Below are positions 1-64,000 of a DNA stretch of 64,000 nucleotides, one piece after another. Numbering within the stretch: position 1 is the first letter of the stretch; every line of letters starts with the position of its first letter. Origin of the DNA: Elusimicrobiota bacterium. Its GTDB lineage: Bacteria > Elusimicrobiota > Elusimicrobia > Elusimicrobiales > UBA9959. The notes under the pieces were generated by a model. That model saw only the letters and a list, made by a program, of their open reading frames with translations, was not told the origin of the DNA and ran no database searches. Made by a program: the position numbers and the translations under genes. The DNA is taken from positions 1-64,000 of the forward strand of contig JAINCQ010000009.1 in NCBI GenBank assembly GCA_036574205.1. The letters run 5' to 3'.

Positions 1-1052
1 TATTTCGTAGAATAAAAGGCTATAGGAGGGCATATAATATGCTATATAGCCTTAAGAACTTAAGCGAAAGCGAGGTAGCAAAGAAGAGGATAAAGATAAT
101 AAGGTTTTATGAGGAATATGGGGAGAAAGCGACTAAAGAAGCATTTGGGGCAGATAGGCGAGTAATAAGTCGGTGGCGAAAAAGGATGAGGGAAAAAGGT
201 GAAGAAGGATTAATTCCATATTCTACCCGGCCATATAAATTAAGGCAGATGACCACTGATAAAGAGATAATAGAATATATTCGTATGCTCAGGGAGAAAC
301 ATCCCCGGATAGGCAAAGAGAAGATAAAGGTAATGTTAGATAGGTTTTGCGAGTTAAAAGGATTAAAAAGCATATCAGCATCTACAATAGGCAAAATAAT
401 AAAACGCAATAATTTCTTTTATCAGCCAAATGGGCGGGTATATCACAATCCAGATAGCAAATGGGCTATTAAAAGAACAAATAAACCGAGAAGGAAACGA
501 GTAAGATATTCGCCTAAAGTAGATGAATATGGACATATAATGTCAGATACAGTGGAAAGGATAACAGATGGGATAAAAGATTATTTTATAAGTGCGATAG
601 ATATAAAACAAAAGTTTGCAATAACGCTTAATTATAAAAGACTAACAAGTCGGAATATGTTAGACTTTTACAGGAGATTTAAAGAAGTATATCCATATAA
701 GATAAAGAGCTGGCAGACAGATAATGGTAGAGAGAATTTAGGGGAGTTTGATGCAGAGTTAAAACGAGAAGGGATAGAGCATAGATTTACATATCCGAGA
801 TGTCCGAGGATAAATAGTTATATAGAAAGATATAACAGGACAATACAGGAAGAGTTTATAGACAACAATCTGGATATAATCCATGATAAAGAGTTATTAA
901 ACAAGAGGTTGGCGGAATACCTGTCTGCGTGCAACGCACAGGCAGATTTGATATACTATAATATCGAGAGACCGCATAAATCATTGAATATGAAAGCGCC
1001 ATTAGAGTTAATTTTAAAAGATAAAATGTCGCAAATGTGTGTAACTCATACA
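1..1052 (+). mobile_element. IS481-family insertion sequence (left end outside the window); candidate right terminal repeat ~1027-1052
   Basis: Contains a DDE transposase. Sequence TGTCGCAAATGTGTGTAACTCATACA ends in ACA (5'-TGT on the other strand), as expected for IS481 ends. The matching left IR cannot be checked. Confidence 0.7.
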
Positions 1053-1073
1053 AATATTTTTTTAAAGCTTTAA
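39..1073 (+). CDS. IS481-family transposase (HTH + integrase core)
   Basis: N-terminal HTH (ISRWRKR..GEEGL..STRP); DDE residues in MSDT, QTDNG and IERYNRT; C-terminal YNxxRPHxSL; GGAGG RBS at 25-29. Confidence 0.9.
   Translation: MLYSLKNLSESEVAKKRIKIIRFYEEYGEKATKEAFGADRRVISRWRKRMREKGEEGLIPYSTRPYKLRQMTTDKEIIEYIRMLREKHPRIGKEKIKVMLDRFCELKGLKSISASTIGKIIKRNNFFYQPNGRVYHNPDSKWAIKRTNKPRRKRVRYSPKVDEYGHIMSDTVERITDGIKDYFISAIDIKQKFAITLNYKRLTSRNMLDFYRRFKEVYPYKIKSWQTDNGRENLGEFDAELKREGIEHRFTYPRCPRINSYIERYNRTIQEEFIDNNLDIIHDKELLNKRLAEYLSACNAQADLIYYNIERPHKSLNMKAPLELILKDKMSQMCVTHTNIFLKL
921..947. repeat. 27-bp GC-rich imperfect palindrome inserted in frame in the transposase
   Basis: CTGTCTGCGTGCAACGCACAGGCAGAT, 16/27 GC. 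Removing it restores the family-like LAEYLIYYNIERPH. Confidence 0.6.
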
Positions 1074-1091
1074 AATGTTGTATAATATAAT

Positions 1092-1165
1092 TGCGGGGTA
1101 GAGCAGCCCGGTAGCTCGCCAGGCCCATAACCTGGAGGTCGTAGGTTCAAATCCTACCCCCGCAA
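1092..1165 (+). tRNA. tRNA-Met(CAT), initiator-like
   Basis: Cloverleaf: TGCGGGG/CCCCGCA acceptor, GAGC/GCTC D-stem (A11:U24), CCAGG-CCCATAA-CCTGG anticodon arm, GTAGG-TTCAAAT-CCTAC T arm. CCA not encoded. TATAAT at 1081-1086. Confidence 0.95.
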
Positions 1166-1280
1166 TAATCACAGTCTTTAAACAATCATAAATACCTAAG
1201 CTTTAAGAAAATTCGGCAGCTTAAATTATGTTCTGTCTAATCTTTTATTGTTAACTTATAGGAAAATATAAATTTAGAGG

Positions 1281-2441
1281 CTAATATTTACTATAAACAA
1301 ATCTATCAAGTAAATTCATAGAACAATCAAATGCTGATATGTCTATTTTTCTTTCATCAATCTTGATATTTAAAAAAACTCTACTATCAATCTGAGTTTC
1401 AATAATTTCACTTGCTTCAATTTCTGAGAGATAAAGATCTCCACCTCCAACTGTAATGTAAATAACCCCCCCCTCATCAGGCACACCATATTTAAGAGGC
1501 TTTGTTCTCAAATAATATTTATTTCCACTTTGAAACACAAAATCAACCTTATATTTTAAAAACAATTCTTCAAGCCCTTCCTTAATATCTTCTCCGCCTA
1601 TTGATGAGGGATATATTGGATGATTTAAAACTACAAAACGCCATTTTTTAGAGTTTGAATACTTAAGAGTTTCTTCAAGCCATTGATATTGCTTTGTTCC
1701 TTTTCTTAATGACGGAGCGGAGTCTATCTCGTTTAGGTTATTATTATCGAGAAATATAAATCTTGAAGTCCCAGAATCAATAAAATAATAATGAGGAGAA
1801 AAACCATTTCTGGCAAATCTATAATAAGGTGAAAAATTTTCACCTAAAAATCTATAACTATTTGTCTTTTCTTTTATCTCTCCATATTCTTTTAGACCAA
1901 GAGAGATAAAAAATGGAATAGATTTTAAAATTCCTGAAAAAGGCATAAAATAATATGTATCATGATCTAACAGGTTTCCATTTGAAATATTGCCTGTATG
2001 AATTATAAAATTAATATCGGGAAAAGAAAATATCGCTGATGAAAGGGCAATGTTTTGATCTGGAGAATTTAAAAAGGTGTTTCCAATTACAATAAAACTA
2101 AAACTTGAAACTGTTTCGTCATAAAAAGTTGTAAATGTGGCGCTTGAAGCAAGATATGAATGCGTTGAATTTGAAACTGGAAGATATATCATATAACAGT
2201 ATTTTTTTGCAATCTTAAGGCCATATATATTTACATACTGGTTTTTCTTTGGAGTTGTAACTGTGAGATATTTATTACATTTTGGAAATTCCCCCCAGCT
2301 AAACCATGTTATTTCAGGGCTATCCACAGAATATCTTATAGTTGCCGAATTACTGGAAAGGTAATCAAGATATGGACCACGAACTATCGTGGCGGATTTT
2401 AAGTGAGAGACTAAAAAAATCAAGAATAAAATATATTTCAT
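1281..2441 (-). CDS. Exported purple-acid-phosphatase-like metallophosphoesterase-fold protein with degenerate metal ligands
   Basis: Signal peptide, RGPYL/FN3-like N-domain, FSFIVIG, QYQWLE..L, WRFV..HP, VDFVFQSG, GVIYITVGGG. Confidence 0.75.
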   Translation of the reverse strand: MKYILFLIFLVSHLKSATIVRGPYLDYLSSNSATIRYSVDSPEITWFSWGEFPKCNKYLTVTTPKKNQYVNIYGLKIAKKYCYMIYLPVSNSTHSYLASSATFTTFYDETVSSFSFIVIGNTFLNSPDQNIALSSAIFSFPDINFIIHTGNISNGNLLDHDTYYFMPFSGILKSIPFFISLGLKEYGEIKEKTNSYRFLGENFSPYYRFARNGFSPHYYFIDSGTSRFIFLDNNNLNEIDSAPSLRKGTKQYQWLEETLKYSNSKKWRFVVLNHPIYPSSIGGEDIKEGLEELFLKYKVDFVFQSGNKYYLRTKPLKYGVPDEGGVIYITVGGGDLYLSEIEASEIIETQIDSRVFLNIKIDERKIDISAFDCSMNLLDRFVYSKY

Positions 2442-4171
2442 TTTACAAATAAATCTATAACTTTGAATTTTTTTGCATCGATAATACCCCTATCCGTTAT
2501 TTTTATTTCAGGAATAGGAGGAAGAGTAAGAAAGGACATAGCCATAAAAGGATCAGGCAAGTCAGAGCCTAAATATCTTGATATTTCAATTAATCTTTTA
2601 ATTTTAGTTCTAACAAAATCGGCGCTTCTGTCAGACATAAGCCCTGCCACAGGCAACGGTAGTGATTCAAGAATTTGTCCGTTTAAAGCTGCAGATATCC
2701 CTCCTTGCATCTTAACCACTCCAACAGCAGCTTGATACATATCTCCATCATGAGCCCCTATGACTACTATATTATGTGAATCATGAGATATACTTGATGC
2801 AATAGCGCCTTTTTTGAGTTTAAAGCCTTTTACCAATCCTTTTGCTATTCTACCGCTTGCCATATGCCTTTCTATGACTGCTATTTTCAATATATCCCTT
2901 TCAGTGTCCGAAGAAACATATCCACCATCAACTTTAATATTTTCAACAGTCATTCTGGTTATTATTTCATTTGGAATAACATTTATAACCCTTGCTCTTG
3001 TGGATTTAGCTTTAAGAGCGAAATCTTCATGTTCTATCCATTTAACATTCATAGTTCCCCTGAGTTTTTCTTTATAGTCTTTGATTATACCTTCCTGAAT
3101 TTTTCCGTCTTTTGCAACTAAAACTCCATTTTTAAACACCATTTTTATGTTTATTTTTTTGAGATTTTCAAAGATTATCATATCCGCAACATAACCAGGA
3201 ACGATAGCACCAAGATTATTAAGTCTGAAATATTCAGCAGTATTTATTGTCGCCATCTGTATCGCTTTTATAGGATCCACCCCATAGCTGATCGCCTTTT
3301 TTACAAGATAGTTTATATGTCCTTCGTTATTTATATCTTCAAGGTGTCTATCGTCTGTGACAAAAATAAATTTTCTTGAGTTTGATGCATTAACAAGACC
3401 TACAAGCGATTTAAGATTTTTAGCCGCAGTCCCTTCCCGTATCATAACAAACATTCCAGCTCTGAGTTTTTCCCTAGCCTCAGTTATATTACTACATTCA
3501 TGATCAGACCTTATTCCGCTTGAAATATATGCGTAAAGCTCTTTTCCTCTAAGAAATGGCGCATGTCCATCTATTATTTTATTGTTGGCTATAGCAATTT
3601 TTTTCAATAAATCCATGTCTTTATTTATAACTCCGGGATAATTCATTACTTCTGCTATTCCTAAAATTCTTTCATCATTTAAAAGAAGAGAAAGATCATG
3701 GCTTGAAAGCGACGCGCCTGAAGTTTCAAGGGTTGTTGATGGGACACAGGAGGGCAGCATTACATAAACACCAAGCATTGCATCAACACTTGAAGAAAGC
3801 ATATATTTTATACCTTCAATACCCAAAACATTAGCTATTTCATGTGGATCTATAATAACGGTGGTAGTTCCACATGGTAAAACGACCCTTGCAAACTCTG
3901 GGATTTTAACCATTGAACTTTCTATATGAACATGGCCATCTATAAAACCCGGCGCAACATACATTCCTTTTACATCTACAATATTTTTGGCAGAGTAGTC
4001 GCCAAATCCTACTATTTTCCCGTTATGGATAGCTATATCTGTTTTATATATATCACCAGAGAAAGTGTTTATAAGTTTTGCATTTTTTATAAGCAAATCT
4101 ATTTTCGTTTTATTAAGTGATATATCTATTTCTTTTTTTAAATTATCAACCTTCTTATCCAATTCTATCAT
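2438..4171 (-). CDS. ade: Adenine deaminase
   Basis: PGFIDGHVHIESS, DPHEIANV, DGHAP, SDHE, TDDRH, SHDSHN motifs; 577 aa. Confidence 0.95.
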   Translation of the reverse strand: MIELDKKVDNLKKEIDISLNKTKIDLLIKNAKLINTFSGDIYKTDIAIHNGKIVGFGDYSAKNIVDVKGMYVAPGFIDGHVHIESSMVKIPEFARVVLPCGTTTVIIDPHEIANVLGIEGIKYMLSSSVDAMLGVYVMLPSCVPSTTLETSGASLSSHDLSLLLNDERILGIAEVMNYPGVINKDMDLLKKIAIANNKIIDGHAPFLRGKELYAYISSGIRSDHECSNITEAREKLRAGMFVMIREGTAAKNLKSLVGLVNASNSRKFIFVTDDRHLEDINNEGHINYLVKKAISYGVDPIKAIQMATINTAEYFRLNNLGAIVPGYVADMIIFENLKKINIKMVFKNGVLVAKDGKIQEGIIKDYKEKLRGTMNVKWIEHEDFALKAKSTRARVINVIPNEIITRMTVENIKVDGGYVSSDTERDILKIAVIERHMASGRIAKGLVKGFKLKKGAIASSISHDSHNIVVIGAHDGDMYQAAVGVVKMQGGISAALNGQILESLPLPVAGLMSDRSADFVRTKIKRLIEISRYLGSDLPDPFMAMSFLTLPPIPEIKITDRGIIDAKKFKVIDLFVK

Positions 4172-4219
4172 AAAATCTCCTTTAATATATTATATATACT
4201 TTATAGTTTTTTTAAAATG

Positions 4220-4231
4220 TATAATTTAATT
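4220..4231 (+). promoter_or_regulatory. -10 element 6 nt before ATG (candidate leaderless promoter)
   Basis: TATAAT-TTAATT-ATG(4232); no SD sequence. Confidence 0.5.
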
Positions 4232-5002
4232 ATGGAACTTAATTTTAGTTTTATGTTTCTTGCGTTTTGTGTTTTTATTGCGGGATTTGTTGATTCAATA
4301 GCTGGAGGAGGTGGAGTTATAACTATACCAGCTTACTTGAACTACGGAGTCAGCGAGTATTTTTTACTTGGAACAAATAAACTTTCATCGACAACTGGAA
4401 CTTTTATAGCTGTATTTAAATATTTTTCGCACACCAACTTTAAAAAGAAATACCTTTTTATGATTTTTGTATATTCCGCTGTTTTTTCTGTTCTTGGAGC
4501 TGCTTTTATTTCTTCTTTTCCGGATTATATTATAAAAATAATAGTCATTTTTATGGTACCTTTTCTTTCTATTTACCTTCTTATAAAAAAAGATTTTGCC
4601 TTAACCGACACAAGCTACATGATAACATCGGCTCAAAAAAATCTGCGAACATTAATAATATCATCTTTAGTTTCGTTTTATGACGGAATGCTCGGGCCTG
4701 GAACTGGTACATTCTTAGCCGCTGGATATTCAAAATTTGTGGGTTATGATATATTAAAAAGCACGGCTCTTGCAAAATTCACAAATCTTGTATCCAATAT
4801 TTTCGCTCTATTAACATTTCTTATTCTTGGAAAAGTAAATATAAAACTTGGATTGGCTATGGGTTTCGTATCTATTTTTGGAAATTATTTAGGTTCAAAT
4901 ATCGCTATAAAGAATGGGACAAAAACTATCAAACCAATGATGGTTATTATTTCAAATCTATTGCTTGTAAAAATTATTATAGAATTTATAAATGGTAAAT
5001 AA
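4232..5002 (+). CDS. TSUP (TauE/SafE) family transporter
   Basis: AGFVDSIAGGGG, GTNK, FYDGMLGPGTG; multiple TM helices. Start at 4232 preferred over 4217. Confidence 0.9.
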   Translation: MELNFSFMFLAFCVFIAGFVDSIAGGGGVITIPAYLNYGVSEYFLLGTNKLSSTTGTFIAVFKYFSHTNFKKKYLFMIFVYSAVFSVLGAAFISSFPDYIIKIIVIFMVPFLSIYLLIKKDFALTDTSYMITSAQKNLRTLIISSLVSFYDGMLGPGTGTFLAAGYSKFVGYDILKSTALAKFTNLVSNIFALLTFLILGKVNIKLGLAMGFVSIFGNYLGSNIAIKNGTKTIKPMMVIISNLLLVKIIIEFINGK

Positions 5003-5434
5003 ATGAAAAAAGATATAATAATAAAAGCAATTAAGTACCCTACGATAAAAGAGTTAAACGATATAAAAAGGATATATAAAGAAGCAGGCTGGTGGAGAGA
5101 TAAAGATTCAATTAAAAAAATTGAATCAATAGTAAATAAAACACATTTATTTGCTGTTGCAATTTTAAATGGAACCATAATTGGAATGGCAAGAGTAATA
5201 TCAGACCAGGTCAGCGACGCTTATATTCAGGATTTTGCTGTTTTAAAACGATATAGAAACATAGGAATAGGAACTGAGATTTTAAGATTCATAATTAAGT
5301 TTTTAAAAAAAAATAAATTTGACTGGATAGGACTTATAGCCCGGAAAAGAGCAGTTTCGCTTTATAGGAAATCTGGTTTTAAAATATATCCGGATAAAAT
5401 TCCTATGGTTTATTATGGAACTAAAAAAAATTGA
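5003..5434 (+). CDS. GNAT family N-acetyltransferase
   Basis: IGMARVISD..AYIQD..V...YRNIGIG; LYRKSGF. Confidence 0.9.
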   Translation: MKKDIIIKAIKYPTIKELNDIKRIYKEAGWWRDKDSIKKIESIVNKTHLFAVAILNGTIIGMARVISDQVSDAYIQDFAVLKRYRNIGIGTEILRFIIKFLKKNKFDWIGLIARKRAVSLYRKSGFKIYPDKIPMVYYGTKKN

Positions 5435-6314
5435 GAAAAAAGATATTCCAATCATCAAGTCTTTTCTTAGTAACTTTCCTCTAACCAACTCGGCTTATGC
5501 TATTTCAAATATCTATCTATGGAATAATTGTATATATGAAGTTCGCTTTGGTATTGTAGATGATATTATGATTATAACTGAAGACATAATAAATCAGCCA
5601 AATTCAAATAGAATTGCATTCCCAATTTCAAAAGAAGAAATTTCTGTGCTTTTTTTGAAGGAAATTCTCATAAAAACAGGATATAGGTATGTTTATTATG
5701 TAAATGAAAAGTATGTAAAAAAATATGAAAACGAGATATTGAAATATTTTAATATTTATTTAAATGAAGGTTATGCCGATTATGTGTATGATGCCTTCCA
5801 GCTTGCAACACTAAAAGGTTCAAAATATTCCGGGAAAAGGAATCTTATAAAACAGTTTGAGAAAAATTATGATGGATCTTATAAGATTTTGAGTTTAACC
5901 AAAAATTCTATAGAAGATATAATAAGTTTTTCAAAAAAACTTGACAACCAGATTTATCTTGAAAAAAATTTTGATATGCTTGAATGCGAAAAAAAAGCTA
6001 TCTCAAATATAGAATCTTTTTTTGACTATATTGATTTTTTTGGTATAACTCTTTATATAAATGAAGAAATAAAAGGTTTTGCAATCGGCTCTATATTAGA
6101 TGAAACCACATGTGTATTAAATTTTGAAAAAGCGGATAAAAAAATAAAAGGTGGCTATCAGCTTATAGACAGAGAGTTTGCAAAAATAGCTTCTTTAAAA
6201 TTCAAATATATAAATAAAGAAGGAGACCTTTTAAATCCGGGATTAAGAAAATCAAAACTCTCCTATTATCCGACTTTTATTTTAAATTCTTATATTCTTG
6301 AGCTAAAATTATAA
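5415..6314 (+). CDS. DUF2156 / phosphatidylglycerol lysyltransferase C-terminal-like domain protein
   Basis: DYVYD...LATLKGSKYSGKRN, FEKAD, YINKEGDLLNPGLRKSKLSYYP. Confidence 0.85.
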   Translation: MELKKIEKKDIPIIKSFLSNFPLTNSAYAISNIYLWNNCIYEVRFGIVDDIMIITEDIINQPNSNRIAFPISKEEISVLFLKEILIKTGYRYVYYVNEKYVKKYENEILKYFNIYLNEGYADYVYDAFQLATLKGSKYSGKRNLIKQFEKNYDGSYKILSLTKNSIEDIISFSKKLDNQIYLEKNFDMLECEKKAISNIESFFDYIDFFGITLYINEEIKGFAIGSILDETTCVLNFEKADKKIKGGYQLIDREFAKIASLKFKYINKEGDLLNPGLRKSKLSYYPTFILNSYILELKL

Positions 6315-6320
6315 CATCTG

Positions 6321-7628
6321 TTATTGATAGGGATTTTCTGTTATGCTTAAAAGGTATAAACATGCTTTTTTATTTTTTTCAAAAGCCTTATCTATTATAG
6401 CAGACCCTGGATAAAAAGAATTACCTTCAAGCTCTATTGTCCACGCCAGAACTTTAAGTTTATCATATGCCCAATCTGCCATATCCCCACTTGCTATATA
6501 TAAATCGCTTGATTGCTGATATTCATATCCCAAAAGTGATGCCATCGCCTTAGCATGTTTTATAAAAGCGTTTCTATCCTTCTCATCTTCCACAGGATTA
6601 TCCCTGCCACCCCACGGGTAAAGAACAAGGGAAGAATAAGAATGGTAACTTATGGCTGTCTTTATATTCTTATGCGAGGTCATAAAATCCTTTAAGTTTT
6701 TTGATTCAGGTTCTGAAAAAGCTGATTTACCACAATATGTATCTGAATATTGGTAGGAAGAAGCTCCAGATTTGCACCACTCAAAGTCATAATTTCTATT
6801 TAAATCAACTCCAACCACAGAACTTCCTCCAAGTTTATTTGTGTTTTTCCTCCACCATCTATAGCTTCCAGTGGCTATATCATATTCTACACCATCAGGA
6901 TTAAGCATCGGTATTATATATATATCAAGATTTTCTATATATTTCTTAAAGGTAGAGTCATTTCTATTTTCAAGAATATAAACAGCGAATAAAAGAACCA
7001 TTTCATTAGTAAGATGTTCTCGTGAATGATGATTGCCGACCAACAAAACACCCGGTTTTTTACTTTGAGTATTTCCTTTCTCAGTTGGATTTATTCTCAA
7101 ACACCAGATCTCCCTCCCCTCATATGACTTACCTATTGAAAATAGGGAGGTTATATCCTGATTTTTTGAATATATTTCTTTTAAAATCTCAGTGGTTTCG
7201 TTATAATTATGATATGCCGAATCGGCAGATGGAAAATCTTTGTTTTCAGATTTTACCCAATCGTAAATAGTTTTCTTTTCAACTATCGTAAAATCCTTTT
7301 CCTGTATATTCATAATCAAATCCTTGTTTATAAATCCACTTGTTATATCATTATTTACTTCAATTATATCAAAACCTAATTCAAGAAGTTTTGTTCTTTG
7401 ATACTTATCCTTAGCCATAACCTTCATAAAATATCTTGGATCATTTTTTAGCGACTCTTCCAATTTTGAATTTGGCTGAGGAGACACAACCGAAGAAATT
7501 CTTTGTTTTAAATCCTTAATCAAATTTTCTAGAGTTAAATTACTTCTTGATTCTTCAATTGTTTGTGAATAAACACCTATTGAAAAAGAAACAAAAAGAA
7601 CAGCTATCATAAAGTTTTTGATTTTCAT
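6321..7628 (-). CDS. Secreted M14 zinc carboxypeptidase (carboxypeptidase T-like)
   Basis: Signal peptide, GKSYEGR, HSREH, NPDG, WRKN, GVDLNRNY, HSY, TIEL. Confidence 0.92.
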   Translation of the reverse strand: MKIKNFMIAVLFVSFSIGVYSQTIEESRSNLTLENLIKDLKQRISSVVSPQPNSKLEESLKNDPRYFMKVMAKDKYQRTKLLELGFDIIEVNNDITSGFINKDLIMNIQEKDFTIVEKKTIYDWVKSENKDFPSADSAYHNYNETTEILKEIYSKNQDITSLFSIGKSYEGREIWCLRINPTEKGNTQSKKPGVLLVGNHHSREHLTNEMVLLFAVYILENRNDSTFKKYIENLDIYIIPMLNPDGVEYDIATGSYRWWRKNTNKLGGSSVVGVDLNRNYDFEWCKSGASSYQYSDTYCGKSAFSEPESKNLKDFMTSHKNIKTAISYHSYSSLVLYPWGGRDNPVEDEKDRNAFIKHAKAMASLLGYEYQQSSDLYIASGDMADWAYDKLKVLAWTIELEGNSFYPGSAIIDKAFEKNKKACLYLLSITENPYQ

Positions 7629-7742
7629 AATAACACTCCATTAGTTTTATAATGATAAAACATCTTTCTATTATATATATCTTTTATGATTTTTATCATT
7701 AAAACAAGAGCAGAGTTACCAATCCAACATAGGTCTTAAGTC

Positions 7743-7937
7743 CTATATTGTTACTGCCCTATTACATTTTTTACACCAGCCAGCTGATTTATTTGTAACT
7801 GATTTTCTATTAAGCGATATTTGTGCCATGCATCCCGGACAAGAAACAGAGATCCCGTTTATGTCAAGTTTTGGAAAATCCTTTTCAAAAACCTCTTTTG
7901 AGGGGTATCTTGGTTCAAGCCATTTTCCTTTATTCAT
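7743..7937 (-). CDS. Small Zn-ribbon-like hypothetical protein
   Basis: 64 aa with CPGC...CKKC; fills the gap in a co-oriented gene run. Confidence 0.65.
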   Translation of the reverse strand: MNKGKWLEPRYPSKEVFEKDFPKLDINGISVSCPGCMAQISLNRKSVTNKSAGWCKKCNRAVTI

Positions 7938-7961
7938 AAAAAATCTTTTTATTAATTAAAA

Positions 7962-9272
7962 TTAATAATTATATCTATAATAATTGTCAGGATTATATAT
8001 AAAATAAAAATCAAATGGATCAAGCCTTGGAAGATCTATATATTTCTTACCTTTTTCATCAGTTTTTTCCTCATATATAGTTGAAAATCTTTTCTCTGAA
8101 TAATAATCAGGATCTTTTATTATCCCTTCCTCTACTATATTTTCAACAACATTATCCGCCCATTTAAGTTCCACTGCTGTGTCTCCAAACTCCTCCCAAT
8201 CTCCATCTGAATTATGCTCATACATTTTTTTTCTAAAATCTTCAATATCCATTCCAAGTTTTTTTGCTATTGGTCCCATCAATCTTTTTTCCCATTTTTT
8301 AGCCATTTCCAACTTCTCTTTTAACTGAGTCATATTACCCCAGTGCATCGTAGACATTTGATGATGAAGTATTATAGCATTGGGATAGACAAAAGATTTT
8401 TTTGCAAGAGTTGTTATTGTAGCTGCCATAGATGCAGCATATGATTTAACCACAACATAAACAGGACTTGCGCTTGCTTCCATAGCCTTCAATATTTTAT
8501 ATCCAGCCATAACAGATCCCCCAGGGGATCTATCAATTACTATAAATATTGGCGCAGAACTAATATTATTGAAATAATTTATTCTGCTTACAACATAATC
8601 GGCGGTGTTCATAGTTATAACGCCGTTTAAAGGTATTCTTCTATCAGAAATTACCAATGTTCCATTTTTGAAGACATCACCTGTATATTTTATTTCCTTT
8701 GAAACCTGTTTTTTTAACTCGTCTTTTTTGTCTCTAAAATCTATCTCAGCTTTCAATTTATCTATTTCTGATTGTTTTAAAAAAAGCTGATATTTTATTT
8801 TTTCTTTTTCAAAATCAAGCTTCTTAATTTCATAATCCATTTTCGCTTTTTCGTTGTCCATTCTGTTTTTTTCAAGTCTATGCCTTTCCATTTCAAGGTC
8901 ATTTTCCGCTTTTAGTTTACTGATCTCAAAGAATATTTTACTTAAAAGTTGTTTATTCGTTTCATCATTGAGTCTATTTTCGGTTGAAATCCTTTCAAGC
9001 TGAGACTTAAGTTCTTTAATCTGATTTGCCATTTTTTCAGAATATAACTTATTTTCCATAGATACCGCGTTATATTCCGCTTCTATCTCAGCAATCCTAT
9101 TTTTTTCTTTTTGCATCAAAAGTTCGTATTGTGATTTTAATAAATCTTTTTCGCTATTTATTTTTTCAATCCTTTCATCTTTTTCTGAGGTCACAGTTTT
9201 TGTTGAAACATTTTGTGCCTGAGAAAGTGAAAGAGATACAGCGACAATAAAGAATGTTATAATTTTTTTCAT
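7962..9272 (-). CDS. Exported ClpP-family (S14-like) protease with N-terminal coiled coil
   Basis: GGAGG RBS before ATG 9272; signal peptide; ~170 aa K/E/L heptad region; SPGGSV..G, AASMAA, ILHHQ. Confidence 0.8.
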   Translation of the reverse strand: MKKIITFFIVAVSLSLSQAQNVSTKTVTSEKDERIEKINSEKDLLKSQYELLMQKEKNRIAEIEAEYNAVSMENKLYSEKMANQIKELKSQLERISTENRLNDETNKQLLSKIFFEISKLKAENDLEMERHRLEKNRMDNEKAKMDYEIKKLDFEKEKIKYQLFLKQSEIDKLKAEIDFRDKKDELKKQVSKEIKYTGDVFKNGTLVISDRRIPLNGVITMNTADYVVSRINYFNNISSAPIFIVIDRSPGGSVMAGYKILKAMEASASPVYVVVKSYAASMAATITTLAKKSFVYPNAIILHHQMSTMHWGNMTQLKEKLEMAKKWEKRLMGPIAKKLGMDIEDFRKKMYEHNSDGDWEEFGDTAVELKWADNVVENIVEEGIIKDPDYYSEKRFSTIYEEKTDEKGKKYIDLPRLDPFDFYFIYNPDNYYRYNY

Positions 9273-9300
9273 AAACTCCTCCAAAATAATTATACAAAAA

Positions 9301-10323
9301 TCACCATACTATTTGAAATCCTATTCTATGAGTAACACCAAAAATTCCATAATTCAAATAGGCATAATCCATCCTGAATCCCTTTAAAAAACTTTCTTTA
9401 GTTAATAAACTATCAAAAGTCATTCCTATTCCCAAACTCAAGCTTGAACCCTCCCTTTCTATGGTAGTATACCCTACCCTTATTTGAAAAGTCTTTGATA
9501 TATCGTCTTCAAATCCAAAATTAAAATATCCACCAGACGCCTCATCATAAACATAATCAACAATGAATATAAAATTCATTATCCCTTTGATAGTCGAAAA
9601 ATCCTTGGCTACTCCAACTCTATAAACCTGTGGAATTTTCTGGATTTGAGAAAAAAATTTTTGACTGCCACCAATATTTTGAACCGATGCCCCAATTTGA
9701 AAATGTCCAGGTAAAACTAAAAGAGCACCTCCATCAAAAACCAGAGTAGATGATGTTTCATTATCAAGTCGCTCTTCTATTTTTTTAGCAAGAAATCCAA
9801 ATGAAAATCTATAAACTTTCGGTATATATACTTTAACAGGTTTTAGTTTTGTCATGCTCGGGGTTATAAGCATCGGATCTATTTTCCTTCTGGCATAATC
9901 AAAATAAGGAAATCCCTTAGAATAAGCTATTCCATAAAATTTATGAGCAGTACTTGTTTTACCTATAATATTCTCGTTGCTGTCATATGCTGTTATATCA
10001 CCACTTGTCATAACACTATAAACGGCGCCTAAATTGCCATATTTTGTGTTTATTACAGCAGATATATATTCTTGATTGATACCCTCAAAGTATTTATTAT
10101 GTGTTGCGGATAACGCTGAATAAGTCAACAATCCAAGCCCTGCAGGATTATATAATATTGAATCAGGACCAACCATTGATGTATATGCCTCAGATATACC
10201 AGATGTTAAAGCTGGTATTGGGATCTTGAGAAAATTTGCTCCATACTGAAAATCAGTAGAAAACAATAAATTTTTAGAAAAGATTAAAAAAAACAAAAAA
10301 GCAAATCGTTTTATCATATACAA
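9301..10323 (-). CDS. PorV/PorQ-like outer-membrane beta-barrel protein
   Basis: GANFLKI, AYTS...SILYNPAGL, DYAYLNYGIFGVTHR, terminal aromatic residue; signal peptide. Confidence 0.8.
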   Translation of the reverse strand: MYMIKRFAFLFFLIFSKNLLFSTDFQYGANFLKIPIPALTSGISEAYTSMVGPDSILYNPAGLGLLTYSALSATHNKYFEGINQEYISAVINTKYGNLGAVYSVMTSGDITAYDSNENIIGKTSTAHKFYGIAYSKGFPYFDYARRKIDPMLITPSMTKLKPVKVYIPKVYRFSFGFLAKKIEERLDNETSSTLVFDGGALLVLPGHFQIGASVQNIGGSQKFFSQIQKIPQVYRVGVAKDFSTIKGIMNFIFIVDYVYDEASGGYFNFGFEDDISKTFQIRVGYTTIEREGSSLSLGIGMTFDSLLTKESFLKGFRMDYAYLNYGIFGVTHRIGFQIVW

Positions 10324-10408
10324 TACTTACATTATACACTTGATTTTATCAAATTTCAATGGTAATATCTTGCTATTTATAGATAATAAATAAATTTAAA
10401 AACAAAAT

Positions 10409-11131
10409 TTAAGCTATAAATCCAAAATAATAAAAAATAAGCCTTATTAATAAACCAAAGATATTCATATAAGCGTGAATACAAGAATTGATAAAAAGAC
10501 TGTTATGCTTTTCATAAGCATAAGATAAAATTACTCCCATAGCAGTTGCAAATATTATTCTGCCTGAACTACTACTATGTAATAAACCAAAAATAAGAGC
10601 TGAAATTATTAAGGCAGGGAGAAAAGACATTTTCTTCCTTAAATATGAATAAAATATTTTTCTAAAAAATAACTCTTCGGCTAAAGGACCAAAAAAACAA
10701 CTCATTATAAAATAAATGAAAAAACGATAAGGTGATAATAAAAATGGAGAATCATCAATATCAGTAGAGATATCTTCTATCCCCAAAAACTGTAAAATAA
10801 AATATGAAAAAGTAAGAATCAGGACGACCAGAATAATGGAAATAAAAAAATATAATAATGCTTTCTTAAATTCATAAACGGAAGGAACAAATGAAAAAAA
10901 ATTACTAAATGCCGCTGAGAAAGAAGAGAAAAGTTTACTATATGAAATACTAAAGAAAAGGAAAGATAAATTTTGAATTAAAAGATAAACTTCACCATAA
11001 GATAAACATTTACCCTTCAAAAAAGGGCAGATAATAAGATATAAAATTACAGTTGAAACATTAGCAAAAATAAATAACCCTATTATCTCTATAAATCTAT
11101 AATCATTTTCATACCATTTAGTATTATCCAT
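10409..11131 (-). CDS. CPBP (CAAX/Abi) intramembrane glutamic endopeptidase
   Basis: PLAEELFFR, FGLLH, IHAYMN; multiple TM segments. Confidence 0.9.
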   Translation of the reverse strand: MDNTKWYENDYRFIEIIGLFIFANVSTVILYLIICPFLKGKCLSYGEVYLLIQNLSFLFFSISYSKLFSSFSAAFSNFFSFVPSVYEFKKALLYFFISIILVVLILTFSYFILQFLGIEDISTDIDDSPFLLSPYRFFIYFIMSCFFGPLAEELFFRKIFYSYLRKKMSFLPALIISALIFGLLHSSSSGRIIFATAMGVILSYAYEKHNSLFINSCIHAYMNIFGLLIRLIFYYFGFIA

Positions 11132-11254
11132 ATCAAAAATTTCTAATTACTTCAATAACATAGTAAAGTTAAACCTAATTTGATTCATATGTCATTAAAA
11201 ATTGCTTTACTGGCAAATTGTAAATTAACATTTAGCTTTAATATCTAAATATTT

Positions 11255-11288
11255 AAAAAAGGCGTCTGCTCGTAAGCAGACGCCTTTT
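11255..11288 (-). terminator. Intrinsic terminator after the clostripain gene (possibly bidirectional)
   Basis: Perfect stem AAAAGGCGTCTGCT-cgta-AGCAGACGCCTTTT with a T6 tail on the minus strand. Confidence 0.9.
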
Positions 11289-11313
11289 AACTTCAAAGAA
11301 TAATAAGATTCTT

Positions 11314-12573
11314 TTATTTAATCCACTTAATCAGATCATCCCACTTTGTTTCTTTTGCCCAGATAAGATCACCATAGCTTGTGGAATAATATGTTGGGAT
11401 ATAACCGGCAAGTCCAAAAGCATTCTGGTATTTTGAGCCATATGCTCTGTTATGAACTATAAGATCATTTTTCATAAAATCAAGAAGAGCCAGACCCTTA
11501 ACCTTAACATCATTAACCTGTGTTGAATCAACAATAAGCTTAACAAAATGATATATATCCTTGTTGCTTGAATAGTAAAACTTCTGGGCATTGGTTCTGG
11601 CATTTTTGGCATTTGTAACATCATTGCCGGACATCAAAGCATCTATAAAAGCATCAGAAAGCTTTGCAAACTCAGAAAGCTTTTTTGAACTTATTGAAGA
11701 TTGTGTTGCACCCTGCGATATAGATTGATAATGGTCGGTGTATGAATTAACCATTGCAATTGAAAGTTTTCTTGCATCCATCGTTGGCTCTTTTACAAGG
11801 GGATCAAGCCAGGTGTTATAAGTATAGCCATCAGCCGGCTCAGTCTCCTCAGATCCAACTATATACTGGGAATAATCTTTTATCTCATATGCCACCTCAG
11901 CCATTTGCATCAAGCATGCATCCATAGCAAATATATCAACTCCACCTACTTTTTCAAGCGCCATCCTTAACTGGGGTGTAGACATGTGATTCCCGGTCTC
12001 ATCATCATATGAGATTCCTTTATTAGTAAGTATCTCCATAATATCAGCGCCTTTATCCCAGCCAGAGCCATGATTCCATACAATAAGAACATATTTTTTA
12101 GCAGGATATTTAGTTTTCGCCCAGTTTATGAAATCAACCAGATATTCCCAGCTTCCCATATCACATTTAGCATTTTCAGTTATAACTGGAGAAGTTATTT
12201 TCTTCGTATCGCTGTCTTTGGTTATATAAAGTCTCCTACATCCCTTCCAATCTCCGTCTTCACTTGTATAACCGGATATTCTACCAAGCTCAGCTACTAT
12301 ATTAACTTTATCGCTTGAACCAATCATCTCCATTTCGTTAACATCTTTAAGTCCGTAAGTTTCAAGATTATTTTTGGCGTTAACAAATACCATCACTGTC
12401 CACTCTTTAACTGACTGAGTGGCTGTGTCATCCTTTGTTTTTGAGACATTTGGTGTTTCAATCTCATCAGTCAGCTCTTTTATGCTAACCTTTGAGTTTC
12501 CATCAAAATCTACTTTTGCCCAGCTTGCGCTTGTGGTAAAAAGTAGCATTGATATTATCAATTTTAACATCAT
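11314..12573 (-). CDS. Clostripain-family (C11) cysteine peptidase, secreted
   Basis: EWTVMVF...NNL, WNHGSGW (His), MDACLMQMAEV (Cys), GSEETEP; signal peptide. Confidence 0.92.
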   Translation of the reverse strand: MMLKLIISMLLFTTSASWAKVDFDGNSKVSIKELTDEIETPNVSKTKDDTATQSVKEWTVMVFVNAKNNLETYGLKDVNEMEMIGSSDKVNIVAELGRISGYTSEDGDWKGCRRLYITKDSDTKKITSPVITENAKCDMGSWEYLVDFINWAKTKYPAKKYVLIVWNHGSGWDKGADIMEILTNKGISYDDETGNHMSTPQLRMALEKVGGVDIFAMDACLMQMAEVAYEIKDYSQYIVGSEETEPADGYTYNTWLDPLVKEPTMDARKLSIAMVNSYTDHYQSISQGATQSSISSKKLSEFAKLSDAFIDALMSGNDVTNAKNARTNAQKFYYSSNKDIYHFVKLIVDSTQVNDVKVKGLALLDFMKNDLIVHNRAYGSKYQNAFGLAGYIPTYYSTSYGDLIWAKETKWDDLIKWIK

Positions 12574-12689
12574 TACCTCCTTAAAATAATATACTTTTTA
12601 TATTTTAGAATGATATATAATTTCCTTTAAGAAGCATATTACCTATTGACAATTAGGAACCAAGACACTTGCTATGTCAAGAGATAATG

Positions 12690-13739
12690 TCATTTACTTT
12701 CAATAAGCAAGTCTTCGTATATTATTTCGTGTATGTTAAAAATTATTTCGGAAGAAAAATTGTCCCTTATATATTTATGTCCGATATCAGCCATATGTTG
12801 CATCTTTGCGGGATTATTGATAAGGGAGATTATAGTTTTTACATAAGAATTTAAATTCATAGGTTCAACTATTTCTCCATTATATTCTGATATTATAAAA
12901 TCAGATGAACCTTTTATCTGAGGAACAACACAAACAACACTTGATGCCATTGCTTCTATCAATGACCTTGATATATCCGCAATTGCTTTCGTTCTTACAT
13001 ATATATGGGCCATAGCCATAACCTCTGGCATATCATTTCTAAAGCCAAGCATATCAACTTTATGGCTTATCCCATATTCTCTGGCAAGATCTCTTATTTT
13101 TTCATCTTTTGGCCCAACAATCATAAAATTAACATTTTCATTTATTTTCAAAATCTCTTTAGCCATATCTATAAAAAATTTAAGACTATTAAAATCTTCT
13201 TTTCTATAAACAGTTAGTATCCTGTACGGTCTTTGGAGAAATGTCGCTGGCTTTATCTGCTTTGCGCTCTCCCATCTTCCCATAACAAGCATCGGATTTA
13301 AAACCATTATTTTCTCATAATCAATTCCATTAAAGATAAGCTCGTCTTTTATGCTTTGTGTGGTAACTATTATTTTATCAAAAAACTCAAAATTCTCTTT
13401 TATAAATCCTATAAATTTTGCGTCTGGAAATGAATAAATTTTTAATATTGTGGGTTTTTTCATTAAAAGAAGTTTTTTTATAGCTATCCGATTTTCACTT
13501 CTATAGCCATATATTTCTATAATGTCCGCGCCGGGATCTTTTATAAAACCAAATCTTGAGAATAATGTGTTATTTATAAAACTAATCTTGTTTTTAATAA
13601 CTGCTTTGCAAATATATGAATCTGCTGCACTCATAATATATACATTATGAGATTTCTTTTTTAAAATAATTGCCATATTCAAAGCATTATAAGCCTCTAT
13701 GGAATCCTCATCTGAATTAACAAATTTAAGTATATTCAT
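12690..13739 (-). CDS. Glycosyltransferase family 4-like protein
   Basis: GT-B C-domain LGFRNDMPEVM...SLIEAMAS...NGEIVEP; divergent N-domain. Confidence 0.8.
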   Translation of the reverse strand: MNILKFVNSDEDSIEAYNALNMAIILKKKSHNVYIMSAADSYICKAVIKNKISFINNTLFSRFGFIKDPGADIIEIYGYRSENRIAIKKLLLMKKPTILKIYSFPDAKFIGFIKENFEFFDKIIVTTQSIKDELIFNGIDYEKIMVLNPMLVMGRWESAKQIKPATFLQRPYRILTVYRKEDFNSLKFFIDMAKEILKINENVNFMIVGPKDEKIRDLAREYGISHKVDMLGFRNDMPEVMAMAHIYVRTKAIADISRSLIEAMASSVVCVVPQIKGSSDFIISEYNGEIVEPMNLNSYVKTIISLINNPAKMQHMADIGHKYIRDNFSSEIIFNIHEIIYEDLLIESK

Positions 13740-14410
13740 ATCATTTTTTTTATCTCATCTATTTGTCTTTTTGCGTTTTCAATATAATATTTTTCCTTTG
13801 AAGTCTTTAATATAAGATCATAAATTTCAATTGCTTTATCATATTTCCCGGCTTTTTTGTGAAGGAAAGCAGTTATCTGTCTTAATATAACAGGTGTTTC
13901 TTCTAAAATCGACACTTCATATAATTTGTCTAAAAGTGATTTGTCATATAAATTTTTTCTGCTTTCTTTTATCATTATGGCGGAAAGAAGAGTTAAATAT
14001 TTATAATTATTATTGTCATAGATCATGGCAAATCTTAAAATTGATATGGCTTTATAAGTTTTATCCAGATTAAAAGCCAGAACACCAGCTCCTGTTAAAA
14101 TAGCATTGGTATAATAAGGATCTGTAGCAACTATATTAAGGGCCATTGGATAAAACAAAGGATATTCTCCACTTCCATATTCAAATGCTTCCATTTTTTC
14201 TTCCGGTGTTCCATAATATTGAAGCAATCTTATATATAAAATATCAGAATAAAGCTGTTTTACCCCAAGACTTGTGAATATTATATTTTCAACAGGATTT
14301 TCAATTATTTTTCCAAAGGAAGTCATAAGGGGAGCAAAAGCTATTTTAAGAGGATTTATTAAAGCAAGAAAAGGAAGAAGTAAATAAACTACAAATTTGA
14401 AAATCATCAA
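13736..14410 (-). CDS. Membrane-anchored TPR-like protein of an ABC operon
   Basis: SDILYIRLLQYYG, helical repeats (AGKYDKAIEIY); 4-nt overlaps with both neighbours. Confidence 0.6.
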   Translation of the reverse strand: MMIFKFVVYLLLPFLALINPLKIAFAPLMTSFGKIIENPVENIIFTSLGVKQLYSDILYIRLLQYYGTPEEKMEAFEYGSGEYPLFYPMALNIVATDPYYTNAILTGAGVLAFNLDKTYKAISILRFAMIYDNNNYKYLTLLSAIMIKESRKNLYDKSLLDKLYEVSILEETPVILRQITAFLHKKAGKYDKAIEIYDLILKTSKEKYYIENAKRQIDEIKKMI

Positions 14411-15138
14411 AATTCCTTATTTTTAAAAGCAAAAGCAGAGATAGCAGATATTACAAAAATATAAATTATAAGATAAAATACATAACTCCAACTTATTTTA
14501 TCAATTGAATAACTGAAATCCGGAAATAAATAAACCAACCATTTAAATAAAATCTTTACCCCCCCCGCTTTATTTAAAGCATACTTTAATTCAGACATAA
14601 AATGCCCCAAAAACCATATCATTATAGTAATTGCTATTGAAGTAAATGCAGAAGTTGTAAGTGAAACAAACAGGGCGCAAACCGCAGATATCAAAGAAAC
14701 CTTGAGATAAACAAGTAAAAGTGATAACAGGTATTTCGCATCAAAAAAATAACCCTTTAAGATCAAAACGATGCCACATATTAAGCTTATAAAAACAAGC
14801 AACAATAATGAAGCCAAACACACACCAAATATTTTTCCAAGAATATATTCTGAACTCTTCACAGGCCTTGAAAGGATGAGATATATTCTTTTTGTTTCCA
14901 TGTCATTTTGAACACTTGCGGATATTGAAAGAATGCAGAAAATAAGCAATGAGATCTGAGTTATGGAAAGGAAAAAATCCATTAAAACTTTTTTTTCTTC
15001 GCTTACAGCCATTATTCCAACAAGAATTGACACATAAACAAGAAGTAGAGCGAAAAAAAACACAAGATATGAAAATTTAGAATAAAAATATTCTTTTGCT
15101 CCAAAAAAAGCAAGTGTTTTAATGGTTTTTATCTTCAT
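14407..15138 (-). CDS. ABC-2 type transporter permease
   Basis: DMETKRIYLILSRPV...EYILGK..G; about 6 TM helices. Confidence 0.88.
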   Translation of the reverse strand: MKIKTIKTLAFFGAKEYFYSKFSYLVFFFALLLVYVSILVGIMAVSEEKKVLMDFFLSITQISLLIFCILSISASVQNDMETKRIYLILSRPVKSSEYILGKIFGVCLASLLLLVFISLICGIVLILKGYFFDAKYLLSLLLVYLKVSLISAVCALFVSLTTSAFTSIAITIMIWFLGHFMSELKYALNKAGGVKILFKWLVYLFPDFSYSIDKISWSYVFYLIIYIFVISAISAFAFKNKEF

Positions 15139-15874
15139 TTAAAACTCTCTCTATGAAAATCTCTTCCAGATTCTTACCATTCAAATCGTTGATTAAAAAT
15201 GTTTCAAGAATCTTTCCCTTATGGATTAGCATAACTCTTTGACACATCTTTTCCACCTCAGAAATACTATGAGACGAAATAAAAATAGTTTTGCCTTCAC
15301 TATTTAAACGCAGAAGAAGGCTTCTTATTTCTTTTATAGAAAGAGGATCAAGTCCGCTTGCAGGCTCATCCATCACTATTATTTCTGGTTCGTGTATTAT
15401 AGCGCATGCTATACCCAATTTTTGCATCATCCCTTTTGAAAAATTTTTAACCTTTTCTTGTTCTTTTCCACCAAGTCCAACAATATTCAGTGTTTCCTTT
15501 ATTTTTTTGAGATCAAATTTTTTTGTGGAAATCATATAATAAAACCTAAGGGTATCATATGCTGTCATATGGGGATAAAAATAAGGAAGTTCAGGCAAAT
15601 ATCCTATTAAAGATTTATACAAGACATCGGAGGTTTTCAAATCCTTGCCAAAAATACTTACAGAACCGCTATCTGGTTTTATAAGTCCGCATATTATCTT
15701 CATTATGGTAGTTTTACCCGCCCCATTAAGCCCTATAAGTCCAACAAATTCACCACGATGAACAGAAAAAGAAATATTATCAATGGCAGTTTTTTCCTTG
15801 TTTTTCAAAAAACCCGGGATTTTATAAGATTTTTTAACTCTATCAAATATAATAACATCTTCAATCTTCTTCAT
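15119..15874 (-). CDS. ABC transporter ATP-binding protein
   Basis: GLNGAGKTT, FSKGM, MDEP, SSH. Confidence 0.95.
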   Translation of the reverse strand: MKKIEDVIIFDRVKKSYKIPGFLKNKEKTAIDNISFSVHRGEFVGLIGLNGAGKTTIMKIICGLIKPDSGSVSIFGKDLKTSDVLYKSLIGYLPELPYFYPHMTAYDTLRFYYMISTKKFDLKKIKETLNIVGLGGKEQEKVKNFSKGMMQKLGIACAIIHEPEIIVMDEPASGLDPLSIKEIRSLLLRLNSEGKTIFISSHSISEVEKMCQRVMLIHKGKILETFLINDLNGKNLEEIFIERVLNEDKNH

Positions 15875-17633
15875 CTTCCTCTATTTTTTTCTTAATTCTC
15901 TCTTTTCTTATCTCCTTTAATTCTTTTATCAAATCTGATATGGTTATGTTCCCCCTGCTTAAAAGATCTGAATGAAATTCCCTCATATCAAAAAACTTAT
16001 TTTCACTTCTAACATATTTTTTTCTAAGATCAGATATCAAATTATACCCATAAATACCAGCATAATAGTAGGTAGGATTCATAGATATCTTTACTACTTC
16101 ATCATCAGCTGCCTGCTTATCAAAACCAAAATACTCCGTAAAAAAACTTGAAGATTCTTCAAAATCAATTTCCTCTATGTGAAAAGCCACATCTATATAT
16201 GCTCTAAGACTTCTAAGAGCTTTTACATATGCTACCAGAAATGGGGTATAAACGCTTGAAAAATATCCCATTTCACCAGAAAGATCCTCGCAATAATTCA
16301 TCCATCCCATTTCTATCGCAGGCTGGCTTGCTATTTTTCTTATTTTGCTTACAGATCTCATTGAATCCGATTTTAAATGCAATCCGGGCATTATAAGCCC
16401 TGATATAAAAAATTCAATTTTAGGCTGTGAGTAAATTTGAGATAAAAACAAATTCATATCTCCAACACTTTTTTCAAGAGGAAGAGATATGTATAGTTCT
16501 CCAACCCTTTCTCTGTCAAGCGGATAAGGAGGATAATAAAAAACTGTGGGATATGCTATCTGCATAAAAGATGGAGAATTTTTTATCAAAAGTCTTTGAG
16601 TTGGAAAATTTACAACTTTATATTCATCAAAATGATTCTTTGCATTTTCTATCTGGTCTGAGATATATTTTACAACCTCATCATATTTTGGAAAATCTCC
16701 AGTTATTGTAGCATAAACCCCTTTTATCCTGTTTCTTTGATATTCAGCAGGATTTAATTTTATGGCTTCCTCAATGAGTTTTTTATAGTTTTTATTAAAA
16801 TTCTTTTTAGCTATTCTCAAAGCCTTTCGTGGATTATAGCTAATCTTATGCCATCTTTCAAGATAAAACCCATAAGTATACAGTCCTGTATAGGCTTTTC
16901 CATCAGATTTAGGCAATAACTCTTTTTCAAGATATTCTTTATATCTTTTGAGAGAAACAGAGAGATTTTGCATAATCGTTTCAAAATTAGCTTTTATGGT
17001 TGGATCAATCCCTATATAATTTCTAAATAATGGATAATAATCCCCTATATTTTCAATAAGCAAATTAACTCTTTTTATTGTAAATTCGGTCCATATACGA
17101 GGAGGTCTTGTTAAATTTCTTTCAGCCTGATAAAGAACCGATGGAATCTGGGAAAGTCTTTTAACTGCATTCGCTGCCCTTAAATTATAATTTGCAAAAT
17201 CTTTTCCCATCATAAAATAAACAATATCAAAAGGCGCGATATAATAATAAGGTCTTGTTGAAAGAATATTCAAATTCTCAAATTCATAAATGTCTTTTTC
17301 TATTAGCGAATATATAAGGTCATAGTCAGTTTGCCTCTCATAACCCAGCGAATCTTTATCTATGCGCGTTAAATCTTTTTGAAGCAATTTTAAAGTTTCA
17401 ATTTCCTTTGCATTAGTATTATATTCCCTGTCAGTTAATAGATAATCATTATCATGAACACCTATTAAGGTCGCTCTTTCAGGGTCATACATTGTTATTG
17501 TTGCTATATATTTTTCTATTGTTTCATCAAGTCTTGCCCCTTCAAGCCTGCCATTTGTTGACTCTACACTAAGGCTATCTTCATAAGAATAAATATTAGC
17601 GACAAACAAAAAAAAGGATATCAGAATTTTCAT
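15861..17633 (-). CDS. DUF885-family exported protein (degenerate motif)
   Basis: DPERATLIGVHD, RL..IP..L.QA..NL, PGxHL, GW..Y.E, R.LRAYIDV..H, REFH..LL..G. Confidence 0.8.
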   Translation of the reverse strand: MKILISFFLFVANIYSYEDSLSVESTNGRLEGARLDETIEKYIATITMYDPERATLIGVHDNDYLLTDREYNTNAKEIETLKLLQKDLTRIDKDSLGYERQTDYDLIYSLIEKDIYEFENLNILSTRPYYYIAPFDIVYFMMGKDFANYNLRAANAVKRLSQIPSVLYQAERNLTRPPRIWTEFTIKRVNLLIENIGDYYPLFRNYIGIDPTIKANFETIMQNLSVSLKRYKEYLEKELLPKSDGKAYTGLYTYGFYLERWHKISYNPRKALRIAKKNFNKNYKKLIEEAIKLNPAEYQRNRIKGVYATITGDFPKYDEVVKYISDQIENAKNHFDEYKVVNFPTQRLLIKNSPSFMQIAYPTVFYYPPYPLDRERVGELYISLPLEKSVGDMNLFLSQIYSQPKIEFFISGLIMPGLHLKSDSMRSVSKIRKIASQPAIEMGWMNYCEDLSGEMGYFSSVYTPFLVAYVKALRSLRAYIDVAFHIEEIDFEESSSFFTEYFGFDKQAADDEVVKISMNPTYYYAGIYGYNLISDLRKKYVRSENKFFDMREFHSDLLSRGNITISDLIKELKEIRKERIKKKIEEDEED

Positions 17634-17636
17634 ATT

Positions 17637-17762
17637 TTACCCCACAATTTTAAAAACCCCCTTTGTTCTACTTTTACCACTCTGTAAAAGAAAAATAAGC
17701 GCAAAGGAAAATAAATCCGTAATCGATAATCCAAAAATTAGAATCTTTAATTTTTCGACCAC
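17637..17762 (-). CDS. Unannotated 41-aa small membrane protein
   Basis: GTG-started ORF (MVEKLKILIFGLSITDLFSFALIFLLQSGKSRTKGVFKIVG) exactly fills the gap between lon (1 nt) and the DUF885 gene (3 nt); AAGGA upstream. Confidence 0.5.
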   Translation of the reverse strand: MVEKLKILIFGLSITDLFSFALIFLLQSGKSRTKGVFKIVG

Positions 17763-17763
17763 T

Positions 17764-20133
17764 TTAATCCTTCCCAATTAGATTCTTCTTTTTTTCAGTT
17801 TTAAAACCATCTATTACATAAGATAAAACCTCTTCCATATGTGAAACAGGAATTAGTTTCATATCTTTTTTAATCTCCTGTGGAATTTCAGATATATCCT
17901 TCATATTTCCCTTTGGATATAAAACAGTCATTACCTTTTCTCTATGGGAAGCTATAATTTTCTCCTTAATCCCGCCAACAGGCAAAACCCTTCCGCTAAG
18001 CGTAATTTCACCGGTCATTGATATATTCCTTTTAACCGGTTTTTTAGAGATAAGACTATAAATAGCTGTGGCTATGGTTATTCCAGCAGATGGTCCATCT
18101 TTAGGTGTCGATCCTTCAGGCACATGGACATGAAAATCTCTTGAAGATATATATTTAATAGGGGGGTTTAAGATACTTTTAACATAAGAAAAAGCTATCT
18201 GAACCGACTCTTTCATTACCTCTCCAAGCCTTCCAGTAACCAGAATATTCCCTTTCCCCGGCATATCTATGGCTTCAATCCATAAAACCTCTCCTCCATG
18301 TTCGGTCCAGGCAAGACCTGTTGATATACCTATTGCATTTTCATCTATCTTTTCCTCAATATATTTAGGTATATCAAGCCATTCTATAAGATTGTTTTCA
18401 TTAACTTCAATTTCTTTCATCCCTTCAACTATCTTAACAGCAGCTTTTCTTGCAATTCTTGCAATTTCCCTTTCAAGGTTTCTCACGCCAGCTTCTTTAG
18501 TATATTCTCTTATGGTTTTTACAATGGCATCATCTGTTATTTTTATGCTTTTAACCTTTTTTTCTGTTATACCATGTTCATTTAGCTGTCTGGGTATAAG
18601 GAATTGCTTTGCGATTTGTAATTTCTCGTTATGAGTGTAGCCAGAAAACTCTATTATCTCAAGTCTATCCCTTAGACTTATGGGTATACCCTCAAGAGTA
18701 TTTGCCGTAAGTATAAACATCACTTTTGATATATCAAAAGGGACATCTATATAATGGTCAAGAAATTCTTTATTTTGTTCTGGATCTAAAACTTCAAGCA
18801 ATGCCGCTGCTGGATCCCCCCGCCAATCCATCCCCATCTTATCTATTTCATCCATCAAGAAAACAGGATTTTTACTTCTGGCTTTTTTCAGACTTTGTAT
18901 TATTCTTCCAGGTAATGATCCTATATATGTCCTTCTATGTCCGCGTATCTCAGCCTCGTCCCTTACCCCACCAAGACTCATTCTCACAAAATTTCTTTGC
19001 ATTGAATTAGCTATAGAGCGAGCTATAGAAGTTTTACCGACTCCCGGCGGACCTACAAAACATAATATAGGACCTTTAAGCTTTTCAGTTAATTTTGTAA
19101 CAGCTAAATATTCAAGAACCCTCTCCTTTGGTTTTCTAAGTCCAAAATGCTCTTTATCCAATATATCTCTGGCTTTAGATATATCAAGGAGATCTTTTGT
19201 CTCTACTGACCATGGGAGCGAGCAAATCCAATCAAGATAGGTTCTGGATACGGTTGATTCAGGAGAAAAAGGCATCATTTTTGAAAGCCTATTAAGTTCT
19301 TTTTCCGCAGCCTGCTCTGCTTCTTTAGGCATCTTTGCCGCTTTTATCTTTTTTCTCCATTCCTCTATTTCCCTTTGAAAATCGTCTTTTTGGTGAAGCT
19401 CTTTTTGTATAGCTTTCATCTGCTCATTAAGATAATATTCTTTCTGTGTTTTTTCTATCTGGGATTTAACCCTGTTTTGTATTTTCTGTTCTATGGTTAT
19501 TATCTCTATTTCTCTTTTTATAAATTTTATAAGTTTTTCTATTCTTTCTTTTACATTCAAGGTTTCAAGTAATTCCTGCTTTTCAGATATGCTTATAATA
19601 AGATTTGATGCTATGTTATCACTGAGTTTGGATGTATCTTCCACTTGCTCCAGAAGAACAGAAGGGTTTATGCTCATTTTAGTGGTGATATTAACATAAT
19701 CATCAAAAACTCCTATAAGATGTCTTGCCAGAGCTGTCATTTCAGAGCTGTTTTCCACTATCTCCGTTGGATATTTGACTGTTGTAATTATACAATTAGG
19801 ATTGGAGATATCATTAAACTCCACAATCTCAACTCTTTTTATTCCATTAAGTATAACCCTCATTGTGCCATCAGGCAATTTAAGATGCTGGTTAACCTCG
19901 CATAAAACTCCCATAGTATAAATTTCATCATGCTTTGGATCGTCTATCATTGGTTTTTTTTGAGTCGCCGCAACAATATATTTTGAATATTCTTTTAGAG
20001 ATAATTCTACAGCGTTAACTGATTTAACCCTGCTTACAGCAAGCGGAAAATGTATATTGGGAAAAACGACTACATCCCTTATCGCTATTAACGGCAATTT
20101 TTGAGGAAAATCATTTTTTATTTCATTGGTCAT
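17764..20133 (-). CDS. lon: Lon (endopeptidase La)
   Basis: LON N-domain, GPPGVGKTS, DEIDK, PKDGPSAG, catalytic Lys in GGIKEK. Confidence 0.98.
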   Translation of the reverse strand: MTNEIKNDFPQKLPLIAIRDVVVFPNIHFPLAVSRVKSVNAVELSLKEYSKYIVAATQKKPMIDDPKHDEIYTMGVLCEVNQHLKLPDGTMRVILNGIKRVEIVEFNDISNPNCIITTVKYPTEIVENSSEMTALARHLIGVFDDYVNITTKMSINPSVLLEQVEDTSKLSDNIASNLIISISEKQELLETLNVKERIEKLIKFIKREIEIITIEQKIQNRVKSQIEKTQKEYYLNEQMKAIQKELHQKDDFQREIEEWRKKIKAAKMPKEAEQAAEKELNRLSKMMPFSPESTVSRTYLDWICSLPWSVETKDLLDISKARDILDKEHFGLRKPKERVLEYLAVTKLTEKLKGPILCFVGPPGVGKTSIARSIANSMQRNFVRMSLGGVRDEAEIRGHRRTYIGSLPGRIIQSLKKARSKNPVFLMDEIDKMGMDWRGDPAAALLEVLDPEQNKEFLDHYIDVPFDISKVMFILTANTLEGIPISLRDRLEIIEFSGYTHNEKLQIAKQFLIPRQLNEHGITEKKVKSIKITDDAIVKTIREYTKEAGVRNLEREIARIARKAAVKIVEGMKEIEVNENNLIEWLDIPKYIEEKIDENAIGISTGLAWTEHGGEVLWIEAIDMPGKGNILVTGRLGEVMKESVQIAFSYVKSILNPPIKYISSRDFHVHVPEGSTPKDGPSAGITIATAIYSLISKKPVKRNISMTGEITLSGRVLPVGGIKEKIIASHREKVMTVLYPKGNMKDISEIPQEIKKDMKLIPVSHMEEVLSYVIDGFKTEKKKNLIGKD

Positions 20134-20154
20134 AAAAAGTCCTTTTAATCTGGA

Positions 20155-20766
20155 TTATATTTTTTTCTTAAAATCAAGAACTCCGTCCACTATGCCATAT
20201 TTAACAGCTTCTTCAGCAGACATATAAAAATTTCTTTCAGTGTCCTGTCTGATCCTCTCCTCAGTTTGCCCTGTATGTTTTGCAAGTATCTTTATTAATC
20301 TTGCTTTTGTTTCCTGCATCTCTTTGTTTTCTATATCTATATCTGTTGCCTGTCCAGATATACCTCCCCCCCATATTAGAGGTTGGTGTATCATTATTCT
20401 TGAATTTGGCAAAGCAAATCTCTTTCCTTTAGTGCCGGCGGCGAGCAAAAGCGCTCCAAAAGACATTGCCATACCCATACAGATTGTGGTAATAGGAGCT
20501 TTTATAAATTGCATGGTATCATAAACAGCAAGGCCGGCGGTAACCATTCCTCCGGGAGAGTTGATATAAAGGTTTATATCCTTTTCAGAATCCTCTGCTT
20601 CAAGATAAAGCAACTGAGCTATAAGATTATTCGCTGAAGCTGTAGATATAGCCCCTTCTGGATCTCCGACAAAGATTATACGATCTTTCAATAATCTGGA
20701 AAATATATCATAACCAACCATTGCCCCCTGTCCTTTCCAGGTTTCTATAATTGTAGGTATTATCAT
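20155..20766 (-). CDS. clpP: ATP-dependent Clp protease proteolytic subunit
   Basis: [36 protein letters not shown]. Confidence 0.97.
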
Positions 20767-20781
20767 ATCTCCTCCTCAGGT

Positions 20782-22035
20782 TTATTTTTTATCTATTATA
20801 TTTATTTTTGACTTAATAAATTCAAAGGTTTTATTTTCTTTTATTGAAGCCATTATATAATCCTTTCTCTGACTAAACATCTCTTTAGCTTTATTTTTCT
20901 CTTCTTCTGTTTTTAAGTCTTTCAAAACTCTGTCAAGCTCTCTATAAAAATCATCATCAGTAACATTTATATTCTCCTTCTTAGCTATTGCATGAAGTAG
21001 ATAAGTTATTCTAAGATTTCTTTCGGCTATCGGTCTTATCTTATCCTCATAATCTTTTAATTCAAGCTTCTCGTCAGGCGGAATATTTGACCTTTTTTTA
21101 AGCAGTTCAAATAATTCTTCTACCTCTTGTTTTACGAGAGTTGGAGGAAGAGGAAAATTGTTTTTGCTTATAATATGATTTTCTATACTTTCTATAAGTT
21201 TTTTTTCAGATTTCTGTTCCTCTTCTTTTTCAAGCATTTTTTTAATCTGATCTCTTAAATCAGTGATATCTTTTGCTCCAAGATGCTTTATAAAATTTTC
21301 ATCCATTTCAGGAATTACCTTTTCCTTAATTTCATTTATTTTAACAGATATCTTCATTTTTTTCCCGTCAAACTCAGTTTCAAATTCTTTAATTTCGCCT
21401 TTTTTAGCGCCCAAAACAGCCTCTTCAAAACCAATCATTTTTTGCGGATTTGACATATCAACAATCTCATTTTTCAACTCATTTACTTTATTTCCGTTTT
21501 CATAAATCTCATAATCAACAGACAAATAGTGGTTTTTTGAAACCGTAGCATCCTCAACAGGTTTAAGATATGCATTATACTCCCTTATCAAATTAATCTG
21601 ATTATCAATATCCTCATCGGTTATCTTTTTAATTTCTCTTTCCACATTAAATCCAGTATATTCTTTTGGCTCAAACTTCGGGGTCTGTTCTATATAAAGA
21701 TTAAAAGACATCCTCCTCAATTTTCCATCAAATTTTGAATCAAAGATAGCTGGTGGAATAACTGGAAATACCTTCTCACTTTCAAAAATCTCATCAAGTA
21801 CTTCTCTTGCCGCAACTTCTCTCATCTCTGAAACAACAGCATCATAAAAATGTTTTTTTACAATATCAAGTGGAACTTTTCCTTTTCTAAAACCCGGATA
21901 AATAACCTCTGACTGAACCCGTATAAGAGCCTTCTCCTCAACACTTGAAAAATTATCCCCACCAATATTTATTTCATAAGTAAGGCAACATCCATCTTCC
22001 TTAATTTTTTTATATACTTCTTTTACATTTTTCAC
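20782..22035 (-). CDS. tig: Trigger factor
   Basis: PGFRKGKVP signature and FKBP-like region. True start is GTG 22035 after GGAGG; the ORF-track extension runs through tRNA-Leu. Confidence 0.93.
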   Translation of the reverse strand: MKNVKEVYKKIKEDGCCLTYEINIGGDNFSSVEEKALIRVQSEVIYPGFRKGKVPLDIVKKHFYDAVVSEMREVAAREVLDEIFESEKVFPVIPPAIFDSKFDGKLRRMSFNLYIEQTPKFEPKEYTGFNVEREIKKITDEDIDNQINLIREYNAYLKPVEDATVSKNHYLSVDYEIYENGNKVNELKNEIVDMSNPQKMIGFEEAVLGAKKGEIKEFETEFDGKKMKISVKINEIKEKVIPEMDENFIKHLGAKDITDLRDQIKKMLEKEEEQKSEKKLIESIENHIISKNNFPLPPTLVKQEVEELFELLKKRSNIPPDEKLELKDYEDKIRPIAERNLRITYLLHAIAKKENINVTDDDFYRELDRVLKDLKTEEEKNKAKEMFSQRKDYIMASIKENKTFEFIKSKINIIDKK

Positions 22036-22068
22036 AAAGCCTCCCGATTTACTTTCAATCTCCTTATC

Positions 22069-22152
22069 TGCCGGGACGGAGACTCGAACTCCGACAGGTT
22101 TGACCCTACATGGTCCTAAGCCATGCGCGTCTACCAATTCCGCCATCCCGGC
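22069..22152 (-). tRNA. tRNA-Leu(TAG)
   Basis: GCCGGGA/TCCCGGC acceptor, CATGG-CTTAGGA-CCATG anticodon arm, long variable arm, CGGAG-TTCGAGT-CTCCG T arm; no encoded CCA. Confidence 0.96.
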
Positions 22153-22394
22153 GATATATTTTATTTTAGCATTTTTTTAGATTTCAGGATTTCAATATTT
22201 TTATATAAAGCTTAAAAACTTTTTTTTCATTACTTAATCTGACTTTTCAAAGATTTTGCTTTAAATTAACCTTTTTCCCAAAAAACAATTATCCACAGTT
22301 TAATTATGGCCGTGGAAAATTAGTGGATGTTGTTTTGAAAGAAAATACCATCAACTGACTCCCGGTCAATCCGCTATCTTCCTGCTACATAAAT

Positions 22395-22517
22395 CTCCCT
22401 CTCCTTTTTTGGAGAGGGTTAGGGTGAGGAAATTTAAGGGAGAGGAAAATAAGTGTCAGCAAGGGGATTTTATTTTTCACCCTCATCCTTCACCTTCCCC
22501 CATCAAGGGGGAAGGGA
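22395..22517. repeat. Inverted pair of REP-like purine/pyrimidine-asymmetric hairpin repeats
   Basis: CCCTCTCC-N6-GGAGAGGG-TTAGGGTGAGG (22397-22429) and inverted CCCTCATCCTTCA-CCTTCCCCC-N5-GGGGGAAGG (22480-22515). Confidence 0.7.
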
Positions 22518-22531
22518 TTTTAATGATGGGA

Positions 22532-22670
22532 AGGACTCGGTTACAAATAAATTTTGCTCACCGCAAAATTTTTCTCAAACCCTTCCCCTTGCAAAACTGT
22601 AAGCCCAGGTTTTGCTGCGGGCTTTCGAGTCCAGACGCAACAGCTTACCGCTGTTGCTTAGAAAAGCAAG
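22532..22670. other. Multi-hairpin element 3' of tRNA-Lys bounded by T-arm-like inverted repeats
   Basis: GGACTCG (22533) ... CGAGTCC (22632), internal stems, plus GCAACAGC-N5-GCTGTTGC. Confidence 0.5.
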
Positions 22671-22742
22671 TGGGCCATACAGGACTCGAACCTGTAACCT
22701 TGCGCTTAAGAGGCGCCTGCTCTACCATTGAGCTAATGGCCC
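22671..22742 (-). tRNA. tRNA-Lys(CTT)
   Basis: GGGCCAT/ATGGCCC acceptor, GCTC/GAGC D stem, GCGC-CTCTTAA-GCGC anticodon arm, ACAGG-TTCGAGT-CCTGT T arm; no encoded CCA. Confidence 0.96.
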
Positions 22743-22753
22743 GGGGAGAATTA

Positions 22754-23935
22754 TTATTTTACCAAATTTTCTGATTCTAAATAACATTTTTCAGGTTCTA
22801 TAAAAGCACAAAACGCCTGAGGAGTAAGCGTCTCCCAGGAATAGCGGGATGCAGGATTCCATAAAATCCAGCTATTTAGATAATTGTTTTTCACTGCTAT
22901 TATCTGCGCTCTTACATCAAAAGGTGTGTATTTTACTTTCAGGCTAAAATCCTGAAGATATGGAATAATTTTATAATAATTGCTTCCAACTTTGTTCATT
23001 GCCTGTTTAAGACCTCTGTTTATGACTTTATAAGGATTTGATTCTGGATCTTCAAGATTATACTCGCCGGGATAGTAATGAGAAGGATACATCATCGGAT
23101 AGACATAATCAAAATTTTCTGCTATCATTTTAAGATTTTGACCAATTCCCATACTTGAGTTTGTTGTAAGCCCAAAAACATCAACTGATATTTTTACATT
23201 ATATTTTGAAAGCCTTTTTCTGGCATAATTTAAAAAATCAATAAGATTTTTTTCAGCATTTTCTTTGTTGTGTAATGCTGAATATCTACATAATTTTGTG
23301 TTTCCTTCAGTCGGATATCTTACATAATCAAATTGTATTTCATCAAAGCCATATTCAGCAGCCTTTTCAGCAACATCTATTATATATTCCCAAACATTTT
23401 TGTTATAAGGATCTACCCATGTATCGCCATTTTTAGATTTCCATATCCCTCCATTAATATTTTGAACAGAAAATTCAGGTATTGTTTTTGGTATTATATT
23501 ATCGTGAAAACACACAATCCTTGCAATTTTATATAAATTGAGAGCTTTAAAATCATCTAACATCTTTTTGGGTTCGGATATTGCCGGAGTATAAGTTTTA
23601 TACTTTATTGCTTTTTCAATACCGGGGATATAAACCTCACCATTTTTTTCCTTTACTGCTACAACTACTGTATTGATTACAGAGTTTTTTATCTTTTCAA
23701 TTATATCAGCTCTTTTCCTTGAATCCCCAGCAACCCATGAAGTCAGGTGAATTCCCCTTACAACTGGATTTTTATTTATTCTCTCTTTAATCAAAATTAT
23801 TTCAGTAGATGAAAGTTTAATCTCCCATAAAGATTCTGGAAGATTGTATTTAACGACTTTGTTATTTTTGGGATAAACAAAACTTGATAATAAAAATATG
23901 CATAAAAGGAAAAAAGAAAATTTTATACTCATCAT
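22754..23935 (-). CDS. Putative glycoside hydrolase (DUF4015-like TIM barrel), exported
   Basis: VRGIHLT, IARIVCFHD, WVDPY, GFDEIQFDYVRYP, PMMYPSHY, PYLQDF, WNP. Start uncertain (23932-23956). Confidence 0.85.
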   Translation of the reverse strand: MMSIKFSFFLLCIFLLSSFVYPKNNKVVKYNLPESLWEIKLSSTEIILIKERINKNPVVRGIHLTSWVAGDSRKRADIIEKIKNSVINTVVVAVKEKNGEVYIPGIEKAIKYKTYTPAISEPKKMLDDFKALNLYKIARIVCFHDNIIPKTIPEFSVQNINGGIWKSKNGDTWVDPYNKNVWEYIIDVAEKAAEYGFDEIQFDYVRYPTEGNTKLCRYSALHNKENAEKNLIDFLNYARKRLSKYNVKISVDVFGLTTNSSMGIGQNLKMIAENFDYVYPMMYPSHYYPGEYNLEDPESNPYKVINRGLKQAMNKVGSNYYKIIPYLQDFSLKVKYTPFDVRAQIIAVKNNYLNSWILWNPASRYSWETLTPQAFCAFIEPEKCYLESENLVK

Positions 23936-23973
23936 CACAAAATTATATTCTATCATTTTTGTATAATAGATTG

Positions 23974-26472
23974 ATGAAACTATTTAATAAAATTCTGTTT
24001 TTCTTTCTATCTCTAACCCTCATCTGGCAGGATATTTTCTATGGGGCGGATAACTCCATAGAAAAGGAGAATTTTATGGAGAAAAAACTGATTGTTCATT
24101 ATAAAAGGATAAATGATGACTATCAAGGATGGAGTTTATGGGTATGGAATAAAACTGATAATAAAGAAGGATTTGAAGTAAAACAATCAACAATAGATAG
24201 TTTTGGGATAATCTTTGAAATTAATACCACCACCGGACTTGAGTTTAAAGAGATAGGAATCTTACCAAAGTTTAGAAATTGGGAGAATAAAGAACCATTT
24301 GATAGATTTTTTTATTATAATGGTCAAAAAGAGATTTATGTAGTAGAAGGCGATAAGGAAATATATACATCCTTAGATGAAATAATTATATCAACAAAAA
24401 TATTACAGGTTTTATATGATGAGCCAAATATAATCAGAATAGTTTCAAATAGAAGTCTTTTATATGATGACCCATCAACATTTAAAATAAAAAATAAGGA
24501 AACCGGTAAAATAATAGTGCCACTAAGAATAACAAAAAGACAATTGAATGTTACATATCTTGATATAGAAACACTTAATATTGAAGATGTGAGATCTGGA
24601 AATTACTTTTTAGTTTTAGATAATAAAGAATTTTTAATTGAAGTTGGTGAAGTTTCATCTGTTAAAGCAGATTCAAAGATTTTAGGAGAAATATATCAAG
24701 AAGATAAAATAAAACTAAGAGTCTTTTCAACAGCAAAGGAGTTAAATATTATCCTTAAAAAAGAAGAAAATAGCAAAGAAATTATTATTCCTTTCAATTA
24801 TACTGATAACTTTATATGGGAGATAGATCTTTCAACCTCATATTACAACTATCTTTATAGATATGAGGCTATATACCCCACTAAAAAACTTTATGGCATA
24901 GATCCTTATGCTAAGCTTACATATGATAACAACAAATGGGCAATACTATCAGATGATAAAACTAAAACAATTGAAGGTCCAGTTTTTGATATTTCACAAA
25001 CGATAATATATGAGATAAGCATAAGGGATTTTACAATAGATGAAAACTCAGGAGTAAAAAATAGAGGAAAATACCTGGGGCTTGTTGAGGAAAATACAAC
25101 TATTCCACAATCAAAAGAAATATTAACAGGAATATCTCATATGAAAGAGCTTGGAGTTAACGCTGTTCAAATTATGCCTTTTTATGATTTTGAAAAAGAT
25201 GAAAACTCAAACGACTATGACTGGGGATATATGCCGGTAAGCTTCAATTCTCCTGATGGATGGTTTTCGGTAAACAAAAAAGAAAAGATAAGAGAAGTAA
25301 AAGAAATGATAAATGCTTTTCATAAAAATCAAATAAAGGTGATAATGGATGTGGTTTATAATCATACCGCTGAAACTAAGGATAAACTCTATAACTTTAA
25401 TGCAATTGCTTATGATTATTACTATAGGAAAAAACCTGATAATACTTATTATAACGGCTCAGGATGTGGAAATGAATTTAAAACAGAATCTGAATATGGA
25501 AGAAAGTTTTTGCTTGATAGCCTTAAATATTGGGTTAAGGAGTATAAAATTGATGGTTTCAGGTTTGATTTAATGGGTTTAATTGATATTGGAACCGTTG
25601 AGAAAATAATAAAAGAGTTAAGAGAAATAAAACCAGATATAATAATCTATGGTGAACCATGGCATGCTGGAGGAACACCTGTTAAAGGAGTAGAAAAAGG
25701 GAGTCAGAAAAATAGAGGATTTGCTGTGTTTAATGATGATTTAAGGGATGCTTTAAAAGGAAATGTATTTAATATTAACGATCAGGGATATGTTCAATCT
25801 GGAAGTTATAGAGACAAAGTTATGAAAGGTATAAGAGGAAGCATAGAGTCGTTTGCCGAATCCCCGCTTGAGACGATAAACTATGTAAGCTGTCATGATA
25901 ATCATACTCTTTTTGATAGATTATCTTTCTCAAATTCAGGATCTGATATAAATACAATAATTAAACAGGATAAACTTGCTCAGGCAATTATATTCGTTTC
26001 TCAAGGAATTCCATTTATTCACTCAGGTGAAGAATTTTTAAGGACAAAAAAAGGGAATGAAAATTCATACAACGCAGGAGATGATATAAACAAAATAGAA
26101 TGGAAAAGAAAAAAAGATTTTTATGATGTATTTACTTATTACAGAGATCTAATAAAACTCAGAAAAGAGCATCCAGCTTTTAGAATGAAAACCAAAAAAG
26201 AGGTGATGGAAAACATAAAATTTTATGAAGAACTTGGGATTAAAATAAAAGAACCCCAGATAGCATTTATTATAGATGGAAAAGAAGTTAACGATAGCTG
26301 GAATAAAATTCTGATACTCATAAATCCTGAAAAAAAGCCTGTATCTTTTGTTTTACCGGAAGGGAACTGGATGTTAGAATTTGATGGAAATGGCTCTGTA
26401 AAAGACGCTAAAAAATTTTCCAAAGAAATTTCTCTCCCTCCAATTTCGCTTTATATTTTTTCGAAAAACTAA
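23974..26472 (+). CDS. pulA: Type I pullulanase (CBM41-like + GH13)
   Basis: VHYKR..DYQGWSLWVW, YDWGYMP, DVVYNH, DGFRFDLMG, YGEPW, CHDNHTL, NSYNA. Signal peptide begins at ATG 23974. Confidence 0.92.
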   Translation: MKLFNKILFFFLSLTLIWQDIFYGADNSIEKENFMEKKLIVHYKRINDDYQGWSLWVWNKTDNKEGFEVKQSTIDSFGIIFEINTTTGLEFKEIGILPKFRNWENKEPFDRFFYYNGQKEIYVVEGDKEIYTSLDEIIISTKILQVLYDEPNIIRIVSNRSLLYDDPSTFKIKNKETGKIIVPLRITKRQLNVTYLDIETLNIEDVRSGNYFLVLDNKEFLIEVGEVSSVKADSKILGEIYQEDKIKLRVFSTAKELNIILKKEENSKEIIIPFNYTDNFIWEIDLSTSYYNYLYRYEAIYPTKKLYGIDPYAKLTYDNNKWAILSDDKTKTIEGPVFDISQTIIYEISIRDFTIDENSGVKNRGKYLGLVEENTTIPQSKEILTGISHMKELGVNAVQIMPFYDFEKDENSNDYDWGYMPVSFNSPDGWFSVNKKEKIREVKEMINAFHKNQIKVIMDVVYNHTAETKDKLYNFNAIAYDYYYRKKPDNTYYNGSGCGNEFKTESEYGRKFLLDSLKYWVKEYKIDGFRFDLMGLIDIGTVEKIIKELREIKPDIIIYGEPWHAGGTPVKGVEKGSQKNRGFAVFNDDLRDALKGNVFNINDQGYVQSGSYRDKVMKGIRGSIESFAESPLETINYVSCHDNHTLFDRLSFSNSGSDINTIIKQDKLAQAIIFVSQGIPFIHSGEEFLRTKKGNENSYNAGDDINKIEWKRKKDFYDVFTYYRDLIKLRKEHPAFRMKTKKEVMENIKFYEELGIKIKEPQIAFIIDGKEVNDSWNKILILINPEKKPVSFVLPEGNWMLEFDGNGSVKDAKKFSKEISLPPISLYIFSKN

Positions 26473-26530
26473 AAGATACAGTGGATTAAAAGAATAAAAC
26501 TAAAATAAAGTTTTACAATCTTAAAAACAC

Positions 26531-27862
26531 TTAAAAAGCAAGAACTTCTTTAAGCTCCGGTTTTTTATCTATTTGTTTTTTGATGTTTGCTTCTCTTATT
26601 GGGTTTTTATAATCTTTTGATTGGAACTCATAAGTAAAATTGGTATGCACATCATATCTTCCTTCTAAAAGAGCTATTGTATCTTCAACAAAAACCCTCT
26701 CTTCATCAGTAGGTATAACAAAAATCTTTACCTTTGAATTATCCGCTGATATAATAGTTTCTGCGTTTCTTGTTTTTGAAATAAAATTTCTCTCTTTATC
26801 TATTATTATTCCTAATTCCTCAAGCCCTTCGCATGCCTTCTGCCTTGTAATGGGACCCATTTCTCCCACACCTGCGGTAAAAACTATAGCATCCACTTTA
26901 CCAAGTGAGGCATAATAAGCACCTATATATTTTTTTATTCTGTATGATTCTATCTCTATTGCAATCTTTGCTCTCTCATCTCCATTTTCCGCCGCAATTT
27001 CTATATCTCTTCTATCCACATACTTGCCGGTTATTCCAAGCACTCCGGATTTTTTATTTAATAAATTATCCATCTCCTTTGGGGTTAGATTCTCTTTCTG
27101 CATTACAAAAAGACCTATAGCAGGATCATGATCCCCCGCTCTTGTACCCATAACAAGACCCTCAAGAGGTGTAAAACCCATTGAGGTATCATAAGAACAA
27201 CCATCTTTTACAGCATTAATTGACGCCCCATTTCCTATATGCGCTATTATAAGATTTGTTTTAAAAGGATCTTTTCCAAGTAAAACACTGGCTCTTTTTG
27301 CAGTATATAAAAAAGAAGTTCCATGAAAGCCATATCTTCTTATGCCATATTTTTCATACCATTCATACGGAAGGGCATAGAGATATGAGTGTTTTGGCAT
27401 TGTCTGATGCCATGCTGTATCCATAATAGCGGTATGTGTAATATCAGGTAAAATTTCCATAGCTGCTTCAATTCCCATAACATTCGGTGGATTATGTAAG
27501 GGCGCTAAAGAATATAACTCTTTAAATGTTTTAATTACATTATCATCTATAATTACAGATTTTGTGAATTTCTCTCCACCATGAACTACCCTGTGTGCAC
27601 AGGCAATAATTTCTTCAACCTCTTTTATAACCCCTGTTTGAGGATTTTTTAAAGTATTCAAAACTAAATTGAAAGCCTCTTTATGATTTTTAACATCATA
27701 ATTAAATGTCAATTTTTCTCCATTTAAAGGCTCGTAATTGATAAAAGATCCGCCAAAACCAATTCTCTCAACTATACCAGAGGATATAAAGCAATTTTTT
27801 TCTCTATCATAAACAGAAAATTTTAAAGATGAACTTCCACAGTTTATTGTTAATATTTTCAT
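26531..27862 (-). CDS. ackA: Acetate kinase
   Basis: INCGSSSLK, HRVVHGG, APLHNP, RRYGFHGTS, TSMGFTPLEG, VIPTDEE. Confidence 0.97.
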   Translation of the reverse strand: MKILTINCGSSSLKFSVYDREKNCFISSGIVERIGFGGSFINYEPLNGEKLTFNYDVKNHKEAFNLVLNTLKNPQTGVIKEVEEIIACAHRVVHGGEKFTKSVIIDDNVIKTFKELYSLAPLHNPPNVMGIEAAMEILPDITHTAIMDTAWHQTMPKHSYLYALPYEWYEKYGIRRYGFHGTSFLYTAKRASVLLGKDPFKTNLIIAHIGNGASINAVKDGCSYDTSMGFTPLEGLVMGTRAGDHDPAIGLFVMQKENLTPKEMDNLLNKKSGVLGITGKYVDRRDIEIAAENGDERAKIAIEIESYRIKKYIGAYYASLGKVDAIVFTAGVGEMGPITRQKACEGLEELGIIIDKERNFISKTRNAETIISADNSKVKIFVIPTDEERVFVEDTIALLEGRYDVHTNFTYEFQSKDYKNPIREANIKKQIDKKPELKEVLAF

Positions 27863-27984
27863 TTTCTCTCCTTTTTAAGAAAAGAAAAACCTTCTATTTA
27901 TATTATACAAATAAAAATAACTGAAACTGAAAAATTTTAGAACTACACAAATTTTATTTTCTAAAATATAATTAGGAGGTTTAT

Positions 27985-28620
27985 ATGGATGAAAATGTTT
28001 TAAAGGCTGATAGAATTCTGATTGAAAAGGTTAAAGAAGCATTAATAAAAAATGGATTTAGTTGTGAAGTATTTGAAACCAAAGAAGAAGCAAAAGATTT
28101 TTTAGTTAAAAAAATTGGTAAAGGGAAAACAGTTGGATTTGGTGGAACTATGAGTTTAAAGGAGCTTGGAGTAATTGAAGAGATTTCAAAAAATAATAAA
28201 ATTTTTACCCATAAACCTGAGATGAGTTTAGAAGAAAGAAGGAAGGTATGGATAAATGCATTAACCTCTAATTTTTATATTGCTTCACCTCAAGCTATAA
28301 CAAGAGATGGAAAACTTATATTTGTTGATGGAACAGGAAATAGAACAGCGGCAATTAACTGGGGACCAGAGGAATTAATCTTAATAGCAGGTAAAAACAA
28401 AATAACAAAAGACGAAGAAGAAGGCTTATGGAGATCAAGAAATATTTCAGCGATTAGAAACAACATAAGACTTGGCAAAAATAATCCCTGCGTAAAGACT
28501 GGAAAATGTGAAGACTGTAGTTCCAGAGATAGAATCTGCAATATATTAACTGTGTTATGGAAAAAACCAAAGATAGCAAATATAACAGTCATTTTAATAA
28601 ATGAAGAACTTGGATATTAA
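27985..28620 (+). CDS. LUD-domain lactate utilization protein
   Basis: GFGGTMSL, AITRDG.L.FVDGTGNR, GKNKI, PCVKTGKCEDC...RIC, EELGY. Confidence 0.88.
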   Translation: MDENVLKADRILIEKVKEALIKNGFSCEVFETKEEAKDFLVKKIGKGKTVGFGGTMSLKELGVIEEISKNNKIFTHKPEMSLEERRKVWINALTSNFYIASPQAITRDGKLIFVDGTGNRTAAINWGPEELILIAGKNKITKDEEEGLWRSRNISAIRNNIRLGKNNPCVKTGKCEDCSSRDRICNILTVLWKKPKIANITVILINEELGY

Positions 28621-28663
28621 TATATAACTTACAAATTTTTGTATAGTTTATTCAGGAGGATAT

Positions 28664-28930
28664 ATGGAGACATTAATAAATCTTTTATGGGGGATTATTT
28701 TTTCGTTTGCTGGAGCTTTGATAGGAATACTTTTATTTATAAAAATTTCTAAAAAGCTTCCAGTTATATTTGAAAAAATAACACCTAATATAGATGAAGG
28801 AAAAGAGATTATAAGGGGTAATCTTGCTGTCGGAGAATATTTTGGGAAAATAGTTGGAGCTTCAATAATAGGAATTAGCATAATAATAGCCGCAGCGGTT
28901 TTTGCTGGAATTATAGCGGGGCTTCATTAA
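28664..28930 (+). CDS. DUF350-like small membrane protein
   Basis: 88 aa, 2 TM, TPNIDEGKEIIRGNLAVG...GISIIIAAA; AGGAGG RBS. Confidence 0.75.
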   Translation: METLINLLWGIIFSFAGALIGILLFIKISKKLPVIFEKITPNIDEGKEIIRGNLAVGEYFGKIVGASIIGISIIIAAAVFAGIIAGLH

Positions 28931-28942
28931 TAGTTTTTGAAT

Positions 28943-31510
28943 ATGAAATTATTTGTATTTTTTCTAACCTTGGTTTTTAATATTAATTTTCTTTTTGCAA
29001 GAGCTGGTGGTGGTTGTCTTGAAAAAGGGACAATGGTATTAACCCCCTCTGGATATATACCTGTTGAGAAATTAAAAGTAGGGGATAAAATAATTTCTAA
29101 TTTAAATAATATTTCAGAAATAAAAAATATTTACTCATCTGCCTCAGATAACTTTATAGAGTTAAAAGCCTGCGGGAAAAATATATCTGTAACCAAATAT
29201 CATCCATTTATGATATCTAAGGGAACTTTTAAAGAGGCTGATTTTTTAAATAAAGGAGATAAGATTTTTATATATATCAAGACGAAAAAGAACTAAACTG
29301 CAATATTGAATCAAAATCAGAGAAAAAAAAAGAAAAATTATATTTATAACATTCTTGTATATCCTTACCAAACCTATATTTCAAACGGATATATAGCTCA
29401 TAATAAAGGTTGCTTTTTGCCGGATACTTTTATAATAAAAGAAGATGGATCAAAACTCAGGATATCAGAAATAAAAAAGGGCGATATCCTGCTTTCTTTT
29501 GATAGATATGGAAAAATAACAAAAACTAAAGTAAATGAAATAATTAAAATAAAAGCAAATGAATACTATATAATAAAAACAAACAATGTTTCAGTATCTG
29601 CTACATTAGAACATCCTTTTTATACAGGAAATGGTACTTACAAAACCTTAGAAAGTCTTAAGATAGGAAATGAAATATATATTTATGATGGAGAAAGCAA
29701 AATAAAACCTCAAAAAATAATCTCAATAGAAAAAGTAAAATCAGATTCTTACGTTTATAATTTAAAAGTTGATTATCCAAATACTTTTTTTGCAAACTTT
29801 ATCGCTGTTCATAATAAAGGTGGTTGTTTTGCGAGAGGCACAAAAATAAAAACTCCTGATGGAGAAAAAAATATTGAGGAGATAAAAGAAAATGAAACTA
29901 TATACACTTATGTGGAAAATAAACTTATAAAGGCAAAAATTATAAAAACCCATACAACAACAGACCTATTGGTTGAAATAGAAGCAAGTGGGAAAAAACT
30001 TAAAACCACTTATGAACACCCTATTTTAACGGAAAATGGTTTTAAAAAACTCAAAGAAATTAAGATAGGTGAAAAAATAGCTTTTTTTGAAAATAAAATA
30101 ATCTGGCTACCTGTAAATCAAATAAAATCTTTATATTTAGATGAGGTATATAATTTGTCTGTTGAATTTCCCAATACATTTATAGCAAACGGCTTTATAG
30201 TTCACAACAAAGGTTTTACAAGAGGTTACTACTGGTGCTCATATTCATCAAGAGTCTCAAAAGGAAATCCAAATTCCTTAATCTATTACATTCTTGGAGC
30301 TTTAACATTACTATATCTTATGAAAAACAAGAAAAACAGTGAAGGATCTGCCTATCTTTATCCACGTTCAGAAATAGTAAAAAAATCAGAGAAAACAGAA
30401 AAACTTCTGGAATTTTTATCAAAACAAGATGAAAAGCTAAATATTGATTATCTTAAAAACATAGTCAAAAATACTTTCATAAAAGTTCAAAATTCGTGGG
30501 AGATGAGGAATTATGAAACTATAAAAGACCTACTTACACCACATATATATACCAAACATTCTACACAACTTGATATTATGAAAGAAGCTCATGAGATAAA
30601 TATAATAGAAGATCTTTCTGTTTTAAGTATAGATTTAGTTGGTCTTAGATATACAATAAAAGAAGATGGAAGATTTTTTACAGCTTTAATAACAGCTCAG
30701 GCAAAGGATTATTATATAGATGATAGAACCAATCAGTTTTTGAAGGGAGATGCAACAATTTCCATATTTCAGGAGTTCTGGACTTTTAAATTTTCAAATG
30801 GAAAATGGTTGCTTGATAGTATAGAACAAACTCAGGAATCAGATATCCTATCCAGAGAAGATTTTGTGGAGCAGTTTATAAACGACAGTGTCTATCAAAA
30901 AATTTATGAAAAAGATATTTCTAAGAATAGTTACTCTGAAGCACAGTTCGAGAATTCACCAATAATAAAAACAAATAAAATAACAAGCTATTTAAATTCC
31001 CTTGAAAAAACTGATAAGATGTGGAATAGTGGAAAAATGGAAATAGATTCAAGCTTAGCTTTTTTAAAAGTTTATGAGGCATGGGTAAAAAGAGATCCAT
31101 CTTTTTTGAACAATGAATATATATCGGATGAAATGATTGAAACTCTAAAAAAATTAATAATTGAGAAAAAAAATGAAGGCTTTATTTTTGAACTTAGAAA
31201 TTTATGCATAAGAAAAGTTGAAATTGTGTTGGTTTATAATATGGCAGAAAATGGGAAAGATGAATTTGTGGTTAGATTTTCAGCCCATGCTCAAAAAAGA
31301 ATTTTAAAAGCAAATCAAATTATTATGGAAGATGAATATGTTAAGCCTTTTACTGAATATTGGGTTTTCTCAAGATATGATAATAGATGGAAAGCAAAAG
31401 AAATCCTTCCAAAACACAAAGGAGTAAAAGCTGTTTATGCAGAAAACAAAGATGAAGACTCTTCCCCCGCCCAGCTTGAATGGTATTACACTAAGAAAAG
31501 GACATATTAA
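28943..31510 (+). CDS. Signal peptide + 3 tandem Hint domains + TM + 2 Tim44-like domains; interrupted in Hint 1 (ORFs 28937-29296 and 29306-31510 are one gene)
   Basis: Both ORFs are in the same frame with a TAA at 29294. LFARAGGG start; three C...TxxHP...YN.xV...HN units; TM LIYYILGALTLLYLM; two repeats of F.KV..AW/SW...F.E.W.F....W. Confidence 0.85.
29015..29404 (+). other. Hint/intein-like domain 1 (interrupted)
   Basis: CLEKGTMVLTPSG...VTKYHPF...IYNILV...IAHN. Confidence 0.85.
29411..29815 (+). other. Hint/intein-like domain 2 (135 aa)
   Basis: CFLPDTFI...ATLEHPF...VYNLKV..PNTFFAN..AVHN. Confidence 0.92.
29825..30208 (+). other. Hint/intein-like domain 3 (128 aa)
   Basis: CFARGTKIKTPDG...TTYEHPI...VYNLSV..PNTFIANG..VHN. 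Confidence 0.92.
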
Positions 31511-31553
31511 GATTCATTTTTAAATTAATTTAGCAATAATTTATTTTTATAAG

Positions 31554-34124
31554 TTAATTATCTTTAATTAATATTTCTTTACCATTGCTAGTAATCTTAA
31601 ATTTTTTAATACTTTCATTCTTTATTATTTCAAGAGCAAGTTTATCCATAAGATGTTTTTGTATTACTCTTTTTAATGGTCTTGCCCCGAAATCTTGATT
31701 ATAACCTTCTTTGAATAAAAACTCCCTTGCTTTCTCATCAACTTCTATCTCAATCTCTTTTTGTCTAAGTATCTCTCTTAATGATTCAATCTGTATATTT
31801 ATGATCTTATAAATATCATCTTTATTCAAATTTTTAAACAGTATAATTTCATCAATTCGGTTTATAAATTCAGGTCTAAAATACTTAAGCAAAATATCCA
31901 TAAGTTCTTCATTAGTTATTTTAGAAACAGCTTTTTTAAGTATATATTCACCTGCTATATTAGAGGTCATTATAAGTATGGTATTTTTAAAGTCAACAAG
32001 TCTACCTTTACCATCAGTAAGCCTTCCATCATCTAAGATTTGCAAAAATATATTAAAAACATCTGGATGAGCTTTTTCTATCTCATCAAAAAGCAATACT
32101 GAATAAGGTCTTCTTCTAACTTTTTCAGTAAGTTGTCCCCCCTCTTCATAACCAACATATCCCGGCGGAGCACCAATTAATCTTGCAACAGAATGTTTCT
32201 CCATATACTCAGACATATCAAACCTTAATAACGCTTTTTCGTCATTAAACAAAAACCAGGCAAGCGTTCTTGCAAGCTCAGTTTTACCAACACCTGTAGG
32301 ACCTAAAAATAAAAAATTTCCAATTGGCTTTTTAGGATCGCTTATCCCCGCTTTTGCTCTTCTAATTGCATTTGAAACAGCAACAATCGCATCATCCTGA
32401 CCAACTACTCTTTTTGATAACTCTTCTTCTAACCTCACAAGCTTTTGTTTTTCACTTTCAAGCATTTTGCTTACCGGTATCCCGGTCCATTTAGAAACTA
32501 TTATGGCTATATCTTCTTCATCAACCTCTTCTTTTATCAGACTACCATCTTTTTGAACTTCTTTAAGATCTTGAGAAAGACTATTTATCTTTTTTTCAAA
32601 CTCAGGAATTTTTCCATATTTTATCTCGCTTGCCTTTGTCAAATCCCCTTCTCTTTTAAACCTTTCTTCCTCAAATCTCAATTTTTCTATCTCAGACTTT
32701 ATTTCCTTTATCTTTACCACTAACTCTTTTTCTTTTTTCCATTTTGCTTTTTTTAGTTTTATTTGATCTTCAAGGTCTCTTATCTCTTGTTTTATTTCTT
32801 TAAGTTTTTTCTTACTGTCCTCGTCGATTTCCTTTGAAATTGCAAGTTCTTCCATTTTAAGTTGAAGTATTTTCCTTTCTATCTCATCTATTTCTATCGG
32901 TTTTGAATCTATTTGCATTCTCAAGTTAGCGCATGCCTCATCTACCAGATCAATTGCTTTATCTGGCAAAAATCTATCACTAATATATCTGTTTGAAAGT
33001 AATGCTGCCTGAACTATTGCGTTGTCTTTTATTCTAACCCCATGATGAACCTCATATTTTTCTTTTAATCCCCTTAATATGGCTATGGTATCGTCAACTG
33101 TAGGTTCTGAAATAAAAACCTTTTGAAATCTTCTTTCAAGAGCCGCATCCTTTTCAATATATTTTTGATACTCATTTAAAGTTGTTGCTCCAATACATCT
33201 TAATGTGCCACGGGCAAGCGCAGGTTTTAACATATTAGCCGCGTCAACTGCACCTTCAGCCTGTCCTGCTCCAACAAGTGTATGTATTTCATCTATAAAA
33301 AGGATTATATTGCCATCTGAATTTTCAACCTCTTTTATAACGGCTTTTAATCTTTCCTCAAACTCTCCTCTAAATTTGGCGCCCGCAATTAAGCTGCCCA
33401 TATCAAGCGAAACTATTTTCTTATTTTTAAGTCCTTCTGGCACATCTTTATTGACAATTCTTAAAGCAATCCCTTCAACTATTGCTGTTTTCCCGACTCC
33501 CGGCTCGCCTATTAAAACTGGATTATTTTTCGTCCTTCTTGATAGCACCTGTATTACTCTTCTTATCTCATCATCTCTGCCAATTACAGGATCAAGCTTT
33601 CCAGATACGGCAAGTTGGGTTAAATCTTTAGTATATTTTTCAAGAACCTGATACTTTGACTCTGGCTCTTGTTCAGTTATCCTCTGATTTCCCCTCATCA
33701 TAACCACTGCATTTAATATAACGTCTTTTGTTATTGAATATTTCTTAAAAATATTCCTGATAATTGAATTATCACTCTCACTCATTGCCGCCAGAATATG
33801 TTCACCACTTAAATACTCATCCCTCATCTTATTCATTTCCTTAAAAGCATTAATAATTATCTTTTCTGTATCTCTTGAAAGATAAACCTCAAAACTTCCA
33901 CTTAATTTAGGAAATTTTTCAAGCTCTCCTTTTATATCATTTATAAATAAATTAATATTTACTCCAATTCTCTTTAAAATTTCACTTACTATAGAATCAT
34001 CTACATTTATAAGTGATAATAGCAAATGAACTGGCTCTATGTATTGATTTGAGTTCTCTAAAGCATATTGTCTTGCTAACTGTAAAGCCTGTTGAGTTTT
34101 TATAGTCATCTTATCAAAATTCAT
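31554..34124 (-). CDS. clpB: Chaperone ClpB
   Basis: Two AAA+ modules (GEPGVGKT, GPTGVGKT), long M-domain coiled coil, GARPLKR. Confidence 0.97.
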   Translation of the reverse strand: MNFDKMTIKTQQALQLARQYALENSNQYIEPVHLLLSLINVDDSIVSEILKRIGVNINLFINDIKGELEKFPKLSGSFEVYLSRDTEKIIINAFKEMNKMRDEYLSGEHILAAMSESDNSIIRNIFKKYSITKDVILNAVVMMRGNQRITEQEPESKYQVLEKYTKDLTQLAVSGKLDPVIGRDDEIRRVIQVLSRRTKNNPVLIGEPGVGKTAIVEGIALRIVNKDVPEGLKNKKIVSLDMGSLIAGAKFRGEFEERLKAVIKEVENSDGNIILFIDEIHTLVGAGQAEGAVDAANMLKPALARGTLRCIGATTLNEYQKYIEKDAALERRFQKVFISEPTVDDTIAILRGLKEKYEVHHGVRIKDNAIVQAALLSNRYISDRFLPDKAIDLVDEACANLRMQIDSKPIEIDEIERKILQLKMEELAISKEIDEDSKKKLKEIKQEIRDLEDQIKLKKAKWKKEKELVVKIKEIKSEIEKLRFEEERFKREGDLTKASEIKYGKIPEFEKKINSLSQDLKEVQKDGSLIKEEVDEEDIAIIVSKWTGIPVSKMLESEKQKLVRLEEELSKRVVGQDDAIVAVSNAIRRAKAGISDPKKPIGNFLFLGPTGVGKTELARTLAWFLFNDEKALLRFDMSEYMEKHSVARLIGAPPGYVGYEEGGQLTEKVRRRPYSVLLFDEIEKAHPDVFNIFLQILDDGRLTDGKGRLVDFKNTILIMTSNIAGEYILKKAVSKITNEELMDILLKYFRPEFINRIDEIILFKNLNKDDIYKIINIQIESLREILRQKEIEIEVDEKAREFLFKEGYNQDFGARPLKRVIQKHLMDKLALEIIKNESIKKFKITSNGKEILIKDN

Positions 34125-34179
34125 AATTCCTCCTTAAACTATAAAAGGCTTAAAGACTGCTTTTTCAATATAACCATAA

Positions 34180-34206
34180 TTAGCAGATTAATATTTTAAC
34201 TGCTAA
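34180..34206. promoter_or_regulatory. CIRCE-like operator 2 (HrcA site) near the clpB transcription start
   Basis: TTAGCAGAT-N9-AACTGCTAA. Confidence 0.75.
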
Positions 34207-34210
34207 TTAT

Positions 34211-34239
34211 ATTATAACATATTAGCAGTCTTTTGTCAA
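34211..34239 (-). promoter_or_regulatory. Consensus sigma70 promoter of clpB
   Basis: TTGACA (34239-34234), 17-nt spacer, TGnTATAAT (-10 at 34216-34211). Confidence 0.9.
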
Positions 34240-34248
34240 GACTGCTAA
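34222..34248. promoter_or_regulatory. CIRCE-like operator 1 overlapping the -35 box
   Basis: Perfect inverted repeat TTAGCAGTC-N9-GACTGCTAA. Confidence 0.88.
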
Positions 34249-35487
34249 TTATAAATGTTTTATAAAAATATAATATACTAAGGCATTTAAAAAAGTTGTT
34301 ATTGTTCCTATTTTTATAAATTCTATTGAAGATATGGATTCGTATTTTCTATTTTCAAGATTTTGAACTATTATAATATTGCTTGCCGCCCCGAGAAGGC
34401 TTAAATTTCCTGCAATTGTTGAAGATGCAGCAAGAGCAATATATGATTTTTCCCCGGCCCCTAATGACATAAAAATTGGTATATATAAGGCAACTAATGG
34501 AACATTTGATATAAACTGACTTAATATTATGCTTGATAAAAATATAAAACTCAGAGAAAGAAAGTCAAAATTGCTATTTAATATTAGTTTTTGAATATAA
34601 CCACTATTCCAGGCCGATCTTGTAACAATAAACATTGATATAAAAAACAAGAGAGTTTTAAAATCAACCATTTTTAATATTTTGTGTTGTTTGAAACTAA
34701 GAAAAAGTGCGGGAATGGAAGACATAACAGCTATATATATCAAACTAAATTCTTTGCCGTTTATGGAAAAATATATCTTTATTATTATCAAAGCAAAAAG
34801 CAAAGCAACGGTTAGGTGAGATATATAATAAAGCCATATATTTTTTATTTTTGTTCTTTTTATTTGTAATTGGGAAAAATTAGAAAGTTCTTTTTTGTAA
34901 AAATACTTTATTATCCAGAACAACAAAAGGAGATTTATTATTGTAGGAATAAAAAGATATTTTAGAAAAACAAAAAATGGATTTGGCATTCTGGAAGTAA
35001 TAGCTATAATCAAATTTTGAGGGTTTCCTATTGGACTTAAAACACTTCCAATTGTAATAGCAAAAGCAAGAGCAATTATAAAAGGTCTGGGAGAGGTGTT
35101 ATATCCCTTAAAAATTGATATCATTATAGGAACGCCAATTATTGCTATGGTGTCATTCATAAAAAAAGCAGATAAAAAAGCGGAGATAAATATAAAAAGA
35201 TAAAGAGAAAAATCAATATTTCTTTTACTTTTTAAAAGTATTTTATTTTGAAAAATCTCAAGATATCCGCTGATCTCAAGCAAAGCCCCAACACTAAACA
35301 TACAAAATAAAAAAAATATTACATTCCAATCAACTGCTTTTATAGCTTCATATGGAGTTATCTCAAAGAAAATCAAATTTAAAATAGCGCCTAAAGACAT
35401 TATCTGCCATATCTCAAACTTTACCTTTATAAACCTCCTTAAAGTTATTCCTACAAAAACTAAAACCAAAATTATAATAGAAATCAT
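34249..35487 (-). CDS. ArsB/NhaD/SLC13-type anion permease
   Basis: SAFFMND, IGSVLSPIGNPQN, SQFISNVP, STIAGNLSLLGAASN. Confidence 0.88.
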   Translation of the reverse strand: MISIIILVLVFVGITLRRFIKVKFEIWQIMSLGAILNLIFFEITPYEAIKAVDWNVIFFLFCMFSVGALLEISGYLEIFQNKILLKSKRNIDFSLYLFIFISAFLSAFFMNDTIAIIGVPIMISIFKGYNTSPRPFIIALAFAITIGSVLSPIGNPQNLIIAITSRMPNPFFVFLKYLFIPTIINLLLLFWIIKYFYKKELSNFSQLQIKRTKIKNIWLYYISHLTVALLFALIIIKIYFSINGKEFSLIYIAVMSSIPALFLSFKQHKILKMVDFKTLLFFISMFIVTRSAWNSGYIQKLILNSNFDFLSLSFIFLSSIILSQFISNVPLVALYIPIFMSLGAGEKSYIALAASSTIAGNLSLLGAASNIIIVQNLENRKYESISSIEFIKIGTITTFLNALVYYIFIKHL

Positions 35488-35502
35488 AATCTAATTATAC
35501 CA
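35488..35502 (-). promoter_or_regulatory. Extended -10 element 6 nt before ATG (candidate leaderless promoter)
   Basis: Minus strand TGG-TATAAT-TAGATT-ATG; no SD. Confidence 0.55.
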
Positions 35503-35551
35503 TTTAACAAATTACACCAAAAATCATAGAATTATGATATAATTAAATTAT

Positions 35552-35755
35552 ATGAGGGATATTTTATTGCTTCTAATTTTTTTCATAACAGGTATTTTCA
35601 TTATAAAAATTTTATGGGTCTGGACGATCCCGGAAATTTTTCCGGGCGCGGTCAGTCAGGGACTTATAGTAAAAAAAATAAGCTGGTTTGGAGCGTTAAA
35701 ACTTTCAATCCTATTTTCAATGATAGCCACTATAGCGAGGATATCAAAGAAATAA
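35552..35755 (+). CDS. Small two-TM hypothetical protein
   Basis: 67 aa, LWVWTIPEIFPGAVSQG; first gene of the sugar ABC operon; TGATATAAT just upstream. Confidence 0.65.
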   Translation: MRDILLLLIFFITGIFIIKILWVWTIPEIFPGAVSQGLIVKKISWFGALKLSILFSMIATIARISKK

Positions 35756-35758
35756 ATT

Positions 35759-36982
35759 ATGAAAAAAGAAGTTATATTTCCAATACTTTTTTTGCTTCTT
35801 TTTTCTTGCGCTAAAAAACCAGAAGATCCAAATTCTATAGTATTATGGGAGATGGAAGACGCTTATGTTGCTCCATATATAGATTCCACGATAAATGATT
35901 TTAAAGAATATTATTTTAAAAAATACGGAATACTTCTTAATATAACGAGAGCCCATTATCAAACGGAAGATTTAAGACAACAATTTCAGGCAGCTTCTCT
36001 GGCTGGTGTCCCGCCGGATATTCTTATCTCTCCTTCTGATGCCGCAGGTATATATGCCATATCCGGTTTTATTTTGCCACTTAATAATATATTTGATTTT
36101 TCTCTATTCAATAAACCAGTAGTTGATGCGATTACGCTTGAAGGAAAGATATGGGGAGTTCCTATCTCAAATGGCAATCATCTAATGTTAATGTATAACA
36201 AAAAGCTAATATCTTCTCCCCCGAAAACTACTGACGAACTATTTAAGATATGTGAAACAATAAAAAGAAAAGGAAAAAATGACTATTGTCTTGCTTTTGA
36301 CGGCGGAGAGCCATTCTGGCTTATGCCCTGGCTTGGCAGTTTTGGAGGGTGGCCGCTTGAGGATAGAAAACCCACATTAAACACCGATGCGATGAAAAAG
36401 ACTCTTGAATTTTATTATGATTTAAAATTTAAATATAAATATATCCCTCCAGAGTGCGATTATAATTGTATGGATTCGTTGTTTAAAGAGGAAAAAGTTC
36501 CGTTTATAATAAATGGAGACTGGGCGCTATCAGGCTACATAAATCATTTAAAAGATAATTTCAAAATTGCGGTTTTGCCTAAAAATTCTGAAACTGGGCT
36601 ATATCCCACACCAATGATAAGTGGAAAATACTTTTTAATATCATCTAAAGTAAACGATGCTAAACTTAAAATAATAAAAGAATTTATAAATTTTTATACC
36701 AATAAAAAAAACCAGATAAGGCAATTTATTGAATTAAAAAGACTTCCAGCTTTAATAGAAGCATCAAACTCTATGGAAATAAAAAATGATGAATTTGCAA
36801 GAATATCAATTGAGCAGATACTCAAAGGAAAGCCCATGCCCATGGCATATGAGATGAGAGCAATATGGGATACAACAAGAAACTATCAGGGACTTGTTAT
36901 GACAGGCAAAATGCAAATAGATGAAGCAAGATTTAAAATGCAAAAAGAAGTTGAAAGAAAGATAGAAGAAATGGATAGGTAG
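35759..36982 (+). CDS. Maltose/maltodextrin ABC substrate-binding lipoprotein
   Basis: Lipobox LFSC, GKIWGVP, LMYNKKL..PPKT.DEL, INGDW, PMP...EMRAIW. Confidence 0.88.
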   Translation: MKKEVIFPILFLLLFSCAKKPEDPNSIVLWEMEDAYVAPYIDSTINDFKEYYFKKYGILLNITRAHYQTEDLRQQFQAASLAGVPPDILISPSDAAGIYAISGFILPLNNIFDFSLFNKPVVDAITLEGKIWGVPISNGNHLMLMYNKKLISSPPKTTDELFKICETIKRKGKNDYCLAFDGGEPFWLMPWLGSFGGWPLEDRKPTLNTDAMKKTLEFYYDLKFKYKYIPPECDYNCMDSLFKEEKVPFIINGDWALSGYINHLKDNFKIAVLPKNSETGLYPTPMISGKYFLISSKVNDAKLKIIKEFINFYTNKKNQIRQFIELKRLPALIEASNSMEIKNDEFARISIEQILKGKPMPMAYEMRAIWDTTRNYQGLVMTGKMQIDEARFKMQKEVERKIEEMDR

Positions 36983-36987
36983 AATTT

Positions 36988-38160
36988 ATGGAATATTTTG
37001 CCACAACAGGAAAGGTTTTGCTTTTTGTGTTGGTTGTACTAGTTTCTGTTGTGATAATAGAGTTATATTTATATTTTCACTTTAAGTTTTATAACAAAAG
37101 ATACTATCCAGTTATCTCAGTTTTTTCGCTGGTTATTTTTTTATCATTAACAAAACTTTTAAATATTTATAATACAAATATTTTGATATACTCAGGTTTG
37201 TGGGAAGTTTTTTTCTCTTATCTCTGTGTTAAAAAAGTAAAAGGTAAAAACTACCTTCCATATATGTTAGTTGCTCCAGCCTTTATAGGACTTACGATGT
37301 TACTTCTTTATCCCTTTATATTTGAGGTTTATCTATCTTTTACAGATTTAAAGCTTACAACCATAATGCAGTGGAAAGAAACTGGATCACTTCCTTTTGT
37401 TGGATTTAAACAATATATAAATGTATTCAAACTCCCCCCTTTAAGTGAAACCACTTTCTGGCAACTTCTTGGAAGAACTTTTTTATGGACGTTTTCAAAT
37501 GTTTTTTTTCATGTTCTTGGCGGTTTTCTACTGGCTCTTTTGATGATAGAAATAAAAAGTTTTAAAGGGATATATAGAACCCTTCTTGTAATACCATGGG
37601 CGATGCCACAGGTAGTTGCGGTTCTGGCGATGCGTGGAGAGTTTCATTCGCAATACGGATTTGTAAACATAATGATATCAAAAATTATTCATTTTTTCCC
37701 ATTTCTTTCAAAAATAGGTATTTCACCAGTTAACTGGTTAAGTGATTATCCACTTTTAACATGCACCATTATAAATATATGGTTAGGGATACCATTTATG
37801 ATGGTTGTGATATTGGGTGGGCTTCAATCAATATCAAAATCTTATTATGACGCAGCTTCAATAGATGGAGCAACCTATATCCAAAAATTAAAATATATAA
37901 CCATTCCTCTTATAAAACCAGTTTTATTGCCGGCAATAACATTAGGGACAATCTGGACATTTAATAATATAAATGTTATATATCTTGTAACAGGACAGGC
38001 CGGAGGAACAGAAAGAGCAGATATTCTTGTATCAGCTTTATATAAAGCCGCTTTTGTGTATAACAGATACAGTTATTCTGCCGCTTTTGCTATGATAATA
38101 TTTTTAATATTGTTTTTTATAACAATGATTTATTCAAAAACGATAAAGGTAGAACAATGA
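36988..38160 (+). CDS. Sugar ABC permease (MalF-like)
   Basis: YRTLLVIPWAMP, WLGIPFMM, YDAASIDGA, TFNNIN. Confidence 0.9.
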   Translation: MEYFATTGKVLLFVLVVLVSVVIIELYLYFHFKFYNKRYYPVISVFSLVIFLSLTKLLNIYNTNILIYSGLWEVFFSYLCVKKVKGKNYLPYMLVAPAFIGLTMLLLYPFIFEVYLSFTDLKLTTIMQWKETGSLPFVGFKQYINVFKLPPLSETTFWQLLGRTFLWTFSNVFFHVLGGFLLALLMIEIKSFKGIYRTLLVIPWAMPQVVAVLAMRGEFHSQYGFVNIMISKIIHFFPFLSKIGISPVNWLSDYPLLTCTIINIWLGIPFMMVVILGGLQSISKSYYDAASIDGATYIQKLKYITIPLIKPVLLPAITLGTIWTFNNINVIYLVTGQAGGTERADILVSALYKAAFVYNRYSYSAAFAMIIFLILFFITMIYSKTIKVEQ

Positions 38161-38987
38161 ATCTGAAAAAAGCAAAACCAATTATAATTCACGCTCTTAT
38201 AATAATAGCGGTTATTATAGCAACATATCCGCTTATTAGAATATTTTCAGTGTCTATAAGGCCGGGAGATAAAATAATATCAACAGATCTTTCCATAATT
38301 CCAGACAATGCATCATTTATTTCATATATAAAACTATTTAAAGAAACATATTTTGTAAGATGGATTTTTAATTCTCTTCTTATAACTATAACCACCTCGT
38401 TTATAGGAGTTATCCTGGCTTCTACCGCAGCTTACGCTTTTTCAAGGTTTAATTTTTTCGGTAAGAAATGGGGATTAACTCTTCTTTTACTTACTCAGAT
38501 GATACCAGCAGGGATGCTTATCCTCCCATTATATCTTATGATAATGAAGCTAAACCTCATAAATACATACCTTGGAATGATCATAGCCTACTCTGTCTCT
38601 TCCCTTCCTTTTAGCATATGGATACTAAAAGGATATTACGATACAATTCCTCGTTCGCTTGAAGAAGCCGCTATGGTAGATGGTTGTTCTCATATCGGTT
38701 CTTTTTACAAAATAATACTACCTCTATCCACCCCCGCTTTAAGTATAGCTTTTTTATTCAACTTTACAATGGCCTGGAACGAATATCTTGTAGCAAGGGT
38801 CGTTTTATATCATCCACAAAATTATACCTGGACGCTTGGACTTTTTGAATTACAGGGACAATTTATAACGCAATGGGGAATGTTTGCCGCTGGTTCTATA
38901 ATTATAACAATACCTGTTCTTTTAATATTTCTTTATTCTTCTAAATGGCTCATATCAGGGCTTACACTTGGAAGTGTTAAAGGGTGA
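38157..38987 (+). CDS. Sugar ABC permease (MalG-like)
   Basis: KGYYDTIPRSLEEAAMVDG, AWNEY, GLTLGSVKG. Confidence 0.92.
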   Translation: MNLKKAKPIIIHALIIIAVIIATYPLIRIFSVSIRPGDKIISTDLSIIPDNASFISYIKLFKETYFVRWIFNSLLITITTSFIGVILASTAAYAFSRFNFFGKKWGLTLLLLTQMIPAGMLILPLYLMIMKLNLINTYLGMIIAYSVSSLPFSIWILKGYYDTIPRSLEEAAMVDGCSHIGSFYKIILPLSTPALSIAFLFNFTMAWNEYLVARVVLYHPQNYTWTLGLFELQGQFITQWGMFAAGSIIITIPVLLIFLYSSKWLISGLTLGSVKG

Positions 38988-39001
38988 TATGGAGGAAAGA
39001 A

Positions 39002-40096
39002 ATGGCTGAAGTCAAATTTTCAAAAATATCTAAAAAATACGGGGACAATATTATTTTAAAGGAAATAGATTTTGAAATTAAAGATGGAGAGTTTGTGGTA
39101 ATAGTAGGACCAAGTGGTTGTGGTAAAACAACTCTTTTAAGAATGCTAAGCGGGCTTGAAGAAGTAACAGAAGGTGATATATATATAGACTCCATCAGGG
39201 TAAACGAACTCTCACCATCAGAAAGGGAAATAGCCATGGTTTTTCAGGACTACGCTCTATATCCTCATATGAGCGTAAAAGAAAATATGAGTTTTGCATT
39301 GAAGTTAAAAAAATATCCAAAAGATGAAATTGAGAAAAGGGTTAATGAAGCCGCAGCAATACTTCATCTTGAAAACTTGCTTGACAGGATGCCAAAACAG
39401 CTTTCGGGAGGACAACGTCAGCGCGTGGCAATTGGTAGAGCTATAGTAAGACATCCAAAGGTATTTTTATTTGACGAACCATTATCTAATCTGGATGCAA
39501 AACTCAGGGAAGAAATGAGATTGGAACTTTTAAAATTATACCAGAAGCTTAATGCGAGCATAATATATGTAACACATGATCAGATAGAAGCTATGACACT
39601 TGCAAGTAAGGTTATAATTATGAATAAAGGAGTTATCCAGCAAATAGGAACACCGCTTGAAGTTTATAAAAAACCAAAAAACATTTTTGTGGCATCTTTC
39701 ATTGGAACGCCAACTATGAATTTTATAAAAGGATATCTTGTATTTGAAAATAAGAAGCTTTATTTAAGCGCTGAAGGAAAAATGTTTTTTATTCCATCTT
39801 TTGTTCTGCCAGAATTTGAAAAACACATCAATAAAGAAACCATACTTGGAATAAGGCCTGATGATATAATTATTGAAGAATCAAAAATAGATCTTGAAAA
39901 TAAAATAGAGGGCATTATAGATGTTGTGGAAATGCTTGGCTCAAGAGAAAATATATACATAAAATTATCTGAGAAAAAAACTATATGTGCCACCACTTCA
40001 TATTTTAGTGGTTCTCCACTTTCAAAAATATATTTTTCACCAAATTACAACAACATTCATCTTTTTGATCCACATACACAGGAAAGAATAAATTAA
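39002..40096 (+). CDS. Sugar ABC ATPase (MalK/MsmX/UgpC-like)
   Basis: GPSGCGKTT, LSGGQRQR, DEPLSNLDAKLR, VTHDQ; GGAGG before ATG 39002. Confidence 0.95.
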   Translation: MAEVKFSKISKKYGDNIILKEIDFEIKDGEFVVIVGPSGCGKTTLLRMLSGLEEVTEGDIYIDSIRVNELSPSEREIAMVFQDYALYPHMSVKENMSFALKLKKYPKDEIEKRVNEAAAILHLENLLDRMPKQLSGGQRQRVAIGRAIVRHPKVFLFDEPLSNLDAKLREEMRLELLKLYQKLNASIIYVTHDQIEAMTLASKVIIMNKGVIQQIGTPLEVYKKPKNIFVASFIGTPTMNFIKGYLVFENKKLYLSAEGKMFFIPSFVLPEFEKHINKETILGIRPDDIIIEESKIDLENKIEGIIDVVEMLGSRENIYIKLSEKKTICATTSYFSGSPLSKIYFSPNYNNIHLFDPHTQERIN

Positions 40097-40144
40097 CAAA
40101 AAATTTTATATAATATCTTTATATTTATACATATGGAGGTAAAA

Positions 40145-40330
40145 ATGAAAGCAAGTGTCGATCAAAATACATGTATAGGATGCGGACTTTGTGTAAACGA
40201 ATGTCCTGATGTTTTTGAAATGCAGGGAGATAAAGCCGTTGCAAAAGTTAGCAATGTTCCGGCAAATGTAGAAGATTCATGCAAAACCGCAGCGCAAAAT
40301 TGTCCCGTTCAAGCAATTAAATGCGAATAA
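40145..40330 (+). CDS. Monocluster ferredoxin
   Basis: CIGCGLC...CP and distal CPVQAI; GGAGGT RBS before ATG 40145. Confidence 0.92.
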   Translation: MKASVDQNTCIGCGLCVNECPDVFEMQGDKAVAKVSNVPANVEDSCKTAAQNCPVQAIKCE

Positions 40331-40374
40331 TATAAGTTTTCCTCTTGTATTTTTTTTAGAGCAATAGCTTATAA

Positions 40375-41319
40375 ATGTGTAAAAAGAAAGGGGTTGCTTT
40401 ATTTTCTGTTTATTCAAATTCCATTCTGGTATTTTCTAAATTGATAATAGGTTTTTTAACAGGATCGGTATCTATCCTTTCAGAAGCTATACATTCTGCA
40501 ACTGATCTTATAGCATCAATCATAGCGTATCTTGCAGTCCAGAAATCTGCCATTCCCCCTGATGAGGAACATAAATTTGGCCATGGTAAAATAGAAAATA
40601 TATCAGGGTTTATTGAAGCCATTTTAATATTTCTCGCTGCTGGATGGTTAATTTATGAATCAATAAAAAAACTTATATACCCACAGAATATTGAAATGAT
40701 ATGGTTTGGAATAGTTGTTATGAGTATTTCATCAATTATCAATATCTATGTATCAAGGAAATTGATGAAGGTATCAGCTGAAACTAATTCAATAGCTCTT
40801 AAGGCAGATGCTATACATTTAAGAACAGATGTATATACTTCCGCAGGAGTAATGTTAGGGCTTTTTTTGATATGGGCGCTTGAAAAGATATTTTTAGGGA
40901 AACATTTTCACTGGATAGATCCTTTAGTGGCAATTTTAGTGGCAATTTTAATAATAAAAGCAGCCTGGAAACTTACTAAAGAATCATTTTCAGATCTCAT
41001 AGATACATCCATAAATCAATCTGAGATTTCAAAAATAAAAAAAGTAATAAATGCGGACAAAGAAGTTATAGGTTTTAAGAATATGAGAACAAAGAAAGCG
41101 GGAAATAAAACTTTTATAGAATTTGATATATTACTTGATAATAACATATCACTTACTCAAGCTCATAAAATTACTGATGATTTAACATTCAAGATACAGA
41201 AAGAAATTTCAAACTCTGAAGTAATAATCCATATAGAACCCTGCGAAAACCAGTGCACCAAAGAATGCAAGACAAATTGCAAGAAACAAATGAATTACAA
41301 TGGATCTTTTGTCCATTGA
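40375..41319 (+). CDS. Cation diffusion facilitator (FieF-like) with Cys-rich tail
   Basis: SEAIHS..D, PPDEEHKFGHGKIE, ADAIHLRTD, IHIEP. Confidence 0.92.
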   Translation: MCKKKGVALFSVYSNSILVFSKLIIGFLTGSVSILSEAIHSATDLIASIIAYLAVQKSAIPPDEEHKFGHGKIENISGFIEAILIFLAAGWLIYESIKKLIYPQNIEMIWFGIVVMSISSIINIYVSRKLMKVSAETNSIALKADAIHLRTDVYTSAGVMLGLFLIWALEKIFLGKHFHWIDPLVAILVAILIIKAAWKLTKESFSDLIDTSINQSEISKIKKVINADKEVIGFKNMRTKKAGNKTFIEFDILLDNNISLTQAHKITDDLTFKIQKEISNSEVIIHIEPCENQCTKECKTNCKKQMNYNGSFVH

Positions 41320-41420
41320 TTATGTATATCATAGAATAAATATATTCTTTAATAATTTTTATATTTTAAATATTCTTTATAGATAGAAATCCCTGGTGAA
41401 AATTTTTTGATAGGGTTTGG

Positions 41421-42439
41421 TTAATGATGCTTATGGTGATAATCTGAGTAATGATGGTGGTCATGTTCAATATTGTGGGAATGCCGGTGGGTGTGTTTTA
41501 GATTGCCAGAGAAATTTTCATGTTTATGATTGTGATGTTGATCATTATGAGAATGTAAGTGTTCATGTTCTTCTTTATGTAAATGACTATGAGAATGTTT
41601 TGAAAAGAATATTAAAAATACTGAAACACTCATAAATATAAAAGATAAGAAGCCAAAAAATGTTAACTTTTCCTTTAAAATTAAAACAGAAAATAAAAAA
41701 CTAAAAATAGGATATGTTCCAAATATAGCCACTGATTTTGAAGCTCCAATATATCTCATTGAATAGATAAGTAAAACAAGACTTACTCCATAACCAAAAC
41801 CGCCTATTATAAATACTGGCAATATAAATTTAGTTTCAAAACAGCTTATGTTATTTTGAGTAAAATAATAAAAAATATTAATCCCCCCTCCCACAAAACC
41901 CTTTACTATAGCTATTAAACAAGGGTCTCTTATAGAAAGTTTAGTTGTAAGGTTATTATCAATAGCCCAGAATAAACAAGCTAAAATAGTAAAAACACTG
42001 CCTTTAGAAAAAATTAATTTAAAATTATAATCATAAGTAACAAAAAAACTGGCTAAAAAAATAAACAAAACAGCTATCCAGAATTTATTTTCTACATGCT
42101 CTCTTAAAAATATTACTGCTATTGTTGTTGTAAAAAGAATTTCAAAATTTAAAAAAACGGAAACCAAAGTCGCGCTACAATAGCTATAGCTTTAAATAAA
42201 AAAACAGGAGCGAGTATCCCACCAAAGACAATAATACCAATTAAGGCAAAAATATCTTTCTTTAAAATCCCTTCCTCCTTATTTTTAACGATTAAACGAT
42301 AAACTCCCACACAAATAGCAGAAGAAAAATAAGACAGACCTGCCATAAAAATAGGATTAATATCAGTTAATATTATTTTTGAGACTGGCGTAACTAACGC
42401 AAATAAAATAGATGAGATTAATGAAAATAAAAATGGCAT
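41421..42439 (-). pseudogene. EamA/DMT transporter with His-rich tail, split by a 1-nt deletion near 42185
   Basis: ORFs 42149-42439 and 41421-42167 are the two halves. Adding one base gives ...FKAI(S)YCSATLVSVFLNFE...; also WAIDNNLT and an HxH-repeat tail. Confidence 0.8.
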
Positions 42440-43677
42440 CAGTTTTTATATTTTAAAAATGGGATCAACAGCATACCGGGAATTGTGGCTAAAAATACTA
42501 TTATAAAAAAGATAGGATATCCTACCTTTATCTGAAGCCATCCACTAATCATTCCCGGAAGCATCATTGCAAAAGCCATAATTCCAGTAGAGATTGCAAA
42601 ATGAACAGTTTTATTATTTTCATCTGTAAATTGAATTAAATAATACATAAAAGCTGTCGTCCCAAGTCCATAACCAAATTGTTCTACAGCAACAAGAAAA
42701 TAAATAAAACTATGAGGCAACCCTTGATTATAAGCCATATAAACATAAACCAGATCTGGAAGATTTAATGCAAGAGCCATAGGCCATATGCATTTTTTCA
42801 ACCCCCATTTTGAGATAAACCACGCTCCTATTAGATTACCTGCTATAAGACATATAAGACCTATTGTGCCATATGCAACTCCTACTTCAGATGTTGAAAG
42901 CCCCATACCGCCTTTTTCCAGACTATCAAGCAAAAAAGGAGCTGATAACTTTAAAAGCATTGCTTCACCAAATCTATAAAGAACTATAAAAGACACTGCT
43001 AAAATTATTTTATCCTGCTTAAAATACGAAATGATTTTTTCAAAAAAAACCTTATAATCAAATTGTCCTATACCTTTGTCTTTTTGAGGAAATGGGAGAA
43101 ATATTCTGTGATAAAAGCTTAAAATTGCAATTATAAGAGCAACTACCATTAAGACTACCTGCCAGCTTAAAGTAATATTGCCCGTATTAGTTTCTAATTT
43201 TCCAGCCCACATAACCAATAGGCCAGAAGAAAACAACATAGCAAGTCTATATGCAAAAGCTCTTATACCTACAAAAAACGCCTGTTCTCTGTCATCCATT
43301 GAAATCATATAAAATCCATCAACGGCTACATCATGGGTAGCAGACATAAAAGCTATTACAGAAAAAGCAATCATAGAATATAATAAAAATGATTTTAATC
43401 CTAAAGAAACAGAGGTAATCAATATAAAAATTGCCATCACACTTTGTGTATGGATTATCCATTTTCTTTTAGTCATATATATATCTATAAAAGGGCTCCA
43501 GAACATCTTTATTGCCCAGGGTAAATAAAGCCAGCTTGTCCAGAAAGCTATCAAGTCGTTTGAAACTCCCATTTTTTTATAGATTATTACAGCTAACGAA
43601 TTTACAAGAACATAAGGCAATCCTTCGGCAAAATAAGTTGTTGGCACAAAAAACCATGGATTAATTTTTTCTTTCAT
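42439..43677 (-). CDS. AmpG-like MFS permease
   Basis: TYFAEGLPY, LPWAIKMFWSPFID, SATHDVAVDG, EQFGYGLG. Confidence 0.88.
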   Translation of the reverse strand: MKEKINPWFFVPTTYFAEGLPYVLVNSLAVIIYKKMGVSNDLIAFWTSWLYLPWAIKMFWSPFIDIYMTKRKWIIHTQSVMAIFILITSVSLGLKSFLLYSMIAFSVIAFMSATHDVAVDGFYMISMDDREQAFFVGIRAFAYRLAMLFSSGLLVMWAGKLETNTGNITLSWQVVLMVVALIIAILSFYHRIFLPFPQKDKGIGQFDYKVFFEKIISYFKQDKIILAVSFIVLYRFGEAMLLKLSAPFLLDSLEKGGMGLSTSEVGVAYGTIGLICLIAGNLIGAWFISKWGLKKCIWPMALALNLPDLVYVYMAYNQGLPHSFIYFLVAVEQFGYGLGTTAFMYYLIQFTDENNKTVHFAISTGIMAFAMMLPGMISGWLQIKVGYPIFFIIVFLATIPGMLLIPFLKYKN

Positions 43678-43739
43678 ATCTTACTCCTATATATTTTTAC
43701 TATCACATTTTACAATTTTTAGGTATTTTTTAAAAATTG

Positions 43740-43751
43740 TAGAATTTAATT
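43740..43751 (+). promoter_or_regulatory. -10 element 6 nt before ATG (candidate leaderless promoter)
   Basis: TAGAAT-TTAATT-ATG(43752); no SD. Confidence 0.5.
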
Positions 43752-45401
43752 ATGGAAGATTTTTTAAAATCTATAATTTCAAATAATATAATTTCCACTC
43801 TATTTGCGATATCATTGACAGGCCTTATTGGATTATTAATAGGAAATCTGAAAATTTTCAATGTAAATATAGGAATAACGGGGGTGTTATTCGCAGGCAT
43901 AATATTATCACAAATTGGGATTGTATTTGATGAAACATATATAAATTTTTTAAGGGAGTTTGGATTGGTTTTATTTGTTTATGCTGTTGGCATGCAGGTT
44001 GGAAATGGTTTTTTTTCTTCCTTTAAAAAAAATGGAATTTTTTTGAATATCTCCGCGATATTAATAATACTTGGAAATATCTTAATGCTTTTTTTAGTAA
44101 AAAAAATATTTAATATTGACAATCCGTCTTTATTAGGCATATATTGCGGAGCGACAACAAACACTCCGGCGCTTGCAACTGCGCAAAGCGCCGCATCTTC
44201 CCTTTCTCTTTTAATATCAGATAAAATATCCTCTGCTTATGCTATCACCTACCCTGGGGCGATACTATCTCTTATAACATCAATGCTTATTTTAAAATTT
44301 TTTTTCAAAAAAGAATATGAACAGGATATATCAAGATCTTTTTCATCAGATAAACCCAAAATAATAAATATCACAGCTATCGTAGAAAATAAAAATTTAA
44401 ACAACATCTATATAAAAGATATCCCCGCAATTGATGAGTTGAAAATAGTAATAACAAGAATAAAAAAAACAACTGGAATAGTTGTTGCGCATCCAGAAAC
44501 TAAAATAAATGTAGGAGATATCGTTTTATGTGTTGGAGAGGAAAAAAATTTAGAAGAGTTTATCAAAATAATAGGTTCTAAATCAGATATTGATATTCGA
44601 AAACAATCAGAAAAAATAATAAATACTCGCGCTGTTGTCACAAATAAAAATCTTATAGGGAAAAAGATATTTGAAACAAAAATTCCTTCTTATGGTGTTG
44701 TTATTACCAGAGTTTCTCGTTCAGATATTGAATTTGTAGTTTCAGATGATTATACAATACAATTTGGAGATAACATATCCATAGTTGGAGAGGAAGACAA
44801 TGTTTTAAAAGCCACAAAATTTATAGGCAATTCCCCAAAAGATCTCAATCATCCCGATCTTATACCAATATTCATAGGAGTTATATCTGGAGTTTTTATT
44901 GGAATGATTCCAATACATATTCCTTTTGTCTCACAGTCAGTTAAACTTGGACTTGCCGGCGGACAGCTGTTAAGCGCCATAATATTCTCAAATCTTGGAA
45001 ATATTGGAAAAATTTCATGGTATATTCCCCCCGCAAGTAACCTGATGCTCAGAGAACTTGGAATAATAATATTTTTATCCGCAGTTGGTCTTAAATCAGG
45101 CAACAGTTTTTTTCAGACTATATTAAGCGGAAACGGTTTTATAATAATATTATCGGGAATTATAGTTTCGATAATTCCTATAATTATTGCAGGGATTATT
45201 ATCAAAAAATTCTATAAAATTAATTATCTTACAATCTGCGGGCTTTTAAGCGGAGCAATGACAGATCCTCCAGCTCTTGCTTATGCCAACTCATTGTCTG
45301 ATTCAAATTTATCTTCTATATCTTATGCTACCGTTTATCCTATGACAATGTTTTTAAGAATAATATCAGCTCAGATGCTTGTATTTATTCTATATGGATA
45401 A
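43752..45401 (+). CDS. AspT/YidE/YbjL family antiporter with two TrkA_C domains
   Basis: EFGLVLFVYAVG, GATTNTPAL, YAITYP, GAMTDPPAL, YATVYP. Confidence 0.92.
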   Translation: MEDFLKSIISNNIISTLFAISLTGLIGLLIGNLKIFNVNIGITGVLFAGIILSQIGIVFDETYINFLREFGLVLFVYAVGMQVGNGFFSSFKKNGIFLNISAILIILGNILMLFLVKKIFNIDNPSLLGIYCGATTNTPALATAQSAASSLSLLISDKISSAYAITYPGAILSLITSMLILKFFFKKEYEQDISRSFSSDKPKIINITAIVENKNLNNIYIKDIPAIDELKIVITRIKKTTGIVVAHPETKINVGDIVLCVGEEKNLEEFIKIIGSKSDIDIRKQSEKIINTRAVVTNKNLIGKKIFETKIPSYGVVITRVSRSDIEFVVSDDYTIQFGDNISIVGEEDNVLKATKFIGNSPKDLNHPDLIPIFIGVISGVFIGMIPIHIPFVSQSVKLGLAGGQLLSAIIFSNLGNIGKISWYIPPASNLMLRELGIIIFLSAVGLKSGNSFFQTILSGNGFIIILSGIIVSIIPIIIAGIIIKKFYKINYLTICGLLSGAMTDPPALAYANSLSDSNLSSISYATVYPMTMFLRIISAQMLVFILYG

Positions 45402-46305
45402 TTCTATAATACTAATCATTCTTATAATACTTATTGGATATTTCTATGCTTACTTTGATAAAAAGGATTATCTTGAATATGGAATTAATAAATATTTATA
45501 TTATATAGCGCTACCTGCCACAATATTTTTAAAGACAGTTTCTATAAATATAAAGATAATAACCTTAAATTTTGTAATGTTGAATATTGCGCCAATAATA
45601 ATTGTTTTTTTAGTAGTACATCTATTATATAAAACAGATATAATAAAACATAACTTTGCAAGAACTCTTATTATAACATCCACTCTTGGAAACCTTGTCT
45701 ATCTTGGCTTTGCAGTTGTATCCAAAAAACTTGGAGAGGGGGCTATTGGAATTGCGGCAATTGTTTCTGGAATTCAAAACATTGTAATTTTTACATTTGG
45801 TATATTTATAATGAATATAATTTGTCCATATAATAAATGCTCTAAAATAGCAATTTCAAAAACCTTAAAAAATCCTTTACTCATAAGCTCTATAACAGGT
45901 ATAATTGGGGCAATCATCGGGGTTGAACTTCCAGATATAATTGAAGATATTTTTAAAGAGATTTCAAACTCAACAACCACACTTGCGCTTTTTTCTATCG
46001 GAGTAGGTCTTTATGGTGAAAAAGTATATACCGCAAACATAAAAAAAATACTTATTATCTCTTTCTTTAAGATGTTTTTACTTCCGCTTTTTGCTTTTAT
46101 ATGGATATATTTTTCAAATGAAGGCGGGATACAATATGAGGTGAGTCTAATTGAATATATGATGCCCCAGGCAGTAGCATCTTATATAGTCGCAAAAGAA
46201 CTTGACCTTGAAACAAATGTTGTTGCACAATCAATAGTTTTTACAACAATATTGTATTTTATTTTATTACCTTTTTATGTAAGTGCAATAAAATTATTAT
46301 TTTAA
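45394..46305 (+). CDS. AEC family transporter
   Basis: YIALPA, GNLVYLG, KNPLL, LALFSIG, MPQAV. Confidence 0.88.
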   Translation: MDNSIILIILIILIGYFYAYFDKKDYLEYGINKYLYYIALPATIFLKTVSINIKIITLNFVMLNIAPIIIVFLVVHLLYKTDIIKHNFARTLIITSTLGNLVYLGFAVVSKKLGEGAIGIAAIVSGIQNIVIFTFGIFIMNIICPYNKCSKIAISKTLKNPLLISSITGIIGAIIGVELPDIIEDIFKEISNSTTTLALFSIGVGLYGEKVYTANIKKILIISFFKMFLLPLFAFIWIYFSNEGGIQYEVSLIEYMMPQAVASYIVAKELDLETNVVAQSIVFTTILYFILLPFYVSAIKLLF

Positions 46306-46316
46306 AGATTTAATTC

Positions 46317-48038
46317 TTATTCTTCCATTTTATATTTTTTATATATTTGTTTGTATAAAGTATCTCCCGAAATCAGTTCGCTATGATGCCCTTTTTCTAT
46401 AATTCTCCCCTTGTCCATTACAATAACCATATCCGATTTTTCTATTGTTGATGTTCTGTGGGTTACAAATATAGCAGTTACATGAGAAAAATGATTTAGA
46501 AATTCAGTCCAAAACATATGCTCGGTTTCCGCGTCCATTTGATTTGTAGAATCATCCATTATTAATAAATCAGGATCTCTAATAAGAGCGCGCGCAAGAG
46601 ATATTCTCTGTCTCTGCCCGCCTGAAAGAGTGGTCCCCTTATTGCCAACAATTGTATTTATCCCTTGCTGGAAAGAATGGATATCTTTTTCAAGCTGAGC
46701 AATTTTTATCGCAGTTTTAATTTCTTCTTCAGTATAATTTGAAAACATAGTTATATTATTTAAAATAGTATCACTAAAAATAGGTGCCTCTTGCGAGATA
46801 TATGATATTCTTCTTTGATAATCCTTTAAATCATAATTTTCTACGGGGATTGAATTAAGATAAAATTTTCCCAAGGTGTACTGTAAAATCCTTGCTATTA
46901 CTTTAAGAAGTGTGCTTTTAGAACCTCCTATCTTTCCAACAACAGCTATTTTCTGTCCTCTGGTTATTTTTAAATTAATATTATCAAGAAGTTTTTTATC
47001 TCCCACGACAAAAGACAGATTTAAAAGCTCAATCTGATTTATCTGAGATATTTTTTTCGCTTCCCTGGCGCAAATAATCATCGGTTTAAAATTCAATATT
47101 TCATCCACCCTTTTTACGCTTACATAAGCCCTATTGGCAGAAACAAAGAACTGGCTAACATCTGAAAAGGGCCATATAAGCATAAAAGTGTATATCTGAA
47201 AAGAAACAAGATCTCCAACTGTAAGACTTCCTTCTATAACCAAAAGCCCGCCAAATAGATAAACCAAAAAAACTGAAAGAAAACCAGTAAAGAAAAATAT
47301 ATAATGAACAAGAATTTGTTTTTTTTCTGAATCTATAGATTTTAACATTTGTTGCAGGGTTAATTCGGAAAATTTTTCTCCAAAATATTTCTCTTTTAAG
47401 TTTGCTTTTAAAACTTTTATTCCAGAAAAGCTCGTTTCAAGATAATCATAAACATTTGAAATAGATTTTTGCAGTTCCTCATATTTTTTATTCAATATCT
47501 TCCCCTCTCTTACCACAAAATAAACCATAAAAGGCATAGGGATTAAAGATATTAAAGTAAGTTTTATATTTAAATATATCATTACAGAAATTATTGTTAT
47601 AAGAGTAAAAATAGCCTGAATAAATCGGAAAACCCCGGAGCAGGAAAACCAGCTTATCTTTTCAGAGATATCATCTATAAGTCGCGTAAGTATTTCTCCA
47701 GAGTTATATTTAATAAAAATATACTCGTCAAGAGAAAGTAGATGAGAAAAAGCTTTTTCTCTTACCTCATATTCCGTTCTATAATTCATATAAGCTCTAT
47801 TTCTTTGAGCAAAAAGATTAACTATAAAATGAAACAATCCAAGAAAAAGCATTATAATAACGTTTTTTATAAGGTAATTTAAATTAAGATTTTTTTCAAA
47901 GCCATTGATTATCTTCTTAATATAAAAAGGTATTGCAGCCTGAAATATAGCACTTGTAATACCAAGGAAAACAATTAATAGCATTCTATATTTATGTCTT
48001 TTCCAGTACGGAATCAACCATTTAATAAGATATTTCAT
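46317..48038 (-). CDS. Heterodimeric ABC exporter subunit (degenerate Walker A/B)
   Basis: TMD + NBD; GKIGGSKST, LSGGQRQR, MDDST. Confidence 0.9.
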   Translation of the reverse strand: MKYLIKWLIPYWKRHKYRMLLIVFLGITSAIFQAAIPFYIKKIINGFEKNLNLNYLIKNVIIMLFLGLFHFIVNLFAQRNRAYMNYRTEYEVREKAFSHLLSLDEYIFIKYNSGEILTRLIDDISEKISWFSCSGVFRFIQAIFTLITIISVMIYLNIKLTLISLIPMPFMVYFVVREGKILNKKYEELQKSISNVYDYLETSFSGIKVLKANLKEKYFGEKFSELTLQQMLKSIDSEKKQILVHYIFFFTGFLSVFLVYLFGGLLVIEGSLTVGDLVSFQIYTFMLIWPFSDVSQFFVSANRAYVSVKRVDEILNFKPMIICAREAKKISQINQIELLNLSFVVGDKKLLDNINLKITRGQKIAVVGKIGGSKSTLLKVIARILQYTLGKFYLNSIPVENYDLKDYQRRISYISQEAPIFSDTILNNITMFSNYTEEEIKTAIKIAQLEKDIHSFQQGINTIVGNKGTTLSGGQRQRISLARALIRDPDLLIMDDSTNQMDAETEHMFWTEFLNHFSHVTAIFVTHRTSTIEKSDMVIVMDKGRIIEKGHHSELISGDTLYKQIYKKYKMEE

Positions 48039-48042
48039 TTAA

Positions 48043-49788
48043 TTATTCCTGTAAAGTACAATAATTATAATAATATCCCTTCTTTTTTATAAGTTCATCA
48101 TGTGTTCCCATCTCCATAATTCTTCCATTATTTAAAAAAGCTATTATATTTGCGCTTTTTATAGTTGAAAGTCTATGAGCTATTATTATCATTGTTTTAT
48201 GTTTCATAGTGTTTTTTATTGCATTCGTTATAATTCTTTCTGTATATGGATCTACATTTGATGTCGCCTCATCCAGTATTATTATCTCCTGATTTAGAAC
48301 AAGCGTTCTTGTAAGTGAAATTATTTGTTTCTCGCCAACAGATAAATTTGCGCCTTTTTCTACAATATACTTATCAAGCCTATGTCTTTTATAAAAATCT
48401 TCAAGCTCAAGTGTTTTTATAGCATAATTTATCTTTGATTCATCTATCGACGAATCCATAAGCCTTAGATTGTCTTTTATAGTGGCTGGAAACAAGTACA
48501 TATCCTGCTGCACAAGCCCTATGTTTTTTCTAAGCGATTTTATATTTATCTCTTTTATATCCACACCATCTATTAGAATTTTTCCTTTCTGATAATCATA
48601 AAATCTAAATAAAAGATTGGCTATCGTAGTTTTTCCCCCTCCCGTTCTTCCAACAATTGCAATTGTCTTTCCTTTCGGCAAAACAAAACTAATTTCTTTT
48701 AATATCCAATCAGAACCGGGATATTTCATCCACACATTTTTAAATTCAATACAATCTTTAAATGAATCTATATATTTATCGCCTTCAGGGATACTTCCTT
48801 TAAGAGAAAAAATCTGATTTATTCTCTCAACCCCTGCGAATGATTTTTGTATTATACTTACATACTCGGAAAACCTGAAAAGCGGCTCAAACAACTGCCC
48901 AACATATAAAACAAACATAACAACGGTCCCTACTGATATAGTTGAGTTTAATACTTTTATCCCACCATATCCAAAAATGATAGATTTAGATATTGGATCA
49001 AAAAGCATTATAGTCAGGAAAAAAAATATAGCCATATACTCTGCCAAAACTGTTTTTATAAATTTTTCATAATTTACCTTATCAAATTTCTTTTTTATCT
49101 CATTCTCTATTCCATAAACTTTTATAGTTGAAAGGAAAGCAATCTTTTCAGATAAAAAAGAAGTAAGCTCTGCTATTTTTTTCCTTACATTAATAAATAA
49201 TGATTGGCTTTTTGTGACAAATAAATATATTAACCCCATTATTGCAATAATCACAGGGATCAAAACTATACTAAGAGAAACACTATGATACATCATTATA
49301 GAAAAGATAGTTGCAAAAATTATAATATCAATAAATATTGTTATAGAGGTTTCGGTAAATATTTCATAAACCGATGTTGTATCGCTTTGTACTCTGGCCG
49401 CAAGCTTGCCCGGGTTATTATATGAAAAATAATCCATATCAAAACTGAGTATATGTGAATATATTTTATTTTTTAAATCGAAAACAAGTTTTTGTCCTGT
49501 TTTAATCAATATAATCAAAGCTGTGTAATTAAAAGCAAAAAAACAAAGATTTACTACAAGATAAATAGATGTAAGAATTATTAGATATCTGCTATCTTTG
49601 TTTTTAAGAGCAACGTCTATTATTTGTTTTATAAACAATGGACCAAGAAGTCTTAAAAAAGTGGTAAAAATAAAAAAAACAAGTGCTTTTATAAAAGCAT
49701 ATTTATAATTTAAAGCAAATAAATAAAGAGTTTTTAAAACCTTTTTATAATTTATTTTTTCCTTTCCCAACTCCTGGATTTCTTCCAT
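48043..49788 (-). CDS. Heterodimeric ABC exporter subunit (consensus Walker B, degenerate signature)
   Basis: GRTGGGKTT, LSVGEKQ, LDEATS, IAHRLST. Confidence 0.92.
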   Translation of the reverse strand: MEEIQELGKEKINYKKVLKTLYLFALNYKYAFIKALVFFIFTTFLRLLGPLFIKQIIDVALKNKDSRYLIILTSIYLVVNLCFFAFNYTALIILIKTGQKLVFDLKNKIYSHILSFDMDYFSYNNPGKLAARVQSDTTSVYEIFTETSITIFIDIIIFATIFSIMMYHSVSLSIVLIPVIIAIMGLIYLFVTKSQSLFINVRKKIAELTSFLSEKIAFLSTIKVYGIENEIKKKFDKVNYEKFIKTVLAEYMAIFFFLTIMLFDPISKSIIFGYGGIKVLNSTISVGTVVMFVLYVGQLFEPLFRFSEYVSIIQKSFAGVERINQIFSLKGSIPEGDKYIDSFKDCIEFKNVWMKYPGSDWILKEISFVLPKGKTIAIVGRTGGGKTTIANLLFRFYDYQKGKILIDGVDIKEINIKSLRKNIGLVQQDMYLFPATIKDNLRLMDSSIDESKINYAIKTLELEDFYKRHRLDKYIVEKGANLSVGEKQIISLTRTLVLNQEIIILDEATSNVDPYTERIITNAIKNTMKHKTMIIIAHRLSTIKSANIIAFLNNGRIMEMGTHDELIKKKGYYYNYCTLQE

Positions 49789-49861
49789 AAAGATAACTAA
49801 AAAAAAAAGAATGTAAAAATATGATGATATTTATTAACAGTATTTTAATTGAAGAAAAAAA

Positions 49862-50395
49862 TTAATTAAAATTATATCCTTCTTCAACCGCTTTTTTATT
49901 GAGCTCAATAAGTTCTGGTTTTAACTTCTTATAAACCTTTGGGAGTGCGTCAATTATGGATTTTTTTGAAATAGCGTTTGTCGCTTTTGAAATAACTCCA
50001 AGCGCTATCATATTTATTACTTTGGAATTTCCCAACCTATCCGCTATTTTGTTAAGAGGCACTTCTATTATTTTTATGTCATTTCTCTTTGATTTAGAAT
50101 TTATAAGCGCAGTATTTACAATCAAAAAACCGCCTTTTTTTACCATTGGCTCAAATTTAGCAAAAGATGGCTCGTTAAATACCACAGCAACATCAGGCTG
50201 CGTTACAATAGGACTTGCAACTTCATCATCTGAAATTACAACAGAACAATTTGCTGTCCCTCCTCTCATTTCAGCTCCATAAGAAGGGAAAAAACTAACA
50301 TTTTTATTATCAAGCATTCCGGCATATGCAAGTAAAACTCCTGCTGAAATAACTCCCTGACCTCCAAATCCGCTTAACCTTGCTCCTATATACAT
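49862..50395 (-). CDS. 2-oxoacid:ferredoxin oxidoreductase gamma subunit
   Basis: GFGGQG, PSYGAEMRGGTANC. Confidence 0.93.
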   Translation of the reverse strand: MYIGARLSGFGGQGVISAGVLLAYAGMLDNKNVSFFPSYGAEMRGGTANCSVVISDDEVASPIVTQPDVAVVFNEPSFAKFEPMVKKGGFLIVNTALINSKSKRNDIKIIEVPLNKIADRLGNSKVINMIALGVISKATNAISKKSIIDALPKVYKKLKPELIELNKKAVEEGYNFN

Positions 50396-50404
50396 AAATC
50401 CTCC

Positions 50405-51151
50405 TTATTTTACATCTTTATAAACGCCCGGCGGGAAAATCTTAACCATCTGTTCATCTATATACTTTGTTGCCTCAGATGGGTTATCAAGTCTTGTTCC
50501 CCAGTTAGTAGGACACATTGAAAGTATCTCTACAATTGAAAATCCTACTCCATTAACCTGATTTTGAAAAGCCTTTTTAATGGCATTTTTTGTCTTAACA
50601 ACCCCTGCCACATTATGAACAGTGGTTCTTTCAGCATACCTTGTTCCTTCAAGCGATGATAGAAGTTCACACATCCTTATGGGATATCCATTTATTTTTG
50701 GATTTCTTCCTGAAGGAGATGTTGTCGATTTCTGTCCTATTAAAGTTGTTGGAGCCATCTGTCCGCCAGTCATACCATATATAGCATTATTGATAAATAT
50801 TACCGTTATATTTTCATTTCTTGCAGCTGCATGCACTATTTCAGCCATCCCAATGGAAGCAAGATCTCCATCTCCTTGATATGAAACCACTATGGTCTGG
50901 GGTTTTGATCTTTTTATTCCTGTAGCTATGGCAGGTCCTCTTCCATGCGGGCCCTGGATGGCATCACAGTTAAAATAGATATCAGCAAAAACTGAACAAC
51001 CAACAGGCGCTATAAAAATCGTTTTTTCTCTTATATTCAACTCATCCATTACCTCGGCTACCAATCTGTGAACTATTCCATGTCCACAACCGGGACAATA
51101 ATGCATAGGCATATCTAATAAGGATTTTGGTTTTTCATTTAATAGTTGCAT
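50405..51151 (-). CDS. 2-oxoacid:ferredoxin oxidoreductase beta (TPP-binding) subunit
   Basis: YCPGCGHG, GDGDLASIG, NNAIYGMTGGQ. Confidence 0.93.
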   Translation of the reverse strand: MQLLNEKPKSLLDMPMHYCPGCGHGIVHRLVAEVMDELNIREKTIFIAPVGCSVFADIYFNCDAIQGPHGRGPAIATGIKRSKPQTIVVSYQGDGDLASIGMAEIVHAAARNENITVIFINNAIYGMTGGQMAPTTLIGQKSTTSPSGRNPKINGYPIRMCELLSSLEGTRYAERTTVHNVAGVVKTKNAIKKAFQNQVNGVGFSIVEILSMCPTNWGTRLDNPSEATKYIDEQMVKIFPPGVYKDVK

Positions 51152-52217
51152 AATTTTTCACTCCTTCTTTTACAATCTTAACTATTGAATCAAGAACTTC
51201 CTCAGGGGAAATTAATGAGCCGCCGGGTCTTGCATGAAGATGAACATTAGACTTTCCTTCCACAGAAAGCCTTACATCTTCAACCATCTGCCCAAGACTC
51301 ATCTCCACAACAAGGATATTTTTAATTTTTGAAGCTAAATTAAAAAGTTGTTTTTTGGGAAATGGCCATAAAGTAATCGGTCTAAACAAACCAGCTTTTA
51401 TTCCCTTTTCCCTTGCCATCTTTATAGCTGAAGCCGAAACTCTTGCGCTTGTTCCGTAAGCAACAAGCAATATCTCAGCATCTTCCGTCATTCGTTCTTC
51501 AAACCTGACTTCGTTTTTCTCTATTTCTCTATATCTTTCAACACGAGCAAGCACCATTTGCTCAAGCATACCTTCTCTCAGATCATATGATGTTATCCTT
51601 CTTTTTTCTCTCCCATTATTTACACCTAAAGCCCAGTCAGGTTCCTTCAATTTATTAGGATCTATTTCAGGTGTTTTCCATTCAATTGACTCCATCATCT
51701 GTCCTATTACTCCATCGCTTAAAATCATAGCTGGAATCCTGTATTTATAGGCGACATCATAACAAATAGCAGGAAAATCTGCCATTTCCTGAACTCCATT
51801 AGGAGCCATAACAAAAAGCCTATAATCGCCATGTCCACCACCTCTTGTTGCCTGAAAATAATCACCCTGTGAACCCGCAATATTACCAAGGCCCGGTCCG
51901 CCTCTTACAACATTTGCTATTAAAAATGGAAGATCTGCGCCGGCGCAATAAGAAATCCCTTCCTGCTTAAGACTTATTCCGGGACTTGAAGAACTTGTCA
52001 TAGATCTAACTCCTGTGGCAGCAGCCCCATATATCATATTTATCGCGGAGACTTCAGATTCAGCCTGAACAAATGCCCCGCCAACTTCCGGAAGTCTCCA
52101 TGACATATATTCAGGAACTTCATTTTGCGGTGTTATTGGATATCCCGCAAAAAACCTGCAACCTGATCTGACTGCTCCTTCCGCTAAAGCTTCATTGCCT
52201 TTCATTAATATTTTCAT
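51135..52217 (-). CDS. vorB: 2-oxoisovalerate-type 2-oxoacid:ferredoxin oxidoreductase alpha subunit
   Basis: GYPITPQNE, QAESE, TSSSSPGISLKQE, RGGPGLG, GGGHGDY. Confidence 0.88.
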   Translation of the reverse strand: MKILMKGNEALAEGAVRSGCRFFAGYPITPQNEVPEYMSWRLPEVGGAFVQAESEVSAINMIYGAAATGVRSMTSSSSPGISLKQEGISYCAGADLPFLIANVVRGGPGLGNIAGSQGDYFQATRGGGHGDYRLFVMAPNGVQEMADFPAICYDVAYKYRIPAMILSDGVIGQMMESIEWKTPEIDPNKLKEPDWALGVNNGREKRRITSYDLREGMLEQMVLARVERYREIEKNEVRFEERMTEDAEILLVAYGTSARVSASAIKMAREKGIKAGLFRPITLWPFPKKQLFNLASKIKNILVVEMSLGQMVEDVRLSVEGKSNVHLHARPGGSLISPEEVLDSIVKIVKEGVKNYATIK

Positions 52218-52228
52218 AATTTCTCTCC

Positions 52229-52441
52229 TTATAATTCATAAACCTTTATAGCAAGATCCGGACATATTTTAGCGCAGCTTAAACACGCTATACAATCACT
52301 ACCTTTATACTTTGCCGGGTAGTAACCGGTTTTTGAAAAAACAGAGGATTTTTCTATGCATTTTTTGGGACATACCATTATACAAAGATAACAACCCTTA
52401 CACCTTGATTCATCTACTTCCATTTTGCCAGTTTTTGGCAT
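52229..52441 (-). CDS. 2[4Fe-4S] delta subunit of the 2-oxoacid oxidoreductase
   Basis: CKGCYLC...CP and CIACLSC...CPD. Confidence 0.92.
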   Translation of the reverse strand: MPKTGKMEVDESRCKGCYLCIMVCPKKCIEKSSVFSKTGYYPAKYKGSDCIACLSCAKICPDLAIKVYEL

Positions 52442-52565
52442 ATGACCTCCTTGAAATATTATACAAAAATTAATTTAATAAAACATATTTCTTCTAAATA
52501 AGAAATGCTTATAATAAAATTAGCCAATTTTGGATTATAAAAATAAGTTTTTTTTCTTTTTAAGA

Positions 52566-53747
52566 TCACCTTTCAATGCAAATAGCAATTCCCATTCCTC
52601 CACCAATACACAATGAAGCTACACCTTTTTTTACGTTCCTTTTTTCCATCTCATACAAAAGAGTAACAAGTATTCTTGCGCCACTTGCACCTATAGGATG
52701 ACCAAGCGCTATCGCGCCGCCATTTACATTGATATTTTCACCAGTAAGCCCAAGTTCCCTCATAACGGCTATAGACTGAACAGCAAAAGCCTCGTTTAAT
52801 TCCCAAAGACCAACTTCTGAAATATTCCAGTTAGCTTTCCTTAATGCTAATTTCACCGCTTCAACTGGACCAATTCCCATAACAGAAGGATCTACTCCAG
52901 CGTATCCATATGAAACTATTTTTGCCATTGGTTTAAAATTGTATTTTTTTACCATTTCTTCATTTGCCAAAAGAACGCAGGCAGCTCCGTCATTTATACC
53001 GCTTGCATTTCCAGCAGTAACTGTTCCATCTTTTTTAAACGCAGGTTTTAAAGTAGCAATTTTTTCAATCGTTGTGCCAAATCTTGGATATTCATCAATT
53101 TCAAATTTAACTGGCTCTCCTTTTTTTTGAGGTATATCAACAGGGACTATCTCATCTTTAAACCTTCCTTCCTTTATCGCTTTCTCCGCTTTATTTTGAG
53201 ATTTTACAGCAAACTTATCCTGTTCTTCTCTTGATATATTATATTTCTCAGCAAGATTTTCAGCAGTAATTCCCATATGATAGTTATTGAATATATCAGT
53301 TAAACCATCATATATCATCGAATCAATTAACTCTCCAAAGCCCATCTTATATCCCCATCTTGCATTTTTAAGTAAATATGGAGCATTTGACATTGATTCA
53401 GTTCCACCTGCTATGATCATCTTTGCTTCATGCGCTTTTATAAGAGAATGAGAGACTGCTATGCTTCTAAGCCCGGAACCACAAACCATATTAACAGTCA
53501 TAGCGGTTTTATGTTTTGGGATGCCAGAATTAATCTGCACCTGTCTTGCTACATTCATCCCGTTTCCAGCTTGCAAAACATTACCAAATATAACCTCATC
53601 AATATCATTTGTATTAACCTTGGTTTTCTCAATTATTTTTTTAACCACTATTTCTCCAAGTTTGGCGGCAGTAAAATCTTTTAAACTTCCGCCAAAACTA
53701 CCTATTGCAGTCCTTAATGCTTCCACTATGTAAACTTCTGTATGCAT
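52566..53747 (-). CDS. thlA: Acetyl-CoA C-acetyltransferase (thiolase)
   Basis: [29 protein letters not shown]. Confidence 0.93.
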
Positions 53748-53773
53748 ATCTCCTCCTTTATTTATTTTATCTC

Positions 53774-55018
53774 CTAACCTTTAAAAACAGCGTCAAGACT
53801 TTCACAAACCATTTCTGCAGCATTTTTTATTTCTTTATTAGTATGTCTTGCGCAGATATAACCATGATGATATGGCTGCAAGAATATCCCTCTTCTTATA
53901 AGCTGGGTATAAAACTCGGTTCTATATCTTTTATATAATTCTTTATCATCTTTTTTAAAAGTTATATATGGCATAAAAGGTTCTCCTGAAAAATTGACAG
54001 GATAATCTTTTCTTTTAATGTGTTTTTTGACTATATTAGCAAACTTTTCGCCTTTTTTCTTTATATCTTCAATAAGATTATCCCTTTCAAGGATTTCTAT
54101 TGTTTTCAAAGCTGCGACCATAGCAGTAGAATTTGGAAAATATGTTGATGAAACAAATACCTTATTTGGTGGAGTGACAACGTCCATAATTTCTTTCTTT
54201 CCACAAACCATACTTATTTCATATCCATTTGCCATCGCTTTTCCAAAACATCCTAAATCCGGGGTTACTCCAAAAACTTTCTGCGCACCACCTAAAGAAA
54301 ATCTAAAACCACTTCTTATCTCATCAAATATTAAAACAGCGCCATTTCTATGCGCAAGGTCTCTCAAGCCTTCAAGAAATCCGGGATTTGGCATTTCAAC
54401 TGGATGAGCCAGAGGATGGCCAACAGGAGTTACTATTATCGCAGCAAGATCATCTCTATGCTCCTCAACAAGTTTTTCGGCACCATCAAGATCATTATAA
54501 TGAAACTCATAAACATCTTCATATAGTTTTTTAGGTATCCCTCCTTTAACCTCGACACACCAGTCATGCCAACCATGATATCCACATCTTAAAATCTTAT
54601 TTTTTGAAGTATATCCCCTTGCTATTCTTGTCGCAAGAGTCGTAGCATCTGAGCCAGTTTTAACAAATACCACCATCTCAGCGCATGGTATAATCTCTGT
54701 TATTTTTTTTGCAAGTTTATTTTGTACAGGCTGAACCAGAGACATACAAAAACCTTTTTTCTTAATTTGCTCTATAACAGCATTATCTATTTCTTTTTCT
54801 CTGTGTCCAATAATTATAGGTCCATATGCACAGAGCATATCAATATACCAGTTTCCATCAACATCTCTAACTTTACCACCCTTCGCCTCTTCAAAAAATA
54901 TAGGATACTCTCCCGGGACAAAATTATATGGTCTTCTTATCCCGGCCATACCACCTGGAATAAGTCTTTGAGCTTCTTCATATAACTTAAAAGAATTTTC
55001 TAATTTAATTTTTTCCAT
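53774..55018 (-). CDS. Class III PLP aminotransferase, probably 3-aminobutyryl-CoA transaminase (Kat-like)
   Basis: HemL-like fold ([32 protein letters not shown]); lies between kamE and thiolase. Confidence 0.7.
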
Positions 55019-55049
55019 AAATTACCTCACTAATATTTTATAATTTTAA

Positions 55050-55787
55050 TTATTTCTTTAACATTTTTTCATATATTTTTTTTACAATAAAAGTAGCGAC
55101 ATCTTCTGCATAAGTCCCACTACCAAACCCTGCATCAAATCCTAATTCTACAGCAAGTTTATTATTTATTCTTGGACCACCAACAATCAAAACAAATCTG
55201 TCTCTAAGCCTTTCTGCTTCAATCAATTCAATAAAATTAGTTAGATTCTTGATATGGACTTCTTTCTGAGTAACTATCTGTGATATTAAAATAGCGTCAG
55301 CATTTACTTTCTTTGCTGTCTCAATAAGTTTTTCATTTGGAACCTGAGCCCCTAAATTCATAGCCTCTATCATTGGATATCTTTCAAGTCCAAAATGATG
55401 ATTATAACCCTTCATATTCATAATCGCATCTATACCAACTGTATGAGCGTCAAATCCAGTTGTAGCACCAACTACAACTATCCTTCTTTTTATATTATCT
55501 TTTATATATTGATTAACCTCGTCCATACTCATTGCTTTATCTATGGCCGGGGTATAATCAACCATATCATAATCTATAAAAACATCCGTTTTTACATAAG
55601 CTACAAAAAAAGTGAATTCATCGCTTAACTCAGCCATATGAACTACATCTCCACTTTTAAATCCAAGCTTTTCAAGATACGCTTTGGCGCATTCTTTGGC
55701 TTTACCTCCAAATGGCACAGGTAGAGTAAAAGATAATTGTATAGCTCCATCATTTAAAGTATCTCCATATGGTTTAACTAATCTCAT
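55050..55787 (-). CDS. kamE: Lysine 5,6-aminomutase beta subunit (B12-binding)
   Basis: KPYGDTLNDG.IQLSFTLP, DAHTVGIDAIMNMKG, NLGAQV, DAGFG.G. Confidence 0.95.
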   Translation of the reverse strand: MRLVKPYGDTLNDGAIQLSFTLPVPFGGKAKECAKAYLEKLGFKSGDVVHMAELSDEFTFFVAYVKTDVFIDYDMVDYTPAIDKAMSMDEVNQYIKDNIKRRIVVVGATTGFDAHTVGIDAIMNMKGYNHHFGLERYPMIEAMNLGAQVPNEKLIETAKKVNADAILISQIVTQKEVHIKNLTNFIELIEAERLRDRFVLIVGGPRINNKLAVELGFDAGFGSGTYAEDVATFIVKKIYEKMLKK

Positions 55788-55804
55788 AAATCCTCCTTAA
55801 TAAA

Positions 55805-57391
55805 TTAATTTATTTTCAATCTTTTCTTAAGATAATCTTCTACAGGATTATAATATTCATCTTTCTTTTCAAATACGCCATCAAGTCCCTTTCCTCCATC
55901 TTTAGATCTTTTTATGTCTGCAAACATACCTTTTTCTATAGCATTAAATAAATTAATTTTTTTTACATCTTCTAACATTTTAATAGTCTCATCAAGGACC
56001 TGATTTGCTCTTTTAACAATTATCCCATCTTTTTTAAATGATACTTCTGAAAGAAAATCAGAAATATTATTATGGACATATTTAGCATTTTCTATAGCAA
56101 GAAATCTATCCTGCAAATAAGGGGTATGTATAGCTTCTGTTAGCATTCCAAGTAATTGAATTGTTTGATTTGTGGCCTTAGCCACAAAATTGAACATTGT
56201 ATTCATAGCATACCCCTTAAAAATATTGCCAGTCATAAACTTTGTAGGCGGCATATATTTTAAAGGATGATTAGGAAAAATTTCTCTTGCCATCAAAGCC
56301 TGAGAAAATTCAATCAAAAAACCATTTTTAATATCAGGGTTTATTTCAAAAGCATGTCCAAGTCCAATTAACTCTTCCTTCATTCCAGCTCTTTTCGCAA
56401 AACTTTCATTTATAAACTGAGAAACTAAAACCGTATGAGCTTTTTCAATTGCATCTGATGTGGTAAGATAATTATCCTCCCCCGTATTTATTATAATATT
56501 AGCCGATGCGTTTATCATCCTTGAAAAAAACTGATCTGTAAATGTTCTATACATGTTTATATCCCTAAAAAGTATTCCATACATTGAATCATTAAGCATC
56601 ATATCAAGTCTTTCAATAGCTCCCATTGCAGCTATCTCAGGCATGCAAAGTCCTGAACAATAATTTACAAGCCTTATATACTTTTTAATCCTATCTCCCA
56701 CTTCATCAAGCGCTTTTCTCATTATCCTGAAATTTTCCTGAGTAGCATATGTCCCACCAAATCCTTCTGTTGTAGCCCCATAAGGAACATAATCAAGAAG
56801 ACTTTGGGCGGTTGTTCTTATCACAGCTATTATATCAGCGCCTTCCATCGCCGCAGCTTTAGCCTGCTTAACATCCTCATAAATATTTCCAGTAGCGACT
56901 ATAACATATATCCACGGAAAATTTTCATTAGATTTATATTCCTTTATTTTCATTTCTCTATGTTTTATATTCTCATCTAATTTTTTTTCAAATTTTTCAA
57001 TAAGTTCATTAGCTTTTGCTTTTATCTTTGCCATATCACCAAGTTCAATTTTTGAAAGATCAATAGCCCTATCCGCTATATCTTTATTTAACTCATCCGT
57101 ATTTTTACCTGTTTTAATCATTGCGCCTATATAATATTTTGCAAGCCCGTAACCAATTTTGTCTTTTAACTGATCAATTATTATATTTGGTACTGGTATC
57201 CCATTTCTATCAACTCCATCTGTTCCAAGCAACCTGAGTGTTGCCCTTTCTATCGTAGCAGTAGTATGCATATCTATATATTTTTGTACTTCATTTGTTA
57301 TATCATCGCTGATTTTTCTTGCCTTTTTTATCTTATTTATATCCAGAAATAGCACTGGAGTTTTATCTTTAAGTTTTCTTTGTTTTCTCAT
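55805..57391 (-). CDS. kamD: Lysine 5,6-aminomutase alpha subunit
   Basis: IVATGNIYED, IRTTAQSLLDYVPYG, NYCSGLCMPE, KYMPPTK, TEAIHTP. Confidence 0.95.
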   Translation of the reverse strand: MRKQRKLKDKTPVLFLDINKIKKARKISDDITNEVQKYIDMHTTATIERATLRLLGTDGVDRNGIPVPNIIIDQLKDKIGYGLAKYYIGAMIKTGKNTDELNKDIADRAIDLSKIELGDMAKIKAKANELIEKFEKKLDENIKHREMKIKEYKSNENFPWIYVIVATGNIYEDVKQAKAAAMEGADIIAVIRTTAQSLLDYVPYGATTEGFGGTYATQENFRIMRKALDEVGDRIKKYIRLVNYCSGLCMPEIAAMGAIERLDMMLNDSMYGILFRDINMYRTFTDQFFSRMINASANIIINTGEDNYLTTSDAIEKAHTVLVSQFINESFAKRAGMKEELIGLGHAFEINPDIKNGFLIEFSQALMAREIFPNHPLKYMPPTKFMTGNIFKGYAMNTMFNFVAKATNQTIQLLGMLTEAIHTPYLQDRFLAIENAKYVHNNISDFLSEVSFKKDGIIVKRANQVLDETIKMLEDVKKINLFNAIEKGMFADIKRSKDGGKGLDGVFEKKDEYYNPVEDYLKKRLKIN

Positions 57392-58961
57392 ATTCTTCCT
57401 CCATAAACTTCATAGCATTCTCACATATCTTTATATCTACCCCAAGGATATGAGCTATATCTATAGCATCACTGCCTTTAATTTTAGAATCTTTTACCCT
57501 TATAATCTCATAATCCATAAATCTATTTATTATCTTTATTTTATCGGTAATGCCTAAATCTTTTTTTTCCTGGAAATATTTAAGATATTTAATTTTATTA
57601 AATCCCTTCATCCTCAAAAAATCTATATTTTTAAAATATGATATATCACTGAAGTGAGTGGCGAAAAATAAATAAATATTATTTCTTTCAGATAAATCCT
57701 CAATAATAGAATTCAATAAGGCTGTCGCTTCCATAACATTGGTAGTTTTTGCAAACTCATCCATAATCAAAAGGCTTTTATGCCCTTTGCAGTTTTCCAT
57801 AAATTTGACATATTCATATATTTCATACGCAAAACTACTCAGACCTTTAATCTCATCTGAAACCATAATCGTTTGTATATCATCAAAAATAATAAAGTGA
57901 AATTCTTTAGCAGGGACAAAAAAACCATACTGCGCCATAATCTGTAAGAATATAATTGTTTTTAAGGCAACAGTTTTACCTCCCATATTGGATCCCTGTA
58001 TTATATTTAAACGTTTATTAAAAGAAAAACTAAGTGGGGTATAGTTTATTTTTAATTTCTCAAGTTCCTCTTTTACAGGAAGATATTCTCCTCCTCTTAT
58101 ATATACACCGGTAGATGAAAATTTTGGTCTTTTTAAGTTTAAATCAGCTGCCAACTCGGCAGATGATATTGCTATATCTATCTTGCAAATCGCATCTATA
58201 TATTCAGAAATTTTTTCCCTTACCTTCTCAATAATTTGAGAAATACTTGATATTACTTCATTTTCTATTTTTTTCTCTTCCGCTATCTTTTTTTCTTTTT
58301 TTTGAAAAAGTTCTATATAATCCTGCGGCAGTCTGGGTTTCATCAAAACCCTTGTCCCATCGTATATTTCTATATTAAAATATTCATTAAACTCCGGTTT
58401 AACCTTTGAAGATTCTATAATTATAAAATCTCCCTCAATTGGCAAAGAAAACTTGTCTTTTATTATACTTAAAAAATCCTTTTTCTTTCGCTCCATATCG
58501 GAGATTATATCCGATATTTCCCGCCTTATCATATCAAGCCTTTTATCATATTTATCGCTTATATAAAAAGTATCTGAAAAACCGTCTATATTTAATAACT
58601 TATACAACTCATCTAATTCCCATTTTAAAAGGAAAAATTCTTTTTCCTTTTTGTTTAAAATGGAGTATATGGCATAATAATTATTTATAAATTTTTTGTA
58701 TAAAAAAATATCCACAGCATCACAAACCTTTTTTTCATGATTTATATAAGGAACATTTTTAAGATGATATCTTATTTTATCATAATCAAATCTTTTATCT
58801 TTCCTTAATCTCAGAAATATATCAATCGCATCATATTTATATTCAAGAGTCTTTTTATCGTTTATCAGCTTTATATTCTCTTTATAAATCTTTCCATAAG
58901 GAGTAAGAGGAAGAAATTTTTTTCTGATATAATCAAATTCACAAAATTTCTCTATATTCAT
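57369..58961 (-). CDS. kamC: MutS-like ATPase, probable lysine 5,6-aminomutase reactivase subunit
   Basis: PLTPYG N-terminus, GSNMGGKT, GLSSFAYE, MDEFAKTTN, ATHF; overlaps kamD. Confidence 0.8.
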   Translation of the reverse strand: MNIEKFCEFDYIRKKFLPLTPYGKIYKENIKLINDKKTLEYKYDAIDIFLRLRKDKRFDYDKIRYHLKNVPYINHEKKVCDAVDIFLYKKFINNYYAIYSILNKKEKEFFLLKWELDELYKLLNIDGFSDTFYISDKYDKRLDMIRREISDIISDMERKKKDFLSIIKDKFSLPIEGDFIIIESSKVKPEFNEYFNIEIYDGTRVLMKPRLPQDYIELFQKKEKKIAEEKKIENEVISSISQIIEKVREKISEYIDAICKIDIAISSAELAADLNLKRPKFSSTGVYIRGGEYLPVKEELEKLKINYTPLSFSFNKRLNIIQGSNMGGKTVALKTIIFLQIMAQYGFFVPAKEFHFIIFDDIQTIMVSDEIKGLSSFAYEIYEYVKFMENCKGHKSLLIMDEFAKTTNVMEATALLNSIIEDLSERNNIYLFFATHFSDISYFKNIDFLRMKGFNKIKYLKYFQEKKDLGITDKIKIINRFMDYEIIRVKDSKIKGSDAIDIAHILGVDIKICENAMKFMEEEYEKTKKT

Positions 58962-59832
58962 AAGGGTTGTATATAAACCTCTGCGCTGTTTTTTTATCAA
59001 AATTTTTTTCAAACTGGTCTATACTAATATCATATAAATTTATTACATAACCACAAAATTTAAATTTTTTAATAAAAAAAATCCTGTATTTTCTTTTTAT
59101 TTTAATAAAATCATTAAAATTAAGAAACACTTTAGTAAAATCTGAAAGTATAATCTTTTTTGCATTTTTATCAAGCGATTGTAGTTTTGAGTAAGTAAGC
59201 GCCCCTTTTAAAAAAATAGTATCATTATATACTGTATAATCCTCCTTCATAGATTCTATAAAATCCATATTCTCCTTACTTATTTCAACATCCATAACAG
59301 ACTCAAAAAAATTTATCTTTTCTTTGACAGCTTCAATATTAGATGGCTCAACCTTGAAAACATAATAAAATTCTCCATCAGAAAAAGAGGAAATCTGAGT
59401 TATCCTGTCAAAGGCGCCATCAATAAAAATATTATCAAATATATTTTTCTTTTGATTTATAATATCAAAAATCTGACTATTAGTTCCAACACTTGAAAGC
59501 ATTACAGAGGAATCTGACTTTAAAGAAATTACAACAGATTTTCCTCCCATAACATCAAAATCCAGGAGATCCACAATCTCGTAAGAAGTGGATATATATT
59601 TAAGAAAGGCTGTATTTGTAATAAACTGCCAGTTTTTTTTCATTTTAAGAAGCGGTTTTGGGACCGGATTTAAAAAATCCGATTTAACGGCGTCTACCCC
59701 GATGGATGCGCAAAATATTTTATCTTTTGAAGTATATTTAGACAGAAGATAATTCAGGAAAGTTGTCTTCCCGCAATTTTTCTGAAAACCGGTAATAAAA
59801 ACAACCTTGCCCTTGTGATTATTAAATACCAT
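58939..59832 (-). CDS. kamB: Probable lysine 5,6-aminomutase reactivase subunit (KamB-like)
   Basis: G..KNCGKTTFLN, SIGVD, IDGAFDR, GALT; directly upstream of the kamC-like gene. Confidence 0.7.
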   Translation of the reverse strand: MVFNNHKGKVVFITGFQKNCGKTTFLNYLLSKYTSKDKIFCASIGVDAVKSDFLNPVPKPLLKMKKNWQFITNTAFLKYISTSYEIVDLLDFDVMGGKSVVISLKSDSSVMLSSVGTNSQIFDIINQKKNIFDNIFIDGAFDRITQISSFSDGEFYYVFKVEPSNIEAVKEKINFFESVMDVEISKENMDFIESMKEDYTVYNDTIFLKGALTYSKLQSLDKNAKKIILSDFTKVFLNFNDFIKIKRKYRIFFIKKFKFCGYVINLYDISIDQFEKNFDKKTAQRFIYNPYEYREIL

Positions 59833-59844
59833 AAATATAGTATA
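59833..59844 (-). promoter_or_regulatory. -10 element 6 nt before ATG (candidate leaderless promoter of the kam operon)
   Basis: Minus strand TATACT-ATATTT-ATG; no SD. Confidence 0.45.
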
Positions 59845-59950
59845 AAAAATAGAGTCGGATTTTACAATAAGAGAAAATAATCAATCAAAAAAATAGCTAC
59901 AGAAATCATTAAAAAATTAATTTAACCTCAAAATATAAATAAGGATTATA

Positions 59951-61170
59951 TTAAAAATAGACTATATCATCATTGTAATAAAGCGAAAGAAAGAGAAGAA
60001 GATATTCCCTTATATGCCTTGTTATTAAAAAATTATTTTTAACATGTTCCTTTCCATTTATTCCCAGTTGTTTCGCGTAATCTGGATTTGAGAGAAGTTG
60101 TTTAAGATAATATGCTGCGCCTTCTATAGAATATATAAGTATTCCGCTATATTTATGAGTAATTTGAAGCGGGATTCCACCAACAGCCGAAGCTATAACC
60201 GGTTTCTCTTTCCATAAAGCCTCTGAAACTGTTAAACCAAAACCTTCTTTAAGAGACTTTTGTAGAATTATTGTGCTTCCTCTCTGGAGCGCATTTATCG
60301 CAATATCGTCATGCGGTAACAAAATAACATGGATATCTTTGTCATTTTGAGCTTCGTATTTTGTTTCTTCATATACCTCCATACCTTGCGGATCGTCAAT
60401 TGCGCCGCTGCCCGCCAGAACCAGCTGACAATCAATATATTTTTTAACAATATTATAAACTTTAATAACGCCAATAGGATCTTTTAATCTATCAAAACGA
60501 GAAATCTGGGTTATTATCGGCCTTGATAAATCTATTTGATATTTCTCAAAAACTTTTTCTATTTCTTTACTATCCAGTTCTTTATTTTTATCGCTCAATG
60601 GGTCTATGGAAGGGGGTATCATGATCTGAGCAATTGATATATCTTTTTTAGAAAACTGAGGAGCTGAAAAAACTGATGAATCATACTTTAAAATATAATT
60701 TTTCAAAAACTCATATATATTTTTTTGAGCCTCTGTTATATCAATATGACATCTCCATATCCATTTATTTGAATATTTTTCTCTTTCTTCAATAAGAGCA
60801 ATTGGTTGAGGATCATGAATAAAATTTATATCATAAGATAAATCCATATTTTTAACATTGTCTCTGTTCACCTGAATAAAATATTCAAGTTCTTCTTTTG
60901 AAAACTCAAGGTTAGCTCCATGTAATGCATTATGCATTTCCTTTGTTATGGAAAAAAACTTCCCATCTCCTTTTATAACATTCCATTTTGCTTCAACCCC
61001 AAGCTGATTTAATAACGGCACCATCTTTGACAATATCTCGGCCCCCCCCCGCCAACAGCAGTAGAATTTATGTTATTTACTTTTTTACCTTTAAGCCTTT
61101 CCCCAAGAAAATACAATTCATCTATAACATACTTCCCAACAATCGGAATATAATCATTTAGATCAATCAT
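59951..61170 (-). pseudogene. treT: Trehalose glycosyltransferring synthase, frameshifted
   Basis: From ATG 61170: MIDLNDY...INSTAVGGG, then a 1-nt loss in the G9 run (61042-61050) before AEILSKM. Also HDPQP, WRCHID, SRFDRLKD, EGFGLTVSEALWK. Confidence 0.88.
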
Positions 61171-61814
61171 CTTTTTAACTCCATTTCAATAAACTTCATA
61201 AGTTTTATTCTTAAATTTTCAAGAGTCATGGTATATGGATCAAATTTTAAAATTTTTTTTGACAGGTTTTCATAACCTTGCTCTTTCAGCCACAAAGTAA
61301 AATCATTTTCATTTGTTTTTAATCTTAACCTTGCATCAAACATATGGAAATAAATAGAATTTATATCTATATTTTTTATAATTTCGTAAAACTCATATAA
61401 ATTTGTGGCAATCATTTGAGTAGATATAACAAATGTCTGGCAACTTTTAAAATAAAACTCATCTCCTTTTTCACAGGGCTTTAAACAATCCTGTTTATTT
61501 TCCTTTATGTAAAGTTTTAAAACTCTTAAAATCTCTTCCCTCAACTCCCTTAAACTACTATAACTCACAGTATCTATGCTAGCAAGATTTTCAGCTAACT
61601 TTTTTAGATTTAAAGAACCTTTTATCCAGTAAGCGAAATCGTTTGCAGGTTCTGGAGAAAGATAATGATGTTGTTTTATAAACCTGTGAGTATGATAAAA
61701 AATAGATGCAGACGGTATTATACTAATGCCTTCCTATAATTCCTCAATGTTAGACGCCTTTATCCCAAGTAATTTAACCAGATGAAACTCACTTTTGAAT
61801 TCAAATGATTGCAT
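61167..61814 (-). pseudogene. DUF5752-family protein with in-frame TAG at codon 27
   Basis: From ATG 61814: MQSFEFKSE...NIEEL*EGI...SIFYHTH...NDFAYW continues in frame into ORF 61167-61568, which has the second repeat SIYFH...NDFTLW. Confidence 0.85.
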
Positions 61815-64000
61815 ATAGCATTTCCCTTAAAAGTTTTCTTATATCTTTAAAATCATATAAATTATATTTTGCGTTGGAATTTTCAATCCCAACTTTTATA
61901 GTATAAGCGTTTTTATCCTTTAAAACTTTAAATAAATCCTCGTCAGTCCAATCATCTCCGATAAAAAGTATAAATTCATAATTATCCTTGTCTATAAAAT
62001 ACATTCCGGCATTAGCTTTGTTTATATCATAGTTTCTGACCTCAAGTATTTTATTGCCTTCAAGTATTTGTAGATTAAGATTTGAAGTATAGTTTATCAA
62101 CTCATCCCTGAATTCTTTAATCCTTATCTCAGACATTTCTGGATCGCAATTTCTATAATGAAAAACTATTGAAAATGACTTCTCCTCTATAAAGGAACCT
62201 GGAAGTCTGGTAGTATAATGTTTAAATATTTGCATTATTTCATTTTTCCACCCAACATCCAGATGGGTCATTATCTTCCAGTTTCCACCTTTTTCTTTTA
62301 TCAATGCCCCATGTTCAGCAGAGATAGATATATTAATCCCCTCAAATTGCTGTGAAAGAAAATCTGCTTTTCTTCCACTCAAAATAAGTACATCAGAAAT
62401 ATTGGAAATACCTGAAATGATTTCATATAATTCTTTATCAATGACAGCTTTCGCAGGTAGTTTGCTAAATGGCACCAGAGTCCCATCATAATCAAGCAAA
62501 ATAATTCTTTTTTGAGCTTTTTGAAAATCTTTCAGGATTTTAGCCCTTATATCTGAAGAAACAATTTTTACTTCTATCTCATTTGTTTCCTTTCTGATTC
62601 TTTCAAGATTTTTCAAAAAATCAGAAGCCCATTTAACTACAGTATATTCGCTCAATCTTTTTTGCATAGAATATAACCTTTCTTTCAAAGACTCTTCATC
62701 GCTTTCAAGTATCACTTTAATTGTTTCAGTTATTTCATCTATGTCATTAGGATTGATTATAAAACTTTCTGGTAGTTCTTTGCTTGCGCCTGCTGTGTCG
62801 CTTAAAATAAGGGCCCCGTTATCTTTTTTAGAAGCGATATACTCTTTTGCAACAAGATTCATCCCATCTCTTAAAGGGGTAATAAGAGCAATATCAGCTA
62901 TAGAATAAAGGGCAACAAGGCTGTTAAATGGTATATGCTTATATTGATACAACACTGGTTGCCAGTCCAGATCTCCAAACTCTGAATTAATTTCGCTTAC
63001 AAGTTTATCAAGTTTATCTTTCATCAACTGATACTGAACCACCCCTATTCTTGATGGAACTATTATCAATATAAAAACAACTTTCTTCATATATTGCCGA
63101 TATTTCTTTAAAAAATTTCTATAAGCCATAAGTCTTGAATAAACGCCTTTTGTATAATCCAATCTATCTACCGATAATATCACTTTTAAACCTTTTAATT
63201 TTTTCCTGAGTTCCTCTCTTTCTGTAGCAACCTCATCTTTTTCAACAGCAGAGTTAAATTTTTCTCAGTCTATACCCATTGGAAAGGTATCTGCTTTGAG
63301 CACTCTACCGTTATAAATTACTTTGCCAAAATTATGAGAAATTCCAAGAATCCTTAAAACTGATCTTAAAAAAGAATATGTATACTCATTTGTATGGAAA
63401 CCTATTAAGTCTGCGCCCATAATTCCTTTAAGTATTTCTTTCCTCCACAATTTTGGCATTATTCTATAAATCTCAAAGGAAGGAAAAGGTATATGAAGGA
63501 AAAAATCAATTTTAAACTTATCGCCAATTTTTGATCTAATCATTTGAGGGACAAGCATTAAATGATAATCGTGTATCCAGATAACATCATCATCTCTAGC
63601 AACTTCAATTATTTTATCTGCAAAAAAACTATTAACATTTTTATATATCTCCCACTCATCACTATTAAATTTTGCATACTCCGGAAAATAATGGAAAAGA
63701 GGCCATATAATAGAATTACAAAAACCCAAATAAAATTTCTCCATTTCGCTTTCGGAAACAAATACTGGAATAACATTATGTTCTTTAAAAACAATTTCTG
63801 AAAATTCTTTTTGTTTTTTTTCATTTATTTCAATCCCCGGCCATCCCAACCACATATACTCAAAATCTGGAATTTGAGAGTTTTTTATAAAATCAAGATA
63901 TGAACTTATTCCGGAAACAAGACCTCCAGAACTCGGATTTAAAACATAATTTTCATTTTCTCTAGAAATAGTAAAAGGCAGTCTATTTGAAACTATCAAT
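61801..64000 (-). pseudogene. otsA: Bifunctional trehalose-6-phosphate synthase/phosphatase (OtsA-OtsB fusion) with in-frame TGA; 5' end cut by the window edge
   Basis: IVSNRLP, SGGLVS, WIHDYHL, FPMGID*EKF...VDRLDYTKG, RDGMNLVAKEY, then HAD domain DYDGTL...GDDWTDED. The two ORFs are in the same frame. Confidence 0.9.

Follow-up and report, generated by a model that had tools for sequence, protein, structure and literature searches.

Why would an exported bacterial membrane protein carry three intein-like Hint domains in tandem, separated by only two or three lysine and glycine residues? Such a protein is encoded by an Elusimicrobiota bacterium within the window analysed here, a stretch of 64,000 nucleotides of contig JAINCQ010000009.1. 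A first-pass annotation of the letters had read it as a candidate self-ligating peptide system. Bacterial intein-like (BIL) domains were reportedly described by Amitai in 2003, and their use has been unclear since that description. In this work, we examine the gene and its family, compare its Hints with known HINT systems and weigh the possible outcomes of their processing.

Layout, export and partner of the Hint-Tim44 gene

Positions 28943-31510 (+) form a single frame (frame 1) that is interrupted by one in-frame TAA; under translation table 11, two open reading frames (28937..29296 and 29306..31510) lie across the gene. Read through this stop, the frame reproduces the domain layout given at first pass: a signal peptide, RAGGG, Hint1, KG, Hint2, KGG, Hint3, a KG-tail, a membrane helix and two Tim44-like domains (Table 1). 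The four profiles proposed for checking this layout (Hint, PT-HINT, Intein_splicing and Tim44) all match. In the Pfam search, Tim44 is found in two stretches (1.4e-26, 93.8 bits, cut-off 29.6), PT-HINT (PF07591) in three (1.2e-19, 71.4 bits, cut-off 27.7) and Intein_splicing at 6.9e-20, with further matches to Hint_2, Vint and Hint, while NCBIfam identifies intein N- and C-terminal splicing regions. The Hints measure 130, 135 and 128 aa, in line with the earlier estimate of ~130 aa, and the Pfam profile search of the frame confirms the claimed absence of a homing-endonuclease domain (Hom_end_hint scores only 0.088). Each Hint retains Cys1, block-B TxxH (TKYH, TLEH and TYEH) and the terminal His-Asn, and has Gly at -1 and Lys at +1, as had been noticed; a pairwise identity of 25-34% agrees with the strong divergence ascribed to the copies. 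The same Pfam search detected no toxin domain downstream of the Hints, again as first read: the helix and the two Tim44-like domains are found there instead. In the C-terminal motif, W847, Y848 and R853 are invariant in 17/17 rows of alignment A1. A promoter and terminator scan of 27800-31700 yielded 19 promoter-like sites, where 22.6 were expected, and 0 terminators.

Table 1. Features of the Hint-Tim44 locus, in positions of the window
Feature	Position	Strand	Basis
DUF350-like small membrane protein, two-helix, 88 aa	28664..28930	+	Pfam, neighbourhood
Signal peptide M1-A19 (..NFLFA, then R)	28943..28999	+	read from sequence
R20-A-G-G-G24, five residues, N-extein of Hint1	29000..29014	+	sequence
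Hint1, C25..TKYH..HN154, 130 aa, type A, interrupted	29015..29404	+	PT-HINT match, alignment A1
In-frame TAA, codon 118, variable loop of Hint1	29294..29296	+	
Linker K155-G156 (+1 of Hint1, -1 of Hint2)	29405..29410	+	sequence
Hint2, C157 FLPDT..TLEH..HN291, 135 aa, type B	29411..29815	+	Pfam
Linker K292-G-G294 between Hint2 and Hint3	29816..29824	+	sequence
Hint3, C295..TYEH..HN422, 128 aa, type C	29825..30208	+	Pfam, AlphaFold2
K423-G, then exported tail (FTRGYYWCSYSSRVSKGNPN); start K423-G-F-T-R-G-Y-Y-W	30209..30274	+	sequence
Membrane helix, about S445-M460, then KNKK	30275..30322	+	read from sequence
Tim44-like domain 1, cytoplasmic	30443..30823	+	PF04280, 2.1e-13, above cut-off
Tim44-like domain 2, cytoplasmic	31058..31378	+	PF04280, 5.5e-14, above cut-off
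C-terminal conserved motif EDSSPAQLEWYYTKKRTY and stop codon	31454..31510	+	alignment A1

The phrase 'repaired gene' in the first-pass annotation implied a stop, which was located at codon 118, inside the PT-HINT match to Hint1 (29033-29416, 2.9e-10, 1 TAA within). Run X1 also has the TAA, in a Logan contig with 0 differences over 28600-30200 (depth 12.3), a match that is not independent if run X1 is the source sample, as it may be. Run X2 covers short parts of the stretch only, and the listing of runs that contain it included no RNA data set. In two genomes of the same genus (G001 and G002) the frame is open, with sense codons at this position. The copy with the nonsense codon in Hint1 is probably inactive; otherwise, the TAA would be explained by strain variation or a sequencing error. 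An alternative genetic code was rejected, given that the stop is single and that these two relatives have sense codons there.

The signal peptide is predicted from sequence to be cleaved before Arg at a site of signal-peptidase-I type; among 116 members, position -3 is S, A, L, V, T or I in 114 and position -1 is A, G or S in 115. By the lipobox consensus, a lipoprotein signal was rejected, as the residues before Cys25 are G-G-G. Across 121 proteins, the 12 residues that lead up to the helix contain on average 0.53 Lys plus Arg, against 3.37 behind the helix, which places the N-terminus outside and the C-terminus inside.

A DUF350-like gene ends 12 bases upstream of the Hint-Tim44 gene on the same strand. 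Its match to DUF350 (PF03994) lies below the cut-off of 26 (4.7e-5, 23.9 bits). Of 80 related loci, 72 have a homologue of this gene as the immediate upstream neighbour in the same orientation, with a median gap of 23 nt. In a sample of 301 genomes of the phylum, the Hint-Tim44 gene was found in 9, and strong DUF350-like hits (E<=1e-28) occur in exactly those 9 genomes, adjoining that gene. Complex prediction of the DUF350-like partner with the tail plus helix (alignments A3 and A4) gave a score of 0.00, which speaks neither for nor against an interaction.

Junction residues and Hint number across the family

The Hint-Tim44 family is large and extends across many phyla; we found no paper in the literature that describes it. 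To define the junctions, 639 distinct units were collected with a profile from which the columns for Cys1 and His-Asn had been left out. Gly-1, Cys1, Asn and Lys+1 are each present in 638 units, and His and Gly+2 in all 639; the one unit without Lys at +1 has Met. Conservation of the junctions among homologues, which had been proposed as the test of the first reading, is thereby borne out in many phyla. Among the three exceptional units, one is encoded by a gene that also carries a TAG, and a second comes from a contig with a coverage near 1x according to its name. The block-B Thr is found in 434/435 units and the block-B His in 435/435, and Cys1 is the sole cysteine in 331/435.

The surroundings of the units are similarly regular. 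The first Hint is preceded by [AGSP]RGGGG in 112/113 complete N-termini of relatives, units within arrays are separated by 2-8 residues of Lys and Gly, type-B Hints follow a linker of exactly KG in 131/137 cases, and after the last Hint relatives have KGG(G)F and then a Gly/Ser/His/Tyr-rich tail. Identity is higher at the same position across proteins (44-66%) than between different positions within one protein (29-42%), so the units are positional orthologues. Hint2 is the best conserved unit, with a mean pairwise identity of 0.54 in A1 versus 0.49-0.55 for the Tim44-like domains.

The predicted variation in copy number was also observed, with 0 to 6 Hints per family member and rapid change over evolution. 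In 90 representatives, those with a near-full cytoplasmic part, no Hint was counted in 29, one in 20, two in 15, three in 19, four in 6 and five in 1. P0277, with 2 Hints, and P0280, with 5, are near-identical apart from the three extra cassettes, a contrast that could come from a collapsed assembly. In a quick tree built on the cytoplasmic part, the Hint-less rows are scattered (18 changes; 182-202 of 500 label shuffles are as low), the label being noisy as many such rows are N-truncated gene calls.

Complete Hint-less relatives (L096, P0312, P0285, P0292 and P0269) retain the signal peptide, ARGG.., a Gly/Ser tail and the helix, and Lys is absent from their tract. In L096, ..YA is followed by RAGGGGGGGGGGG and the helix, and in P0312 ..YA is followed by RGGGGGGTGGGGGGGFGGGY. 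Since the Gly tract directly follows the signal peptide in these proteins, the Hints are placed inside a native Gly tract, and since the tract has no Lys, the lysine travels with the Hint and belongs to the cassette. The earlier suggestion that excision would restore a Gly-rich start like that of Tim44-domain proteins therefore holds for the start itself, as seen in L096 and P0312, but not for the tail as a whole: with no Lys in the Hint-less tracts, the ancestral tail is not simply rebuilt. The genome of the window locus also has a Hint-less paralogous module, so the core function does not depend on the Hints. An obligatory presence of Hints had been suggested by the phylum sample, where each of the 8 double-Tim44 loci lies in a frame no shorter than 595 aa; this view was softened when an exhaustive representative search revealed the complete Hint-less relatives.

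The G-C..HN-KG(G) cassette also occurs in other tail contexts (P0197, P0208, P0214/P0216 and P0220). More remote matches, all HN-KGG, were left uncounted, as the word index may have selected them via that motif. Besides Tim44-like genes, a PT-HINT search of the 301 phylum genomes returned a handful of weak or N-terminal-only matches (G300, G307, G196, G006 and G203), and in 5 module-carrying genomes it returned Tim44-like genes only. A tblastn search of phages with the Hint2 core retrieved 2 records, both with HN followed by A at +1. The PT-HINT copy of a Ruminococcus phage has its HN-A junction before a toxin-like domain; Lys+1 is thus not universal in PT-HINT.

Fold and closest known systems

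The AlphaFold2 model of Hint2-KGG-Hint3 (pLDDT 92.9) predicts a fold of the HINT superfamily. Foldseek gives a probability of 1.00 against mini-inteins, BIL domains and Hedgehog 1at0 (TM 0.78-0.90 on target length), with class 1 mini-inteins as the top matches (Ssp DnaB 6frh, 6.7e-10; 4o1r, 2.8e-9), followed through the other groups by BIL2 (1.6e-9) and the Clostridium thermocellum BIL 2lwy (6.8e-8, TM 0.85; sequence match 7e-4).

Class 1 mini-inteins (Ssp DnaB, Npu DnaB and gp41-1) share this fold and the same catalytic residues, but they occupy conserved sites of cytoplasmic, mostly DNA-metabolism proteins, whereas the Hint-Tim44 units reside in a low-complexity exported tail. Class 1 inteins require Cys/Ser/Thr at +1. 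Here, that residue is Lys in 638/639 units, which agrees with the first assignment to BIL/mini-intein-type Hints without such a nucleophile; moreover, the units span 128-135 aa, leaving no endonuclease, and their site is the tail and not a conserved site of a host enzyme. The Hog domain of Hedgehog lacks the terminal His-Asn and has a sterol-recognition region after the Hint; in the Hint-Tim44 family, His-Asn is found in all units, with no extra region between Hint and Lys. PT-HINT domains are exported and have the same block structure, but precede a C-terminal toxin domain that they are thought to release, while Hint-Tim44 proteins have no toxin.

A-type BILs resemble the window Hints in several respects: ~130 aa HINT folds with Cys1, block-B TxxH and terminal His-Asn, without homing endonuclease or Cys/Ser/Thr at +1, in exported bacterial proteins. 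However, a passage of PMC7765530 describes them as mostly single-copy and assigns them to hypervariable regions of proteins that are not conserved, whereas Hint-Tim44 arrays of 1-6 units keep to a fixed site, the Gly tail of a single conserved family; in species genomes, 196 of the 212 stretches with the pattern code for relatives. The near-invariant Gly-1, Lys+1 and Gly+2 also set the arrays apart. BIL domains without a +1 nucleophile still cleave and some splice, according to statements in PMC7664689 and PMC7765530 that cite Dassa 2004 and Aranko 2013.

The best sequence match among solved structures is BIL2 from the BUBL1 locus of Tetrahymena thermophila (PDB 6y75/6tmm, 5.8e-6; reportedly from Chiarini et al. 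2021), for which section 2.4 of PMC8616854 describes 'an isopeptide bond (K[eNH2]-C-ter)' formed without ATP. BIL2 shares with Hint-Tim44 the tandem arrays and an N-extein ending in Gly. It is, however, eukaryotic and cytoplasmic and is flanked by whole ubiquitin-like domains as cargo, whereas Hint-Tim44 units belong to the bacterial periplasm, have exteins of 2-8 Lys/Gly residues in place of ubiquitin-like flanks and carry lysine exactly at +1. On the anchor side, bacterial Tim44-like or TimA-type proteins (PF04280, NF033779) share the signal peptide, a Gly-rich stretch, the helix and a Tim44-like domain, as in a Hint-less single-domain paralogue of genome G012 (..YA, then RAGGGGGGGGGGG-helix-Tim44). 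The Hint-Tim44 family differs from them in its two Tim44-like domains, its ..SSPxQLEWYY..R end, its DUF350-like partner and, usually, its Hint cassettes.

Proposed excision and re-joining, and alternative outcomes

We consider the chances about even that each exported cassette excises itself and that its own lysine captures the Gly thioester, and we infer every chemical step of this excision and re-joining. The locus is a two-gene inner-membrane module. Its first gene is the DUF350-like one; its second codes for a membrane protein of type I that has a short exported oligo-glycine tail behind a cleavable signal peptide, then one helix and two cytoplasmic Tim44-like domains. After Sec export, the Hint would fold and turn the Gly-Cys bond into a thioester, Asn cyclisation would cut the Asn-Lys bond, and the alpha- or epsilon-amine of the cassette lysine would capture the Gly thioester. 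The Hint would then leave, and the Tim44-like anchor would bear the re-joined tail R-G4-K-G-K-G2-K-G... Even the first unit, whose N-extein is only RGGGG, retains both of its junctions, an observation more in keeping with re-joining than with a cut at the C-terminal end alone. Side reactions such as K-G cyclisation could compete, given the free alpha-amine close to the Gly thioester.

A more specific version, which we regard as rather unlikely, is that the cassette acts as a one-shot, ATP-free Gly-to-Lys ligase outside the cytoplasm, with the epsilon-amine writing a Gly-(N-epsilon)Lys isopeptide in the tail or, alternatively, with the thioester being handed to foreign envelope amines. In the first case, the backbone would run by way of lysine side chains and each joint would keep a free alpha-amine; in either case, the system would be a periplasmic bacterial counterpart of the ubiquitin-like conjugation reported, in the section cited above, for the ciliate BUBL BIL2.

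Cleavage without re-joining, of both ends or of the Asn-Lys bond alone, would make the Hints self-removing pro-domains and give a mature protein starting with Lys-Gly(n), the freed Hints and short peptides being lost. This outcome has precedent in reviews, according to which BIL domains 'produce predominantly cleaved products' (PMC7664689) and A-type BILs show C-terminal cleavage and no ligation (PMC7765530), and the N-extein left by the signal-peptide cut, only RGGGG, seems dispensable. We nevertheless think it doubtful: Cys1 and Gly-1 are not needed for Asn cyclisation, yet are kept in 638/639 units, first units included; simple cutting leaves the strict Lys+1 and Gly+2 unexplained, and the freed KG or KGGG peptides have no evident use.

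It is about equally doubtful that the cassettes are selfish or neutral, mini-intein-like passengers spreading by duplication and recombination in the GGN-rich DNA that encodes the tail. Their junctions would then be kept by the damage that a cassette does to the host protein if it is not removed; conserved junction residues are therefore also expected under this explanation, removal being all that the host needs. The lack of a homing endonuclease, the positional orthology of the units and a conservation of Hint2 equal to that of the Tim44-like domains argue against it, whereas copy numbers of 0 to 6 that differ between close relatives, Hint-less rows no more clustered than shuffled labels, cassettes in other tails and the Hint-less paralogous module in the same genome speak for it. 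The first two of these latter points are tempered by the N-truncated calls behind the tree label and by the possible assembly collapse behind the 2-versus-5 pair.

Conjugation in trans, as suggested by the first-pass annotation, would pass the Gly thioesters to foreign amines, for example those of peptidoglycan, phosphatidylethanolamine, the DUF350 partner or another copy, and the array would serve as a ligase or cross-linker that needs no ATP, which is absent from the periplasm. The Hedgehog Hint hands its thioester to a lipid, as mentioned in PMC7765530. We judge this improbable, as the transferable units are tiny (RGGGG, KG or KGGG), the helix and Tim44-like domains, as the part that matters, follow C-terminally and so could not be what is transferred, the Lys at +1 of every unit is ideally placed to win in cis, and the operon offers no acceptor candidate apart from the DUF350-like protein. 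That the Hints have lost processing and form only a periplasmic ectodomain is very improbable: some HINT-fold domains are inactive, but here every catalytic position is retained by 638-639 of 639 units across many phyla, and Cys1 is mostly the sole cysteine.

The family has orthologues in the hundreds, one fixed site, exteins no longer than 2-8 residues and near-constant Gly-1, Lys+1 and Gly+2, which makes it a compact natural test case. Should the cassettes prove selfish, it would exemplify how an endonuclease-free Hint persists and multiplies in a low-complexity tail. If the lysine is the acyl acceptor, it would represent protein splicing without Cys/Ser/Thr in the ATP-free periplasm, maybe with isopeptide joints, which would be of interest for intein mechanism, envelope biology and protein-ligation tools.

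Architecture, fold and topology of the Hint-Tim44 gene

The first-pass annotation had claimed, from sequence, an exported Tim44-domain protein with three tandem Hint domains, and the reading of the frame, the Pfam and NCBIfam matches and the conserved Hint motifs show every detail of this architecture to be correct. The gene is one reading frame of 855 codons with a single in-frame TAA at 29294-29296. Its product matches Tim44 (1.4e-26), Intein_splicing (6.9e-20) and PT-HINT (1.2e-19) in Pfam, each above cut-off, and the intein N- and C-terminal splicing regions in NCBIfam. Cys1, the block-B TxxH and the terminal His-Asn are present in each of the three Hints, which share 25-34% pairwise identity and have too little space for a homing endonuclease.

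Features of the Hint-Tim44 gene, its flanks and the Hint-less copy of the module
Feature	Position	Strand	Remarks
Acetate kinase gene	26531..27862	-	7.4e-144; ordinary flanking gene
LUD-domain gene	27985..28620		Pfam 3.2e-37
Hint-Tim44 gene	28943..31510	+	
Signal peptide	M1-A19	+	read with X at the stop; followed by R-A-G-G-G
Hint1	C25-N154	+	followed by K-G
Hint2	C157-N291	+	followed by K-G-G
Hint3	C295-N422	+	followed by K-G-F-T-R-G-Y-Y-W...
Hydrophobic helix	about residues 445-460	+	KNKK after the helix
C-terminal part	390 residues	+	two Tim44-like domains; ends in EDSSPAQLEWYYTKKRTY
ClpB-type AAA+ chaperone gene	31554..34124	-	AAA_2 1.6e-70; ordinary; converges on the end of the Hint-Tim44 gene
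Hint-less module copy (outside the window)	locus L135 2108..3693, being contig 31 of the same genome (G000), about 81107-82692	-	DUF350-like gene and 443-aa protein

Modeling of Hint2-KGG-Hint3 with AlphaFold2, for which 54 orthologous segments were aligned, gave a confident, all-beta structure (pLDDT 92.9, pTM 0.71). Comparison with PDB structures shows that both halves resemble mini-inteins, BIL domains and Hedgehog, with matches to 6frh (Ssp DnaB mini-intein, 6.7e-10), 6y75 (Tetrahymena BUBL BIL2, 1.6e-9), 4o1r (2.8e-9), 2lwy (C. thermocellum BIL, 6.8e-8) and 1at0 (Hedgehog, 6.3e-7). By sequence, BUBL BIL2 is the nearest solved relative. As the window Hints belong to the BIL / PT-HINT / mini-intein cluster, this kind of domain is already known.

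In the family, the residues ahead of the Arg (S/A/L/V/T/I at -3 in 114/116, A/G/S at -1 in 115/116) fit a signal-peptidase-I site, and the mean number of Lys and Arg is 0.53 ahead of the helix versus 3.37 past it. By this site and this asymmetry, the Hints are exported and the Tim44-like domains cytoplasmic.

The TAA falls in a variable loop of Hint1, and in the alignment the frame downstream is open and conserved. The genes of two same-genus genomes (57% and 53% identity) are uninterrupted. The TAA recurs in a Logan contig of sequencing run X1 (0 differences over 28600-30200, depth 12.3), although this run may be the sample behind the window and contigs hide minor variants. This leaves three readings of the interrupted copy, namely recent pseudogene, strain variant or error; a restart product downstream of the TAA would be without signal peptide. 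Elsewhere in the genome there is no further Hint locus and no further Tim44 locus that Pfam detects, but contig 31 does encode a diverged paralogous pair without Hints. Its DUF350-like gene (48% identity to that of the window) overlaps by 4 nt with the gene for a 443-aa protein whose signal peptide is followed by a Tyr/Asn/Ser-rich tail, a helix and a double Tim44-like part with PLQIEWYM at its end. This protein has no match in Pfam and aligns with the window C-terminal part at 22% identity over 322 aa (BLASTP, 6e-11).

Distribution of the family and its partner gene

A word-indexed search retrieved 442 proteins at E<=0.001 out of 7999 scored candidates, and PT-HINT and Tim44 were both present in all 120 of the 442 matches listed. 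Among pattern matches in species genomes, 196/212 encode relatives. By their labels, the 80 loci kept belong to Elusimicrobia, Lentisphaerae, Kiritimatiellia, Verrucomicrobiota, Planctomycetota, Nitrospirota, Syntrophales and other Deltaproteobacteria, Acidobacteria, Anaerolineales, Gammaproteobacteria (including three Legionella species) and some Micrarchaeia bins. Within the window's phylum the gene is patchy (10/301 sampled genomes, nearly all of one family). Of the 80 loci, only those of three Legionella isolates (L. massiliensis, L. saoudiensis and L. lytica) come from cultured carriers; in these loci (L032, L075, L080) and in one Legionella sp. bin (L038) the module has two or three Hints. 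Three Micrarchaeota/Micrarchaeia-labelled bins (L030, L055, L062) also carry the gene, which is of bacterial type.

A highly conserved two-helix, DUF350-like protein of ~90 aa (..TPNIDEEKEIARGNxAVAEYFGR..) is encoded immediately upstream on the same strand in 72/80 loci, at a median gap of 23 nt. Its strong matches within the phylum sample coincide exactly with the nine genomes that have the Hint-Tim44 gene, and they adjoin that gene. In 23/80 loci a LemA-like gene (about 189 aa) comes before the pair; none was seen in the window, where the LUD-domain gene occupies the upstream place. A full-text literature search, with most subscription journals outside its coverage, returned no published description of the Tim44-Hint architecture, and no DUF350 paper among the matches listed concerns this module, the papers being judged by title and abstract.

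Junction residues, Hint types and Hint-less relatives

Among 121 related proteins (P0001-P0121, two being the window's own product), the number of Hints is two (2 proteins), three (41), four (75), five (1) or six (2). Every internal linker (323/323) is Lys plus 1-7 Gly, and [AGSP]RGGGG precedes the first Cys in 112/113 complete N-termini. Since this parsing relied on the junction motif itself, the count was repeated with a motif-free profile of the unit core, from which the Cys1 and His-Asn columns were removed and whose full-length matches were extended to their ends. Run on all proteins and on six-frame translations of 87 loci, it gave 711 domain matches; 24 partial or edge matches were set aside and the rest collapsed to 639 distinct units. 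Gly-1, Cys1 (once Ser), terminal Asn and Lys+1 are each found in 638/639 units, penultimate His and Gly+2 in all 639. The sole Met+1 unit lies in a gene that also holds a TAG, and the unit with Lys for Asn lies on a contig with coverage near 1x according to its name. Homologues thus conserve Gly-1 and Lys+1, as the reading in the first-pass annotation required. The block-B Thr (434/435) and His (435/435) are equally constant, and Cys1 is the sole cysteine in 331/435 units.

Identity is 44-66% at the same position across proteins versus 29-42% between positions within one protein, so the units are positional orthologues. Three types are distinguished by their start: A (CLExGT), B (CFLPD, preceded by exactly KG in 131/137) and C (CFPAG, mostly preceded by KGGG, 105/167); in six-copy proteins the order is (A,B)x3. 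The Hints of L055 and L062 begin with a type B unit, and Ser replaces Cys1 in one L055 unit. Hint2 (conservation 0.54) is conserved to the same degree as the Tim44-like domains (0.49-0.55); Hint1 and Hint3 score 0.39-0.41.

When only the cytoplasmic part served as query, an exhaustive search yielded 1328 representatives at E<=0.001 (105 at E<=1e-30). Of the best 150, 90 have a near-full cytoplasmic part, with zero (29), one (20), two (15), three (19), four (6) or five (1) Hints; many of the 29 are N-truncated gene calls, but complete Hint-less proteins also exist. These include P0312 (..YA/RGGGGGGTGGGGGGGFGGGYSGSYY..helix), P0285 (..FA/RGGSYDGGGGSGF..), P0292 and P0269, next to a single-domain paralogue, L096 (..YA/RAGGGGGGGGGGG-helix). 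Because complete Hint-less relatives possess the Gly tract, it is native to these proteins, with the Hints sitting inside it, as had been proposed; their tract lacks lysine, however, and the lysine is gained and lost together with the cassette.

In a quick tree built on the cytoplasmic part (79 rows, those with <300 aligned residues left out), Hint-less rows are scattered (18 changes, clustering no greater than for shuffled labels), the label being noisy. P0277 (two Hints) and P0280 (five) are near-identical in signal peptide, tail and cytoplasmic part and differ by three cassettes; either cassettes were truly gained or lost, or the assembly collapsed a repeat. Tails of other kinds contain the G/C..HN/KG(G) cassette as well (P0220, with one Hint and one Tim44-like domain, P0208, P0197 and P0214/P0216), where the motif itself may have drawn the matches. 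P0214, P0216, P0217, P0222 and P0223 combine an unrelated N-terminal domain with tandem Hints (GG/C..HN/KGGGGGGG/C) and, by impression, have a eukaryote-like make-up.

Candidate chemistry of the cassettes

After export, each Hint would form a Gly-Cys thioester, the Asn-Lys bond would be cut through succinimide formation, and the acyl group would then be taken over by the amine of the lysine. We give even chances to such excision and re-joining by each cassette, and about half of that confidence goes to an epsilon-isopeptide version. Re-joining rather than mere cutting is favored by the retention of Cys1 and Gly-1, first units included, and by the near-invariance of both Lys+1 and Gly+2, which a route through the alpha-amine only would not need. 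A precedent is BUBL BIL2, reported to resolve its thioester, with no ATP, on the epsilon-amine of a lysine (PMC8616854). Against it, BIL domains mainly yield cleavage according to two reviews (PMC7664689, PMC7765530), and cleavage with nothing re-joined is a less likely alternative. Conserved junctions are equally expected of a selfish cassette; as a question separate from the mechanism, it is possible but rather doubtful that the cassettes do nothing for the host except leave. Trans-conjugation of Gly thioesters is improbable, and inactive Hint domains are very improbable.

The earlier interpretation is thus upheld in part, for the conserved junctions and the placement of the Hints within a native Gly tract; as this tract is free of lysine in Hint-less proteins, excision would not simply rebuild it. 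Established are the fold, the family, the intact catalytic set, the fixed flanks, the topology, the partner gene and a lysine tied to the cassette.
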